A stretch of 64,000 bases of DNA from assembly GCF_024502345.1 (NCBI RefSeq), contig NZ_JALDNN010000001.1, one strand, 5' to 3'. The notes beneath the pieces are model-generated. The model saw only the letters and a program-made list of their open reading frames with translations. It made no database searches and had not been told where the DNA came from. This document shows, piece after piece, positions 1-64,000 of this stretch. Source of the stretch: Escherichia coli (GTDB lineage Bacteria; Pseudomonadota; Gammaproteobacteria; Enterobacterales; Enterobacteriaceae). Numbering within the stretch: the stretch's first letter is position 1; each line of letters begins with the position of its first letter. Position numbers and translations under genes: made by a program.

Positions 1-456
1 GTCGTCCGGTATGCTTTTATTGAACATCGCGCCGAAGTTTTTGATTTTGCCAGTGTTGAAGGTAATGAAGAGAACAACGTCTGGCTATGCGATTGCGCTA
101 AAGTCTACGGTCACGCGCAGGTGAAAGCTGGCATAGAAGAAGATGCCATTCCGACGATTCATTACAGTTCGCAGGTGGCGGAATATGCCATTGTGGAAGG
201 TAATTGTGTGTTAAAACATCATGTCTTGATTGGCGGAAATGCCGTGGTACGTGGTGGACCGATTCTGCTCGACGAGCACGTTGTAATACAAGGTGAGAGC
301 CGTATTTCAGGTGCGGTGATAATTGAAAACCATGTGGAGTTAACCGACCACGCCGTCGTTGAAGCCTTTGATGGCGACACGGTTCATGTCCGTGGTCCAA
401 AAGTCATTAACGGCGAGGAGCGCATTACGCGAACGCCGCTGGCAGGGTTATTATGA
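1..456 (+). CDS. ydcK: Hexapeptide-repeat (LpxA-like) protein YdcK, C-terminal part; 5' end lies outside the window
   Basis: Frame is open from base 1 to the stop at 456; the translation has the left-handed beta-helix hexapeptide pattern; position next to rimL matches K-12 order. Confidence 0.6.
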
Positions 457-987
457 ATCGATAATACGCGCGTATAAGTTCACATCATCATAGGCATCAT
501 TCAGGAACTCAGCCTGTTTCAGGCAACCTTCAAGGATAAAACCATTGCGCAAAGCGACCTGGTTGCTTTGCGGATTGTCCACCCGACATTTGATCACGAA
601 GCGTCTAAGTTCACCAGACTGAGCGTAATGATGAATCAATGCCTGCAGCGCCTGAGAAATGATCCCCTGCCCCTGATGAGATTCGTCCAGCCAGTAGCCG
701 ATTTCAGCAGTTTTATTCAGTGGTTCAATACGATTAAACGAGATAACGCCGATAAGTTCATCTTCTTTGAAAATCATGAACATTTTGGCATAGCCGCGTT
801 GATGCAACATCACATTACCCTGCACCGTTTTTCGCGTGTCCTCTTCACTCTGAACGAACTGCGGCCAGTTTAGCGACTGCTGTAACCAGGTTTTATTTTT
901 ACAGATTAACTGATAAAGAGGTGTGACGTGACTTTCCGCAACAGCATGTAATTCAAGTGATTCGCTTACTTTTATCGTTTCAGTCAT
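451..987 (-). CDS. rimL: Ribosomal-protein L7/L12 serine N-acetyltransferase
   Basis: Translation [18 protein letters not shown]... matches remembered RimL; GNAT acetyltransferase; start taken at the internal Met of the longer ORF. Confidence 0.8.
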
Positions 988-1049
988 CTTATCTCCAGTC
1001 AATCCATGCTGTTGTTAAAAAAGCCGCCTGGCTGGCGGCTTAGGAAAGT

Positions 1050-1274
1050 TTACACCTCTTTGACGCTCTCCTGCTGCAGGATTTTGAGCATCTCATCTTT
1101 TAACTGTAGCTTTTGTTTTTTCATGCGGACCACTTCCGCATTGTACCCTCGACCGTCGGAACCTTCCTTTCTGGCAATTTCATGATCAAGTTTATTGTGT
1201 TTATCGAACAAGGACATAAAGCGAGGATTTTCGTTTTTCAGACGGGATATTAAATCTCGGTATTCTGGAAACAT
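1050..1274 (-). CDS. ydcH: Small DUF465 protein YdcH
   Basis: 74-aa product MFPEYRDLISRLKNENPRF... from the Met two codons inside the listed ORF. Confidence 0.75.
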   Translation of the reverse strand: MFPEYRDLISRLKNENPRFMSLFDKHNKLDHEIARKEGSDGRGYNAEVVRMKKQKLQLKDEMLKILQQESVKEV

Positions 1275-1413
1275 ACGCACTCCCTGTTAGTGGCTGACAA
1301 GGTGTATCTGAAATACACACCATCAGATTACTCATTTAACTTAGGGAAAAATGCGAGCGGGATCGTGTTTAACCAGACGGCACCTCCCGAAGAAGGTGCC
1401 GAAGAAAAAACGA

Positions 1414-3069
1414 TTAACTCATCACGCGGTCGTCAACATACTGACGTTTATCCGGCGCTGGCGGAAAATACTGATACAGCCATGTTTCACTGATAGCGTC
1501 CCCCTGACAACGTAGATACATCCGCATATCGACCGGATCAGTGGAGTCCGAAGTCGGATACCAGTCAAACTGAATACGATAACCATCGATGGGTTCAATA
1601 TAGAGAATTTCGATTTGCTTCGCTTCCCCACTGGAAAGCGTAATCACCGGCTCAATGCCTTTTGGCGCGGCAGCTTTCAGATCACCACCAACGAAATCGA
1701 CGGCAAAACGACGCGCCCATTTTTCGGGATAGTGTTCACCTGGCGCCCAACCTTCCGGGAAACCGCCCATGCCGGTACGCGTCGCCATAACGCGCGCTAA
1801 TGGGCAATGAACAGGCGGTTGCGCACTCCAGTACAGACGATACTGGAATGCAAACTCATCACCTGCTTTTACAGCTTTTTCTGGCTGCCAGAAGCAGACA
1901 ATGTTATCCAGCGTTTCGCCCGTTGTTGGGATTTCCATCAGGCCGATGGTGCCCTTACCCCACTTGTTACGCGGTTCCACCCACAGACTTGGGCGTTTGT
2001 TATACCAGCCCATAATGTCCTGATAATGGGAGAAGTCACGATCCAGTTGCAATAAACCAAACCCTTTCGGGTTGTTGTCGGTGTAAGCATTGAACTGCAA
2101 TTTTTGCGGATTATTCAGCGGACGGCAAATCCACTCGCCGTTGCCCCGCCACATGGACAGACGATCAGAGTCATGAATTTGCGGATGAATTGTATCGCAC
2201 ATCCGACGTTCATTAGTACCGCAGCTGAACATACTGGTCATCGGCGCAATGCCCAGCTGTTTAATGTCTTTGCGCGCATACAGGTGATTTTCCACATCCA
2301 TAATCACCTGACTTTTCTCACAATGGATAGTGAACTTATAGGCACCAGTAATGCTGGCGCTATCGAGCAACGCATAAACGGTAAAGGTAGTTGCCCCCGG
2401 TTTTACCGTATCAAACCAGAAGGCGGTAAAGTCGGGGAACTCTTCTTTACTGTCGGTGTAAGTGTCGATCGCCAGGCCGCGGGCCGACAAACCGTATTGA
2501 TATGTATCATCAACGGCGCGGAAATAACTCGCGCCGAGAAATGATACTACATCACGGCGCGCCAGTTCGGGGGCTTTAAACACGCGAAAACCGGCAAAGC
2601 CGAGATCGCTTTGCCCTTCTAATTGTTTTGTATCAACACCCGCATCGTTGTATTTGAACAACTCCGGGCGAAAGTGAATTTCACGCGCCAGATGTGTTGC
2701 TGGATCTACAGAAAACATACGAACGCGGCGACGGAATCCCATTCCCATATGGAAGAACTGAGCGTCCAGTTGACGGTTCTCAACGTTATGCCAGAGCGAT
2801 TTTTCGGCGTCGTATTGAATACTGTTATAAGCCTGCGGCGTCATTGTCGCCAGCGTGTCAGGTAACGGACGAGGCGCACCACGCCACGCTGTTTGCGCTA
2901 AGTCGTGCGCCATTGACTGTAGAATGGAGAAGTCAAAACGCTGGGTTTGCCCGTCGGCAATATCAGAATCTGCCGCGAATGCCGCCTGAGAAAAAAGAGA
3001 AGCAATGCCGCTGGTACCGCACACGGCGGCCATAGCCATTGAACCTTTAATAAATCGTCTACGATCCAT
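1414..3069 (-). CDS. opgD: Osmoregulated periplasmic glucan biosynthesis protein D, Tat-exported
   Basis: 551 aa; N-terminal twin-arginine signal [18 protein letters not shown]...AFA; MdoG/MdoD family. Confidence 0.9.
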
Positions 3070-3293
3070 ACCTGAAAGTGAGTCCTTCTGGTGTTGTGAA
3101 TGGTCCCGCGCTGGTCGTTTTCAGCGGCAAGAAAGTGCTTATTTATGACCGCTCACTCTAGACAATATTTATTAATAATCCAATTGTTGAACTGAGAGAA
3201 TATGCATAAATCGGCATTTTTTTTATGTCGATGGGATGAGCCTGATTCGTTTGTAAAATCAGGCAAATTTTTGCAAAGGCGGATGGTCAGAAT

Positions 3294-4637
3294 TTAAAGC
3301 AAACCACAGCGACGTTTACTGCGTTCTTCCGCTTCCTGGTAAAGCTGGAACTCATCCAAAACCGGACAACCCAACGCCTGCTCAAATGCTTCGCGACTGG
3401 CATTACCGTGACTGCGTGTCTGCGTTTCATTACCCAGATTTGACTGGAAGATCCCCGCCGCGCTAACGGGCAAGAAATCTTCATAGGTGATGGGTTGCGC
3501 CACTACCCAACCACGTTCAATTAAGGGCTGTGGATCGTCTCCAGGATGAATCGCCTGACGATGCGCCTCACCCGAAGGCGTCAGACGGTACCGGAACCAT
3601 GCCAACCCTTGCTGACGCATTAAAAACTCACTGTCAGGAAAAGTGCGGAAGGTTTCCTGTAAATGCATTTGGTGAGTGAGATTATCCTGCCCGGTTCCAG
3701 CGTTACGCAGAAGATCATCATACAGTTGTCGCCCTTTCGGCGTTAATGCCACGCCACGCTGCTCAATTTCACCAAAGCGCGCGGTATGCGTGCCCTGTTT
3801 CTGCCCCGCAAACAACACCGTCTCTTCCAGTGCTTTAAAGCTGGTCTGGCGTAGTAAAATCGGTACCTCGCGGCGCGGCGGCCCCTCGATGAGAATTTTG
3901 GGTTCAATTCCGCATTCAGGCATCATCGACTGCACCCGGTCAATATCCAGCGTACGTGGCGTCAGGTGGTTGATATGGCATCCAGGAAAACAGACCACAT
4001 CAGCAATCAACCGATGTTCGTTGTGCAAGGCGCGATAGGTTTCTTCATCTACCGTTGCTGACTGGTGCCAGCGAAACGTTTCCAGGGCTTCCTGCACAAA
4101 CTCCTGTGCCTGTGTTTCGTTAAAACCGCCCTGCTGCTCATATTCCTCTAACAGTTGTCGACAACGTGGGGTGAAGATATCGCGCTGACGCAGAATCTCC
4201 GCCGCTTTCTGGCGCAAAATTTCGTTCTCGATAAGCTCAAGGCGGAGTAAGGAGGTAAAAACGCGGAAGGGATTACGCGCCAGAGAAGCATCATCAATGG
4301 GCCGAAATGCTGTCGAATGTACCGGCACCCCTGCCTGCGAGAGATCGTAATAGCTCACCGGGTACATCCCCATAATGGCAAACATCCGCCGAAGAGTAGC
4401 AAGCTCTTGTGCAGTCCCAACGCGAATCGCCCCATGACGTTCAACATTCAGTCGCGCCAGCTCGTCTGCATTTACCATTTTTTCGTGCAGTTGAGGATTG
4501 TTTTCCAGCACAGCCAGATTCACATCAGCTACCAGTTCCAGCAGCGTGCCATATTGCGGAACTTCTTGCTGGTACATGGCTGACATTGCCTGCGAAAACT
4601 GTTCCCGAATCTCATCCGCCGTGATGCTGTTCGCCAT
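3294..4637 (-). CDS. ydcJ: DUF1338 family protein YdcJ
   Basis: 447-aa ORF whose length and position match K-12 ydcJ. Confidence 0.8.
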   Translation of the reverse strand: MANSITADEIREQFSQAMSAMYQQEVPQYGTLLELVADVNLAVLENNPQLHEKMVNADELARLNVERHGAIRVGTAQELATLRRMFAIMGMYPVSYYDLSQAGVPVHSTAFRPIDDASLARNPFRVFTSLLRLELIENEILRQKAAEILRQRDIFTPRCRQLLEEYEQQGGFNETQAQEFVQEALETFRWHQSATVDEETYRALHNEHRLIADVVCFPGCHINHLTPRTLDIDRVQSMMPECGIEPKILIEGPPRREVPILLRQTSFKALEETVLFAGQKQGTHTARFGEIEQRGVALTPKGRQLYDDLLRNAGTGQDNLTHQMHLQETFRTFPDSEFLMRQQGLAWFRYRLTPSGEAHRQAIHPGDDPQPLIERGWVVAQPITYEDFLPVSAAGIFQSNLGNETQTRSHGNASREAFEQALGCPVLDEFQLYQEAEERSKRRCGLL

Positions 4638-4853
4638 AGTGTCTGCCTCCAGTGGTCAGTAATCTGGAGTGTAGGTAACCGCATTCACTCTGGCGGGAAG
4701 AATTTACAAACTGTGATCTCGCCGCGAAAACATCAATATTATCCATTTTGATGTAACATAATTGCTTTAATTGTTAATAATATTTTGCAATCAAGTTATC
4801 ATAATCAAACAACTTCACTTGTCAGCGACACCGCTTCGTTTTTAACATCGCTT

Positions 4854-5777
4854 ATGGAAAAAAATAGTCTGTTTAGTCAGCGCATCCGTTTGCGCCACCT
4901 TCATACATTCGTAGCTGTCGCACAACAAGGAACTTTGGGGCGCGCGGCTGAAACCCTTAATTTGAGTCAACCTGCGCTCTCTAAGACATTGAATGAACTG
5001 GAGCAACTGACGGGCGCTCGCTTGTTTGAGCGTGGTCGTCAGGGGGCGCAACTTACCTTACCCGGCGAACAATTTTTAACGCATGCAGTCAGAGTTCTTG
5101 ACGCCATCAACACTGCTGGACAGTCGCTTAATCGTAAAGAAGGTCCTAATAATGATGTCGTCAGGGTTGGTGCACTACCTACTGCGGCACTGGGGATATT
5201 ACCTTCGGTTATAGGTCAGTTTCATCAGCAACAAAAAGAGACGACCTTGCAAGTTGCGACAATGAGTAACCCTATGATTCTGGCGGGTTTGAAAACCGGG
5301 GAAATCGATATCGGCATTGGTCGGATGTCAGATCCTGAACTGATGACCGGGCTTAATTACGAACTGCTGTTTCTTGAATCGCTGAAGCTGGTTGTCCGCC
5401 CTAATCACCCGCTACTTCAGGAGAACGTAACGCTAAGCCGGGTGCTGGAATGGCCGGTCGTTGTATCACCAGAAGGCACTGCGCCACGCCAGCATTCAGA
5501 TGCATTAGTGCAGAGCCAGGGCTGTAAAATTCCTTCGGGTTGTATCGAAACGCTATCTGCTTCGCTATCCCGTCAACTTACGGTTGAATACGATTACGTG
5601 TGGTTTGTCCCTTCTGGCGCTGTAAAAGACGACCTGCGTCATGCCACGCTGGTGGCCCTGCCTGTTCCGGGACATGGTGCAGGCGAACCGATTGGAATAC
5701 TAACCCGCGTAGATGCGACGTTCTCTTCTGGTTGCCAGTTGATGATTAACGCTATTCGAAAATCAATGCCGTTCTGA
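4854..5777 (+). CDS. ydcI: LysR-family transcriptional regulator YdcI
   Basis: 307 aa from the internal Met (MEKNSLFSQRIRLRHLHTFVAVAQQGTLGRAAE), N-terminal HTH; divergent from ydcJ. Confidence 0.8.
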   Translation: MEKNSLFSQRIRLRHLHTFVAVAQQGTLGRAAETLNLSQPALSKTLNELEQLTGARLFERGRQGAQLTLPGEQFLTHAVRVLDAINTAGQSLNRKEGPNNDVVRVGALPTAALGILPSVIGQFHQQQKETTLQVATMSNPMILAGLKTGEIDIGIGRMSDPELMTGLNYELLFLESLKLVVRPNHPLLQENVTLSRVLEWPVVVSPEGTAPRQHSDALVQSQGCKIPSGCIETLSASLSRQLTVEYDYVWFVPSGAVKDDLRHATLVALPVPGHGAGEPIGILTRVDATFSSGCQLMINAIRKSMPF

Positions 5778-5814
5778 AAGGTGAAGGGATCTGTCGATCC
5801 CTCCTTTAACATTT

Positions 5815-7455
5815 TCACACCGTAGCGAAACTAACTTGTTCACCCGCTCCGCGAGGTTCTGCCGACACAGAATGTTTGTTCAGACGGAATACGTCCACCG
5901 CCTCAGTTAATCGTGCCGCCTGTTCTTCAAGGGACACCGCCGCTGCTGAGGCCTCTTCTACCAGAGAAGCATTCTGTTGCGTCACCTTATCCATTTCAGA
6001 AATCGCCTGGCTAACCTGAGTTATGCCTCTACTTTGTTCATCCGAGGCGGCGGCGATTTCCTGCATGATATGTGTGACACTCGCGACGGCATCAACAATA
6101 GTGCTCATGGTTTTCCCTGCCGTTGCCACCTCATCCGACCCCAGGTCAATTAACCTGACTGATTCACTGATCAAGCCTTCAATCTCTTTCGCCGCCTGAG
6201 CGCTGCGGCTTGCGAGTGTCCGTACTTCGCTGGCGACAACGGCAAATCCACGCCCTTGCTCACCCGCTCGCGCGGCTTCAACGGCAGCATTCAGTGCCAG
6301 AATATTCGTCTGGAAAGCAATACTGTTGATGACGGCGGTGATCTCAGAAATTTTCTTCGAACTCATAGAGATAGCACCCATCGTTTTTACTACCCCGGAA
6401 ACCGTCTGCCCGCCATCGCTGGCTTTAATAGAAGCCTCTTGCGCCAGTTTGCTGGCATGATGCGCGTTATCCGCATTCGGTTTCACCGTCGCAGTGAGTT
6501 GCTCCATGCTGGCGGCAGTTTGTTCGATAGCCGCCGCTTGTTCTTCGGTGCGAGATGAAAGGTCCGCATTGCCAGCGGAAATTTCGCTGGTGCCACGATA
6601 AATCTCTTCCGCACCCTGTCGAACAGTCCCTACGGTCATCCCCAGTGAATGCTGCATTTGCTGTAAATGACGACTTAAGCGACCGATTTCATTACGACCC
6701 GCCGGTTCATCCTTCATCGTCAGATCGCCACTAGCGATTTTTTCAATCCGTTGTGCGGCATGTTGCAGTGGACGAATGACGATCCGACGTAGCACCATAA
6801 ATGTTATCAGCGTCATGACCAGGGCAAGCACAAACGCGCCAATCATGAACATCCCACCCAGGCGGGTGCGCTGATGGGCCAGTTCCGCCAGTTGGTTGGC
6901 TCTGGTGCTACGTATCTTAACGGCTTTGTTCAAAATATCGGTATAAGCATTATCCAGCGGTCGGATCTGCTCACTTTCATGATTGATAATCGCTTCAAAC
7001 ATGCCATTTTTGGCATATTTCAACATAGGTTGCATACCCGTGATATAAGCCTGAAAGCGTTGATTTAATTCAGTGTCGAGGGCTTCATCAGCAGGTGTTT
7101 TCACCGGCCGATTCTGATAAGCACGATACCCTTGCTGCGACTGTTTAATCTCCGATTCGGCTTGCGCAATATTTCGCTTCATTGCTTCCATTTCCGCAAT
7201 ACGACTCGCAGCCCCGGCCTGAATCATATTGATCCGGGCTGAACGCAAAAAATCTGAACTGTTCGCCAACCCGGTCCGAATCTCAATCTCCGCAGTAACA
7301 TCACGCTGATCGCGATCGGCCTGCCAGAGGAAATAGCCAGCCAGAGCAGAACTTAATGCGAATAGAACTAAGATACCGCCAAGAATGCAGGCAAATAACG
7401 GAACCAGCCTGATGTGATGCAAAAAACCTAATCGCTGTGAGGGAGTTGTATTCAT
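5815..7455 (-). CDS. trg: Methyl-accepting chemotaxis protein III (ribose/galactose sensor)
   Basis: 546 aa; two transmembrane segments, HAMP and the highly conserved MCP signalling domain. Confidence 0.9.
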
Positions 7456-7495
7456 TACCGTTGTCTCTCGTCCAGGTTTACTCCTGATAGAAAGT

Positions 7496-7521
7496 CATCG
7501 GCACTTGACGGTAATTACTTA
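7496..7521 (-). promoter_or_regulatory. Candidate sigma-28 (FliA) promoter for trg
   Basis: On the minus strand TAAGTAAT-N11-GCCGATGA against the consensus TAAAGTTT-N11-GCCGATAA, about 40 bp upstream of the trg start codon. Confidence 0.45.
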
Positions 7522-7795
7522 TGACCAAAAACCTCTTTGCGTCACATTTTTACAACAATTATTGCAGAGAAAATTAATGCTATTGGAATGAAGAGAGTAA
7601 CGAATGGCTAAACTGGCTAACCCGAATGACGAAAAATTCTGGAAAACAGCACGCAATTTCGTGAAGTGATTATTTTCGTCCCTAAGGAAACCTCATAGGA
7701 TGCCTGCGGGTGCCTGAGACTTTCTGTTTTCAGGCTAACCGGGAATCAGAAAGACGAAGGCCCCGACCGATATTTCTATCAACCGAGGCCAACGA

Positions 7796-8003
<208 letters not shown>

Positions 8004-8074
8004 GGGCAAGCGCGGGGATTTTCCCCGCGCATCTGACTAGCAGATTCATTTTCTCATGGCACCCCTTTTACACT

Positions 8075-8248
8075 TCAGTTAGTGCATGTTTTTTTCGATG
8101 CACTAATAGAACCATCATTACAGACAAATTTGCCGCCTGCCGTACAGTGTGAGATCCCCCCTTTCGAACCAGAACAGGGTTTGCGCCCGGCATCGGCATA
8201 AAAGGAAACAAGCGTTCCCATAAACAAAATAAGTGCCAGTTTTTTCAT
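8075..8248 (-). CDS. ydcA: Small secreted protein YdcA
   Basis: 57-aa product MKKLALILFMGTLVSFYADAGRKPCSGSKGG... with a signal peptide; below the ORF-track length cutoff. Confidence 0.7.
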   Translation of the reverse strand: MKKLALILFMGTLVSFYADAGRKPCSGSKGGISHCTAGGKFVCNDGSISASKKTCTN

Positions 8249-8418
8249 ATAACCTCCATGGTTTATCGAATCTTATGTTCGATTTGAACGTTATACGCTG
8301 GTTTATTTTGATACCGTTGATGAGATCAAAGATCGGGTGAATTGATTAAAAATAAGCCAGATGGACGTATGGGCAAGGATTATGGTTTTATTTGTCATAC
8401 AAATAAATATAATAGGCG

Positions 8419-8483
8419 CTTCCGATGTAGACCCGTATTCTTCGCCTGTACCACGGGTCGGTTTTAGTACAGGCGTTTTCTTT
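8419..8483 (+). ncRNA. rydC: RydC small RNA (Hfq-dependent pseudoknot sRNA)
   Basis: DNA CTTCCGATGTAGACCCGTATTCTTCGCCTGTACCACGGGTCGGTTTTAGTACAGGCGTTTTCTTT matches the remembered RydC sequence and ends in a T-run, next to cybB. Confidence 0.7.
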
Positions 8484-8492
8484 AAATATTCT

Positions 8493-9023
8493 TCAGGAAC
8501 GTTTACGCGGCATCATGCGTAGAAGTGTGTTGTCCTTCCAGAAATAGTGGTGTGCCAGTGCAGCCGCAGCGTGCAAACCGATGACAAAATATCCCAGATT
8601 CGCCAGCGTTTCATGCCACGACTTTAAGCTATCTACCCGTTCGAAATTGGCCTCTGAAGCGTAAGGCATCGTCAAACCAAACGCAAACCACGGGTTGCCC
8701 CGGTTATACATCATCACCAAACCAATCACTGGCAGCGCAATAAACAGGAGATAAATCACCAAATGTCCCAAATGCGCCAGTCCCGTCATCATCGGTTTCG
8801 GCTTAGGTATAATCGGCGGGGTTGGGTATTTCAGTCTTAACAAAAGACGAACCACCATCAGCACGAGAATTGAGATGCCACAGGAAACATGAATCATGTT
8901 GATGAGCGGCCGTTCGCTACGTGGGAAGAAACCACGAAACTCCATTGCGCAATACGCTGCGATAACCAGCAAAAAGACCAGCCAGTGAATGCCGATTTGT
9001 AACCTTGAGTATTTATTTTCCAT
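8493..9023 (-). CDS. cybB: Cytochrome b561
   Basis: 176 aa from the internal Met MENKYSRLQIGIHWLVFLL...; multi-pass membrane protein. Confidence 0.85.
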   Translation of the reverse strand: MENKYSRLQIGIHWLVFLLVIAAYCAMEFRGFFPRSERPLINMIHVSCGISILVLMVVRLLLRLKYPTPPIIPKPKPMMTGLAHLGHLVIYLLFIALPVIGLVMMYNRGNPWFAFGLTMPYASEANFERVDSLKSWHETLANLGYFVIGLHAAAALAHHYFWKDNTLLRMMPRKRS

Positions 9024-9211
9024 AACATTTCCTGCTTCAACATAATTTTCCGTTAACATAACGGGCTTTTCTCAAAATTTCATTAAATATTGTTCACCCG
9101 TTTTCAGTACGTTACGTTTCACTGTAAGAATGGAGATTGCCCATCCCACAATCCTGGTCTAAGCCTGGAAAGGATCAATTTTCATCCGAACGTTCCTGAC
9201 AGGAGAAAACC

Positions 9212-10213
9212 ATGAGTAAAGTTGGTATTAACGGTTTTGGTCGTATCGGTCGACTGGTGTTGCGTCGATTACTTGAAGTCAAAAGCAACATAGACGTTGT
9301 CGCTATTAATGATCTCACTTCTCCAAAAATTCTCGCCTACCTGCTCAAACATGATTCAAACTACGGACCGTTCCCCTGGAGCGTTGATTTTACGGAAGAT
9401 TCACTTATCGTTGATGGGAAAAGTATCGCGATTTACGCCGAAAAAGAGGCTAAAAATATTCCGTGGAAAGCGAAAGGGGCAGAAATCATTGTCGAATGTA
9501 CTGGCTTTTATACCTCCGCCGATAAATCGCAGGCGCATCTTGATGCTGGTGCGAAGAAGGTGTTGATTTCCGCTCCTGCCGGTGAAATGAAAACTATCGT
9601 TTATAACGTCAATGACGACACTCTGGATGGCAACGACACCATTGTTTCCGTGGCGTCATGCACCACTAACTGTCTTGCGCCGATGGCCAAAGCCTTGCAT
9701 GACAGTTTCGGGATAGAAGTCGGCACGATGACGACCATTCATGCCTATACTGGCACCCAGTCACTGGTGGATGGCCCACGTGGTAAAGATTTACGTGCTT
9801 CACGCGCAGCGGCAGAAAATATCATTCCCCACACTACGGGGGCGGCAAAAGCCATTGGTCTGGTGATCCCGGAACTGAGCGGCAAACTGAAAGGTCATGC
9901 GCAACGCGTGCCGGTGAAAACAGGTTCGGTCACTGAACTGGTATCGATTCTCGGAAAAAAAGTGACTGCCGAAGAGGTGAATAACGCACTTAAACAAGCA
10001 ACCACCAATAACGAGTCATTTGGTTATACCGATGAAGAAATAGTCTCTTCCGATATCATTGGCAGCCATTTCGGTTCAGTGTTTGATGCCACGCAAACGG
10101 AAATTACCGCCGTGGGCGATTTACAACTGGTGAAAACGGTCGCCTGGTACGATAACGAATATGGCTTCGTCACGCAGCTTATTCGCACCCTCGAAAAATT
10201 CGCTAAACTCTGA
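9212..10213 (+). CDS. gapC: Glyceraldehyde-3-phosphate dehydrogenase C, intact 333-aa reading frame
   Basis: Full-length GAPDH with NAD-binding [10 protein letters not shown] and the catalytic SCTTNCLAP motif; uninterrupted. Confidence 0.9.
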
Positions 10214-10221
10214 CGCGCACA

Positions 10222-10250
10222 GGCGGAGGGAAAAAACCTCCGCCTCTTTC
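10222..10250. terminator. Bidirectional hairpin between convergent gapC and aldA
   Basis: GGCGGAGG-GAAAAAA-CCTCCGCC followed by TCTTTC. Confidence 0.5.
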
Positions 10251-10255
10251 ACTCA

Positions 10256-11695
10256 TTAAGACTGTAAATAAACCACCTGGGTCTGCAGATATTCATGCAG
10301 GCCATGTTTACCATCTGCGCCGCCAATACCGGATTTACGCCATCCGGCGTGGAAGCCTTGCATAGCTTCGAAGTTTTCACGGTTGATGTAAGTTTCACCA
10401 AACTTCAGCCCTTTAATGGCTTTCATCGCGACGTTCAGATTTTGGGTATAGATTGATGAGGTCAGGCCGTAATCACTGTCATTAGCCATTGAGATAGCAT
10501 CTTCCAGCGTGTCAAATGCGACTACCGGCAGAACCGGGCCAAAGGTTTCCTCATGCATAATCGACATTTCCTGGCGAACATCCAGCAGCAATGTCGGCGG
10601 ATAATAATATCCTTTCCCCTCTACCGCTTTGCCACCCAACGCCACTCTCGCCCCTTCTTCTACTGCGCGCGCCACTTTTTGCTCGACCCTTTCCAGCGCC
10701 GCGGCGTTAATCAACGGCCCCATCGCAATGTCGTTGCGTTCAGCGGGGTTACCAAATTGAACCGCCTGCATCGCTTCACCCAGCCGATTGACGAACTGAT
10801 CATAAATGCCTTTCTGTACATAAACACGTTCTGCACAGTTACACACTTGCCCACTATTAATGACGCGTGAATCAACGATGGCTTTGACTGCCAGTTCAAG
10901 ATCGGCATCGTCCATTACGATAGCTGGTGCTTTACCCCCCAATTCCAGACACACTTTGGTGATGTTTTTCGCCGCAGTCGCCATGATCTTCTCACCTGCA
11001 GAGACGCTGCCTGTCATACTGACCATTGTGACCTTTGGGTTACCCGCCAGTTCTTGCCCAACGGTTTCACCACGCCCCAGTACAAGGTTAAACACGCCGC
11101 GCGGAAGGCCTATTTCATCGACGATTTTGGCGAATGCAATCGCATTGTTTGGCGTAAATTCACTAGGTTTAATGACGATGGTATTACCGGTCAAAAGAGC
11201 GGGAGCCATTTTGCGGGCAATGAGGAAGAACGGGAAGTTCCACGGCAGAATGCCGGTAGTCACACCAAGCGCACGTTTAAACAAAAGAATATTTTCTCCT
11301 GGACGATCGCTTTGAATAATCTCGCCCTCGTAACGCCGTGCCCACTCCGCCATGTAATCGATATAGTCGGCAGTAAAAGCCACTTCGACTTCAGCCAGCT
11401 GCTGGATCTTGCCCCCTTCTTCAACAATCAGCGCACTGATTTCACTGGCGCGTTCGCGGATCCCGGCGGAGATTTTGCGCAACCAACTGGCGCGTTCAAT
11501 AGCAGGCAACGCTTCCCATTCTGGTTGTGCACGTTCTGCTGCATCGATTGCCTTACGGGCATCCTCGGCCTGACCATCGGGTATGCGGGAAATGACAGCC
11601 TCTGTAGCAGGGTTTACCACATCAATCCATGCGTCTCCACGCCAGGTAACAAACTGTCCATCGATATACATAGGATGTTGAACGGGTACTGACAT
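10256..11695 (-). CDS. aldA: Lactaldehyde dehydrogenase (NAD-dependent aldehyde dehydrogenase A)
   Basis: 479 aa, MSVPVQHPMYIDGQFVTWRGDAWIDVVNPATE..., aldehyde dehydrogenase family. Confidence 0.9.
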   Translation of the reverse strand: MSVPVQHPMYIDGQFVTWRGDAWIDVVNPATEAVISRIPDGQAEDARKAIDAAERAQPEWEALPAIERASWLRKISAGIRERASEISALIVEEGGKIQQLAEVEVAFTADYIDYMAEWARRYEGEIIQSDRPGENILLFKRALGVTTGILPWNFPFFLIARKMAPALLTGNTIVIKPSEFTPNNAIAFAKIVDEIGLPRGVFNLVLGRGETVGQELAGNPKVTMVSMTGSVSAGEKIMATAAKNITKVCLELGGKAPAIVMDDADLELAVKAIVDSRVINSGQVCNCAERVYVQKGIYDQFVNRLGEAMQAVQFGNPAERNDIAMGPLINAAALERVEQKVARAVEEGARVALGGKAVEGKGYYYPPTLLLDVRQEMSIMHEETFGPVLPVVAFDTLEDAISMANDSDYGLTSSIYTQNLNVAMKAIKGLKFGETYINRENFEAMQGFHAGWRKSGIGGADGKHGLHEYLQTQVVYLQS

Positions 11696-11891
11696 GGGCG
11701 ACTCCTGTGATTTATATGTTTGTTTTCGGTGAATGCATTGTTAATTAACATCAATCATCAGAGAGACGGCATCGGGAAAGGACAATTCTGTGAAGGGCTT
11801 CATAAAAACAAGTGTAAAAGGAATAAAAGGCAGAAATAAAAGTCAGGAGTCATGCCCGTTTGCAAACAAGTGGTTCACAAACGGGCAATTT

Positions 11892-12692
11892 TTAACGTAA
11901 CGAGCGACTTTCCATCGCCTCGATGAGCACCGCATCATGTTTCAGCGTTTGCCATGCATGGATGACTTCTGCCGGAAAATCAACGTGAACGATAAAATCT
12001 CGCCCGCGGGGACCGTAGCCATCGCTATCATCGTGTAAACGCGGCAGCTCGCCAGTGAGTAGTGAGAGATAACGCTCAACCGGCCATAATCCTTGTAACT
12101 GATTAATAAAGATTACACTGTCTGCGTTATTTCCTAACTGAGGAACGAATCCGGGATAACTTAACCAGCGTGGTGCATCGGGATTGTCCCCGGTCATACG
12201 GCGGAACGTTGCCATCGTGCGCCGCTGCATGGTGGGGTCCTGTACAACGATAGCCGTATGAACTCGTTCTACGGCCTGATTCAATAGCGCGATGCTAAAG
12301 CGTGCGTTTTCACCGCAGTTTGTTGACTGGTCTTCAATCCAGATTTTTTCATGCGGAATGTGCCAGAACTGATGAGCGATATCCGCCAGGATGGTCGCTT
12401 CTGCTCTGCCAGTGGTGCGGATAGTGTTGTAGTGCGTATGCTGTGCGATGGCGCTATACAAAAATGTTGTCGAGTGACCGATACCACCACTAATCAGTAA
12501 AGGAATTTGCTGATCGCGGGCAATCTTACATGCCGCATCGATAGTCGGCATAATCGCATTGCCTGCAAGGATCACGCAATCGGCCTGATACGGCACCTCA
12601 CCGGAGAAATCATCCTGCGCCAGCCACTGTCCGATAACATTTATGGCATCTATAGTTGCCGGCGAAAGCGTCGGAAACGGGGTAATGTTCAT
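11892..12692 (-). CDS. ydcF: DUF218 (YdcF/ElyC-type) protein
   Basis: 266-aa ORF in the conserved position between aldA and hrpA. Confidence 0.8.
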
Positions 12693-12910
12693 GGTTCCTC
12701 CTTATCGTTCCCTTAAGAATACTGCGTGAGATAATAGTGAGAAGCGGAGCACTCTGAAAGGAGGAAGTCGTATGTCCTTAACCGCCACTCCGCAAGCCTG
12801 ACATATCTTTTAAGGAAATGCTGTAGATAAACATTATTCATCTTGCAGCAGAGAATTGTATTTTTCTGAATTCCTGAATTTTTACCCTTACCATTTTAGA
12901 ATTAATAAAA

Positions 12911-12943
12911 AACCCGGCGCTAAATGCTTACCGGGTTTTTTCT
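12911..12943. terminator. Hairpin with flanking A/T runs downstream of hrpA
   Basis: AACCCGG-N14-CCGGGTT followed by TTTTTTC. Confidence 0.45.
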
Positions 12944-12963
12944 TTATCAGGCAAATAGCAGGG

Positions 12964-15900
12964 TTAACCGCTAATCTGCTCCATCGCCTGCAAAATACGC
13001 TTATCTGAAATCGGATAAGGCGTACCAAGTTGTTGAGCGAAGTAACTAACGCGCAACTCTTCTATCATCCAACGGATCTCTTTCACGTCTTCATCCTCAC
13101 GACGTGCGGGCGGCAGTTTGTTGATCCATTGCTGCCACGCCTGCTGGACGTTTTCGACTTTCAGCATCTGCGCACGGTCGCGATGTGGATCAACCGCCAG
13201 TTTTTCCAGCCGTTTTTCAATCGCCTGCAAATATCGCAGCGTGTCGCCCAGCCGTTTGAAGCCGTTACCAGTGACAAAACCGCGATATACCAACCCGCCC
13301 ATCTGCGCTTTAATGTCAGAAAGCCCCAGCGCCATGGTCATATCCACCCGCCCTTTCAGACGTTTGTTGATATTGAACACTGCCGTAAGGATTTGCTCGA
13401 CCTGCTTCGCAATATCCACCACCGTGTCGTTCAGTTCGGCACGCACTTTTTCATGCAGCGCAGCAAAGCCTTCTTCCGTCCAGACCGGGCCACCATTGGC
13501 GTCGATCAATTTATCCACACCGCAGGAGATACAGTCGTCGATCAGCTCCAGCACTTTGCCATACGGGTTAAAGTACAGTCCCAGCTTGGCTTTGTTCGGT
13601 AACTTTTCATGTAAATATTTGATTGGCGATGGAATATTCAGCAGCAGTAGACGGCGAAGACCGTTCCACATTGCCTGCTTTTGCTCCAGCGGGTTATCAA
13701 ACAGTTTGATCGCCACACTGTCGCGCTCATCCACCAGCGCCGGCCACGCCTTCACTTTGTAGTTGCCACGCTTCTGTTCGTAGCTTTCCGGCAGCTGACC
13801 AAAACTCCAGATATGTAAGCCGCTCTGCTCGATACCGTCATCCGCCACCGCAGATAGCGTTTCCTGCACTTTGCCTTTCAGCGCATCTTTCAGATCTTGT
13901 AGCGAGCGCCCTTCTTTTAGCTTCTTGTTTTTGTCATCCACCACGCGGAAGGTAATTTTCAGGTGATCAGGCACCTGATCCCAGTGCCAGTCTTCGCGGT
14001 CAACGGTAACGCCGGTCATCCGCCGTAACTCGCGCTCAAGGCTGTCGAGCAACGGTAACTCCAGCGGTTTGACGCGGCCTAAAAACGCTTCGGCATAGTT
14101 TGGCGCGGGTACAAAATTACGGCGTACCGGTTTCGGCAACGATTTAATCAGAGCAATCACCAGTTCGCGGCGCAGACCGGGGATCTGCCATTCAAACCCG
14201 CTTTCCTCAACCTGGTTAAGTAACGGCAGCGGAATATGTACGGTCACACCGTCAGCATCCGCGCCGGGCTCAAACTGATAGCTCAAACGCAGCTTGAGAT
14301 TGCCCTGATGCCAGAAGTTCGGGTAATCCAGCTTGCTGATTTTTTCTGCGCCCTCTTTGATCAACATGCTTTTTTCAAAGTTGAGCAAATCAGGGGTTTC
14401 GCGGCTGACTTTTTTCCACCAGCTGTCGAAGTGACGAGCGGAGATTACATCGTGGCTGATGCGCTGGTCGTAGAACTCAAACAACGTTTCGTCATCAACC
14501 AGAATATCGCGGCGACGTGATTTGTGTTCCAGTTCTTCCACTTCAGCCCGCAGTTTCAGGTTTTCACGGAAGAATGCGTGACGCGTCTGCCAGTCACCTT
14601 CCACCAGCGCATGGCGAATAAAGAGTTCACGACATAACGCCGGATCGATCTGGCTGTAGTTGACCTTGCGCGCGGCAACAATCGGCAAACCATAAACAGT
14701 GACTTTTTCCGTTGCCATCACCGCGCCCTGCGCCCGTTCCCAGTGCGGTTCGCTGTAGGTACGTTTAATCAAATGCTGAGCGACAGGCTCCACCCATTCC
14801 GGGTCGATACGCGCAGCAATGCGCCCCCACAGGCGGCTGGTTTCTACCAGTTCCGCCACCATTACCCATTTCGGCGGTTTTTTGAATAAACCAGAACCGG
14901 GGAAGATGGAGAAACGCGCGTTACGTGCGCCGGTATATTCTTGTTTATCGGCATCTTTCATGCCGATATGGGATAGTAAACCCGTCAGCAACGCAATGTG
15001 AATTTCGCGATACTCCGCCGGTTCGCTGTTAACCGGAATGCCAAGTTCTTTCACCACCTGACGCAACTGGGTGTAGATATCCTGCCATTCGCGCACGCGC
15101 AGATAGTTGAGATAATCGGTACGACACAGGCGACGGAAGGCGTTTGAAGAAAGCGCCTTTTGCTGCTCGCCAAGATAATTCCACAGATTTACAAACGCGA
15201 GGAAGTCGGATTCTTTGTCGTGGAAGCGACGATGTTTTTCGTCCGATGCCTGCTGTTTGTCCATCGGCCGCTCACGCGGGTCCTGAATGGAGAGCGCGGA
15301 CGTGATAATCATCGCCTCACGCACGCAGCCATGTTTCTGCGCTTCCAGCACCATACGCGCCAGACGTGGGTCGACAGGCAACTGCGAGAGCTGGCGACCG
15401 AGCGGCGTCAGTTTATAGGCGCTGGCCTGTTCATCCGTGGTGATCGCGCCCAGCTCTTCGAGCAGACGCACGCCATCCTGGATATTGCGTTTATCCGGTG
15501 CTTCGACAAACGGGAACGCAGCGATATCGCCCAGCCCCAGCGCGGTCATCTGCAAAATAACCGAGGCCAGGTTGGTACGCAGAATCTCCGGATCGGTAAA
15601 CTCCGGGCGCGAGAGGAAATCGTCTTCGGAATAGAGACGAATACAGATCCCTTCGGACACACGACCACAACGGCCTTTACGCTGATTGGCAGACGCCTGT
15701 GAAATGGGTTCAATCGGCAAACGCTGCACTTTGGTGCGATAGCTGTAGCGGCTGATACGCGCCGTACCGGGGTCGATAACGTATTTAATCCCCGGTACAG
15801 TCAGCGAGGTTTCCGCGACGTTGGTCGCCAGCACAATGCGTCGCCCGCTGTGCGACTGGAACACGCGGTTCTGTTCGCTATTCGAAAGCCGCGCATAAAG

Positions 15901-16866
15901 CGGCAAGATTTCGGTATGGCGTAAGTTCAGCTTGTTCAGCGCATCGGCGGTATCGCGAATTTCCCGCTCGCCGCTCATAAAGATCAGAATGTCGCCAGGG
16001 CTTTCCTGGCTCAGTTCGTCTACGGCGTCAAAAATCGCCTGCAACTGATCGCGCTCGGTGTCATCGGCTTCTTCAACAATCGGGCGATAGCGCACTTCCA
16101 CCGGATAGGTCCGACCGGAGACTTCGATAATCGGCGCATTATTAAAGTGGCGAGAAAAGCGTTCCGGGTCGATAGTCGCGGAAGTGATAATGATTTTTAG
16201 GTCAGGACGCCGCGGCAGCAACTCTTTCAAATAGCCGAGCAGAAAATCGATATTCAGGCTGCGTTCGTGTGCTTCGTCAATAATGATGGTGTCGTACTGC
16301 ATCAGCAGGCGGTCTTGCTGGATCTCCGCCAGCAGGATACCGTCGGTCATCAGCTTGACCATCGTGTTATCACTTACGTGATCGCTGAAACGCACTTTGT
16401 AACCGATGCAACCGCCTGGCTCCGTTTTCAGCTCTTCCGCAATACGGTTCGCCACCGTTCTTGCCGCCAGACGACGCGGCTGGGTATGGCCGATCAGTCC
16501 TTTAATCCCGCGCCCCAGCTCCATACAGATTTTCGGTAGCTGAGTCGTTTTACCGGAACCGGTTTCCCCGGCGACGATCACCACCTGGTGATCACGAATC
16601 GCTTCGAGAATGTCCTGTTTTTTCTGACTAACCGGCAAATTGTCCGGATAAGTGATTTCCGGACGTGCCGCTTCACGCAGCAGGACTTTCCCTGCCGCCT
16701 GGTCAATCTCTTTCGCCATCTCCTGGAAAATGGCCTGTTGTGCATCAGGATTTTTAACCTTCTTCACACCGTGCAGACGGCGAGAAAAACGCTGTCTGTC
16801 GCGCAGCATCAGCGAATCCAGCCGCTGCTGCAAGACTGTAAAGGTCAATTTTTGTTGTTCTGTCAT
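12964..16866 (-). CDS. hrpA: ATP-dependent RNA helicase HrpA (DEAH box)
   Basis: 1300 aa; GETGSGKTTQ Walker A and DEAH motifs plus HA2/OB domains. Confidence 0.9.
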   Translation of the reverse strand: MTEQQKLTFTVLQQRLDSLMLRDRQRFSRRLHGVKKVKNPDAQQAIFQEMAKEIDQAAGKVLLREAARPEITYPDNLPVSQKKQDILEAIRDHQVVIVAGETGSGKTTQLPKICMELGRGIKGLIGHTQPRRLAARTVANRIAEELKTEPGGCIGYKVRFSDHVSDNTMVKLMTDGILLAEIQQDRLLMQYDTIIIDEAHERSLNIDFLLGYLKELLPRRPDLKIIITSATIDPERFSRHFNNAPIIEVSGRTYPVEVRYRPIVEEADDTERDQLQAIFDAVDELSQESPGDILIFMSGEREIRDTADALNKLNLRHTEILPLYARLSNSEQNRVFQSHSGRRIVLATNVAETSLTVPGIKYVIDPGTARISRYSYRTKVQRLPIEPISQASANQRKGRCGRVSEGICIRLYSEDDFLSRPEFTDPEILRTNLASVILQMTALGLGDIAAFPFVEAPDKRNIQDGVRLLEELGAITTDEQASAYKLTPLGRQLSQLPVDPRLARMVLEAQKHGCVREAMIITSALSIQDPRERPMDKQQASDEKHRRFHDKESDFLAFVNLWNYLGEQQKALSSNAFRRLCRTDYLNYLRVREWQDIYTQLRQVVKELGIPVNSEPAEYREIHIALLTGLLSHIGMKDADKQEYTGARNARFSIFPGSGLFKKPPKWVMVAELVETSRLWGRIAARIDPEWVEPVAQHLIKRTYSEPHWERAQGAVMATEKVTVYGLPIVAARKVNYSQIDPALCRELFIRHALVEGDWQTRHAFFRENLKLRAEVEELEHKSRRRDILVDDETLFEFYDQRISHDVISARHFDSWWKKVSRETPDLLNFEKSMLIKEGAEKISKLDYPNFWHQGNLKLRLSYQFEPGADADGVTVHIPLPLLNQVEESGFEWQIPGLRRELVIALIKSLPKPVRRNFVPAPNYAEAFLGRVKPLELPLLDSLERELRRMTGVTVDREDWHWDQVPDHLKITFRVVDDKNKKLKEGRSLQDLKDALKGKVQETLSAVADDGIEQSGLHIWSFGQLPESYEQKRGNYKVKAWPALVDERDSVAIKLFDNPLEQKQAMWNGLRRLLLLNIPSPIKYLHEKLPNKAKLGLYFNPYGKVLELIDDCISCGVDKLIDANGGPVWTEEGFAALHEKVRAELNDTVVDIAKQVEQILTAVFNINKRLKGRVDMTMALGLSDIKAQMGGLVYRGFVTGNGFKRLGDTLRYLQAIEKRLEKLAVDPHRDRAQMLKVENVQQAWQQWINKLPPARREDEDVKEIRWMIEELRVSYFAQQLGTPYPISDKRILQAMEQISG

Positions 16867-17057
16867 AACGTTAGAGGGCAGTAGGCTGCCTGATTAATTT
16901 TCTTTTAAATGATAGATATAGAGTACCACATCGCGGCTTTCTATGCGTTGTTCAATAAATTCGAACATAGGCTTCGATTTATTGCGCTATCTCTGTGGCA
17001 GGATTGTGAATAAAGTGTCAGCAAGCAACGGGGCATCGCCCATTCAAACATCTATAA

Positions 17058-17672
<615 letters not shown>

Positions 17673-17680
17673 CCGGACAC

Positions 17681-17719
17681 GATCTTGATGTGGACTGTAG
17701 TTCAGTCCACATCAAGATC
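17681..17719. terminator. Perfect 16-bp inverted repeat between convergent azoR and ynbD
   Basis: GATCTTGATGTGGACT-gtagttc-AGTCCACATCAAGATC. Confidence 0.45.
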
Positions 17720-17722
17720 CAC

Positions 17723-20637
<2,915 letters not shown>

Positions 20638-21694
20638 GGCTTTGTTGAATAAATCGAACTTTTGCTGAGTTGAAGGATCAGATCACGTATCTTCCCGACA
20701 ACGCAGACCGTTCCGTGGCAAAGCAAAAGTTCAAAATCACCAACTGGCCCACCTACAATAAAGCCCTCATCAACCGTGGCTCCATAACTTTCTGGCTGGA
20801 TGATGAAGCTATTCAGGCCTGGTATGAGTCAGCAACACCTTCTTCACGAGGCAGACCTCAGCGCTATTCTGACCTTGCCATCACGACTGTGCTGGTCATT
20901 AAACGCGTATTCAGGCTGACCCTGCGCGCTGCGCAGGGCTTTATTGATTCCATTTTTTCTCTGATGAACGTTCCGCTACGCTGCCCGGATTACAGCTGTG
21001 TCAGCAGGCGGGCAAAGTCGGTTAATGTCAGTTTCAAAACGCCCACCCGGGGTGAAATCGCACACCTGGTAATTGATTCCACCGGGCTGAAGGTCTTCGG
21101 TGAAGGCGAGTGGAAAGTCAAAAAGCATGGCCAGGAACGCCGCCGTATCTGGCGTAAGCTGCATCTCGCCGTTGACAGTAAAACACATGAAATCATCTGC
21201 GCTGACCTGTCGCTGAACAACGTTACGGACTCAGAGGCCTTCCCCGGGTTAATCCGGCAAACCCACCGGAAAATCAGGTCAGCCGCCGCCGATGGCGCTT
21301 ACGATACCCGGCTATGTCACGATGAACTGCGGCGTAAGAAAATCAGCGCGCTTATCCCTCCCCGAAAAGGTGCGGGTTACTGGCCCGGTGAATATGCAGA
21401 CCGTAACCGTGCAGTGGCTAATCAGCGAATGACCGGGAGTAATGCGCGGTGGAAATGGACAACAGATTACAACCGTCGCTCGATAGCGGAAACGGCGATG
21501 TACCGGGTAAAACAGCTGTTCGGGGGTTCACTGACACTGCGTGACTACGATGGTCAGGTTGCAGAGGCTATGGCCCTGGTACGAGCGCTGAACAAAATGA
21601 CGAAAGCAGGTATGCCTGAAAGCGTGCGTATTGCCTGAAAACACAACCCGCTACGGGGGAGACTTACCCGAAATCTGATTTATTCAACAAAGCC
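20638..21694 (+). mobile_element. IS903-group (IS5 family) insertion sequence, 1057 bp
   Basis: Perfect 18-bp terminal inverted repeats GGCTTTGTTGAATAAATC at 20638..20655 and 21677..21694; a single transposase ORF; the flanking 9-mers ACGAGATGT and GAGTGATGC do not match, so there is no target-site duplication. Confidence 0.9.
20670..21638 (+). CDS. IS903-type DDE transposase
   Basis: Translation ...WPTYNKALINRGSITFWLDDEAIQAWYESATPSSRGRPQRYSDLAITTVLVIKRVFRLTLRAAQGF... matches the remembered IS903/IS102 transposase; the true start may be internal to the listed ORF. Confidence 0.85.
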   Translation: MKDQITYLPDNADRSVAKQKFKITNWPTYNKALINRGSITFWLDDEAIQAWYESATPSSRGRPQRYSDLAITTVLVIKRVFRLTLRAAQGFIDSIFSLMNVPLRCPDYSCVSRRAKSVNVSFKTPTRGEIAHLVIDSTGLKVFGEGEWKVKKHGQERRRIWRKLHLAVDSKTHEIICADLSLNNVTDSEAFPGLIRQTHRKIRSAAADGAYDTRLCHDELRRKKISALIPPRKGAGYWPGEYADRNRAVANQRMTGSNARWKWTTDYNRRSIAETAMYRVKQLFGGSLTLRDYDGQVAEAMALVRALNKMTKAGMPESVRIA

Positions 21695-22038
21695 GAGTGA
21701 TGCGTTACTTTCCGGTAAAAATAAAAAGGTAAATAGAGCGCAATATCGGAAATAACATCGCCAGTTTCATTCAAAATCGCCCCCAGACGTGTTTGCTGAT
21801 TGCACTCACGCGCCAACATGCCATCCAGCGCATTGAGCGCCATACGGATAAAAAGCACGATGGGCAATAGCAAAAAGAGGATGGGTTGTGCCACCAACAC
21901 CAACAGCAATCCGGTAAAAAGAGAAAGCGCCAGTGCCGTAAGAGTGATGTGATTCGCTGTAACGTGGTGCTTATAAAGCCAAAACATCGTCGGCCTTAAC
22001 AGCGACTGAAAGAGCGGTTTTATCTGGTAGAGCGTCAT
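21695..22038 (-). pseudogene. ynbA: CDP-alcohol phosphatidyltransferase YnbA, N-terminal ~114 codons only, 3' end replaced by the IS
   Basis: MTLYQIKPLFQSLLRPTMFWLYKHH... membrane protein; the ORF runs into the IS right end, against a remembered 201-aa full length. Confidence 0.5.
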
Positions 22039-22336
22039 TTATCATTCCGTGATATTCAGTTTGCTCTATGGTGCATCAATTGTGATGGCGGAGATATCAC
22101 AACGCGGAGCATCAACGTAAATTCGGAATATATCAAGATGTGGTGGATGGTTTTCCTACACATCTGTTTGATTACCGACTGGATGTCAGTGAGATACCAT
22201 CGATCACTGTACGAATCAATGAATCCATTGCCTTTTCCCTGATTATCCAGCCGCAAATCCTGGCCTTAAACATATGCACTCCATGCCATTAAAAAAGAAA
22301 CAAAAGGGAAATGCATCTTTCCCTTTTGTATATTCG

Positions 22337-23197
22337 TTATTCTCGCGAAATACCATCCAACGTAGACAACACTTCCTCAGAAAGATGCAATTTTTCAGCA
22401 GCCATATTCTCCCGTAAATGCGCAACAGAAGACGTCCCTGGGATCAGCAAAATATTCGGTGAACGTTGTAACAGCCACGCCAGCGCCACCTGCATGGGTG
22501 TTGCACCCAGGCTCGCAGCAACATCGGAAAGTGTGGACGATTGCAGCGGTGTAAAGCCCCCGAGCGGGAAGAACGGCACGTAGGCAATGCCATCGTGGGC
22601 CAAAGCATCAATCATTGCATCATCAGCACGGTGCGCGATGTTGTATTCGTTTTGCACACAGACAATTTCGGCAATCTTGCGCGCCTCTGCAACCTGCGTC
22701 GGTGTGACATTGCTCAGGCCAATATGTTTTACCAGGCCTTGTTGTTGCATCTCTGCCAGCACGGTCAGGCTGGCCTCAATCGATCCTTCCGCTGGGCCAT
22801 GACCATCCCCCATCATAACGCGCAGGTTAACCACATCCAGCACGTCCAGCCCGAGATTACGTAGATTATCGTGCACCGCTTTTTGCAGCTCTGCCGGAGA
22901 AAATGCGGGCAACCAGGAAGCGTCCTCTCCACGCCGCGCACCAATTTTAGTGACAATTGTCAGGTCGTCAGAGTAAGGATAAAGCGCTTCGCGGATAATC
23001 TGATTGGTGACGTGCGGACCATAAAAGTCGCTGGTATCAATGTGAGTGACGCCCAATGCCAGCGCCTCACGCAGCACAGTTATAGCGACGTGGCGATCTC
23101 TTGGGGGACCAAAAACCCCAGGACCTGCCAGTTGCATCGCGCCATAACCAAGACGGTTAACGGATTTTGTACCGAGAGTAAATGTATTGCTGCTCAT
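22337..23197 (-). CDS. ydbC: Aldo-keto reductase YdbC
   Basis: 286 aa, MSSNTFTLGTKSVNRLGYGAMQLAG..., AKR family; followed by a hairpin plus T-run near 22296..22330. Confidence 0.85.
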   Translation of the reverse strand: MSSNTFTLGTKSVNRLGYGAMQLAGPGVFGPPRDRHVAITVLREALALGVTHIDTSDFYGPHVTNQIIREALYPYSDDLTIVTKIGARRGEDASWLPAFSPAELQKAVHDNLRNLGLDVLDVVNLRVMMGDGHGPAEGSIEASLTVLAEMQQQGLVKHIGLSNVTPTQVAEARKIAEIVCVQNEYNIAHRADDAMIDALAHDGIAYVPFFPLGGFTPLQSSTLSDVAASLGATPMQVALAWLLQRSPNILLIPGTSSVAHLRENMAAEKLHLSEEVLSTLDGISRE

Positions 23198-23425
23198 CGC
23201 ACCCTGCCCTGTAATAAAACGGATTGAGAAAAATCAGTATAGAAACGAAAAGAGATAAATAATGCGAAGGCGTAAACAAGATTACTGGATGAGTTGCTCT
23301 ATTGTCCTGAAAAACACAAAACAAAACGCGTCAAGTACCGCATCCGGCAATAAAAAACCGCAACCTGTATAGCGTTGCGGTTTAGGTATCACATGCTAAA
23401 AATTAGAATGTTCAGTATCTGGACG

Positions 23426-24016
23426 TTACTGTTTCGGTCGCAGATTCTCATCAAATACCAGACGTTTCCTGTTCGGTTCAACTTCCCGCAATGGCTCAAC
23501 TTGATGCAACGTCTGCTTACAACGAGTCACCAGCACCTGATACTCATGCGTACCCTGCTTTTTCCATGCCAGCTCCTGCTCACTGAGTTCACGAATCGCT
23601 TTCGCCGGGCTGCCGACAATCAGGTAATTGGCAGGCATTTCTGCTTTGGCTTTCACAAATGCGGATGCGCCAACAATGCTGTTCTCGCCAATCACCGCGC
23701 CGTCCATCACTACCGCGTTCATTCCCACTAATGCATTGCGGCGGATAATGCAACCATGAAGGATAGCGCTATGACCAATATGCCCATCTTCTTCCACGAC
23801 AGTATCCTGTTCGGGAAAACCGTGCATAACGCAATTATCCTGAATGTTCGCGCCATCTTTCACTACGATACGACCAAAATCGCCACGCAGATTGGCATTT
23901 GGCCCAACGTAAACGCCCTTGCCGAGAATAACATCGCCGATCAATACCGCTGTCGGATGGACAAAACTCTCTTCTGGCACAACCGGAGTCAGACCATCTA
24001 TCTGGTAAATTGGCAT
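23426..24016 (-). CDS. paaY: Hexapeptide-repeat thioesterase PaaY, apparently intact
   Basis: 196 aa, [34 protein letters not shown]... Confidence 0.85.
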
Positions 24017-24555
24017 AACGCCTCCTGTTCAATATTCAAACCGCCAAAACGTTGAAAATACAGGCTTCCCGGCGCAGGCAGTTCACCGACCGAGGTTTCA
24101 CCTTTTTCACTAACGAACGCTAAAGCAGCAGGCGCTACGCGCTGATAAATGTTGATACACAGCTGACGCGCCGTATGCCCTGCCCAGTGCGCCGGAAGCA
24201 ACTCCTCTGGCAACAATGGGTCTTTAAGGACGACACGGCGATAAAAATGGATCAGTAAAAGCTGAATATGAAATGCACGCTCCGGGGTTAACTCGTCTGC
24301 TGCCTCTTTTAACAGCGGCACCAGCGGGCGGAATGACTGAATAAAGGTTTCGTACATGGCATTTTGTTCAGTTAAATGCCAGCACTCTTCCACTCTGGCA
24401 CGCAGTGCTGCACGAGAAAGCGCCAGTGGTATTTGCGCTTCAAAACAAATCACGTTATCCGCCAGAAGGGCATTATTTAGCGCATTACGTGCGGCGGGAC
24501 GGTTAAGGGTCAGCAACAATACTTGTTGCTGACGGCTGACGATCAGTTCGCTCAT
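23998..24555 (-). pseudogene. Deletion-fusion remnant: first ~31 codons of paaF joined in frame to the C-terminal ~150 codons of paaX
   Basis: Translation MSELIVSRQQQVLLLTLNRPAARNALNNALL (PaaF N-terminus) continues directly into ADNVICFEAQIPLALSRAALRARVEECWHL... (PaaX C-terminal half). Confidence 0.6.
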
Positions 24556-25193
24556 GCCATCCCCTTCGCGTCAAAGTCAACCACCACATCGCTGGTCAGC
24601 GGCAGTGCCTGGCAACTCAACACATAGCCTGCGGCCAGTTCATCCGGTTCCAGACTGTAATTGGTTTCCATCGCCACTTTGCCACGCAGCACTTTGCATT
24701 TGCAGGTCGCACAGACGCCGCCTTTGCAGGCATAGGGCAGATCAGCCCCCTGGCGCAATGCCGCATCGAGAATGCTTTCATCGTCGGCATTAAGCACGAT
24801 TTCCCGATCCCGCCCATCCTGACGTACAGTCACTTTTTGTCCGTCACTTTGCACGTTAACGCTACGTTTGACGCGCGTGCCAGGCGTATTAAACCGCTCC
24901 AGATGAATGGTTTTATCTGGCATTCCCAGTGCTTTTAAGGCGGCTTCCGTCTCATCCATCATCGCCGCCGGACCACAAATAAATGCCTCATCATAAAGAC
25001 GAAAATTAATGAGCGAGGCCCCAAGTGACTGTAATTTTTCACCGTCAATACGCCCGTGAAGCAGATCGCTGTCGAGGGTTTCCTGACTGAAAATGCACAA
25101 CAACTGTAAACGCTGAGGATATTTGTCTTTCAGGTCTGCCAGTGCCTGGCGAAACATCATGCTCTGGCTGGTACGGTTACCGTAGATCAGGGT
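24552..25193 (-). pseudogene. paaE: paaE remnant, C-terminal ~200 codons (NAD-binding and 2Fe-2S ferredoxin domains), N-terminus deleted
   Basis: MMFRQALADLKDKYPQRLQLL...CKGGVCATCKCKV... matches the PaaE C-terminus; PaaE-like sequence ([11 protein letters not shown]) extends upstream to about 25193 and then stops. Confidence 0.6.
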
Positions 25194-25956
25194 GATGCCC
25201 GCACAAAACCAGCGACATGCTCTGCAACTGGCTTGTGCAGGCGGCGGTAGCCTTGCGGGAACGCTGGTGACGGCTGATCCGCAAATTGCGCGTCAGTTTA
25301 TTGCCGACGCGGCACGTACGCATGGGCGAATTCAGATCCTCAATGAAGAATCGGCAAAAGAATCCACCGGGCATGGCTCCCCACTGCCACAACTGTTACA
25401 TGGTGGGCCTGGTCGCGCAGGAGGCGGTGAAGAATTAGGTGGTTTACGAGCGGTGAAACATTACATGCAGCGAACCGCTGTTCAGGGTAGTCCGACGATG
25501 CTTGCCGCTATCAGTAAACAGTGGGTGCGCGGTGCGAAAGTCGAAGAAGATCGTATTCATCCGTTCCGCAAATATTTTGAGGAGCTGCAACCAGGCGACA
25601 GCCTGTTGACTCCCCGCCGCACAATGACAGAGGCCGATATTGTTAACTTTGCTTGCCTCAGCGGCGATCATTTCTATGCACATATGGATAAAATTGCTGC
25701 TGCCGAATCTATTTTTGGTGAGCGTGTGGTACATGGATATTTTGTGCTTTCTGCGGCTGCGGGTCTGTTTGTCGATGCCGGTGTCGGTCCGGTCATAGCT
25801 AACTACGGGCTGGAAAACTTGCGTTTTATCGAACCCGTAAAACCAGGCGATACCATCCAGGTGCGTCTCACCTGTAAGCGCAAGACGCTGAAAAAACAGC
25901 GTAGCGCAGAAGAAAAACCAACAGGTGTGGTGGAATGGGCGGTATGGGCACGCTAA
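25192..25956 (+). pseudogene. paaZ: paaZ remnant: end of the aldehyde-dehydrogenase domain plus the MaoC hotdog domain, without N-terminus or native C-terminal end
   Basis: [35 protein letters not shown]... [48 protein letters not shown]... corresponds to PaaZ from about residue 430. Confidence 0.6.
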
Positions 25957-26963
25957 CCTCACCAATTGCTCGTGGTAAAGATGCCCCGTCTAACGCAGTG
26001 CTCCTTAATGAAACCATCGCCGACTACACTGGCGTGCCGATGGAGATCCCTCGCGCTATCGCGGTATTTGAACGTTATGCCGGGCCGGAGTATAAGCATC
26101 AGGAAATGGGCCAGCCCAACGTCAGTACCGAACGCCGGGAGTTAGTGGTGCGCTGGATCAGTACAGTGGGTAACTATGACTACATTTTTGACTGGATCTT
26201 CCATGAAAACGGCACTATTGGCATTGATGCCGGTGCTACGGGCATCGAAGCGGTGAAAGGTGTTAAAGCGAAAACCATGCACGATGAGACGGCGAAAGAT
26301 GACACGCGCTACGGCACGCTTATCGATCACAATATCGTGGGTACTACACACCAACATATTTATAATTTCCGCCTCGATCTGGATGTAGATGGCGAGAATA
26401 ACAGCCTGGTGGCGATGGACCCAGTGGTAAAACCGAATACTGCCGGTGGCCCACGCACCAGTACCATGCAAGTTAATCAGTACAACATCGGCAATGAACA
26501 GGATGCCGCGCAGAAGTTTGATCCGGGCACGATTCGTCTGTTGAGTAACCCGAACAAAGAGAACCGCATGGGCAATCCAGTTTCCTATCAAATTATTCCT
26601 TATGCAGGTGGTACTCACCCGGTAGCAAAAGGTGCCCAGTTCGCGCCGGACGTGTGGATCTATCATCGTTTAAGCTTTATGGACAAGCAGCTTTGGGTAA
26701 CGCGTTATCATCCTGGCGAGCGTTTCCCGGAAGGCAAATATCCGAACCGTTCTACTCATGACACCGGTCTTGGACAATACAGTAAAGATAACGAGTCGCT
26801 GGACAACACCGACGCCGTTGTCTGGATGACCACCGGCACCACACATGTGGCCCGCGCCGAAGAGTGGCCGATTATGCCGACCGAATGGGTACATACTCTG
26901 CTTAAACCATGGAACTTCTTTGACGAAACGCCAACGCTAGGGGCGCTGAAGAAAGATAAGTGA
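25935..26963 (+). pseudogene. tynA: tynA remnant: C-terminal ~340 codons of the periplasmic copper/topaquinone amine oxidase, lacking signal peptide and N-terminal domains
   Basis: Contains the cofactor-precursor motif region TVGNYDYIFDW and the C-terminal catalytic-domain sequence; overlaps the paaZ remnant out of frame; convergent with feaB as in K-12. Confidence 0.65.
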
Positions 26964-26973
26964 TTGTTTCAGA

Positions 26974-27002
26974 CAAAAAAACGGCACCAGGTGCCGTTTT
27001 TT
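26974..27002. terminator. Bidirectional hairpin with A-run and T-run between the tynA remnant and feaB
   Basis: AAAAAAACGGCACC-AGGTGCCGTTTTTT. Confidence 0.55.
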
Positions 27003-27020
27003 ACTTATGAGCGAACCAGA

Positions 27021-28520
27021 TTAATACCGTACACACACCGACTTAGTTTCACACCAACCGTCCAGCCAGTCGGGGCCAAAATCACGGCCCGTTCCTGACT
27101 GCTTCATCCCACCAAACGGTAAGTTAGCGTCAATTAAGGTATGGCTGTTTACCCACACCGTCCCTGCCTGTAAGCGATCGCTATATTCCAGAGCCTGGGA
27201 GAGATTTTGCGTCCAGACACTGGCAGTTAAGCCATATTCCGTGTCGTTTGCCAGTTGTAACGCCTCTTCTCCATCCGCTACTCGCACCAGGTTTACCACC
27301 GGACCAAACACCTCTTCACGAGTTAAGCGCAATTTAGCATCGGGATTTACCACCAGCGTTGGCGCAACATAATACCCCTCTCCGGCTGGTCCATTCGACC
27401 CGCGAATCAGCTCTGCTTGCTGTGCCTGCGCATCGTCGAGGAATGAACACACTTTGTCGCAGTGCGCACGAGAAACCAAAGGGTTAATCTGTGCAACAGG
27501 TGACATCCCCGGTCCCACTTGCAACGATTTTACCGCCTGCTCAAATCCACTAACCAGCGTGTCAAACAACGGCGCTTCAATATAAATTCGCGAACTGGCG
27601 GCGCATACTTGCCCTTGATTCAGGAAGCTTCCGGTCATCAAGCCTTCAATAACCCATTGCGGATCAGCATCTTTTAATACAATTGCCGGGTTTTTACCGC
27701 CCAGTTCCAGCGTTACACGCGTTAAGTGATCAGCAGCAGTTCTGGCAATACCTTTTCCCGTCGCGGTTGAACCGGTAAAACTGATTTTCGCAACATGAGG
27801 ATGTGACGTCAGGGCCGCGCCGCATACAGCACCTGACCCGGTGACCACATTAAAAACGCCATCAGGGATACCAGCCTCGCTGGCCAGTTCCGCCACGCGC
27901 AACATCGTCAGTGGCGTGGTTTCCGAAGGCTTAATCACGATTGAACAGCCTGCTGCCAGTGCTGGCATCACCTTCCACATACCAATCATCAACGGAAAGT
28001 TCCATGGCACAATTCCCGCCACTACGCCAACCGGCTCTTTACGCGTCCAGGCCTGATAACGCGCCCCCTGGGGTAAGGGAATCGACAAGTCCAGCGTTTT
28101 ACCCGCGATTTTGGTCGTTAACCCGGCGGTATAACGCATCCAGTTCAGCGTACAGCCCACTTCAAAAGCACGGGAAATGGCAATTGACTTGCCTTGCTCC
28201 AGGGTTTCCAGTTGCGCCAGCTCCTCACTGTGCTGTTCCACCAGATCGGCAAAACGTAGCAGAATACGTTCACGCTCTGCGGGTAATCGCCCGGCCCAGC
28301 GACGCGAGACAAAGGCCCGCCAGGCAGACATGACTGCGTTATCTACATCCGCTTCGTTGGCATCAGCAGTAGACGCAATTTCTTGCCCGGTGGCCGGATC
28401 AAAGATCGCCAATCGTTTTTCACTTTGTGCGGGGCCTGGACGACCATCAATATAAAGACCGTGTTGACGATCGAGAAACTGTTGGACCTGGCTTAATACT
28501 GCTACATGCGGCTCTGTCAT
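27021..28520 (-). CDS. feaB: Phenylacetaldehyde dehydrogenase
   Basis: 499 aa from the second Met, [26 protein letters not shown]..., aldehyde dehydrogenase family. Confidence 0.9.
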
Positions 28521-28586
28521 CACTTTTCCTTATTATTTACCCAGTGTGATTTCAGTGTACGCAGCGACAAGAAAAGTCACTTTTTT

Positions 28587-28640
28587 CGCTGTGACATTCG
28601 CTTTGTCAGCTGTGACAAGCTCCGCAAATCGTGACAATAA
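28587..28640. promoter_or_regulatory. Three TGACA direct repeats at ~20-bp spacing upstream of feaB; candidate FeaR operator
   Basis: TGACA at 28591, 28612 and 28631; the middle copy fits TGACA-N8-AAA; located 70 to 115 bp upstream of the feaB start. Confidence 0.35.
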
Positions 28641-28755
28641 CCGCTTATGTCTCTATGCCTGACAAGACTTATTTCCTATAGTCAGGCTCATTAGCATCGT
28701 TTACTGCAACACAAATGCAACAATAAAAATACATTTCACAGAGCGAAAACGTGCC

Positions 28756-29661
28756 ATGAACCCCGCAGTGGATAATGAGTTTCAGCAATGGCTTTCCCAA
28801 ATCAATCAGGTATGCGGAAATTTTACCGGACACCTGCTGACTGAGCGTTACACGGGTGTACTGGATACGCATTTTGCCAAAGGACTAAAGCTGAGTACCG
28901 TGACAACCAGCGGGGTGAATTTATCCCGCACCTGGCAGGAAGTAAAAGGCAGCGACGATGCCTGGTTTTACACCGTTTTTCAGCTTAGTGGTCAGGCAAT
29001 AATGGAGCAGGATGAGCGTCAGGTGCAGATTGGCGCTGGCGATATTACGTTACTCGATGCCTCACGCCCCTGTTCGCTTTACTGGCAGGAGTCTTCTAAA
29101 CAGATTTCATTACTTTTGCCACGCACTCTGCTGGAACAATATTTTCCCCATCAAAAACCTGTCTGCGCAGAAAGACTGGACGCTGACTTACCCATGGTGC
29201 AACTCAGTCATCGCCTGTTACAGGAGAGCATGAATAATCCGGCACTTTCTGAAACAGAAAGTGAAGCTGCGCTACAGGCGATGGTGTGTCTGCTGCGCCC
29301 GGTACTTCATCAGCGGGAATCTGTTCAACCTCGTCGTGAACGTCAGTTTCAAAAAGTGGTTACGTTGATAGACGATAATATTCGCGAAGAGATATTACGC
29401 CCGGAGTGGATAGCCGGAGAGACAGGTATGTCAGTACGTAGTTTGTACCGAATGTTTGCCGATAAAGGTTTGGTGGTCGCGCAATATATTCGTAACCGTC
29501 GTCTCGATTTTTGTGCAGATGCGATTCGCCATGCCGCAGATGATGAAAAACTGGCAGGCATCGGCTTTCATTGGGTATTTTCTGACCAGAGTCATTTTTC
29601 AACGGTATTTAAGCAACGCTTTGGGATGACGCCAGGCGAGTATCGACGTAAATTCCGCTAA
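28756..29661 (+). CDS. feaR: AraC-family activator of the tynA/feaB pathway
   Basis: 301 aa with a C-terminal AraC-type HTH; divergent from feaB. Confidence 0.9.
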   Translation: MNPAVDNEFQQWLSQINQVCGNFTGHLLTERYTGVLDTHFAKGLKLSTVTTSGVNLSRTWQEVKGSDDAWFYTVFQLSGQAIMEQDERQVQIGAGDITLLDASRPCSLYWQESSKQISLLLPRTLLEQYFPHQKPVCAERLDADLPMVQLSHRLLQESMNNPALSETESEAALQAMVCLLRPVLHQRESVQPRRERQFQKVVTLIDDNIREEILRPEWIAGETGMSVRSLYRMFADKGLVVAQYIRNRRLDFCADAIRHAADDEKLAGIGFHWVFSDQSHFSTVFKQRFGMTPGEYRRKFR

Positions 29662-29698
29662 CTAATTGGCGTTGTGTGTACTGCAACGCCAATTAGTT
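29660..29698. terminator. 15-bp perfect inverted repeat directly after the feaR stop
   Basis: AACTAATTGGCGTTG-tgtgtactg-CAACGCCAATTAGTT. Confidence 0.45.
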
Positions 29699-29832
29699 AA
29701 AACAAATATTTGACTATGCATTTTTCAGGGCGAAAGGCAATTTGACAGGAGTTTTTGAATATTCACCTTGTTTCAGGAAAATAGATCAATCGCTTTCTCC
29801 TGTAGCGTTATCCCGATATTGCGGTTTTGCTA

Positions 29833-30159
29833 TTAAAATTTTCGCACCCATTTACCGTTTATCCCTTGTACATATTCCCCCGGTTTGGCCCGAGCTACGA
29901 GCTTTTGCCCGGCGAGTTTCGCGATATCATCTACAGACACATTATTTTGCTTTGCCAGTTGTTGGTAACTCGCTTTACGTTCGGCATTAATGTCGGTTAC
30001 TAATTTCTCTGTTTCAGCATCCGTTTTCAGCGCAACCAGATAACCATAAAATGTTTCCCCGACCCGCCCCTGCGTTCTGGCTTCATCCAGAGTCAATGCC
30101 ATTACATTGCTGCTTACCAGCCCAACAAGAAACGCACAAAGAAGTAATGTTTTCTTCAT
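29833..30159 (-). CDS. ydbL: DUF1318 periplasmic protein YdbL
   Basis: 108 aa from the internal Met with signal peptide MKKTLLLCAFLVGLVSSNVMA. Confidence 0.75.
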   Translation of the reverse strand: MKKTLLLCAFLVGLVSSNVMALTLDEARTQGRVGETFYGYLVALKTDAETEKLVTDINAERKASYQQLAKQNNVSVDDIAKLAGQKLVARAKPGEYVQGINGKWVRKF

Positions 30160-30166
30160 CATCGCC

Positions 30167-30352
30167 TCAGAAAAGATCGCTACGAGTTTCAAGCAGCTCT
30201 TCGACATCTTTGTCTGCCTTGATGATGATCTCATGCTCAATTTTAACGTTCATATTGATAGTGATCGGTTCCTTGGGCGCAGCGACTTCAATACGCGGCG
30301 TACAGGCAGCCAGCATAAAAGATGACGTCAACGCAGCCAGTAAAATTTTCAT
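30167..30352 (-). CDS. ynbE: Small lipoprotein YnbE
   Basis: 61 aa, MKILLAALTSSFMLAACTP lipobox; its start overlaps the ydbH stop. Confidence 0.75.
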   Translation of the reverse strand: MKILLAALTSSFMLAACTPRIEVAAPKEPITINMNVKIEHEIIIKADKDVEELLETRSDLF

Positions 30353-32988
30353 TGTTTTTCCTCACACTCTTTTCCTTGCGGACAGTCATTTCCCGGCAGA
30401 CGTGCGTTCTGCTCCAACCATGCCTGGAGATTATCGCCAAAGCGTAAACTGCGCCACAGCGTAAAAATATTCTCTTCATGATGGTAATTAAGGTTTACCG
30501 TACCGCTTTTACCATCAACGCGACTGGTACCTGTAATGTTGGCCTGCATGGTTAATAAACCGAGATTATCTAAATTAATATTTGTCGATGAACGGCTAAT
30601 TTCCATATAGCGCAACCAGTTAATTGCTGAACCCGCAGTCATATTGTCTTTCACCACCGCATCTGCGGTGTCTTTATCCAGCCGCAAGGTCATTGGCCCG
30701 CTATTTGCCAGCCAACCATCTTTCACTATCCATTTTTCGTTGTTTAGCCATAACGGCAATGCACCACTAAATGCCCCGGACATGGCGAATTGTTTCGGAT
30801 TGACGGCGCTAACCAGTTCGCTGGATGAGAGATTATTCAGCCGCAACAGCGCCGGGTCATGTTGCGGCATACGTAATTGTTTCATCAGTACGTTACCGCC
30901 TAACACATCGACGCTAACATCAGTCAACAGCAAGGGTTCTTCTTCAGTCCACGGATAACGCCCTTGCAAATCAGCCGTAATATTTTTCGCTGTCACCAGA
31001 TTAATCACTTCGGCAATTCGCAACGTAACGGGGCCGCGAGTCCCCAGATGCCAGGCTCCATCGGCAAAACGGAAAGGCAGGACAAAATCGACACCGTTAA
31101 CCTGATTATCTGGCATCCAGGCACTACCGCCTTTCAACACGCCGTGCCCTCCCGCGCGGAATCCTTGTTCAGGCGCAGCAGAAAATGCAACCTGAGCATA
31201 CAGTTCACCATCGCGTAAGTTCATCTTCCAGTCGGGTGGCACCAGCGGCTGGAATACAGTCAGTGATTGTTTTGGCCACCAGGCGTTACCGCGCAGACGA
31301 ATACCGTCCCAGCGACCATTTACCCGAACCGGGCCAATCTCACCAGCATGTAAATCGCCTTTAAAGAGGAAATACGTCGGATCGCGCCCATCGACGCTAA
31401 ATTTTAAGGTTGATGGCGGTAACACACTGCCGCCAGTGAACAGCGTTTGCCCGGCGTCCAGTGACAGCGCGCCGCTGAAGGAGGGATGCTGTGCGTCACG
31501 TACCCAGACGACGGGCTTGTCGAGAATTAATCGCGGCTTTTCTACCGTCATCGTACCGTATTGTAACTGGTCGAAACCGGTGGAGAGGTCGGTCAGCGTA
31601 ATCGTGCTGTCATGCCATTCACCTTTTCCTGCGACATCCCAGGTGGCATTCATCGGTGTAAAACTGCCTTTTCCCCAGTAGCGCCACTGCCAGCGGCCCG
31701 CGTCAGGGAGAAAATCATTCGCCAGCCCATCCATATGCAGCACGAAATCGCCCAGTTCATTTTCATGCGCCTGCAAAATGGCCTGCAAACGTCCGTCAAC
31801 ACCACGTTGGGTGACTTTTACACCCGCTAAAGGCCAGCGGATTTCATCGATGTCCAGCGAATCGATGACTCTTCCCTTTGAACGAAGTAACGCGCCTGGC
31901 TCAAAGGCCAGCGTTGGGTCAGTCAGACTTCCACTTAGCTGCGCGGGTAAGCGGGCATATAAAATGAGGTCCGCCTGTTTCGCTTCACCGGTCAGCTGCA
32001 GAGGCAGCTGGCTGTTATCCATGCTTAATTTTCCTGGGCCAAAATTTAGCACCGCGTTGCCTTTACCCGCTTGCCCCTGGGTCAGCACACTCAGTCGTCC
32101 GCTGATCAGAGCGTTCTCAAGCCCTGCCTGCCAGTTGTCGACTTTGACACCCAGTCGGCCACTCAAAGGAAAACCTGCATACGGCCAACTCCAGCGACCA
32201 TCGCTTACGGTCAATTGTTGACGAGTAATTTGCCACGGCAAATCGAGCAACGGATCGCCGTTATCCCGTGCCAGCACAATCAATTGCCCGCTATTTTCCT
32301 GCCAGTCCAGCTCTGCATCCACCAGTGACGGTTCCTGCGGCAAGTTTAACGTCGCAGTAGCATGCCCACTTACAGGAAGTCCATCCGGCACGAGCGGCAT
32401 AGTAAATTCCCCCACCAGTTTAACCGGCGGCTGATTTTCAAACGCGACGACATCCAGTTCGCTGACTGTAAGTTGTTGCCCTTTCAGCTGGCCTTGAAAT
32501 TTAACTTTTTCGCCCTGATAACGCAGTTGCTGGATATTAGAGGTTAATGCGAGAGAGAGTTTTCCCTGCCATTCCTGCCAGGGAGAAAAAATCAGTTTAT
32601 CGATATTGATCCAGGTATTAGGCAGCATGGACTGCCACTGCGCGAGGGTTTTTGGAGCAGCTGGCGATTGCTCCGTCTGCGGCAATTTCGCCAGACAAGC
32701 AGAATCAAGTTCTACCATGCCGACGTTCAATAACCAGCGGCTGGGATGTGAAAGGCTGGCGTTGGTGATATGCGCAAGCTGACAATCTCCCACCAGATAA
32801 CGGAGATCGGGAATGATTAAACCTTTACGCGTAATGCGTGGGCTTTCATCTAATGCAATACGTGTCCCGAGCGGTAGCCAGATGCCCGCCAGCGTGGGAA
32901 CCCACAGCCCGAGCGTCATCAGCAGCGTCAACGGCACAAGAATAATCAGTAATAACAGCGCGAGAACGGCTTTATATTTACCCAGCAT
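30349..32988 (-). CDS. ydbH: Large AsmA-like / DUF748 membrane-anchored protein YdbH
   Basis: 879 aa with an N-terminal transmembrane anchor; first gene of the apparent ydbH-ynbE-ydbL operon. Confidence 0.85.
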   Translation of the reverse strand: MLGKYKAVLALLLLIILVPLTLLMTLGLWVPTLAGIWLPLGTRIALDESPRITRKGLIIPDLRYLVGDCQLAHITNASLSHPSRWLLNVGMVELDSACLAKLPQTEQSPAAPKTLAQWQSMLPNTWINIDKLIFSPWQEWQGKLSLALTSNIQQLRYQGEKVKFQGQLKGQQLTVSELDVVAFENQPPVKLVGEFTMPLVPDGLPVSGHATATLNLPQEPSLVDAELDWQENSGQLIVLARDNGDPLLDLPWQITRQQLTVSDGRWSWPYAGFPLSGRLGVKVDNWQAGLENALISGRLSVLTQGQAGKGNAVLNFGPGKLSMDNSQLPLQLTGEAKQADLILYARLPAQLSGSLTDPTLAFEPGALLRSKGRVIDSLDIDEIRWPLAGVKVTQRGVDGRLQAILQAHENELGDFVLHMDGLANDFLPDAGRWQWRYWGKGSFTPMNATWDVAGKGEWHDSTITLTDLSTGFDQLQYGTMTVEKPRLILDKPVVWVRDAQHPSFSGALSLDAGQTLFTGGSVLPPSTLKFSVDGRDPTYFLFKGDLHAGEIGPVRVNGRWDGIRLRGNAWWPKQSLTVFQPLVPPDWKMNLRDGELYAQVAFSAAPEQGFRAGGHGVLKGGSAWMPDNQVNGVDFVLPFRFADGAWHLGTRGPVTLRIAEVINLVTAKNITADLQGRYPWTEEEPLLLTDVSVDVLGGNVLMKQLRMPQHDPALLRLNNLSSSELVSAVNPKQFAMSGAFSGALPLWLNNEKWIVKDGWLANSGPMTLRLDKDTADAVVKDNMTAGSAINWLRYMEISRSSTNINLDNLGLLTMQANITGTSRVDGKSGTVNLNYHHEENIFTLWRSLRFGDNLQAWLEQNARLPGNDCPQGKECEEKQ

Positions 32989-33195
32989 GGGTAGTTAATA
33001 TCCTGATTTAGCGAAAAATTAAGCATTCAATACGGGTATTGTGGCATGTTTAACCGTTCAGTTGAAGGTTGCGCCTACACTAAGCATAGTTGTTGATGAA
33101 TTTTTCAATATCGCCATAGCTTTCAATTATATTTGATATTTTGTAAAATATTTTTAGTAGCTTAAATGTGATTCAACATCACTGGAGAAAGTCTT

Positions 33196-34185
33196 ATGAA
33201 ACTCGCCGTTTATAGCACAAAACAGTACGACAAGAAGTACCTGCAACAGGTGAACGAGTCCTTTGGCTTTGAGCTGGAATTTTTTGACTTTCTGCTGACG
33301 GAAAAAACCGCTAAAACTGCCAATGGCTGCGAAGCGGTATGTATTTTCGTAAACGATGACGGCAGCCGCCCGGTGCTGGAAGAGCTGAAAAAGCACGGCG
33401 TTAAATATATCGCCCTGCGCTGTGCCGGTTTCAATAACGTCGACCTTGACGCGGCAAAAGAACTGGGGCTGAAAGTAGTCCGTGTTCCAGCCTATGATCC
33501 AGAGGCCGTTGCTGAACACGCCATCGGTATGATGATGACGCTGAACCGCCGTATTCACCGCGCGTATCAGCGTACCCGTGACGCTAACTTCTCTCTGGAA
33601 GGTCTGACCGGCTTTACTATGTATGGCAAAACGGCAGGCGTTATCGGTACCGGTAAAATCGGTGTGGCGATGCTGCGCATTCTGAAAGGTTTTGGTATGC
33701 GTCTGCTGGCGTTCGATCCGTATCCAAGTGCAGCGGCGCTGGAACTCGGTGTGGAGTATGTCGATCTGCCAACCCTGTTCTCTGAATCAGACGTTATCTC
33801 TCTGCACTGCCCGCTGACACCGGAAAACTACCATCTGTTGAACGAAGCCGCCTTCGATCAGATGAAAAATGGCGTGATGATCGTCAATACCAGTCGCGGT
33901 GCATTGATTGATTCTCAGGCAGCAATTGAAGCGCTGAAAAATCAGAAAATTGGTTCGTTGGGTATGGACGTGTATGAGAACGAACGCGATCTGTTCTTTG
34001 AAGATAAATCCAACGACGTGATTCAGGATGACGTATTCCGTCGCCTGTCTGCCTGCCACAACGTGCTGTTTACCGGGCACCAGGCATTCCTGACAGCAGA
34101 AGCTCTGACCAGTATTTCTCAGACTACGCTGCAAAACTTAAGCAATCTGGAAAAAGGTGAAACCTGCCCGAACGAACTGGTTTAA
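33196..34185 (+). CDS. ldhA: Fermentative D-lactate dehydrogenase (NAD-dependent 2-hydroxyacid dehydrogenase)
   Basis: 329 aa, MKLAVYSTKQYDKKYLQQVNESFGFELEFFDF... Confidence 0.95.
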   Translation: MKLAVYSTKQYDKKYLQQVNESFGFELEFFDFLLTEKTAKTANGCEAVCIFVNDDGSRPVLEELKKHGVKYIALRCAGFNNVDLDAAKELGLKVVRVPAYDPEAVAEHAIGMMMTLNRRIHRAYQRTRDANFSLEGLTGFTMYGKTAGVIGTGKIGVAMLRILKGFGMRLLAFDPYPSAAALELGVEYVDLPTLFSESDVISLHCPLTPENYHLLNEAAFDQMKNGVMIVNTSRGALIDSQAAIEALKNQKIGSLGMDVYENERDLFFEDKSNDVIQDDVFRRLSACHNVLFTGHQAFLTAEALTSISQTTLQNLSNLEKGETCPNELV

Positions 34186-34295
34186 TCTTGCCGCTCCCCT
34201 GCAATCCAGGGGAGCTGATTCAGATAATCCCCAATGACCTTTCATTCTCTATTCTTAAAATAGTCCTGAGTCAGAAACTGTAATTGAGAACCACA

Positions 34296-34718
34296 ATGAA
34301 GAAACTAGCCGCGTTTGTTGCGCTAAGCCTGCTGATGGCGGGATGTGTAAGTAATGACAAAATTGCTGTTACGCCAGAACAGCTACAGCATCATCGCTTT
34401 GTGCTGGAAAGCGTAAACGGTAAGCCCGTGACCAGCGATAAAAATCCGCCAGAAATCAGCTTTGGTGAAAAAATGATGATTTCCGGCAGCATGTGTAACC
34501 GCTTTAGCGGTGAAGGCAAACTGTCTAATGGTGAACTGACAGCCAAAGGGCTGGCAATGACCCGTATGATGTGCGCTAACCCGCAGCTTAATGAACTCGA
34601 TAACACCATTAGCGAAATGCTGAAAGAAGGTGCACAAGTGGATCTGACCGCGAACCAGTTAACGCTGGCGACCGCGAAACAGACATTAACTTATAAGCTG
34701 GCGGATTTAATGAATTAA
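34296..34718 (+). CDS. hslJ: Heat-inducible lipoprotein HslJ (META domain)
   Basis: 140 aa from the internal Met, MKKLAAFVALSLLMAGC lipobox. Confidence 0.85.
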   Translation: MKKLAAFVALSLLMAGCVSNDKIAVTPEQLQHHRFVLESVNGKPVTSDKNPPEISFGEKMMISGSMCNRFSGEGKLSNGELTAKGLAMTRMMCANPQLNELDNTISEMLKEGAQVDLTANQLTLATAKQTLTYKLADLMN

Positions 34719-34981
34719 TAGCTGCCACAGCTCCCGGCGGCAAGTGACTGTTCGCTACAGCGTTTGCCGTTGGGTAATGCACACATCCCAATCGCCGTAC
34801 CATCCAGTTGACGGGCAACAGAAAGCGAACCGCCGATCATTGCACAATTTGCTTCTCCACTACTGGACATCGACGCTTTTAAACCTGGCGCTACGTGCGC
34901 CGCAGTCGCCTGCTGAACAGGTTCACTACTACACGCCGACAACAATAAAGCGGCACACCCTACCCAAAACGCTGCTCGCAT
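34715..34981 (-). CDS. ydbJ: DUF333 lipoprotein YdbJ
   Basis: 88 aa, MRAAFWVGCAALLLSAC lipobox; convergent with hslJ. Confidence 0.7.
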   Translation of the reverse strand: MRAAFWVGCAALLLSACSSEPVQQATAAHVAPGLKASMSSSGEANCAMIGGSLSVARQLDGTAIGMCALPNGKRCSEQSLAAGSCGSY

Positions 34982-35254
34982 CTCTTCTTCCTCTGATCTT
35001 CAAGCCAAACGACACCGCCATAAATAATAGGCAGCACAGAGGGCGGCGTCGAGAGCTGTCCTGCGCATTGCCCCGCATTTTTACTTTTTTATGGCTATTT
35101 TTTTGCCCTCTGTTTGATCAAAACATTCATTACGCTGATGTGGGGGACACAAAAGCGAAAATGCAGAAGAAAGCCATTTGCTAAAATTGAAGGATTACTA
35201 CTGGGCGCGCAGCAATTTCGTGCGCCCCTCATTTGCGCAATGTAAGGGTGTCAT

Positions 35255-38200
35255 ATGATTACTATTGACGGTAATGGCGCGGTTGCTTCGGTGGCGTTTC
35301 GCACCAGTGAAGTTATCGCCATCTACCCTATTACCCCCAGTTCCACGATGGCAGAACAGGCTGATGCCTGGGCCGGAAACGGCTTGAAGAACGTTTGGGG
35401 AGACACACCACGCGTGGTTGAAATGCAGTCGGAAGCGGGTGCTATCGCTACCGTGCATGGCGCTTTGCAGACGGGTGCCCTTTCAACATCGTTTACGTCA
35501 TCGCAGGGTTTGCTGCTGATGATCCCGACGCTGTACAAACTGGCAGGCGAACTCACACCGTTTGTCCTGCATGTAGCGGCACGTACCGTTGCCACACATG
35601 CACTCTCTATTTTTGGCGATCATTCCGACGTCATGGCGGTGCGCCAGACGGGTTGCGCGATGTTGTGTGCGGCAAACGTCCAGGAAGCGCAAGACTTTGC
35701 TCTCATTTCGCACATCGCGACGCTGAAAAGCCGCGTGCCATTTATTCATTTCTTTGATGGTTTCCGCACGTCCCACGAAATCAACAAAATTGTCCCGCTG
35801 GCCGATGACACGATTCTTGATCTCATGCCGCAGGCCGAAATTGATGCTCATCGCGCCCGGGCACTCAACCCGGAACATCCGGTGATCCGCGGTACGTCCG
35901 CCAATCCTGACACTTATTTCCAGTCTCGCGAAGCCACCAACCCATGGTACGACGCGGTCTATGACCATGTTGAACAGGCGATGAATGATTTCTCTGCCGC
36001 GACAGGTCGTCAGTATCAGCCGTTTGAATATTACGGGCATCCGCAAGCGGAACGGGTGATTATCCTGATGGGCTCTGCCATTGGCACCTGTGAAGAAGTG
36101 GTTGATGAATTGCTAACCCGTGGCGAAAAAGTCGGCGTGCTGAAAGTTCGCCTGTACCGCCCCTTCTCAGCCAAACACTTGCTACAAACTCTACCGGGAT
36201 CCGTACGTAGCGTGGCGGTACTGGACAGAACCAAAGAACCCGGTGCCCAGGCAGAACCGCTCTATCTGGATGTGATGACCGCACTGGCAGAAGCCTTTAA
36301 TAATGGCAAGCGCGAAACTCTGCCCCGTGTCATTGGTGGGCGCTATGGTCTTTCATCCAAAGAATTTGGCCCGGACTGTGTACTGGCGGTATTTGCCGAG
36401 CTCAACGCGGCTAAACCGAAAGCGCGCTTTACGGTTGGTATTTACGATGATGTAACCAATCTGTCCCTGCCGTTGCCGGAAAACACCCAGCCAAACTCGG
36501 CGAAACTTGAAGCCTTGTTTTATGGCCTTGGTAGTGATGGCAGCGTTTCCGCGACCAAAAACAATATCAAGATTATCGGTAATTCCACGCCGTGGTACGC
36601 ACAGGGCTATTTTGTTTACGACTCCAAAAAGGCGGGCGGCCTGACGGTTTCTCACCTTCGAGTGAGCGAACAGCCGATTCGTTCCGCTTATCTCATTTCC
36701 CAGGCTGATTTTGTTGGCTGCCACCAGTTGCAGTTTATCGATAAATATCAGATGGCTGAGCGTTTGAAACCTGGCGGCATTTTCCTGCTCAACACACCGT
36801 ACAGCGCAGATGAAGTGTGGTCGCGCTTGCCGCAAGAAGTTCAGGCCGTGTTAAACCAGAAAAAAGCGCGCTTCTATGTGATTAACGCGGCGAAAATCGC
36901 CCGCGAATGTGGCCTGGCGGCCCGTATTAATACCGTCATGCAGATGGCTTTTTTCCATCTGACGCAAATTCTGCCTGGCGATAGCGCCCTCGCAGAATTG
37001 CAGGGTGCGATTGCCAAAAGTTACAGTAGCAAAGGCCAGGATCTGGTGGAACGCAATTGGCAGGCTCTGGCGCTGGCGCGTGAATCCGTAGAAGAAGTTC
37101 CGTTGCAACCGGTAAATCCGCACAGCGCCAATCGACCGCCAGTGGTTTCCGATGCCGCTCCTGATTTCGTGAAAACCGTAACCGCTGCGATGCTCGCCGG
37201 GCTTGGTGACGCCCTCCCCGTTTCGGCGCTGCCGCCAGACGGCTCCTGGCCGATGGGCACTACGCGCTGGGAAAAACGTAATATTGCCGAAGAGATCCCC
37301 ATCTGGAAAGAGGAACTCTGTACCCAATGTAACCACTGCGTTGCCGCTTGCCCACACTCAGCTATTCGCGCAAAAGTGGTGCCGCCTGAAGCGATGGAAA
37401 ACGCCCCTGCCAGCCTGCATTCGCTGGATGTGAAATCGCGTGATATGCGCGGGCAGAAATATGTCTTGCAGGTGGCACCGGAAGATTGCACCGGTTGTAA
37501 CCTGTGCGTCGAAGTTTGCCCGGCGAAAGACCGTCAGAATCCAGAGATTAAAGCCATCAATATGATGTCTCGCCTGGAACATGTCGAAGAAGAGAAAATC
37601 AATTACGATTTCTTCCTCAACCTGCCAGAAATCGACCGTAGCAAACTGGAACGTATTGATATTCGTACATCGCAGCTGATTACACCGCTGTTTGAATATT
37701 CAGGTGCTTGCTCCGGTTGTGGCGAGACGCCGTATATTAAATTACTGACTCAGCTCTATGGCGACCGGATGTTGATCGCTAACGCCACTGGCTGTTCTTC
37801 AATTTATGGCGGTAACCTGCCCTCTACACCGTATACCACCGATGCCAACGGTCGTGGGCCGGCATGGGCGAACTCTCTATTTGAAGATAATGCCGAATTT
37901 GGCCTTGGTTTCCGCCTGACGGTCGATCAACACCGTATCCGCGTGCTGCGTCTGCTGGATCAATTTGCCGATAAAATCCCGGCGGAATTACTGACGGCGT
38001 TGAAATCAGACGCCACGCCAGAGGTTCGTCGTGAACAGGTTGCAGCTTTACGCCAGCAACTCAACGATGTTGCCGAAGCACATGAACTGCTACGTGATGC
38101 AGATGCACTGGTGGAAAAATCAATCTGGCTGATTGGTGGTGATGGCTGGGCTTACGATATCGGCTTTGGCGGTCTGGATCATGTATTGAGTTTGACGGAA

Positions 38201-38779
38201 AACGTCAACATTCTGGTGCTGGATACGCAATGCTATTCCAACACCGGTGGTCAGGCGTCGAAAGCGACACCGCTGGGTGCAGTAACTAAATTTGGCGAGC
38301 ACGGCAAACGTAAAGCGCGTAAAGATCTTGGCGTCAGTATGATGATGTACGGTCATGTTTATGTGGCGCAGATTTCTCTCGGCGCGCAGCTGAACCAGAC
38401 GGTGAAAGCGATTCAGGAAGCGGAAGCGTATCCGGGGCCATCGCTGATCATTGCTTATAGCCCGTGTGAAGAGCATGGTTACGATCTGGCACTCAGCCAC
38501 GACCAGATGCGCCAACTCACAGCTACCGGCTTCTGGCCGCTATATCGCTTCGATCCTCGTCGTGCCGATGAAGGCAAACTGCCGCTGGCGCTGGATTCAC
38601 GCCCGCCGTCAGAAGCACTGGAAGAAACGTTACTTCACGAGCAACGTTTCCGTCGTCTGAATTCGCAGCAGCCAGAAGTGGCAGAACAGTTATGGAAAGA
38701 TGCTGCAGCTGATTTGCAAAAACGCTATGACTTCCTGGCACAAATGGCCGGAAAAGCGGAAAAAAGCAACACCGATTAA
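35255..38779 (+). CDS. ydbK: Pyruvate:flavodoxin/ferredoxin oxidoreductase (NifJ-like PFOR)
   Basis: 1174 aa; PFOR domain order with two 4Fe-4S CxxCxxCxxxCP motifs (CTQCNHCVAACP, CTGCNLCVEVCP) and a TPP-binding region. Confidence 0.9.
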   Translation: MITIDGNGAVASVAFRTSEVIAIYPITPSSTMAEQADAWAGNGLKNVWGDTPRVVEMQSEAGAIATVHGALQTGALSTSFTSSQGLLLMIPTLYKLAGELTPFVLHVAARTVATHALSIFGDHSDVMAVRQTGCAMLCAANVQEAQDFALISHIATLKSRVPFIHFFDGFRTSHEINKIVPLADDTILDLMPQAEIDAHRARALNPEHPVIRGTSANPDTYFQSREATNPWYDAVYDHVEQAMNDFSAATGRQYQPFEYYGHPQAERVIILMGSAIGTCEEVVDELLTRGEKVGVLKVRLYRPFSAKHLLQTLPGSVRSVAVLDRTKEPGAQAEPLYLDVMTALAEAFNNGKRETLPRVIGGRYGLSSKEFGPDCVLAVFAELNAAKPKARFTVGIYDDVTNLSLPLPENTQPNSAKLEALFYGLGSDGSVSATKNNIKIIGNSTPWYAQGYFVYDSKKAGGLTVSHLRVSEQPIRSAYLISQADFVGCHQLQFIDKYQMAERLKPGGIFLLNTPYSADEVWSRLPQEVQAVLNQKKARFYVINAAKIARECGLAARINTVMQMAFFHLTQILPGDSALAELQGAIAKSYSSKGQDLVERNWQALALARESVEEVPLQPVNPHSANRPPVVSDAAPDFVKTVTAAMLAGLGDALPVSALPPDGSWPMGTTRWEKRNIAEEIPIWKEELCTQCNHCVAACPHSAIRAKVVPPEAMENAPASLHSLDVKSRDMRGQKYVLQVAPEDCTGCNLCVEVCPAKDRQNPEIKAINMMSRLEHVEEEKINYDFFLNLPEIDRSKLERIDIRTSQLITPLFEYSGACSGCGETPYIKLLTQLYGDRMLIANATGCSSIYGGNLPSTPYTTDANGRGPAWANSLFEDNAEFGLGFRLTVDQHRIRVLRLLDQFADKIPAELLTALKSDATPEVRREQVAALRQQLNDVAEAHELLRDADALVEKSIWLIGGDGWAYDIGFGGLDHVLSLTENVNILVLDTQCYSNTGGQASKATPLGAVTKFGEHGKRKARKDLGVSMMMYGHVYVAQISLGAQLNQTVKAIQEAEAYPGPSLIIAYSPCEEHGYDLALSHDQMRQLTATGFWPLYRFDPRRADEGKLPLALDSRPPSEALEETLLHEQRFRRLNSQQPEVAEQLWKDAAADLQKRYDFLAQMAGKAEKSNTD

Positions 38780-38808
38780 ATGCTCTGGATAAGGATTATC
38801 CAATTCTA

Positions 38809-38917
38809 AAAAAAAGCCCGGACGACTGTTCGGGCTTGTCTTTTTATATGTTGGAAAATCAGTGGCAATGCAATGGCCCAACAGAAAATAAAATCTGTGA
38901 CAATAAAGGCATATAAC
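38809..38917 (-). ncRNA. micC: MicC small RNA (porin-regulating, Hfq-dependent)
   Basis: The minus strand reads GTTATATGCCTTTATTGTCACAGATTTTATTTTCTGTTGGGCCATTGCATTGCCACTGATTTTCCAACATATAAAAAGACAAGCCCGAACAGTCGTCCGGGCTTTTTTTT, matching remembered MicC; divergent from ompN and sharing a bidirectional hairpin with the ydbK 3' end. Confidence 0.8.
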
Positions 38918-39144
38918 CCGCGCAGAATAACGTATAGAAAATTAAAAGTATAATTTTTATTTTGTATGTATTATCTTCGATACATTCACCAGACTTATTA
39001 TCATTTCAGAAGAATTATTTGATTAAGGTTTTACTTAAGGCGTAACAAATGATATTTATCGGCTAACTGAACTTCTCCTTTAGGATGTTTTCACTCCCCG
39101 GAATGGGGATAAAAGGCAAATAAAATAACTAAAGGATTTATTCA

Positions 39145-40278
39145 ATGAAAAGCAAAGTACTGGCACTTTTAAATCCTGCCCTGCTCGCCGCAGGTGCTGC
39201 ACATGCAGCCGAAGTTTATAATAAAGACGGCAACAAATTAGATCTGTATGGCAAAGTTGATGGCCTGCATTATTTTTCTGATAATTCAGCGAAAGATGGC
39301 GATCAGAGCTATGCGCGTCTGGGTTTTAAAGGCGAAACCCAAATTAACGATCAACTCACTGGCTACGGTCAATGGGAATACAATATTCAGGCAAACAACA
39401 CTGAATCTTCAAAAAACCAGTCATGGACCCGTCTGGCATTTGCCGGGCTGAAATTTGCAGATTACGGTTCTTTCGATTACGGACGTAATTATGGCGTAAT
39501 GTACGACATCGAAAGCTGGACCGATATGCTGCCTGAATTTGGCGGTGACTCTTATACCAATGCAGACAACTTTATGACTGGTCGTGCCAACGGCGTCGCG
39601 ACTTATCGTAATACTGATTTCTTCGGTCTGGTAAATGGTCTGAACTTCGCGGTGCAGTATCAAGGTAACAACGAAGGTGCCAGTAATGGTCAGGAAGGCA
39701 CCAACAACGGACGTGATGTTCGCCATGAAAATGGTGACGGCTGGGGTCTTTCCACAACATATGATTTAGGCATGGGCTTTAGCGCTGGTGCGGCATACAC
39801 CTCATCTGACCGCACCAATGACCAGGTTAACCATACTGCGGCGGGTGGTGATAAAGCAGACGCGTGGACTGCTGGGCTAAAATACGATGCTAACAATATT
39901 TACCTGGCAACCATGTATTCAGAAACGCGTAATATGACCCCGTTTGGCGACAGCGATTATGCTGTTGCAAACAAAACCCAGAACTTTGAAGTCACTGCAC
40001 AGTACCAGTTTGATTTTGGTCTGCGTCCGGCAGTCTCTTTCCTGATGTCTAAAGGCCGTGACCTGCACGCTGCCGGTGGTGCAGACAACCCGGCAGGTGT
40101 TGATGATAAAGATCTTGTTAAATACGCCGATGTTGGCGCGACTTACTATTTCAATAAAAACATGTCCACTTATGTTGACTATAAAATCAACCTGTTGGAT
40201 GAAGATGACAGTTTCTACGCTGCCAACGGCATCTCTACCGATGATATTGTCGCTTTAGGTCTGGTTTATCAGTTCTAA
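39145..40278 (+). CDS. ompN: Outer-membrane porin N (OmpC/OmpF family)
   Basis: 377 aa with a signal peptide and the general-porin C-terminus ...LGLVYQF. Confidence 0.9.
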
Positions 40279-40286
40279 ATCCTCCT

Positions 40287-40310
40287 GCCCGCTGTTATGG
40301 CGGGCTTTTT
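40287..40310 (+). terminator. Rho-independent terminator after ompN
   Basis: GCCCGC-tgttatg-GCGGGC followed by TTTTT. Confidence 0.6.
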
Positions 40311-40337
40311 CTGCTTATTCTTCCTCCTTTGATCTAA

Positions 40338-40853
<516 letters not shown>

Positions 40854-40860
40854 CACTAAC

Positions 40861-40885
40861 GCCCGCACATTGCTGCGGGCTTTTT
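40861..40885 (+). terminator. Rho-independent terminator after uspF
   Basis: GCCCGCA-cattgct-GCGGGC followed by TTTTT. Confidence 0.6.
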
Positions 40886-41028
40886 GATTCATTTCGCAAA
40901 TGTGCTGACATTTTCCCCTCTAATCCGTACCATACACGCCACTGTTTTTATATCAGATTTCTTATGCTGGGCATTCCGGCATGACGCATACTCTTCTGAT
41001 GCCATATAACGAATTGAGTCGCTTTTAA

Positions 41029-41964
41029 ATGTCGCAAAATCAAGAAATTAGTAAGAAAGAACAATACAACCTGAACAAATTACAAAAACGTCTGCGTCGT
41101 AACGTGGGCGAAGCCATTGCTGACTTCAATATGATTGAAGAAGGCGATCGCATCATGGTTTGCCTCTCCGGGGGTAAAGACAGCTATACCATGCTGGAGA
41201 TTCTGCGCAATTTGCAGCAAAGCGCGCCAATCAATTTTTCGCTGGTGGCTGTTAACCTCGATCAAAAGCAACCGGGCTTCCCGGAACACGTTCTGCCCGA
41301 GTATCTTGAAAAGCTGGGCGTTGAGTACAAGATTGTCGAAGAGAACACTTACGGTATCGTGAAAGAGAAGATTCCAGAGGGCAAAACCACTTGCTCACTG
41401 TGTTCTCGCCTTCGTCGCGGTATCCTTTATCGTACCGCAACGGAACTGGGGGCGACGAAGATCGCGCTGGGTCACCATCGTGACGATATCCTGCAGACGT
41501 TGTTCTTAAATATGTTCTACGGCGGCAAGATGAAAGGTATGCCTCCGAAACTGATGAGCGATGATGGCAAACATATCGTTATTCGTCCGCTGGCCTACTG
41601 CCGCGAGAAAGATATTCAGCGATTTGCCGATGCAAAAGCGTTCCCGATTATTCCGTGCAACCTGTGCGGTTCACAGCCTAACCTGCAACGTCAGGTGATT
41701 GCTGACATGTTGCGTGACTGGGATAAACGTTATCCAGGGCGTATCGAGACGATGTTCAGCGCGATGCAGAATGTGGTGCCGTCGCATCTGTGCGATACTA
41801 ACCTGTTCGATTTCAAAGGCATCACCCACGGTTCTGAAGTGGTTAACGGGGGTGATTTGGCGTTTGATCGCGAAGAGATCCCACTACAACCGGCGGGCTG
41901 GCAGCCAGAAGAAGATGAAAATCAGTTGGATGAGTTACGGCTGAATGTGGTTGAAGTGAAATAA
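41029..41964 (+). CDS. ttcA: tRNA 2-thiocytidine(32) synthetase
   Basis: 311 aa; SGGKDS PP-loop motif and CxxC motifs. Confidence 0.9.
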
Positions 41965-42011
41965 CCAAGATGGCGCCCGATGCGCAAGCGTATCGGGCTA
42001 CTCTTATGGAG

Positions 42012-42045
42012 GCCGGATAAGACGCGGCCAGCGTCGCATCCGGCA
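42012..42045. repeat. REP (repetitive extragenic palindrome) unit between ttcA and dbpA
   Basis: GCCGGATAAGACGCGGCCAGCGTCGCATCCGGCA. Confidence 0.5.
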
Positions 42046-42092
42046 ATCCCGAATAAGATGTTTACTCTTGCACCCGGCAATTCAACATTTCA

Positions 42093-43466
42093 TTATTTTA
42101 ATAACCGCACCCGGCACGTTTTTCCTTTAATCTTCCCGCCCTGTAACTGTTTCCATGCTTTATGAGCAACAGCCTGACGGACCGCGACATAGACATGCGC
42201 CGGATGCACGGCGATTTTGCCAATATCTGCGCCATCAAGCCCGATATCTCCTGTCAGTGCACCTAATACATCACCCGGGCGCATTTTGGCTTTTTTCCCG
42301 CCATCAATACACAACGTTGCCATTTCTGCTTCCAGCGGCACAATGGAACTATTAGCTGGCGGCGTTTGCCAGTTAAGTTTTATCTGCAACATGTCAGAAA
42401 TGATATTGGCCCGCTGTGCTTCTTCCGGAGCACAGAAACTGATCGCCAGACCGCTATTTCCTGCACGAGCTGTACGGCCGATGCGATGTACATGAACTTC
42501 AGGGTCCCACGCCAGCTCAAAGTTCACCACCAGCTCAAGCGATTTAATATCCAGACCACGCGCAGCAACATCAGTCGCAACCAGTACACGGGCGCTACCG
42601 TTAGCAAAACGTACCAGGGTCTGATCGCGATCGCGTTGCTCCAAATCGCCGTGTAATGACAATGCACTTTGCCCTACTTCATTCAGCGCGTCGCAGACAG
42701 CCTGGCAATCTTTTTTGGTATTGCAAAACACCACGCAAGAGGATGGCTGATGCAAGCTTAATAACCGTTGCAACAGAGGAATTTTGCCTTTGCTGGATGT
42801 CTCATAAAATTGTTGTTCAATGGGTGGCAAAGCATCTGTTGAGTCAATTTCAATCGCCAAAGGATCGCGTTGCACTCGTCCGCTGATTACGGCGATGGCT
42901 TCCGGCCAGGTTGCCGAAAACAGAAGCGTCTGTCGAGATGCAGGCGCAAAACGGATGACATCATCAATGGCATCGCTAAATCCCATATCCAGCATGCGGT
43001 CGGCCTCATCCATCACCAAAGTATTCAGCGCATCCAGTGATACCGTGCCTTTTTGCAAGTGATCCAGCAAACGACCCGGCGTTGCAACGATAATATGCGG
43101 CGCATGTTGCAACGAATCACGCTGCATACCGAACGGTTGACCACCGCACAACGTCAAAATTTTGGTATTTGGGAGAAAACGCGCCAGCCGACGCAATTCA
43201 CCTGCCACCTGATCCGCCAGTTCACGCGTAGGACACAGCACTAAAGCCTGGGTTTGAAATAGCGACGCATCAATTTGCTGTAACAAGCCGAGGCCAAAAG
43301 CCGCCGTTTTGCCGCTGCCGGTTTTCGCCTGCACGCGAACATCTTTTCCGGCAAGGATCGCCGGAAGCGCGGCGACCTGCACCGGCGTCATGGTTAAATA
43401 ACCCAACTCATTAAGGTTCGTGAGTTGGGCGGGAGGCAAAACATGCAGGGTAGAAAAAGCGGTCAC
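42093..43466 (-). CDS. dbpA: ATP-dependent RNA helicase DbpA (DEAD box, 23S rRNA-dependent)
   Basis: 457 aa; Q motif, AKTGSGKT Walker A and DEAD motif. Confidence 0.9.
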   Translation of the reverse strand: MTAFSTLHVLPPAQLTNLNELGYLTMTPVQVAALPAILAGKDVRVQAKTGSGKTAAFGLGLLQQIDASLFQTQALVLCPTRELADQVAGELRRLARFLPNTKILTLCGGQPFGMQRDSLQHAPHIIVATPGRLLDHLQKGTVSLDALNTLVMDEADRMLDMGFSDAIDDVIRFAPASRQTLLFSATWPEAIAVISGRVQRDPLAIEIDSTDALPPIEQQFYETSSKGKIPLLQRLLSLHQPSSCVVFCNTKKDCQAVCDALNEVGQSALSLHGDLEQRDRDQTLVRFANGSARVLVATDVAARGLDIKSLELVVNFELAWDPEVHVHRIGRTARAGNSGLAISFCAPEEAQRANIISDMLQIKLNWQTPPANSSIVPLEAEMATLCIDGGKKAKMRPGDVLGALTGDIGLDGADIGKIAVHPAHVYVAVRQAVAHKAWKQLQGGKIKGKTCRVRLLK

Positions 43467-43726
43467 AATCTATTCTCGTGGTCATCGACGCAAAGTTAGC
43501 AGGCGCGTATCCTCGCAGATCTACGCTCACGATGCGACAATTTAATCGGTTCTTCATCAGGTGGTGGGTCAGGCATGGGTTGCGGGCGAGGGATCGGATC
43601 GGGCACTGGAACAGGATCGCCAGGAATCGGTTCAGGGACAGGAATTTGCAAATAAATAAGTGTCGTCATATTTCCCTCCGGTCATTGGGTGGACTCTTAA
43701 AGGGTAGACGCTGATAAATAACAGGC

Positions 43727-43848
43727 AAAAAAAAGCCGACTCATCAAAGTCGGCGTCGTACGAATCAATTGTGCTATGCAGTAATTCAAAAAAGGAAGTA
43801 AGACAATATGGAGCGCAACGCCCATCGCTTGACGTTGCATTCACCTGC
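43727..43848 (-). ncRNA. fnrS: FnrS small RNA (FNR-activated, Hfq-dependent)
   Basis: The minus strand reads GCAGGTGAATGCAACGTCAAGCGATGGGCGTTGCGCTCCATATTGTCTTACTTCCTTTTTTGAATTACTGCATAGCACAATTGATTCGTACGACGCCGACTTTGATGAGTCGGCTTTTTTTT, matching remembered FnrS, with a terminal hairpin and T-run. Confidence 0.8.
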
Positions 43849-43883
43849 AAGGGAGATATTGCCCTGAATGGGTAGAGAGTTTA

Positions 43884-43897
43884 TTGACTTCGCTCAA
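43884..43897 (-). promoter_or_regulatory. FNR site (TTGAG-N4-GTCAA) centred about 42 bp upstream of the fnrS 5' end
   Basis: The minus strand reads TTGAGCGAAGTCAA; position fits a class II FNR-activated promoter. Confidence 0.6.
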
Positions 43898-43943
43898 ACT
43901 TTGCGGCGTTTTTGTATACAGACAGCCGGAAAAATTGCTTTTG

Positions 43944-44948
<1,005 letters not shown>

Positions 44949-45181
44949 TTATTTTGTAGTCTAGCCTTCTGGCCCTGTTACGCAACATCTCATCACCCCA
45001 TTACCCTGAAATGATTAATAAAATTCTGTCTAAATTGAATACAAAAAGCAAAATGCTTTTCCGTATACAAACCGTGTGAAGTGTTAAATAGCGTCTATCA
45101 TTATCAGAATTATCTGATCATATGACGTGGCTTTTTTGCGATCGGATAGCAACAAAAATTGATAAAAATAACGGGATCTCA

Positions 45182-46414
45182 ATGATTACGCACAACTTCA
45201 ATACCCTGGACTTACTCACCAGTCCTGTCTGGATCGTTTCGCCCTTTGAGGAACAGTTAATTTATGCCAATAGCGCGGCGCGACTGTTGATGCAAGACCT
45301 CACGTTTAGTCAGCTACGAACCGGTCCCTATTCCGTCTCCTCACAAAAAGAACTGCCGAAATACCTCTCCGATCTGCAAAACCAACACGATATTATCGAA
45401 ATCCTCACTGTTCAGCGTAAAGAAGAGGAAACAGCATTAAGCTGTCGGCTTGTTTTGCGAAAGCTGACAGAAGCAGAACCGGTGATTATTTTCGAAGGTA
45501 TCGAAGCGCCGGCAACGCTGGGTTTAAAAGCCAGTCGCTCGGCAAATTATCAGCGCAAAAAACAAGGTTTTTATGCGCGCTTTTTTCTGACTAACTCTGC
45601 ACCAATGTTGTTGATTGCCCCCTCACGAGATGGCCAAATCGTCGATGCTAACCTCGCCGCGCTCAATTTCTATGGTTATAACCATGAAACGATGTGCCAG
45701 AAACATACCTGGGAAATAAATATGCTCGGGCGTCGCGTCATGCCTATCATGCATGAAATTTCGCATTTACCCGGTGGTCATAAACCTCTGAATTTTATTC
45801 ATAAGCTGGCGGATGGTTCGACTCGTCATGTGCAGACCTACGCCGGGCCGATTGAAATTTATGGCGACAAGCTCATGTTATGTATTGTGCATGATATTAC
45901 TGAGCAAAAACGGCTGGAGGAGCAGCTGGAACATGCTGCTCACCATGACGCGATGACCGGATTACTGAATCGGCGACAGTTTTATCACATTACGGAACCA
46001 GGCCAAATGCAGCATCTCGCCATCGCTCAGGATTACAGCTTGTTGCTCATCGACACCGATCGTTTTAAACACATTAACGATCTCTATGGGCATTCTAAAG
46101 GTGATGAGGTGTTATGCGCCCTCGCCCGCACCCTCGAAAGTTGCGCTCGCAAAGGCGATTTGGTGTTTCGTTGGGGAGGCGAAGAGTTTGTCTTATTGCT
46201 ACCAAGAACCCCACTGGATACCGCGCTTTCGCTGGCTGAAACTATCCGCGTAAGCGTGGCAAAAGTGAGTATTTCGGGCTTACCACGCTTTACCGTCAGC
46301 ATTGGTGTGGCGCATCACGAAGGAAATGAAAGCATCGATGAACTGTTTAAACGCGTTGATGATGCTTTGTATCGGGCGAAAAATGATGGACGCAACCGCG
46401 TGCTGGCGGCATAA
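45182..46414 (+). CDS. dgcM: PAS-PAS-GGDEF diguanylate cyclase (active site reads GGEEF)
   Basis: 410 aa from the internal Met, MITHNFNTLDLLTSPVWIVSP...; RWGGEEF motif. Confidence 0.8.
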   Translation: MITHNFNTLDLLTSPVWIVSPFEEQLIYANSAARLLMQDLTFSQLRTGPYSVSSQKELPKYLSDLQNQHDIIEILTVQRKEEETALSCRLVLRKLTEAEPVIIFEGIEAPATLGLKASRSANYQRKKQGFYARFFLTNSAPMLLIAPSRDGQIVDANLAALNFYGYNHETMCQKHTWEINMLGRRVMPIMHEISHLPGGHKPLNFIHKLADGSTRHVQTYAGPIEIYGDKLMLCIVHDITEQKRLEEQLEHAAHHDAMTGLLNRRQFYHITEPGQMQHLAIAQDYSLLLIDTDRFKHINDLYGHSKGDEVLCALARTLESCARKGDLVFRWGGEEFVLLLPRTPLDTALSLAETIRVSVAKVSISGLPRFTVSIGVAHHEGNESIDELFKRVDDALYRAKNDGRNRVLAA

Positions 46415-46434
46415 GCCGCGGATGCGTCTCGTGA

Positions 46435-46998
46435 TCAACGGCTGCGCTTAGCGTGGCGCTCCCAGTTTTCTTGCTTCGCCTGCGCCGTTTTACGTAGTGC
46501 GACATAACACGCCCCGCTGCCGCCATGATGCGGTAGCGCGGTGCAATATGCCTGAACATCATCAAATTCGGTCAGCCAGCGCGCCACATAGCTGCGGACA
46601 ATATTGGCATGCGATTTATCATCCCGCCCTTTACCATGAATAATCAGCACGTTACGCAAACTATCCGCCAGGGCTTGTTGAATGAAACTGAACACCATTT
46701 TGCGGCACTCTTCCACCGGCTGGCGCAAAAGATTCAGGCTCGCCTGTTGCGGATATTTACCACTGCGAAGCTTATCCAGCACCCCATGTTGCAACCCTTC
46801 CCGCCGAAACTCCAGCGGCTGACTTAGTGGGATGATGTCGAGAAATCCGGTGGTGAGGAAATTATCAAGCTGCAGCGTGTCGATACGCTGCGGCGCACGT
46901 TGGTTACGCGTTGGATGCCAGTGGACATCGGTAGCACGTTTCAGCGGCTGGACATCTTCCATGGCGTCAAGAAACAGCGATTTGTCGTCAAGGTTCAT
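46435..46998 (-). CDS. smrA: Smr-domain DNA endonuclease
   Basis: 187-aa ORF in the conserved position between dgcM and abgR. Confidence 0.75.
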   Translation of the reverse strand: MNLDDKSLFLDAMEDVQPLKRATDVHWHPTRNQRAPQRIDTLQLDNFLTTGFLDIIPLSQPLEFRREGLQHGVLDKLRSGKYPQQASLNLLRQPVEECRKMVFSFIQQALADSLRNVLIIHGKGRDDKSHANIVRSYVARWLTEFDDVQAYCTALPHHGGSGACYVALRKTAQAKQENWERHAKRSR

Positions 46999-47283
46999 GT
47001 TACATCCTCCCGCAATTAAGAGCGCGATATGATAACCAGACCGGGTCGGTCCAACAACGTATTACCCAAAATTCCAGTAATAAGTTCCAAATATTGCCGA
47101 TATTTTAAGCAAAATGCTTATGCATGATTATTCATTCACGATATTAATAATGTAACTTATATTTTCGTGAAATCTGTCACTGAAGAAAATTGGCAACTAA
47201 AGGTTAAAACCGTTATAACACAGTCACCGGCGCAGAGGAGACAATGCCGGACTTAAGACGCGGATGCACTGCTGTGTGTACTG

Positions 47284-47319
47284 TAGAGTCTGGCGGATGT
47301 CGACAGACTCTATTTTTTT
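47284..47319 (+). terminator. Strong plus-strand hairpin with T7 run and no plus-strand CDS upstream; possible sRNA 3' end (IsrA-like position)
   Basis: TAGAGTCTG-gcggatgtcga-CAGACTCTA followed by TTTTTTT; lies in the smrA-abgR intergenic region, where both flanking genes are on the minus strand. Confidence 0.35.
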
Positions 47320-47327
47320 ATGCAGTT

Positions 47328-48236
47328 TTAACTTTGCAGATAGCCGCATTCTCGCCGGAATTGCGTGATTAATGACGCGGTCAGTGGTGTCTGGCGACTA
47401 TCACGCCGCTGAATCAAATAATAGGCCGCTTTCGGTAAAATTTCGCTAACCGGCAACATCACCAGCCCCTGTCCATGCAAGGGATCGCAGCCCATTTCTT
47501 CAGGCAGTATGCTGAGAAAATCGCTTTTTGCCACCAGACTGATACAGGCTGAGAACGTCTCGCAGACTACACCGACCTGTGGCGTTTGCGCCTGATCGTC
47601 AAGCAATTCACTCAACTGTTTGTAGTAACTGCCGTGTGGCGTCGGCATTGTCCAGCTGTAATCCAGTAACTGTTTGATCGAACGGGCACCAATGGCGGGG
47701 TGTCCCGGGCGGCAAAAGATCGCGAATTGCTTTTCCAGTAATTTCTCAAAAGTAAATTCGTGGTCGTACGGTCCCTGATAATAGGTATTGATGGTGAAAT
47801 CCAATTCTCCCTGACGCAATTCATTAATCATCGACACCAGTTGCCCTTCCATAATGCGTACTTTTACCTGCGGATGCTGCTGATGAAAACGAGATATGAC
47901 AGCTGGCATCAGACTGCGGGAAATACTGGCCCCCATGCCGATATTAATCTGCCCTGCCAGTTGCCCTTGTCGTTGGCGAATATCCTCTTGGGCTGCGCGC
48001 AGCTCTTCAAGAATAAGACTGGCGTGCTGATAAAAACTTTCACCGGCATCAGTTAACGTCACGCCTTTACTACGGCGAAAAAAGAGTTGCGCCGCTAATC
48101 CTTCTTCCAGCTCCTGAATAGATTTACTCCGTGCCGGTTGCGACATATTCAACATTCGGCTCGCTCCGCGAATGCTGCCCTGACGAGCCACTTCAACAAA
48201 AGCCCGAATTTGATGAATTTTTACCTGAAAAGCCAT
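47328..48236 (-). CDS. abgR: LysR-family regulator of the abg operon
   Basis: 302 aa, MAFQVKIHQIRAFVEVARQGSIRGASRMLNMSQPARSKSIQELEE; divergent from abgA. Confidence 0.85.
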   Translation of the reverse strand: MAFQVKIHQIRAFVEVARQGSIRGASRMLNMSQPARSKSIQELEEGLAAQLFFRRSKGVTLTDAGESFYQHASLILEELRAAQEDIRQRQGQLAGQINIGMGASISRSLMPAVISRFHQQHPQVKVRIMEGQLVSMINELRQGELDFTINTYYQGPYDHEFTFEKLLEKQFAIFCRPGHPAIGARSIKQLLDYSWTMPTPHGSYYKQLSELLDDQAQTPQVGVVCETFSACISLVAKSDFLSILPEEMGCDPLHGQGLVMLPVSEILPKAAYYLIQRRDSRQTPLTASLITQFRRECGYLQS

Positions 48237-48411
48237 GACGCCACCGATAACCGTTATTTATCAGACCAAAGAAACTGGCATCTACTTTAATGCAGATGAT
48301 TGTGTCAGGGTAATTTATGAACGGTTAAAACTGTGAAAAATCAGTTAGTGATAAGTAAAAACTATCGCTACGTGAACCGGGTCACACTTTTTACTGATGA
48401 CGGGAAAGGTT

Positions 48412-49722
48412 ATGGAGTCTTTGAATCAATTTGTTAATTCGCTTGCCCCAAAATTATCGCACTGGCGACGTGATTTTCATCACTATGCAGAGTCTGGCTG
48501 GGTGGAATTCCGCACTGCCACCCTTGTTGCGGAAGAATTGCAGCAGCTCGGCTATTCACTGGCGCTGGGCCGCGAAGTAGTTAATGAAAGTAGCCGGATG
48601 GGACTACCTGATGAACTCACTCTACAACGCGAATTCGAGCGCGCTCGTCAACAGGGTGCGCTAGCACAATGGATTGCGGCTTTTGAAGGTGGTTTCACTG
48701 GTATCGTCGCCACCCTGGATACCGGTCGCCCCGGTCCGGTGATGGCTTTCCGTGTCGATATGGACGCGCTGGATCTCAGTGAAGAGCAGGATGTCAGCCA
48801 TCGCCCCTACCGCGACGGTTTTGCGTCATGTAACGCCGGAATGATGCATGCCTGTGGTCATGATGGGCATACCGCCATTGGGCTTGGGCTGGCGCATACC
48901 CTTAAACAGTTCGAGTCCGGACTACATGGCATCATCAAACTGATTTTTCAACCTGCAGAAGAAGGTACGCGTGGCGCGCGGGCGATGGTCGATGCAGGTG
49001 TAGTGGATGATGTTGATTATTTTACTGCCGTGCACATTGGCACTGGCGTACCTGCGGGCACCGTGGTGTGCGGCAGTGATAATTTTATGGCAACCACCAA
49101 ATTTGACGCGCACTTCACCGGGACCGCCGCTCACGCAGGCGCAAAACCAGAAGACGGTCACAATGCCTTGTTGGCGGCAGCACAAGCAACTCTTGCACTG
49201 CATGCAATCGCCCCGCACAGCGAAGGCGCTTCCAGAGTAAACGTGGGCGTTATGCAGGCAGGAAGCGGTCGTAATGTTGTTCCTGCCTCGGCGTTGCTGA
49301 AAGTGGAAACACGCGGGGCCAGCGACGTCATTAATCAATATGTTTTTGACCGTGCACAACAAGCGATTCAGGGCGCAGCAACCATGTATGGTGTCGGCGT
49401 TGAAATTCGTCTGATGGGTGCAGCTACCGCCAGTTCTCCTTCGCCGCAATGGGTCGCATGGTTGCAAAGTCAGGCGGCTCAGGTCGCGGGGGTCAATCAG
49501 GCCATTGAACGTGTCGAAGCGCCTGCGGGTTCCGAAGATGCCACATTAATGATGGCCCGCGTGCAGCAACATCAAGGGCAAGCCTCCTACATGGTGTTTG
49601 GCACACAGCTGGCGGCAGGTCATCACAACGAAAAATTCGATTTTGACGAGCAGGTTCTCGCTATTGCCGTCGAAACGCTGGCGCGCACCGCGCTCAATTT
49701 TCCCTGGACGCGAGGTATCTGA
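48412..49722 (+). CDS. abgA: p-Aminobenzoyl-glutamate hydrolase subunit A (M20 peptidase)
   Basis: 436 aa from the internal Met, MESLNQFVNSLAPKLSHWRRDFHHYAESGW...; its stop overlaps the abgB start (TGATG). Confidence 0.85.
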   Translation: MESLNQFVNSLAPKLSHWRRDFHHYAESGWVEFRTATLVAEELQQLGYSLALGREVVNESSRMGLPDELTLQREFERARQQGALAQWIAAFEGGFTGIVATLDTGRPGPVMAFRVDMDALDLSEEQDVSHRPYRDGFASCNAGMMHACGHDGHTAIGLGLAHTLKQFESGLHGIIKLIFQPAEEGTRGARAMVDAGVVDDVDYFTAVHIGTGVPAGTVVCGSDNFMATTKFDAHFTGTAAHAGAKPEDGHNALLAAAQATLALHAIAPHSEGASRVNVGVMQAGSGRNVVPASALLKVETRGASDVINQYVFDRAQQAIQGAATMYGVGVEIRLMGAATASSPSPQWVAWLQSQAAQVAGVNQAIERVEAPAGSEDATLMMARVQQHQGQASYMVFGTQLAAGHHNEKFDFDEQVLAIAVETLARTALNFPWTRGI

Positions 49723-51167
49723 TGCAGGAAATCTATCGTTTTATCGACGATGCGATTGAAGCCGATCGCCAACGTTATACCGATATTGCCGATCAAATCT
49801 GGGATCATCCAGAAACACGTTTTGAAGAGTTCTGGTCAGCGGAGCATCTGGCTTCGGCGCTGGAATCTGCAGGCTTCACCGTTACCCGCAACGTAGGCAA
49901 TATCCCAAATGCCTTTATTGCTTCGTTTGGTCAAGGCAAACCGGTTATCGCCCTGCTGGGAGAATATGACGCCCTGGCAGGTTTAAGTCAGCAAGCTGGT
50001 TGCGCGCAACCTACATCCGCGACGCCCGGTGAAAATGGTCACGGTTGCGGACACAATTTGCTGGGAACCGCCGCCTTTGCCGCTGCAATAGCCGTCAAGA
50101 AATGGCTGGAACAATATGGGCAAGGCGGCACAGTGAGCTTTTATGGTTGTCCTGGCGAAGAAGGCGGCTCGGGTAAAACGTTCATGGTCCGCGAGGGGGT
50201 ATTTGATGATGTGGATGCGGCACTCACCTGGCACCCGGAAGCCTTTGCCGGTATGTTCAATACCCGCACGCTGGCAAACATTCAGGCATCATGGCGCTTT
50301 AAAGGGATCGCAGCACATGCCGCGAATTCCCCTCATTTGGGACGCAGCGCCCTTGATGCCGTAACGTTGATGACCACTGGCACCAACTTCCTCAACGAAC
50401 ATATTATTGAAAAAGCGCGCGTACACTATGCCATCACAAATAGTGGCGGGATCTCGCCCAACGTGGTCCAGGCGCAGGCAGAAGTGCTTTATCTTATCCG
50501 CGCCCCCGAAATGACCGACGTGCAGCATATTTATGATCGAGTCGCCAAAATCGCCGAAGGTGCGGCATTGATGACCGAAACCACGGTTGAATGCCGCTTC
50601 GACAAAGCCTGTTCCAGTTAGCTCCCGAGTCGCACCTTAGAAAATGCCATGTACCAGGCCCTATCCCATTTTGGTACCCCGGAATGGAACTCCGAAGAAC
50701 TGGCTTTTGCGAAACAAATTCAGGCTACGCTCACCCCCAACGATCGGCAAAACAGTCTGAATAATATCGCCGCAACCGGTGGCGAAAACGGCAAGGCTTT
50801 TGCACTACGTCATCGTGAAACGGTACTGGCGAATGAAGTCGCTCCATATGCCGCCACCGATAACGTGCTTGCGGCATCGACTGATGTCGGCGACGTCAGT
50901 TGGAAACTGCCTGTTGCCCAGTGTTTCAGCCCCTGTTTTGCCGTCGGTACACCGCTACATACGTGGCAACTGGTTAGCCAGGGGCGAACATCTATTGCTC
51001 ATAAAGGAATGCTGCTGGCGGCGAAAACTATGGCAGCAACCACAGTCAATCTCTTCCTTGATTCAGGGCTATTGCAAGAATGCCAACAAGAGCATCAGCA
51101 AGTAACGGACACGCAACCGTACCACTGCCCTATCCCGAAAAACGTGACACCGTCACCTTTAAAATAA
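49722..51167 (+). pseudogene. abgB: p-Aminobenzoyl-glutamate hydrolase subunit B reading frame with a single in-frame TAG at codon 300 (50619..50621)
   Basis: ORFs 49722..50621 and 50649..51167 are in the same frame; 299 + stop + 9 + 172 codons gives 481, the remembered AbgB length; protein-like sequence continues through the TAG. Confidence 0.7.
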
Positions 51168-51203
51168 CAACAACAACGCAAACACAACAACCGAGGAATG
51201 CCC

Positions 51204-52730
51204 ATGAGTATGTCATCCATACCGTCGTCCTCCCAATCCGGGAAGCTCTATGGCTGGGTCGAAAGAATTGGTAACAAGGTTCCCCATCCTTTTTTGCTCT
51301 TTATCTATTTGATAATCGTACTCATGGTGACGACGGCAATTTTGTCAGCCTTTGGCGTCAGTGCGAAAAACCCGACCGATGGTACGCCGGTGGTGGTGAA
51401 AAACCTGCTCAGTGTGGAAGGATTACACTGGTTTTTACCCAATGTGATTAAAAACTTTAGCGGTTTTGCTCCACTTGGAGCGATCCTGGCGCTGGTTTTA
51501 GGTGCCGGCCTAGCGGAGCGCGTCGGCTTACTGCCAGCGCTAATGGTTAAAATGGCATCGCATGTTAATGCCCGCTACGCCAGTTATATGGTGCTGTTTA
51601 TTGCTTTTTTCAGCCACATTTCTTCCGATGCGGCGTTAGTGATCATGCCACCGATGGGTGCGCTGATTTTTCTGGCGGTGGGCAGGCATCCAGTTGCAGG
51701 TTTACTGGCTGCCATTGCAGGCGTAGGTTGCGGCTTTACGGCTAATTTACTGATTGTCACAACCGACGTGTTGCTGTCGGGGATCAGCACGGAAGCGGCG
51801 GCTGCGTTCAATCCGCAAATGCACGTCAGTGTAATTGATAACTGGTATTTTATGGCCAGCTCCGTAGTCGTACTGACGATTGTTGGCGGCCTGATAACCG
51901 ACAAAATCATCGAGCCACGGTTAGGTCAATGGCAGGGAAACAGCGATGAGAAACTGCAGACATTGACCGAAAGTCAGCGTTTTGGTTTACGCATAGCAGG
52001 TGTCGTATCGCTACTTTTTATTGCTGCGATTGCGCTGATGGTGATCCCGGAAAACGGGATATTGCGCGATCCGATTAATCACACCGTGATGCCATCACCC
52101 TTTATTAAAGGTATCGTGCCACTGATCATTCTTTTTTTCTTTGTTGTCTCGCTGGCTTATGGCATCGCTACCCGCACAATTCGACGTCAGGCGGATTTAC
52201 CGCATTTAATGATTGAACCGATGAAAGAGATGGCGGGATTTATCGTGATGGTTTTTCCCCTCGCCCAATTTGTCGCCATGTTTAACTGGAGCAACATGGG
52301 GAAATTCATCGCCGTGGGGCTGACCGATATACTGGAAAGTTCAGGGCTTAGTGGCATACCGGCGTTTGTCGGTCTGGCGTTGCTTTCCTCTTTCTTATGC
52401 ATGTTTATTGCCAGCGGTTCCGCAATCTGGTCGATTCTGGCCCCCATTTTCGTACCAATGTTTATGCTACTTGGCTTTCACCCGGCATTTGCGCAAATCC
52501 TCTTTCGTATTGCCGACTCATCCGTATTGCCTTTAGCGCCGGTATCTCCTTTTGTTCCACTGTTTCTTGGATTCCTGCAACGCTACAAACCAGACGCGAA
52601 ACTGGGTACTTACTATTCGTTAGTCTTGCCCTATCCGCTTATCTTTTTGGTGGTATGGCTGCTGATGTTGCTGGCGTGGTATCTTGTTGGTCTGCCGATA
52701 GGTCCGGGGATTTACCCACGTTTGTCTTAA
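51204..52730 (+). CDS. abgT: p-Aminobenzoyl-glutamate transporter (AbgT family)
   Basis: 508 aa from the third codon of the listed ORF; polytopic membrane protein. Confidence 0.85.
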
Positions 52731-52740
52731 GAGAGAACGG

Positions 52741-53256
52741 ATGCTGAGATTACTTGAAGAAAAAATTGCCACGCCACTGGGTCCACTGTGGGTGATTTGC
52801 GATGAGCAATTTCGCCTGCGGGCGGTTGAATGGGAAGAGTACAGCGAACGCATGGTGCAGCTGCTGGACATCCATTATCGCAAAGAAGGCTATGAGCGCA
52901 TTTCTGCCACCAACCCAGGCGGTTTAAGCGACAAGCTTCGTGATTATTTTGCCGGTAATCTTAGCATTATTGATACGCTTCCCACTGCCACAGGGGGGAC
53001 GCCATTTCAGCGCGAAGTCTGGAAAACACTACGCACTATCCCCTGCGGGCAGGTAATGCATTACGGCCAACTGGCTGAACAATTGGGCCGCCCTGGCGCG
53101 GCGCGTGCCGTTGGTGCGGCAAACGGATCGAATCCCATCAGCATCGTCGTACCTTGCCATCGGGTTATTGGCCGAAACGGCACCATGACCGGATATGCAG
53201 GCGGAGTTCAGCGAAAAGAGTGGTTATTGCGCCACGAAGGTTATCTTTTGCTGTAA
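52741..53256 (+). CDS. ogt: O6-methylguanine-DNA methyltransferase
   Basis: 171 aa with the active-site PCHRV motif. Confidence 0.9.
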
Positions 53257-53417
53257 ACATTAAACAATTTGTGCCAGCTTGTTCACACTTTTATGTAAAG
53301 TTACCCTTAACAACTTAAGGGTTTTCAAATAGATAGACATATATTTACATCTAATATCGGAATTCTCTGCTGTTAAGGTTTGCTTAGACTTACTTGCTCC
53401 CTAAAAAGATGTTAAAA

Positions 53418-53431
53418 TTGACAAATATCAA
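53418..53431 (+). promoter_or_regulatory. FNR autoregulatory site in the fnr promoter
   Basis: TTGACAAATATCAA (TTGAC-N4-ATCAA) about 20 bp upstream of the fnr start codon. Confidence 0.6.
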
Positions 53432-53450
53432 TTACGGCTTGAGCAGACCT

Positions 53451-54203
53451 ATGATCCCGGAAAAGCGAATTATACGGCGCATTCAGTCTGGCGGTTGTGC
53501 TATCCATTGCCAGGATTGCAGCATCAGCCAGCTTTGCATCCCGTTCACACTCAACGAACATGAGCTTGATCAGCTTGATAATATCATTGAGCGGAAGAAG
53601 CCTATTCAGAAAGGCCAGACGCTGTTTAAGGCTGGTGATGAACTTAAATCGCTTTATGCCATCCGCTCCGGTACGATTAAAAGTTATACCATCACTGAGC
53701 AAGGCGACGAGCAAATCACTGGTTTCCATTTAGCTGGCGACCTGGTGGGATTTGACGCCATCGGCAGCGGCCATCACCCGAGCTTCGCTCAGGCGCTGGA
53801 AACCTCGATGGTATGTGAAATCCCGTTCGAAACGCTGGACGATTTGTCCGGTAAAATGCCGAATCTGCGTCAGCAGATGATGCGTCTGATGAGCAGTGAA
53901 ATCAAAGGCGATCAGGACATGATCCTGCTGTTGTCGAAGAAAAATGCCGAGGAACGTCTGGCTGCATTCATCTACAACCTGTCCCGTCGTTTTGCCCAAC
54001 GCGGCTTCTCCCCTCGTGAATTCCGCCTGACGATGACTCGTGGCGATATCGGTAACTATCTGGGCCTGACGGTAGAAACCATCAGCCGTCTGCTGGGTCG
54101 CTTCCAGAAAAGCGGCATGCTGGCAGTCAAAGGTAAATACATCACCATCGAAAATAACGATGCGCTGGCCCAGCTTGCTGGTCATACGCGTAACGTTGCC
54201 TGA
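53451..54203 (+). CDS. fnr: Global anaerobic regulator FNR (CRP/FNR family)
   Basis: 250 aa from the internal Met, [32 protein letters not shown]..., with the N-terminal Fe-S cysteine cluster. Confidence 0.95.
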
Positions 54204-54354
54204 TTTTTCCGCATAACTCACTATCCTTCTGTCATATCATTAAATTTTTCTGATTTATTGATCTGGCAGAAGGTTCATCACTGTTTCATTCACCAGATAT
54301 GGGTTAATCTTTTAATTACAAACTGCGTTGACAGTTGTTGTAAGGAGACCCTGT

Positions 54355-55305
54355 ATGGCTATGTATCAGAACATGCTCGTTGTTATCGATCCTAACCAGG
54401 ACGACCAACCAGCATTGCGGCGAGCTGTTTATTTACATCAACGGATTGGTGGCAAAATTAAAGCCTTTTTGCCGATCTATGACTTCTCATACGAAATGAC
54501 CACCCTGCTCTCCCCGGACGAACGTACCGCTATGCGCCAGGGCGTCATCAGCCAGCGTACAGCCTGGATCCACGAGCAGGCAAAATATTATCTCAATGCT
54601 GGCGTTCCCATTGAAATTAAAGTGGTCTGGCATAACCGTCCTTTCGAAGCCATCATTCAGGAAGTGATCAGCGGCGGGCACGATTTGGTGCTAAAAATGG
54701 CGCACCAACATGACCGTCTGGAAGCGGTGATTTTTACGCCAACGGACTGGCATCTGTTACGCAAATGCCCAAGCCCGGTGTGGATGGTGAAAGACCAGCC
54801 GTGGCCGGAAGGAGGTAAGGCGCTGGTGGCGGTGAATCTCGCCAGTGAAGAGCCGTATCATAATGCGCTCAATGAAAAACTGGTCAAAGAGACGATCGAA
54901 CTGGCAGAACAAGTCAACCATACCGAAGTTCATCTGGTTGGCGCTTACCCAGTAACGCCAATTAATATCGCGATTGAACTGCCGGAATTTGATCCGAGCG
55001 TTTATAACGATGCCATTCGTGGGCAACATTTGCTGGCAATGAAAGCTCTGCGGCAGAAATTCGGCATTAATGAAAACATGACGCACGTAGAAAAAGGTCT
55101 GCCAGAAGAGGTGATTCCTGATTTGGCGGAGCACTTACAGGCGGGGATTGTGGTTCTGGGCACGGTAGGACGTACCGGTATTTCAGCAGCATTCCTCGGC
55201 AACACGGCGGAACAGGTGATTGATCATCTTCGCTGCGACCTGCTGGTCATTAAACCTGACCAGTATCAGACACCCGTTGAGCTGGATGACGAAGAAGACG
55301 ATTAA
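54355..55305 (+). CDS. uspE: Tandem-domain universal stress protein E
   Basis: 316 aa from the internal Met, [27 protein letters not shown]... Confidence 0.85.
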
Positions 55306-55326
55306 CGACTCTTCAATAACTGACAA

Positions 55327-55352
55327 GGCCCGAGTTATCGGGCCTATTTTTT
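55327..55352 (+). terminator. Rho-independent terminator after uspE
   Basis: GGCCCG-agttat-CGGGCC followed by TATTTTTT. Confidence 0.6.
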
Positions 55353-55354
55353 AC

Positions 55355-55612
55355 TTACTGCTCTTCGCCACCAAGGAAATAAATTCCTAACGGGATTGCC
55401 AGCAACACAGTAAAAACCAGGCTATAAACAAAAATCATCGATGACTGAATCACATACATTGATGTCGTCCACTCAGACAGCGGAATATTGTACTGTTCTA
55501 TAACGCCGCCGATAGTCGCGCGAGTCACAACCGACGCCGCAATAATGAAAACCGCCAACAAACCAAAGAGAAATTTCTTCCCTTTCGCTGACTTCAGTTT
55601 CGCCATAATCAT
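55355..55612 (-). CDS. ynaJ: Small inner-membrane protein YnaJ (DUF2534)
   Basis: 85 aa with two predicted transmembrane helices. Confidence 0.7.
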   Translation of the reverse strand: MIMAKLKSAKGKKFLFGLLAVFIIAASVVTRATIGGVIEQYNIPLSEWTTSMYVIQSSMIFVYSLVFTVLLAIPLGIYFLGGEEQ

Positions 55613-55855
55613 GATGTAATCCTTGTGCAGACAAATTTCTTGTTACCTAAACGTAACAATACCATGACATTTCACCGTTGTCTGCTCTGAAAACCTCACC
55701 TCTTAGCTGGATTTACAATCAACGCATTGATTAGTTAGCTAATGTTGCTACTTCCTTCCCTGACTATTGATGATCTGAATGAATTGTCGCGGTAAAATAG
55801 CCCCGCCAGGGGTTTCCGGCATGACGACAATTATCTGGAGGAGCCTGATAAAACA

Positions 55856-56887
55856 ATGATCGCTGAACTGTTTACAAATAATGCGCTTAATCTGGTCATT
55901 ATTTTCGGTAGCTGCGCAGCATTGATTCTGATGAGCTTTTGGTTTCGCCGCGGAAATCGTAAAAGAAAAGGTTTTTTATTCCATGCGGTGCAATTTTTAA
56001 TCTACACCATAATTATCAGTGCTGTTGGTAGCATTATTAATTATGTTATAGAAAACTATAAACTCAAATTTATCACCCCAGGCGTTATCGATTTTATCTG
56101 TACGTCCCTGATTGCGGTTATTCTGACGATTAAGCTATTTTTGCTGATTAATCAGTTTGAAAAACAGCAGATTAAAAAAGGTCGCGATATCACCAGTGCG
56201 CGGATTATGTCGCGCATTATCAAAATCACCATTATTGTGGTGCTTGTTCTGCTTTATGGCGAACATTTCGGCATGAGCCTTTCTGGCTTGCTGACCTTTG
56301 GTGGTATTGGTGGTCTGGCTGTCGGTATGGCCGGTAAAGATATTCTGAGCAATTTCTTTTCCGGGATCATGCTCTATTTCGACCGTCCTTTCAGTATTGG
56401 CGACTGGATCCGTTCACCGGACAGAAATATCGAAGGTACAGTAGCGGAAATTGGCTGGCGAATTACCAAAATTACGACCTTTGATAATCGTCCATTGTAC
56501 GTACCGAACTCGCTGTTTTCGTCGATCAGCGTAGAAAACCCAGGACGAATGACCAATCGCCGCATTACCACGACCATTGGTTTACGTTATGAGGATGCGG
56601 CAAAAGTGGGCGTTATCGTCGAAGCCGTACGTGAGATGCTGAAAAATCACCCGGCCATCGACCAGCGACAAACCTTACTGGTTTATTTCAACCAGTTTGC
56701 TGACTCGTCATTGAATATTATGGTTTATTGCTTTACCAAAACCACGGTATGGGCTGAATGGCTTGCTGCACAGCAAGACGTTTATTTGAAGATTATCGAT
56801 ATTGTGCAGTCACACGGCGCGGACTTTGCCTTCCCCAGCCAGACGCTGTATATGGATAACATTACACCGCCGGAACAGGGGCGCTAA
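55856..56887 (+). CDS. ynaI: Small-conductance mechanosensitive channel (MscS family)
   Basis: 343 aa; multiple transmembrane helices followed by an MscS-type beta domain. Confidence 0.85.
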
Positions 56888-56937
56888 ATCAGACATCACT
56901 GGCGTTATCCACAAGGGTAACGCCAGTTCCCATCACA

Positions 56938-58551
56938 TCAATGCTTCACAATATACATAGTCCGACTGTACGCCACATCTTCAGGGTTATTAATGGGATA
57001 ACCTTTCAGCCACGGTTTGATTAATCGTCCATTGGTATATTGATAAATTGGTGCAATCGGTGCTTGCTCCATGAGGATTTTTTCTGCCGCGTTGTAATCG
57101 GCATTACGCGCTTTAACGGTATTTTCCGTCGATGCCTGGGCCAGAACTTTGTCGTATGCCGGATTGTTAAAGCGTGAAATATTTCCTGAATGCGTTGACG
57201 TTAATAATGTCAGGAAAGTGGAGGGTTCATTATAATCCCCCACCCATGAGGCGCGGATAACATCAAAATTGCCGGTGTTACGGCTATCGATATAGGTTTT
57301 CCATTCCTGATTTTGCAATTTAACATCTACGCCAAGGTTCTTTTTCCACATCGATGCTACAGCAATCGCAATTTTTTGATGGTTTTCTGAAGTGTTATAC
57401 AAAAGCGTCAGCTTCAACGGTTTTTGCGGACCATAACCAGCTGCGCTCAACAAAGTTTTTGCCTGCGCATTCAGTTCTTCCTGACTCATTTGTTCAAGCG
57501 GCGAAGGTTCCGGCGTAAATCCGGCGGTAACATCTGGTGTAAAATGCCACGCTGGCTTTTCGCCCGTCCCTAATACTTTTTCGGTCATCAGGCGGCGATC
57601 TATCGTCATACTTAATGCCAGACGAACGCGCTGATCTGCCGTCGGCCCTTTTTGCGTGTTAAACGCATAATAATAGGTCCCGAGCTGCGGCGGCGTATAA
57701 ACCTCCCCCGGAATATCCTTCAACAGCTTCTGATACATATTTTTCGGGAAGGATTCGGTGATATCAATATCCCCCGCGAGGTAACGCTTAGTGGCTGCGG
57801 ATTCCTGATTAATTGGCAGGAAGGTCACTTTTTGCAGTACCGTTTTGGCGTTATCCCAATAATGGGTATTCGGTACCACGACCAGTTTTTCATTGACTAC
57901 GCGTTCTTTAAGAACATAAGCGCCATTGCCGATCAGATTTCCGGGTTTCGTCCACTCTTTACCGCTTTCTACGTTGGCTTTTTGCACCGGGAAGAAGGCA
58001 AAGTTAGCGGTTAAATTCACAAACCACGGCAACGGTTTATCAAGCTGAATTTTCAAAGTATGGGCATCAACTGCGGTGACGCCAAGCTGGTCAGGCGTAG
58101 CTTTACCATCAATAATCGCCTGTGCGTTGTTGATTCCCGCCAGCGCGGCAAACCATGCAAATGGCGATAGCGTTTTCGGGTCCACCAGACGCTGCCAGCT
58201 GTAGACAAAATCTTGCGCCGTTACCGGTGTGCCATCCGCCCATTTTGCGTTATCGCGCAGGGTAAAAGTCCAGATACGGTTGTCATTACTTTTCCACTGA
58301 GTCGCAACGCCGGGGACAATTTCCCCTTTCTCGTTCTGATTCACCAGTCCTTCAAACAGATCGCGAATGACCTGAATCTCTGGCAGGCCCACGGCTTTAG
58401 CGGGATCCAGCGACGCAGGCTCATCTTTAATGTGGCGCACCAGCTCCTGCTTCTCTGCCAGTACTGTGCCGCTCGGAACTTCTGCAGCATACGAAAGAGA
58501 AATGCTGCTGACCAACAGCGCACAACACGTGACTGAAACAGAGTGCTTCAT
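56938..58551 (-). CDS. mppA: Periplasmic murein tripeptide-binding protein (OppA paralog)
   Basis: 537 aa from the internal Met, MKHSVSVTCCALLVSSISLSYA signal peptide; solute-binding protein family 5. Confidence 0.9.
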   Translation of the reverse strand: MKHSVSVTCCALLVSSISLSYAAEVPSGTVLAEKQELVRHIKDEPASLDPAKAVGLPEIQVIRDLFEGLVNQNEKGEIVPGVATQWKSNDNRIWTFTLRDNAKWADGTPVTAQDFVYSWQRLVDPKTLSPFAWFAALAGINNAQAIIDGKATPDQLGVTAVDAHTLKIQLDKPLPWFVNLTANFAFFPVQKANVESGKEWTKPGNLIGNGAYVLKERVVNEKLVVVPNTHYWDNAKTVLQKVTFLPINQESAATKRYLAGDIDITESFPKNMYQKLLKDIPGEVYTPPQLGTYYYAFNTQKGPTADQRVRLALSMTIDRRLMTEKVLGTGEKPAWHFTPDVTAGFTPEPSPLEQMSQEELNAQAKTLLSAAGYGPQKPLKLTLLYNTSENHQKIAIAVASMWKKNLGVDVKLQNQEWKTYIDSRNTGNFDVIRASWVGDYNEPSTFLTLLTSTHSGNISRFNNPAYDKVLAQASTENTVKARNADYNAAEKILMEQAPIAPIYQYTNGRLIKPWLKGYPINNPEDVAYSRTMYIVKH

Positions 58552-58608
58552 AAGTTTCCCTCTAACCGACATTAAAATTGATGCGTAATTATTTGTTTCG
58601 CCTTAAAG

Positions 58609-58645
58609 AAATGCAAACAACTTCCATCAAAAAAGTGACACAGGA
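58609..58645 (+). repeat. Copy A of a 37-nt intergenic repeat, in the pgrR-mppA spacer
   Basis: AAATGCAAACAACTTCCatCAAAAAAGTGAcACAgGA; 33 of 37 positions identical to copy B at 62599..62635. Confidence 0.7.
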
Positions 58646-58887
58646 AGCATAAAATGTTTTATGTATCAATATATTAAATCAGATTTAGTGTAAATAATAG
58701 ACGCCAAAATGCGGCAAAGCACATAGAACACCGAACACTACGTTCGGGCTTCGCACGTTCAAACCAGTTTTCGGTATCATAATCAGCATCTGTCGCCATT
58801 GTACGAAGAATAAAAAATAACCAAAACGTTGAAAGGAACTGAGAATACGTTAAGAGAAGAATTAAATTAATGTATCAGCAAGTAGTG

Positions 58888-59787
58888 CTAAACAGCACCT
58901 TTATACTTCAGCCTATCTATAAATAATGAGAATGCCGAGCCAGCATGTCGACGATGTGGATAGTACAGGTGATAACCGGGTAAATCTGGTGTGAATTTAT
59001 CCAAAACACGTATCAGTTTTTTTTCTTTAATAGCCAGCTCAACCTGATCATAAGGTAGATACGCCAATCCATGCCCATCAATTGCAGCATCAATGATCAG
59101 GTCTATCGTATTCAGTAAAAGCTGACCTTCCATGCGAACACGAACTTCACGTCCACCGCGTATTAATCTCCAGCGATTTGCTGTACCCGATGTGGGAAGA
59201 TACAAATTAATTGCCTGATGATCTATTAATTGTGACACTGACGTTGGAACACTTCGGCGAGAAAAATAATCCGGTGAGCCAACAATAGCCATTGGTATAT
59301 CTGGCCCGATTCGAATGGCGATCATATCTTTATCCATCTCCCCACCCAGACGGACGCCTGCATCAAAACGTTCAGAAACGACATCGGTCAAACCATAATC
59401 AATGGTAAGCTGAACATCAATTTCAGGATGCGATCTCAGGAATGTGCGCATGGCTGGTAACAATATCGTTTTTGCTGCATGTTCTACAGTAGTAATACGT
59501 ATTGTCCCGGATGGGCGGTTCTGCAGATCGCTCAGGGATGTCAGGGCAGAATCTATGTCATGCAACATAGGGCCAAGAACAGACAAAAGATGCTCGCCCG
59601 CTTCAGTTGGTACAACGCTGCGCGTAGTTCGCGTCAGAAGCCGCAATCCCAATCGTTCTTCTATACGGCGCACTATCTGGCTTAAAGCTGACTGCGCCAT
59701 GCTCAGGCGGGCTGCTGCGCGAGTGAAGCTACGCTCCTCTGCAACGACGACAAACGCCATCAGATCAGCGATTTCTTCACGCTTCAT
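58888..59787 (-). CDS. pgrR: LysR-family regulator PgrR (YcjZ)
   Basis: 299 aa, MKREEIADLMAFVVVAEERSFTRAAARLSMAQSALSQIVRRIEERLG; divergent from ycjY. Confidence 0.8.
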   Translation of the reverse strand: MKREEIADLMAFVVVAEERSFTRAAARLSMAQSALSQIVRRIEERLGLRLLTRTTRSVVPTEAGEHLLSVLGPMLHDIDSALTSLSDLQNRPSGTIRITTVEHAAKTILLPAMRTFLRSHPEIDVQLTIDYGLTDVVSERFDAGVRLGGEMDKDMIAIRIGPDIPMAIVGSPDYFSRRSVPTSVSQLIDHQAINLYLPTSGTANRWRLIRGGREVRVRMEGQLLLNTIDLIIDAAIDGHGLAYLPYDQVELAIKEKKLIRVLDKFTPDLPGYHLYYPHRRHAGSAFSLFIDRLKYKGAV

Positions 59788-59812
59788 TCAGTATCTCCAT
59801 ACAATCTATTAA

Positions 59813-59826
59813 TCATTTAAATGATA
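59813..59826. promoter_or_regulatory. Perfect 14-bp palindrome in the pgrR/ycjY divergent promoter; candidate LysR-type operator
   Basis: ATCATTTAAATGAT fits the T-N11-A LysR box, about 25 bp upstream of the pgrR start; followed by a GGTCTAATCA direct repeat at 59827 and 59845. Confidence 0.35.
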
Positions 59827-59924
59827 GGTCTAATCATGATTTAGGGTCTAATCAACTTAATGATCAATATCTATAGTGATATTACCAACCGTTAAAACGA
59901 ACCGACAACTCCATGAGGAACGGA

Positions 59925-60845
59925 ATGATGAATAATAAAGTCAGCTTCACTAACAGCAATAATCCAACCATCTCTTTGTCTGCAGTGATCTATTTCCCTC
60001 CAAAATTTGATGAAACCCGTCAGTATCAGGCAATTGTGGTATCTCACCCAGGTGGGGGCGTTAAAGAACAAACGGCCGGAACCTATGCCAAAAAACTGGC
60101 GGAAAAGGGATTTGTCACTATTGCTTATGACGCATCTTATCAAGGTGAAAGTGGCGGCGAGCCGCGTCAGTTAGAAAACCCATACATTCGTACTGAAGAC
60201 ATCAGTGCCGTGATTGATTACCTGACAACGCTTTCTTATGTCGACAATACCCGAATTGGTGCGATGGGAATTTGTGCCGGTGCAGGATATACAGCCAATG
60301 CTGCAATTCAGGATCGCCGCATCAAGGCCATCGGTACCGTTAGTGCGGTCAATATTGGTTCGATGTTCCGTAATGGTTGGGAAAACAATGTGAAATCTAT
60401 TGATGCCCTGCCATACGTTGAAGCGGGTTCAAACGCCCGAACCAGCGATATTAGCAGCGGAGAATATGCCGTTATGCCACTGGCACCAATGAAGGAGTCC
60501 GATGCGCCGAACGAAGAACTGCGTCAGGCCTGGGAGTATTACCACACCCCTCGCGCGCAGTATCCAACAGCACCGGGTTACGCTACTTTGCGCAGCCTTA
60601 ACCAGATTATTACCTATGATGCTTACCATATGGCGGAAGTGTACCTGACTCAGCCGATGCAGATTGTGGCGGGCAGCCAGGCAGGGAGCAAATGGATGAG
60701 TGACGACCTGTACGATCGGGCATCAAGCCAGGATAAACGCTATCACATTGTTGAAGGCGCAAACCATATGGATCTTTATGACGGCAAAGCCTATGTGGCT
60801 GAAGCAATTTCAGTATTAGCTCCGTTCTTTGAGGAAACTCTGTAA
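59925..60845 (+). CDS. ycjY: Alpha/beta-hydrolase-fold protein YcjY
   Basis: 306 aa from the internal Met; hydrolase-fold motifs including GICAGAGY around a nucleophile-elbow-like position. Confidence 0.75.
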   Translation: MMNNKVSFTNSNNPTISLSAVIYFPPKFDETRQYQAIVVSHPGGGVKEQTAGTYAKKLAEKGFVTIAYDASYQGESGGEPRQLENPYIRTEDISAVIDYLTTLSYVDNTRIGAMGICAGAGYTANAAIQDRRIKAIGTVSAVNIGSMFRNGWENNVKSIDALPYVEAGSNARTSDISSGEYAVMPLAPMKESDAPNEELRQAWEYYHTPRAQYPTAPGYATLRSLNQIITYDAYHMAEVYLTQPMQIVAGSQAGSKWMSDDLYDRASSQDKRYHIVEGANHMDLYDGKAYVAEAISVLAPFFEETL

Positions 60846-61777
60846 TGAAACATATTCAAATCCGCAATAGTGATATGGCCTGGCATATTGCTGCCAATAT
60901 TCAGTTTCCACCAAATTTTGATGAGTCAAAACAGTATCCGGTGATTATCAGCGTCCATCCTTTTGGCAGTTGTAAGGAGCAGACGTCTGGCAATATCTAT
61001 GGCAAAGCATTGGCTGAAAAAGGCTATCTCGTTCTCGCTTATGACGCCAGTTTCCAGGGAGAATCTGGTGGGGAGCCTCGCTGGATAGAAGATCCGACAC
61101 AGCGCGTAGAGGATATTAGCCGTGTTATCGATTATGCAGTAACTCTGCCATATGTTAATGCTGAACGTATTGGCGTGCTGGGAGAGTGTGGGGGTGGTGG
61201 CTATGCCATTAATGCCGCGCTGACAGAAAAACGAATTAAAGCAGTAGTGAGTATTACGGGTGTTAATATCGGGCGTCTTTTTCGGGAAGGTTTCAGCAAT
61301 TACGATCCGATTGGCGCATTGAATGCAATGGCGTCGCAACGAACCAAAGAGGCTCGTGGTGGAGAATTACAGATCAACGAATTACTTCCCGCCAGCCTGG
61401 ATGCAGCAAAAGCCCATGGACTGACCGAACGCGATGTTTATGAAGCAACTGACTACTATAAAACACCACGCGGGCAACAACCGGGAGGTGCGACAAAAAT
61501 GTTGTTCTCACATGCACAGAAAACGCTGGCCTGGGATGCCTTCGCATTTACTGAAGTGTTACTGACTCAGCCGGTGATGGTAGTAGTTGGTGAAAAAGTC
61601 GGTGCCTTCGGTGCTTATCGTGATGGACTGGAAGTCTATGGCCGGGCGATGGTTTCGCAGGATCGTCAGTTAGTTTCATTACCCGATTTCTCACATTATG
61701 AACTGTATGACAAACCGGAAGCAGTTCAGGAGGCGCTGGAAAAAGTTATTCCTTTTTTCAACACCCATCTGGGATAA
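60845..61777 (+). CDS. Second alpha/beta-hydrolase, paralog of YcjY, start overlapping the ycjY stop
   Basis: 310 aa clearly alignable to YcjY (for example YDASFQGESGGEPR, VIDY..TLPYV, GECGGGGYAINAA). Confidence 0.75.
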   Translation: MKHIQIRNSDMAWHIAANIQFPPNFDESKQYPVIISVHPFGSCKEQTSGNIYGKALAEKGYLVLAYDASFQGESGGEPRWIEDPTQRVEDISRVIDYAVTLPYVNAERIGVLGECGGGGYAINAALTEKRIKAVVSITGVNIGRLFREGFSNYDPIGALNAMASQRTKEARGGELQINELLPASLDAAKAHGLTERDVYEATDYYKTPRGQQPGGATKMLFSHAQKTLAWDAFAFTEVLLTQPVMVVVGEKVGAFGAYRDGLEVYGRAMVSQDRQLVSLPDFSHYELYDKPEAVQEALEKVIPFFNTHLG

Positions 61778-61782
61778 GTTTC

Positions 61783-62433
61783 ATGAGAAATATTATGAAA
61801 AATGTACTGATTCTTGGTGCTGGCGGTCAGATAGCCCGCCATGTGATTAATCAACTGGCAGATAAACAAACCATTAAACAAACTTTATTTGCTCGTCAGC
61901 CAGCAAAAATACACAAACCCTATCCAACTAATAGCCAGATTATTATGGGGGATGTACTGAATCATGCAGCACTGAAGCAGGCCATGCAGGGACAGGATAT
62001 TGTGTATGCCAACCTTACGGGGGAAGATTTAGATATTCAGGCAAATTCAGTGATCGCTGCGATGAAAGCCTGTGATGTTAAACGTCTGATCTTTGTTCTT
62101 TCCCTCGGCATTTATGATGAAGTTCCAGGAAAATTTGGCGAATGGAATAATGCAGTTATTGGTGAGCCCCTAAAACCATTCCGCAGGGCTGCGGATGCAA
62201 TTGAGGCTTCTGGATTGGATTATACAATTCTTCGCCCTGCCTGGCTGACTGATGAAGATATTATTGATTATGAGATTACCTCACGCAATGAACTATTCAA
62301 AGGTACGATCGTATCGCGTAAGAGTGTCGCCGCATTAATCACAGATATCATCGATAAACCTGAGAAACACATTGGTGAGAATATAGGCATCAATCAACCT
62401 GGTACTGATGGTGATAAGCCATTCTTCATGTAA
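61783..62433 (+). CDS. NAD(P)-binding Rossmann-fold protein (NmrA/atypical SDR-like)
   Basis: 216 aa with an N-terminal LILGAGGQIA glycine-rich motif; the true start may be the Met at 61795. Confidence 0.7.
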   Translation: MRNIMKNVLILGAGGQIARHVINQLADKQTIKQTLFARQPAKIHKPYPTNSQIIMGDVLNHAALKQAMQGQDIVYANLTGEDLDIQANSVIAAMKACDVKRLIFVLSLGIYDEVPGKFGEWNNAVIGEPLKPFRRAADAIEASGLDYTILRPAWLTDEDIIDYEITSRNELFKGTIVSRKSVAALITDIIDKPEKHIGENIGINQPGTDGDKPFFM

Positions 62434-62598
62434 ATCAATTATATAACTACCATCGTACTGTACTATGTGCAGTACGATTTATTAAACTTATTAAGGTGAA
62501 CTGATCAATCAGATGCGATTAACATGTGTAGAACCAGTAAGAATAAAATACGCCATGTATATAACATTACGACAATTCTAATATCTGCACATCAATGA

Positions 62599-62635
62599 AA
62601 ATGCAAACAACTTCCGGCAAAAAAGTGATACAAGA
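62599..62635 (+). repeat. Copy B of the 37-nt intergenic repeat, about 90 bp upstream of mpaA
   Basis: AAATGCAAACAACTTCCggCAAAAAAGTGAtACAaGA. Confidence 0.7.
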
Positions 62636-62723
62636 TCGATGACATAGCGTTGAAGAAAAGGATTTGATAATCCGCAAAATTTGCACAACACTGCCTGTAA
62701 TACTTCCTGAACCAGAGACGATC

Positions 62724-63452
62724 ATGACCGTAAACCGCCCACGCGCCGAACGCGGCGCATTTCCGCCCGGAACAGAACATTACGGACGTTCATTATTGGG
62801 CGCGCCGTTAATCTGGTTTCCGGCCACTGCAGCCAGTCGCGAAAGTGGTTTGATTCTGGCTGGCACTCACGGTGATGAAAACTCTTCGGTCGTCACGCTC
62901 TCCTGTGCTCTGCGGACTTTGACACCTTCTTTGCGCCGCCATCATGTGGTGCTGTGTGTGAATCCTGACGGCTGCCAGCTGGGGTTACGGGCCAATGCTA
63001 ATGGTGTGGATTTAAACAGAAACTTTCCGGCGGCGAACTGGAAGGAAGGTGAAACGGTTTATCGCTGGAACAGCGCCGCTGAAGAACGTGATGTCGTATT
63101 ACTGACAGGTGACAAACCTGGCTCCGAACCTGAAACCCAGGCGCTGTGCCAGCTTATACACCGCATTCAACCTGCCTGGGTGGTCTCATTCCACGATCCA
63201 CTGGCCTGTATTGAAGATCCCAGACACAGCGAATTAGGCGAATGGCTGGCCCAGGCGTTTGAATTGCCTCTGGTAACCAGCGTCGGTTATGAAACGCCTG
63301 GCTCTTTCGGCAGTTGGTGTGCAGATCTCAACTTGCATTGCATCACCGCAGAGTTTCCGCCCATCTCCTCCGACGAAGCCAGCGAAAAATATCTCTTTGC
63401 GATGGCAAACTTGCTGCGCTGGCATCCTAAAGATGCAATTCGCCCGTCGTGA
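62724..63452 (+). CDS. mpaA: Murein peptide amidase A (gamma-D-Glu-Dap amidase, M14 family)
   Basis: 242 aa from the internal Met, MTVNRPRAERGAFPPGTEHYGRSLLGAPLIWFPA... Confidence 0.85.
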   Translation: MTVNRPRAERGAFPPGTEHYGRSLLGAPLIWFPATAASRESGLILAGTHGDENSSVVTLSCALRTLTPSLRRHHVVLCVNPDGCQLGLRANANGVDLNRNFPAANWKEGETVYRWNSAAEERDVVLLTGDKPGSEPETQALCQLIHRIQPAWVVSFHDPLACIEDPRHSELGEWLAQAFELPLVTSVGYETPGSFGSWCADLNLHCITAEFPPISSDEASEKYLFAMANLLRWHPKDAIRPS

Positions 63453-64000
63453 ACTGAAGCGCCGGTTCCACATCTACCGCCAGCCAGGTCGGTCCGTCAA
63501 GATCGGCGAAACTGACCTGCGGCACCAGCGGTAAAGCGGCGCTAATGGCACGAGAGGTACACAACATGCAGCCCAGCATCAGACGAAAACCTTGTGCACG
63601 CGCTTCAGTCGCCAGCGCCAGCGCTTCCGTCAGCCCCCCGGTTTTATCGAGCTTAATGTTAACCATCTCATAGCGCCCTTTCAGCGCCTTCAGATTGCTA
63701 CGAGTATGACAACTTTCATCAGCACAAATCGGTAACGGATGAATAAAATTCTCCAGTGCCGCATCGTCCTGCGCAGGAAGGGGTTGTTCAAGCATCGCAA
63801 CGCCTAAATCCGCCAATAGCTGGCAACGCGCCGCCAACCCTTCTGCACGCCAGGATTCATTTGCATCAACGATCAGCGTGGCATCGGGCACAGCTGTGCG
63901 AATTGCCACCATCCGCTCACTGATAAGATGGTTATCCAGCTTCACTTTCAGTAATTTCGCGCCGGCCTGCCAGAGTGTTGATGCACTATTGGCCATCTGA
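63427..64000 (-). CDS. ycjG: L-Ala-D/L-Glu epimerase (enolase superfamily), C-terminal part; 5' end outside the window
   Basis: Translation ...VKLDNHLISERMVAIRTAVPDATLIVDANESW... is the muconate-lactonizing-enzyme-like fold; the frame is open to the window edge; 26-bp convergent overlap with mpaA. Confidence 0.8.
   Translation of the reverse strand, partial: QMANSASTLWQAGAKLLKVKLDNHLISERMVAIRTAVPDATLIVDANESWRAEGLAARCQLLADLGVAMLEQPLPAQDDAALENFIHPLPICADESCHTRSNLKALKGRYEMVNIKLDKTGGLTEALALATEARAQGFRLMLGCMLCTSRAISAALPLVPQVSFADLDGPTWLAVDVEPALQFTTGELHL

Follow-up and report, generated by a model that had tools for sequence, protein, structure and literature searches.

The 137 bp spacer (33% GC) that separates the LysR-type regulator gene pgrR from the divergently transcribed ycjY in Escherichia coli holds a palindrome and a closely spaced direct repeat, which raises the question as to whether these elements form an operator for PgrR and how such an operator would be placed relative to the two promoters. 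In order to address this we looked at the spacer within a 64,000 nucleotide stretch of E. coli DNA, referred to here as the window, together with its orthologs in other genera and the published data on PgrR. A 3.1-kb query around the palindrome has counterparts of 95-100% identity in 5242 of the 5426 complete E. coli genomes and the RefSeq annotation around the palindrome lists pgrR, ycjY/alpha-beta hydrolase and an SDR oxidoreductase, so that both coordinates and annotation bear out the names that had been given to the flanking genes. A protein homolog search of the pgrR locus returned relatives that were all at least 87% identical among the matches listed. The divergent operon runs in the order ycjY, hydrolase 2, SDR and mpaA, and the ycjY start is preceded by a conserved Shine-Dalgarno sequence, GAGGAA (59915-59920).

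Table 1 Features of the pgrR/ycjY spacer and its flanks, in window coordinates; sites, promoter elements and their roles are predictions
Feature	Position	Strand	Remarks
pgrR (ycjZ), LysR-type regulator gene	58888-59787	-	Pfam HTH_1 and LysR_substrate
Conserved module, proposed operator with both core promoters	59808-59877		70 columns, 49 invariant, 0 indel columns
Site 1, ATCA-N6-TGAT, proposed high-affinity PgrR recognition site (RBS)	59812-59825		perfect dyad, invariant in 10 of 11 spacers
Predicted pgrR -10, TATCAT, inside site 1	59821-59826	-	-35 TAGACC at 59850-59845, 18-bp spacer
Direct repeat copy 1, GGTCTAATCA	59827-59836	+	its 3' part supplies the left half of site 2
Site 2, ATCA-N6-(T/A)GGG, proposed ABS-35 sub-site	59833-59846		degenerate dyad, ATCA and TGGG conserved
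Direct repeat copy 2, GGTCTAATCA	59845-59854	+	contains the left half-site of site 3
Site 3, ATCAACTTAATGAT (ATCA-N6-TGAT), proposed ABS-10 sub-site	59851-59864		imperfect second palindrome copy
Predicted ycjY -10, TATAGT	59872-59877	+	-35 TAATCA at 59849-59854, 17-bp spacer
ycjY, alpha/beta hydrolase gene at the head of the divergent operon	59925-60845	+	start set by the 306-aa K-12 annotation

A PgrR binding region in the K-12 ycjY/ycjZ spacer was reportedly described by Shimada, Yamazaki & Ishihama in 2013 in Genes Cells 18:123, and the K-12 RefSeq annotation names PgrR a repressor. PgrR (YcjZ) is a member of the LysR family with a genomic-SELEX peak at the ycjY/ycjZ spacer and a regulon given as ycjY-ymjDC-mpaA, ycjG and ycjXF-tyrR (PMC5934670). 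The literature describes it as a repressor of ycjY and the RegulonDB sign for ycjY is '-' (via the PMC10505187 data). In DAP-seq the value for PgrR at the pgrR promoter is 5632-fold, compared with 4413 for LacI at lacZYA (Baumgart 2021, in the PMC10505187 supplement), and at sfmCD it is only 16-fold (PMC10505187 supplement). CRISPRi knockdown of pgrR raises pgrR promoter activity in PPTP-seq (log2FC +0.97 in glucose) and negative autoregulation was confirmed with a titratable PgrR strain; in the same knockdown the ycjY promoter shows a weak, non-significant rise (log2FC 0.28-0.60), ycjG goes up by 0.5-1.0 and ycjX shows no rise (PMC10505187). The spacer in the window is this same K-12 locus, for which PgrR binding, repression of ycjY-ymjDC-mpaA and negative autoregulation are published; the published binding is at the level of the region and the exact dyad and three-site layout are proposed here. 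A phrase search of the literature found no description of a 'PgrR box' or PgrR motif. The element is already known at region level, to which the three-site reading and the cassette context add only minor detail.

The palindrome itself, ATCATTTAAATGAT, is perfect over 14 bp and has the dyad ATCA-N6-TGAT with its centre at 59818.5. The original prediction had correctly called a perfect 14-bp palindrome, placing it one base off at 59813-59826 in place of 59812-59825, and had the repeat begin immediately after it, where a single A (59826) in fact intervenes before copy 1. Its two copies of GGTCTAATCA are present as described, 18 bp apart from start to start. The T-N11-A architecture that had been ascribed to the palindrome does not hold, as the symmetric T/A pair (59813, 59824) gives T-N10-A, which is one base shorter, and no T-N11-A pair is symmetric about the centre; the half-site centres lie 10 bp apart, still one helical turn. 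Three further features were absent from that earlier description, namely an imperfect second copy of the palindrome detected with a repeat finder (TAATCAACTTAATGAT, 59849-59864), a 10-bp palindrome (AATCATGATT, 59832-59841) and three occurrences of TAATCA (59810, 59831 and 59849).

Whether such features could arise by chance was assessed by shuffling the 137-bp spacer 20,000 times with its dinucleotide composition preserved. A perfect palindrome of at least 14 bp appeared with P = 0.016 and an exact direct repeat of at least 10 bp within 40 bp with P = 0.006, so that each feature alone is modestly improbable, and the joint probability of the two was 1e-4. Perfect palindromes of at least 14 bp number only 3 across the whole 64-kb window. 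The shorter pattern ATCA-N6-TGAT recurs across the window, with 10 exact occurrences where dinucleotide shuffles predict 1.5, including those at 11427, 13966, 16369, 18401, 18482, 48931, 55718 and 60201. The two that were checked, 18401 and 18482, lie inside one long ORF, and a codon-structure effect is a possible cause of this window-wide excess.

In order to determine how far the spacer is conserved we scanned one genome per species and recovered 10 orthologous pgrR loci with protein identities of 85-99%, drawn from Escherichia, Citrobacter, Pseudocitrobacter, Kluyvera, Shimwellia, three Serratia and a MAG. All 10 are divergent to a ycjY ortholog and the same layout is found on a Klebsiella plasmid. 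The spacer alignment comprises 11 sequences representing approximately five independent lineages, between which identity at the 4-fold degenerate sites of pgrR is down to 31-43%, a level that indicates saturation. Over the same distances the module at 59808-59877 is still 80-91% identical when set against four non-Escherichia lineages. The left flank of 20 bp beside the pgrR ATG (59788-59807) has 15-30% identity, no invariant column and a variable length, and the right flank of 35 bp (59878-59912) has 46-66% identity. Conservation of the palindrome in orthologous promoters, on which the original prediction had made itself dependent, was found on running this check, with ATCATTTAAATGAT invariant in 10 of 11 spacers against a background of saturated synonymous sites. 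The eleventh, a MAG, carries one A>C change, which is also the only change in the longer stretch ATTAATCATTTAAATGATA (59808-59826). Within the species, 5190 of 5222 E. coli genomes carry 59804-59838 at 100% identity, each as a single copy. Judged from these alignments the palindrome is under strong purifying selection. With no indels over 70 bp the helical phasing is kept, and the fixed spacing within the conserved block argues for a protein-DNA architecture.

These data also bear on the possibility that the features are chance occurrences, or belong to young and recently transferred DNA without selected function. The modest improbability of each feature taken singly and the mobility of the pgrR-ycjY cassette, which is carried on Klebsiella conjugative plasmids, would be compatible with such an origin. 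Against it are the joint shuffle probability and the contrast between saturated synonymous sites and flanking spacer on the one hand and a block that is 80-91% identical and free of indels on the other. We give this explanation next to no chance of being correct and have rejected it on the grounds of neutral-site saturation between lineages.

The proposed operator comprises three sites (Table 1), with the centre of site 2 at +21 bp and that of site 3 at +39 bp from site 1, leaving 18 bp between sites 2 and 3. Each site is preceded by (T/C)A, giving rise to the three TAATCA hexamers. Sites 1-3 span 53 bp (59812-59864) and, tested as a sequence pattern, all are conserved and without indels. The left half of site 3 is invariant, and its right half varies, being TGAT in five of the 11 sequences and one of TAAT, TGGT and TTGA in the other six. 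On this layout the two GGTCTAATCA copies are the left half-sites and 5' flanks of sites 2 and 3 and not a separate element. The exact 10-mer repeat is found in Escherichia only: copy 1 is AGTCCAATCA in most other genera, with only G.C..ATCA kept across genera, and in the region of copy 2 GGGTCTAATCA is unchanged in 9 of 11 sequences, the remaining 2 having a single substitution apiece. What is kept across genera is the (T/C)AATCA half-site and its phasing. The suggestion that the repeats could be the activation-site half of the operator holds for a promoter-proximal operator part, and fails for the exact 10-mer as a general feature since this is specific to Escherichia; an activating role would be conjectural, as PgrR is known as a repressor of ycjY.

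The K-12 spacer differs from that of the window at 3 of 137 positions, none of which lies in site 1, site 3 or the repeat copies; one of the three is 59843, in the degenerate right half of site 2. This is the first base of that half and the window reads AGGG, not TGGG, with A at a nearly invariant column at which K-12 and every other genus have T. The A59843 allele is also carried by strain FHI_NMBU_03 and is rare, with at most 11 genomes at least 99% identical over the spacer.

LysR-type (LTTR) operators are described as an RBS with a T-N11-A dyad near -65 and ABS sub-sites at -35 and -10 (PMC8407307). The spacer lies, as such operators do, between an LTTR gene and its divergent target operon, and sites 2 and 3 provide the pattern of weaker ABS sub-sites within a total span of 50-60 bp. 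If TATAGT is the ycjY -10, sites 1, 2 and 3 centre at approximately -65.5, -44.5 and -26.5, positions that would agree with the RBS(-65)/ABS-35/ABS-10 description (PMC8407307) and would speak for an LTTR operator. Should a published alternative, TCTAAT, be the ycjY -10 instead, the centre of site 1 would fall at approximately -40. The T-N11-A core of the LTTR box is lacking in site 1, which is T-N10-A. The original view of the palindrome as a LysR-type autoregulatory site accordingly keeps its core idea, which is backed by conservation, region-level binding and negative autoregulation, and loses the T-N11-A architecture. Counting against an operator are the T-N10-A dyad itself, the 18-bp spacing between sites 2 and 3 and the right half of site 3, which is degenerate in 6 of 11 sequences.

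The promoter assignments rest in part on the same alignment. CTATAGT (59871-59877) is invariant in 11 of 11 sequences while both of its flanks are variable, which makes TATAGT the likely ycjY -10; the predicted -35, TAATCA, is weak. The TAGACC/TATCAT hexamer pair predicted for pgrR is invariant across orthologs and is also given for pgrR in PMC3946193. Copy 2 of GGTCTAATCA contains the candidate ycjY -35 and, on the minus strand, the candidate pgrR -35. The ycjY transcript would start near 59884 and the pgrR transcript near 59814, and under the latter predicted start site 1 spans -10 to +11 of pgrR. The ycjY promoter prediction of PMC3946193 is ATGATA-19-TCTAAT; in the window sequence the spacer counts 20 bp, and TCTAAT is as invariant as TATAGT. 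No experimental transcription start site in the spacer is included in the list of Kim et al. 2012, nor was one found among the Cappable-seq entries listed. That list does hold a start site (10 reads) assigned to ycjY that lies antisense inside pgrR, at window 59246 (+), and gives a 667-nt ycjY leader; its upstream sequence is exactly window 59196-59246.

Since the sites share bases with promoter hexamers, promoter constraint could account for some of the conservation. Taken to its limit this would leave only two overlapping divergent core promoters (sigma-70, perhaps sigma-E), with the palindrome and repeats as by-products of face-to-face hexamers and PgrR binding elsewhere in the spacer or independently of the dyad. 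Consistent with this, all the candidate hexamers (TATCAT, TAGACC, TAATCA, TCTAAT, TATAGT) lie within the repeats and are invariant, and RNA polymerase holoenzymes alone select the spacer in SELEX, as seen in genomic SELEX with RpoD (PMC3946193) and with RpoE (strong peak, 17.2) and RpoH (4.4), pgrR and ycjY having been called RpoE-dependent (PMC5493296). However, four hexamers cannot account for 49 of 70 invariant columns or for the absence of indels, the outer bases of the perfect 14-bp dyad lie outside any hexamer, and PgrR binds the spacer approximately 5600-fold over background in vitro without polymerase. A sigma-E promoter in particular finds no consensus match on either strand of 59760-59960, using GGAACTT, 15-17 bp and TCTGA, TCAAA or TCTAA with at least 5/7 and at least 4/5 matches respectively. 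We regard promoters alone as a very unlikely explanation. The likely reading is that 59808-59877 is a PgrR operator intertwined with the two divergent core promoters, those of pgrR and ycjY.

Contact of PgrR with these exact bases is suggested by conservation and geometry. The recognition helix of PgrR, MAQSALSQIVRR, is identical in every lineage that retains the palindrome. Clean co-variation of helix and operator was not found among homologs of 65%, 58% and 50% identity; these keep the divergent LTTR/hydrolase layout and have different candidate short dyads (ATATGCATAT, TTGTTAATTAACAA and CTTATAAG), and in the 65% homolog the recognition helix is almost identical to that of PgrR, yet the dyad differs. 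Elsewhere in the window, a perfect 12-bp palindrome, TGTTAATTAACA (11739-11750), is located in intergenic DNA and precedes an aldA-like aldehyde dehydrogenase gene on the minus strand (10256-11695); it resembles the TTGTTAATTAACAA dyad upstream of the 58% homolog.

When a matrix derived from sites 1 and 3 was run over 40 kb of K-12 DNA, scores of 16 or more were confined to these two sites, which fits a transcription factor with one dominant target, and the perfect dyad likewise fits a single target of very high affinity. In matrix and motif scans the motif was absent at the other reported PgrR targets ycjG, ycjX, sfmCD and ydjE. This absence means that these targets provide no independent link between motif and PgrR, and it fits the gap between 5632-fold and 16-fold in DAP-seq. 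In the K-12 pgrR-mppA intergenic region (window ~58600-58880) a half-site match with one mismatch, GTCACTTTTTTGAT, is located upstream of mppA, and a CRP site in the ycjZ/mppA spacer has been reported in ETEC (PMC4287617).

The AT-rich composition of the array opens the question of whether its ATCAT/ATGAT hexamers are read by another regulator, for instance Fur or a nucleoid protein, besides or instead of PgrR. The stretch GATAGGTCTAATCATGATT (59823-59841) matches the 19-bp Fur box consensus GATAATGATAATCATTATC at 13 of 19 positions, the Citrobacter-group sequence matches this box at 14 of 19, operator and box both being AT-rich arrays of this kind, and knockdown of hns raises ycjY promoter activity (log2FC 0.88, PPTP-seq, PMC10505187). 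The dyad ATCA-N6-TGAT, which is the feature conserved most strongly, nevertheless has its half-sites in the opposite order to the Fur 7-1-7 dyad and is left unexplained by it, a likeness of this degree is expected of any AT-rich ATCA/TGAT array, and no account of Fur acting on ycjY or pgrR turned up in the literature searched. We judge such a reading decidedly unlikely.

A role of the palindrome at the RNA level, as a hairpin of the pgrR 5' leader or of an antisense RNA, appears highly improbable. The minus strand of 59788-59880 can indeed pair the arms of site 1 and site 3 with an MFE of -16.9 kcal/mol, but this fold is no better than that of shuffled sequences (z = -1.3, with 18 of 200 shuffles folding as well), the best Rfam hit has E = 0.89 and is no match, and no compensatory changes of the arms are seen across orthologs. 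In addition the predicted pgrR start falls inside the palindrome, so that most of it would be untranscribed.

Returning to a PgrR operator, its operation can be modelled on LTTRs in which, without inducer, a tetramer occupies the RBS and ABS-10, bending the DNA and blocking the promoter, whereas inducer lets it slide to ABS-35, with autorepression exerted through the RBS (PMC8407307). One DNA-binding dimer of a PgrR tetramer would sit on site 1 (ATCA-N6-TGAT) and its occupancy would switch pgrR off, because site 1 overlaps the pgrR -10 and predicted start; this overlap is what suggests that autorepression acts via site 1. The second dimer would occupy a weaker downstream site. Without effector this would be site 3, over the ycjY -35/-10 spacer, where it would hold ycjY down with the DNA bent and would explain the mild repression of ycjY. 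With effector the dimer would slide to site 2 and the weak ycjY promoter would be freed or activated. By analogy with the known systems such two-state sliding, and any activation of ycjY, is conceivable, and the weak ycjY -35 leaves room for a hypothetical effector-dependent activation. Given that T-N11-A is not present we describe the spacer as functioning in the manner of an LTTR RBS/ABS operator whose dyad is one base shorter.

The closest parallels are BenM/CatM of Acinetobacter baylyi and CbnR-type operators, in which an RBS, ATAC-N7-GTAT, at approximately -65 is combined with ABS sites 2 and 3 and a sliding dimer. As in BenM/CatM, the LTTR gene is divergent and autoregulated, and the proposed PgrR operator combines a distal dyad of high affinity with two weaker phased dyad-like sites, which lie approximately two helical turns apart and reach into the -35/-10 region over a span of approximately 55 bp. 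Unlike BenM/CatM the PgrR site is ATCA/TGAT with a 6-bp gap, 14 bp and T-N10-A versus 15 bp and T-N11-A; sites 2 and 3 are spaced by 18 bp, not 21 bp; and PgrR is described as a repressor. The NodD nod box is a further LTTR motif, ATC-N9-GAT, that occurs as tandem inverted half-sites upstream of a divergently regulated operon. It shares with the PgrR site the ATC...GAT inverted half-sites in tandem copies and differs in its gap (N9 versus N8), the regulator clade and biology being unrelated.

Taken together the spacer very probably contains a real, functional and ordinary LysR-type operator, and both PgrR binding and autorepression at this promoter had been reported before. What is gained is a testable proposal for the PgrR site at base level, one perfect dyad with two phased weaker sites, that would explain the reported autorepression through a dyad lying over the pgrR -10 and that suggests an effector-switched action on ycjY. 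Its practical value is modest in that it guides mutagenesis, footprinting and the search for an effector, and leaves the understanding of LysR-type regulation unchanged.

The context of the operator outside E. coli bears on what PgrR is for. pgrR, ycjY, hydrolase 2 and the SDR (window 58888-62433) behave as a mobile four-gene cassette that is also carried on conjugative Klebsiella plasmids, such as pC9_001 of Klebsiella aerogenes, and in Citrobacter, Kluyvera and Serratia the cassette has no mppA or mpaA alongside. The absence of these genes, together with the mobility, calls into question peptidoglycan recycling as the primary role. We tentatively raise the possibility, which we hold to be doubtful, that PgrR is an effector-responsive LTTR whose primary ancestral target is the mobile ycjY-hydrolase-SDR cassette and not a dedicated repressor of peptidoglycan recycling. 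If this were true, the three-site operator and the weak ycjY -35 would predict an effector-dependent move of the dimer from site 3 to site 2, with ycjY being activated, and the link to mpaA/mppA would be an Escherichia-specific accident of where the cassette landed. YcjY, with 88-92% amino acid identity, is more conserved than PgrR. At 60845-62433 the second hydrolase (310 aa) and the SDR (216 aa) are both intact in the window; their K-12 counterparts are the ymjD and ymjC remnants, and at least 80% coverage of this full version is found in only 1281 of 5242 E. coli genomes.

Follow-up and report, generated by a model that had tools for sequence, protein, structure and literature searches.

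A pgrR-ycjY-hyd2-reductase cassette, probably inserted, between mppA and mpaA of Escherichia coli

Genes and signals in the mppA-mpaA spacer

The window studied here is a stretch of 64,000 nt from an Escherichia coli genome (contig NZ_JALDNN010000001.1, assembly GCF_024502345.1), in which the spacer between mppA and mpaA holds a block of ~3.95 kb with a 37-nt direct repeat on both sides (Table 1). This block encodes a LysR-type regulator, two alpha/beta hydrolases and an NAD(P)H-binding reductase. In the ORF list of the window the hydrolases (ycjY and a second gene, in the following hyd2) and the reductase are all full-length and lie on the same strand as mpaA. The initial annotation had described such a series of ycjY, a paralogous hydrolase and an NAD(P)-binding protein from the letters of the sequence, and both the reading frames and the Pfam matches agree with it. 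YcjY is the protein of PDB entry 5xb6, and its gene is annotated as ycjY in K-12 as well. The protein encoded by hyd2 is 41% identical to YcjY (the two are paralogues), and hyd2 is translationally coupled to ycjY by an overlap of 1 nt (TAATG).

Table 1. Features of the inserted block and its surroundings (positions in the window)
Feature	Position	Strand	Remarks
Left copy of 37-nt direct repeat (AAATGCAAACAACTTCCATCAAAAAAGTGACACAGGA)	58609..58645	none	left edge of inserted block
Left-end non-coding DNA of insert	58646..58887	none	no homologue in cassettes of other genera
pgrR (ycjZ), LysR-type regulator	58888..59787	-	Pfam HTH_1 and LysR_substrate; divergent from ycjY; belongs to cassette
Predicted operator region, pgrR-ycjY spacer	59812..59852	none	conserved; invariant alignment columns in 11 cassettes
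ycjY, alpha/beta hydrolase 1	59925..60845 (alternative start 59913)	+	306 aa; nucleophile motif G-I-C-A-G; Pfam match
hyd2, alpha/beta hydrolase 2	60845..61777	+	310 aa; Pfam alpha/beta-hydrolase match
hyd2, V114E codon	61184-61186	+	
hyd2, catalytic Cys115 codon	61187-61189	+	
hyd2, His284 codon	61694-61696	+	
Reductase, NAD(P)H-binding atypical SDR (NAD_binding_10)	61783..62433	+	216 aa
Hairpin, 12-bp stem	62452..62478	+	just 3' of reductase stop codon
Right copy of 37-nt direct repeat	62599..62635	none	right edge of inserted block
mpaA, murein tripeptide amidase	62724..63452	+	Pfam Peptidase_M14; resident gene outside cassette

Domain searches gave strong homology for all of the three proteins. 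Both hydrolases match alpha/beta-hydrolase families, and the reductase belongs to Pfam NAD_binding_10 (PF13460), which it matches with 183.9 bits (cut-off 27.2) over profile positions 1-184 of 184. RefSeq chooses the alternative start of the reductase at 61795 (212 aa), whereas the start at 61783 agrees with that of the Klebsiella gene; a glycine-rich dinucleotide motif, GAGGQIA, occupies residues 9-15 of the 212-aa form.

In the spacer between pgrR and ycjY, the alignment of 11 cassettes, which range from E. coli to Afipia, Agrobacterium and Microvirga, contains two invariant elements, ATCA-N6-TGATA at 59812-59826, a box of the LysR T-N11-A type, and GTCTAAT at 59846-59852. The arrangement is that of a LysR-regulated divergent operon, with HTH_1 and LysR_substrate domains in the regulator and a T-N11-A type inverted repeat in the spacer. 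The hairpin behind the reductase has a centroid RNA fold of -16.2 kcal/mol (z -3.1) and is kept in Klebsiella and Serratia, where 62434-62505 is homologous and the outer pairs of the stem are compensatory. A fourth gene (adh_short) follows it in these genera, and the ATG of this gene is lost in the E. coli copy. An Rfam scan of 58300-63000 gave no match, a promoter scan found 8 promoters against 9.9 expected from shuffled sequence, and a promoter/terminator scan yielded no candidate promoter for mpaA in the 290-bp spacer upstream of it. On the other side, DNA homology to the cassettes of other genera ends at the pgrR stop codon. RefSeq annotates, in other strains, a QueH pseudogene remnant left of pgrR, a short fragment on the minus strand at ~58716-58790.

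Remnants in K-12 and decay within E. coli

Base-level alignment revealed that K-12 lacks three segments of the window, namely 60900-61766, an in-frame deletion of 867 bp that turned hyd2 into the 21-codon ymjD, 61783-61794 (12 bp), and 61934-62598, a deletion of 665 bp that reduced the reductase to the 138-bp ymjC. Intact hyd2 and reductase genes are thus absent from K-12, and the initial description of ymjC and ymjD as short remnants is correct. The K-12 annotation of the interval comprises ycjY and a 138-bp 'NAD-dependent dehydratase' pseudogene. The right junction of the 665-bp deletion (62598|62599) falls exactly at the start of the right 37-nt repeat. Since the K-12 scars retain both ends of hyd2 (55 nt of the 5' and 11 nt of the 3' end) and other genera have orthologous operons of three genes, sequence comparison supports the three-gene state as ancestral to that of K-12. 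To this extent the window does preserve an ancestral operon, as first suggested, but its adjacency to mpaA is probably not ancestral, as empty sites and the repeat indicate (see below).

Among 5426 complete E. coli genomes, hyd2 is present in ~23% (1271 genomes, an upper bound for truly intact three-gene alleles), ycjY and the reductase are retained in ~30%, and ~46% display the K-12-like state. The cassette decays within the species by deletions, frameshifts and one IS1 insertion; in O157:H7, for example, hyd2 is frameshifted, and the 45-mer over the frameshift has a G9 run. Within this series K-12 represents a late and the window an early stage. The window is itself not free of change: its hyd2 carries the substitution V114E next to the catalytic Cys115. 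This change is private to the window, as the 45-nt sequence containing it occurs in 0 of the 5426 genomes, compared with 869 for a control 45-mer with the V allele. Hence 'intact' refers for hyd2 to the ORF level only, given a substitution that could impair the enzyme. The decay of the operon in K-12 and its intactness in some strains are already known, and public genomes annotate the operon. Such a difference between strains is ordinary in itself; its value lies in the correction of a functional reading based on K-12.

Probable insertion site and distribution of the cassette

In Citrobacter, Klebsiella and Serratia, the three genera of the empty-site comparison, the mppA-mpaA-ycjG-tpx locus is complete but lacks the cassette, and mppA directly adjoins mpaA. 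In the window, a repeat search showed the two 37-nt copies to be identical at 33 of 37 positions with a spacing of 3990, and the mppA-mpaA spacer of Citrobacter maps to both copies, which makes the repeat a duplication of part of the ancestral spacer.

The conserved unit of the cassette is pgrR, ycjY and hyd2, with or without the reductase. These genes, usually including the reductase, co-occur in Serratia, Klebsiella, Citrobacter and many Alphaproteobacteria, where the PgrR orthologues likewise adjoin ycjY and hyd2. Protein identity to the window amounts to 73-88% for PgrR, 80-93% for YcjY, 77-88% for hyd2 and 66-83% for the SDR (ranges from Serratia, Klebsiella, Citrobacter, Afipia, Agrobacterium, Rhizobium and others). 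The gene content of these loci was determined by tblastn with the proteins of the window and from pre-called genes; calling of longest ORFs followed by clustering was dropped, as it chose antisense ORFs in GC-rich alphaproteobacterial DNA. Over ~40 loci in the tblastn comparison, MpaA or MppA is encoded beside the cassette in Escherichia only, and none of mpaA, mppA and ycjG accompanies it in ~30 non-Escherichia loci.

The cassette does not follow the species tree. MpaA of Serratia is 73% identical to that of the window and YcjY 93%, a discordance with the species tree, while the identity gradient of MpaA tracks it. The cassette occurs in 47 plasmid records, among them a conjugative IncF plasmid of Klebsiella, in which an IS110 element comes next to it. 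The cassettes of E. coli and Rhizobiales share about 80% protein identity and the conserved operator. The dN/dS ratio between genera is 0.02-0.07, a sign of strong purifying selection. Synonymous sites are saturated between genera; the transfers must therefore be old, a recent transfer is ruled out, and constraint explains the high protein identity no less than mobility does.

Because the cassette occurs elsewhere without mpaA, the site is empty in relatives and the spacer is duplicated around the block, the adjacency to mpaA is best explained by an insertion in the Escherichia lineage and not by an ancestral functional cluster. This insertion reading appears to be new. Alternatively, the block could have been excised precisely between the 37-nt repeats in the other genera, which is less parsimonious. 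With an empty site in relatives, a flanking repeat and mobile replicons elsewhere, the block conforms to a horizontally acquired islet. Like small direct-repeat-flanked genomic islets, it consists of foreign genes in a conserved spacer with a target duplication (37 nt here) and an empty site in relatives; unlike them, it lacks an integrase, a transposase and a tRNA at its ends. Target duplications of typical transposons are shorter than 37 nt. The G+C content (~0.40-0.53 in the cassette versus 0.52-0.55 in mpaA and ycjG) is a weak hint of foreign origin, which we did not use for conclusions.

Possible function and likeness to known systems

Both hydrolases resemble the YcjY/PA2218 (COG1073-type) proteins over the full length in sequence and fold and carry a C-terminal catalytic histidine besides the cysteine of the nucleophile elbow; by these sequence features they belong to a family of alpha/beta hydrolases with a cysteine nucleophile. 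The family is large (3375 homologues at E <= 1e-10), and hyd2 forms a separate orthologous group in it, with a conservation across phyla above that expected from its 41% identity to YcjY. The nucleophile position is Cys in 57 of 64 family representatives and in both hydrolases of the window, His284 is found in 58 of the 64, and D/E128, R130 and Y52 are invariant in all of them. Family members have S, D, E, G or T (YcjY has S) at the position after G249, where the canonical acid follows strand beta-7, and D/E128 is the sole invariant acidic residue between Cys and His. The acid after beta-7 is not conserved, so the third member of the triad can only be guessed. None of the libraries assigned the hydrolases to a specific functional family, and their fold neighbours are esterases, thioesterases and lactone-forming hydrolases. 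A literature search for 5XB6 returned nothing relevant.

Taken as a whole, we consider it probable that the interval is an intact, self-contained and horizontally spread cassette of pgrR and a divergent ycjY-hyd2-SDR operon, which likely serves to hydrolyse a small ester or lactone that is then reduced. PgrR would sense the substrate or its product and control the operon. Each hydrolase would act on a small and probably anionic compound, attacking its ester, lactone or thioester bond with a Cys-His(-Asp/Glu) triad to give a thioester acyl-enzyme, and the reductase might then reduce a carbonyl, enone or quinone product. Oxidoreductases also recur among the partner genes of the cassette in Serratia and Klebsiella (adh_short, Flavodoxin_4 and a reductase of the old-yellow-enzyme (OYE) family); an NCBIfam scan of PgrR and of the downstream genes in Serratia gave generic names, with every match below cut-off.

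The position next to mpaA and the shared regulator have also been taken as a link to murein-peptide catabolism. This view makes the three genes an original component of the murein-peptide recycling locus whose products act on peptides from peptidoglycan, e.g. as a cysteine peptidase or amidase pair with a reductase, in a pathway common to mppA, mpaA and ycjG under PgrR. The genes do adjoin mpaA in the same orientation, the hydrolases have weak Pfam matches to the peptidase families S9, S15 and S33, and over-expression of ycjY causes filamentation, i.e. blocks cell division (PMC3614548). As far as the regulator is concerned, PMC5934670 gives ycjY-ymjDC-mpaA and ycjG as the PgrR regulon of K-12, and PMC10505187 refers to autoregulation of PgrR. 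Filamentation and control of ycjG would fit a cell-wall role and count against the cassette reading. Nevertheless, we regard a murein function as unlikely. The cassette is found away from mpaA, mppA and ycjG outside Escherichia, complete murein loci exist without it, and a duplicated spacer surrounds the block, so the link by position lacks support; an inserted cassette's neighbourhood therefore tells little about its function. Moreover, its recurring partners are not peptide-handling enzymes, and hyd2 is lost in ~77% and the reductase in ~46% of E. coli genomes while mpaA is kept. The literature searched contains no report of enzymatic activity on murein peptides. Of the link by regulator, the control of ycjY-ymjDC-mpaA in K-12 stands in the cited source, but a role in murein catabolism finds no support.

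Under the cassette reading, PgrR control of mpaA in K-12 would be a by-product of the insertion and not a sign of shared biochemistry: transcripts from the cassette promoter would run on into mpaA, or this promoter would have captured the gene. We tentatively suggest, with rather less confidence than in the cassette itself, that PgrR was not a regulator of peptidoglycan recycling by origin but is the dedicated sensor of an ancient, mobile and unusually conserved cassette whose two cysteine hydrolases act on a widespread small molecule, and came to control mpaA only because this cassette landed in the mppA-mpaA spacer; the deletions in K-12 could then have drawn mpaA nearer to the cassette promoter.

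Quorum quenching, with the hydrolases opening N-acyl-homoserine lactone (AHL) rings as in UilS and AidA and the reductase(s) reducing 3-oxo-acyl chains, is doubtful too. UilS of Serratia marcescens, an AHL lactonase by experiment (PMC11633161), represents the best NCBIfam match of both hydrolases, full-length for hyd2, and Serratia, Rhizobium and Agrobacterium, which are rich in AHLs, commonly carry the cassette. The scores of 84.2 (YcjY) and 76.4 bits (hyd2) are, however, far below the 400-bit cut-off of the model (NF047920), so neither is a member; S. marcescens possesses both the cassette and uilS, which are therefore different genes. In addition, the invariant residues, with two arginines and many other polar ones, suggest that the substrate is anionic and not a neutral AHL, and in fold, thioesterases and feruloyl or monoacylglycerol esterases come closest. 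Finally, a part in short-chain poly-3-hydroxybutyrate metabolism, as synthase or oligomer hydrolase, which an older prediction cited in PMC3709699 assigned to YcjY on account of its G-x-C-x-G box, is very improbable: although the cysteine lipase box is confirmed and the adh_short genes downstream in Serratia resemble 3-hydroxybutyrate dehydrogenases at a generic level, the latter matches are all below cut-offs, there is no Pfam match to PHA synthase (PhaC), the top 60 fold matches include no such synthase, the score with the NCBIfam depolymerase model is 18.7-25.9 bits (cut-off 150), and the cassette reductase is a BLVRB/ChuY-like NAD_binding_10 protein and not a 3-hydroxybutyrate dehydrogenase.

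If the cassette came to the murein locus from outside, the presumed cell-wall role of YcjY is unfounded and the real ligand of PgrR remains to be found. The K-12 names and regulon (PgrR as 'regulator of peptidoglycan recycling'; ycjY-ymjDC-mpaA) were defined on a decayed, chimeric locus, and strains with all three genes, or Serratia and Klebsiella with longer operons, would then be the right systems in which to seek the substrate of this hydrolase family, whose homologues number in the thousands. Should PgrR indeed be its sensor, this substrate would define a new and widely distributed catabolic or detoxification step.

Among known systems, YcjY (PDB 5xb6) and PA2218 (PDB 2hdw), both COG1073 alpha/beta hydrolases, name the family of the window hydrolases and not their function. 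The reductase shares ~98% identity with PDB 3qvo, a protein from Shigella, and ChuY/ShuY and biliverdin-IX-beta/flavin reductase (BLVRB) are distant relatives with weak similarity (E 1e-6 to 1e-5). Dienelactone hydrolase and maleylacetate reductase act in succession in the chlorocatechol and hydroxyquinol pathways, under LysR regulators such as ClcR and CatM, and the sequence of steps proposed here would formally resemble theirs. Dienelactone hydrolase shares the alpha/beta-hydrolase fold and the cysteine nucleophile with the window hydrolases, but its Cys-His-Asp triad, with the acid after beta-7, is not found in them; PF01738 scores 31.8-34.5 bits (cut-off 21) with only profile positions 10-129 of 217 aligned, and its clan members Peptidase_S15 and Hydrolase_4 equal or exceed this score. 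In both systems, an NAD(P)H reductase is encoded beside the hydrolase together with a divergent LysR regulator, and the conserved arginines of the window hydrolases could hold a substrate carboxylate as in dienelactone hydrolase.

Allelic states between pgrR and mpaA

In the initial annotation, 59925-62433 was described as intact and as apparently preserving an ancestral operon, of which K-12 would retain only remnants downstream of ycjY, and its coordinates and gene descriptions were borne out by the open reading frames, the Pfam matches and the identity of the paralogues. The products of ycjY and hyd2 (our name for the second alpha/beta-hydrolase gene) are 41% identical and fall into the Pfam alpha/beta-hydrolase clan with no specific family, and the third protein, a reductase, matches NAD_binding_10 with 183.9 bits. 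The one-base overlap of ycjY and hyd2 (TAATG) suggests that their translation is coupled.

Genes and other sequence features of the locus
Feature	Position	Strand	Remark
Spacer alignment, left	58436-58638		to Citrobacter mppA-mpaA spacer
Direct repeat, left copy	58609-58645		37 nt
QueH-like fragment	58716-58790	minus	left end of insert
pgrR	58888-59787	minus	divergent from ycjY
ycjY	59925-60845	plus	alpha/beta hydrolase
hyd2	60845-61777	plus	second alpha/beta hydrolase
Codon of A33V	60941-60943		hyd2
Codon of V114E	61184-61186		hyd2
867-bp deletion	60900-61766		in frame; sequence missing from K-12
12-bp deletion	61783-61794		sequence missing from K-12
665-bp deletion	61934-62598		sequence missing from K-12
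Reductase gene	61783 or 61795-62433	plus	NAD(P)-binding
Hairpin	62452-62478		12-bp stem
Spacer alignment, right	62599-62821		to Citrobacter mppA-mpaA spacer
Direct repeat, right copy	62599-62635		37 nt
mpaA	62724-63452	plus	

When 59000-63500 was searched by megablast in 5426 complete E. coli genomes, 5418 had the locus, in three main states: all three genes, ycjY plus reductase (the intermediate allele), and the K-12 state, consisting of ycjY and a 138-bp "NAD-dependent dehydratase" pseudogene. Coverage of hyd2 was at least 80% in 1271 genomes (23%); a further ~1640 keep ycjY and the reductase, and ~2500 are K-12-like or more reduced. Base-level alignment confirmed the K-12 remnants ymjD and ymjC and mapped the deletions to the base. 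The three-gene state is confirmed as ancestral to that of K-12. What the 867-bp deletion leaves, 18 codons from the start of hyd2 joined to 3 from its end, is a 21-codon open reading frame corresponding to ymjD, and the 665-bp deletion leaves ymjC behind; the intermediate allele has the 867-bp and 12-bp deletions only. The 12-bp segment, ATGAGAAATATT, occurs in three-gene alleles and is missing from K-12 and intermediate alleles. It encodes the first four residues of the ancestral reductase, with the same start as in Klebsiella, although RefSeq places the E. coli start at the second ATG (61795). The two large deletions of K-12 are shared by the divergent Escherichia sp. E1V33 (96.6% identical; 5446-8301 of its locus, L042), so the deleted allele is either old, predating the diversification of E. 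coli, or has moved across clade boundaries by recombination.

Decay is ongoing even in three-gene loci, where three independent disruptions were found: a frameshift in ycjY of strain STS63-1-E (locus L049, 1680-2601), a frameshift in a G-run at the catalytic motif of hyd2 in O157:H7 380-94 (L048, 2501-3431), and an IS1 inserted at the 3' end of hyd2 in COL60J (L051, 3489-4186). So many independent disruptions in E. coli suggest that selection on hyd2 and the reductase is relaxed. The term "intact" needs a caveat for hyd2 of the window itself, which, set against its nearest allele, has two non-synonymous changes, A33V and V114E, both private and derived, and no synonymous one. In an alignment of 64 family members (YcjY, hyd2 and 62 full-length representatives drawn from a library clustered at 50%), position 114, immediately before the catalytic Cys, holds I, V or L in 61 sequences, and the only E is that of the window. 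The 45-mer with E114 occurs in none of the 5426 genomes, compared with 869 matches for the V114 control. Either a sequencing error or a genuine mutation, possibly an inactivating one, could account for V114E.

A conserved cassette in other bacteria

Homologues of hyd2 are numerous (3375 at E <= 1e-10). The top matches outside E. coli are from Serratia and Klebsiella (84-87% identity), and sequences 76-82% identical occur in Mesorhizobium, Afipia, Agrobacterium, Sphingobium, Brevundimonas and a Labilithrix metagenome-assembled genome. Gene neighbourhoods and tblastn of 36 loci, taken from one-genome-per-species contigs, revealed a recurrent block in which a PgrR orthologue is divergent from a YcjY orthologue, followed by that of hyd2. 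The same NAD_binding_10 reductase comes next in eight taxa: E. coli, S. marcescens, K. variicola, Pseudocitrobacter, Afipia carboxidovorans, Afipia sp. 64-13, Hyphomicrobium sp. and Rhizobium sp. P40RR-XXII. Identity to the proteins of the window is 73-88% for PgrR, 80-93% for YcjY, 77-88% for hyd2 and 66-83% for the reductase, and in the aligned pgrR-ycjY spacers an ATCA-N6-TGATA box and a GTCTAAT element are invariant from E. coli to Alphaproteobacteria. Copies lie on a conjugative IncF plasmid of K. pneumoniae, with an IS110 element after the reductase, and on an Agrobacterium At plasmid. The conserved unit is mobile and exceeds the three genes originally noticed.

The operon of S. marcescens and K. 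variicola is longer, extending to one or two classical SDRs, a Flavodoxin_4 protein and an old-yellow-enzyme (OYE) family reductase. Downstream of its reductase stop codon, E. coli has 72 nt homologous to the spacer leading to their fourth gene, with the hairpin and ribosome-binding site kept and the start codon of that gene missing; the E. coli cassette is therefore a cut-down version of the longer operon. Klebsiella and Serratia share the hairpin (centroid -16.2 kcal/mol, z -3.1), its outer pairs showing compensatory changes; in these species it is preceded by the reductase gene (Klebsiella) or an adh_short gene (Serratia) and followed by the next adh_short gene. It might serve as an attenuator, a processing site or a stabiliser.

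Between E. coli and Klebsiella or Serratia, dS of the cassette is saturated (1.4-2.9), similar to that of mpaA between genera, and non-synonymous divergence is very low (dN/dS 0.02-0.07); the transfers are therefore old, and the proteins strongly constrained wherever they are kept.

Two further family members may be mentioned. Several E. coli plasmids of 78-137 kb (PLSDB H82-H87) carry a remoter hydrolase, ~51% identical to hyd2. A single 489-aa prediction from a read-archive assembly (P0002) fuses hyd2 with the reductase domain, probably through an indel or assembly artefact at the intergenic gap of 5 nt (61783 start) or 17 nt (61795 start).

Probable insertion beside mpaA

Citrobacter, K. 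oxytoca and S. liquefaciens have mppA and mpaA side by side and divergently transcribed, with ycjG, tpx and tyrR coming next. MpaA identity declines with phylogenetic distance (Citrobacter 92%, Enterobacter 84%, Klebsiella 81%, Serratia 73%), in contrast to YcjY, which is 93% identical in S. marcescens. The 184-bp Citrobacter mppA-mpaA spacer aligns twice to the window, the two alignments overlapping by 30 nt of Citrobacter sequence; in the window this common piece is a direct repeat (33 of 37 nt identical, copies 3990 bp apart). Read most simply, a block of ~3.95 kb entered the spacer once, in the Escherichia lineage, and its target was duplicated. Precise excision of the block, repeated in the other genera, is possible and needs more events. 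No recombinase was found at the ends of the inserted block. At its left end lies a short fragment labelled by RefSeq in several strains as a remnant of epoxyqueuosine reductase QueH, possibly a trace of the donor context.

The right junction of the 665-bp K-12 deletion (62598|62599, with AAT microhomology) falls exactly on the first base of the right repeat copy, the edge of the block, by chance or through a mechanistic link.

The cluster as a sequence feature is already annotated in public genomes, and presence or absence of ymjC has been noted in pangenome work (PMC9602453). A preprint points out the unusual conservation of PgrR between E. coli and Rhizobium (bioRxiv 10.1101/2024.01.29.577838); in the literature searched we found no description of the insertion or of cross-phylum conservation of the pgrR cassette.

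Proposed function and known systems

A role in murein-peptide catabolism, proposed initially from position and regulator, is unsupported: tblastn found no mpaA, mppA or ycjG near the cassette in the surveyed loci outside Escherichia, and the mppA-mpaA spacer is empty in Citrobacter, K. oxytoca and S. liquefaciens. That PgrR controls mpaA in K-12, as reported (PMC5934670), is most readily taken as resulting from the insertion.

Of the 64 family members, 57 have Cys and two have Ser as the nucleophile, 58 have His284, and all have Y52, R130 and an acidic residue at 128; the residue after strand beta-7, where the acid usually stands, varies. Of the curated families, the UilS AHL lactonases match the hydrolases best, but the scores of 76-84 bits fall far short of the cut-off (400). 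PDB 3qvo, a Shigella protein without known function, is essentially the same protein as the reductase, whose relationship to ChuY and to biliverdin-IX-beta/flavin reductase is distant.

PgrR, reported to repress itself (PMC10505187), would bind the conserved box and control the operon in response to a substrate or product. A Cys-His pair, perhaps aided by D/E128, would serve both hydrolases in cleaving an ester, lactone or thioester of a small, probably anionic compound, and the reductase would act next, reducing the product of hydrolysis. The nearest working analogy, in which membership of the hydrolases in the corresponding family is not established, is the succession of dienelactone hydrolase and maleylacetate reductase under a LysR regulator.
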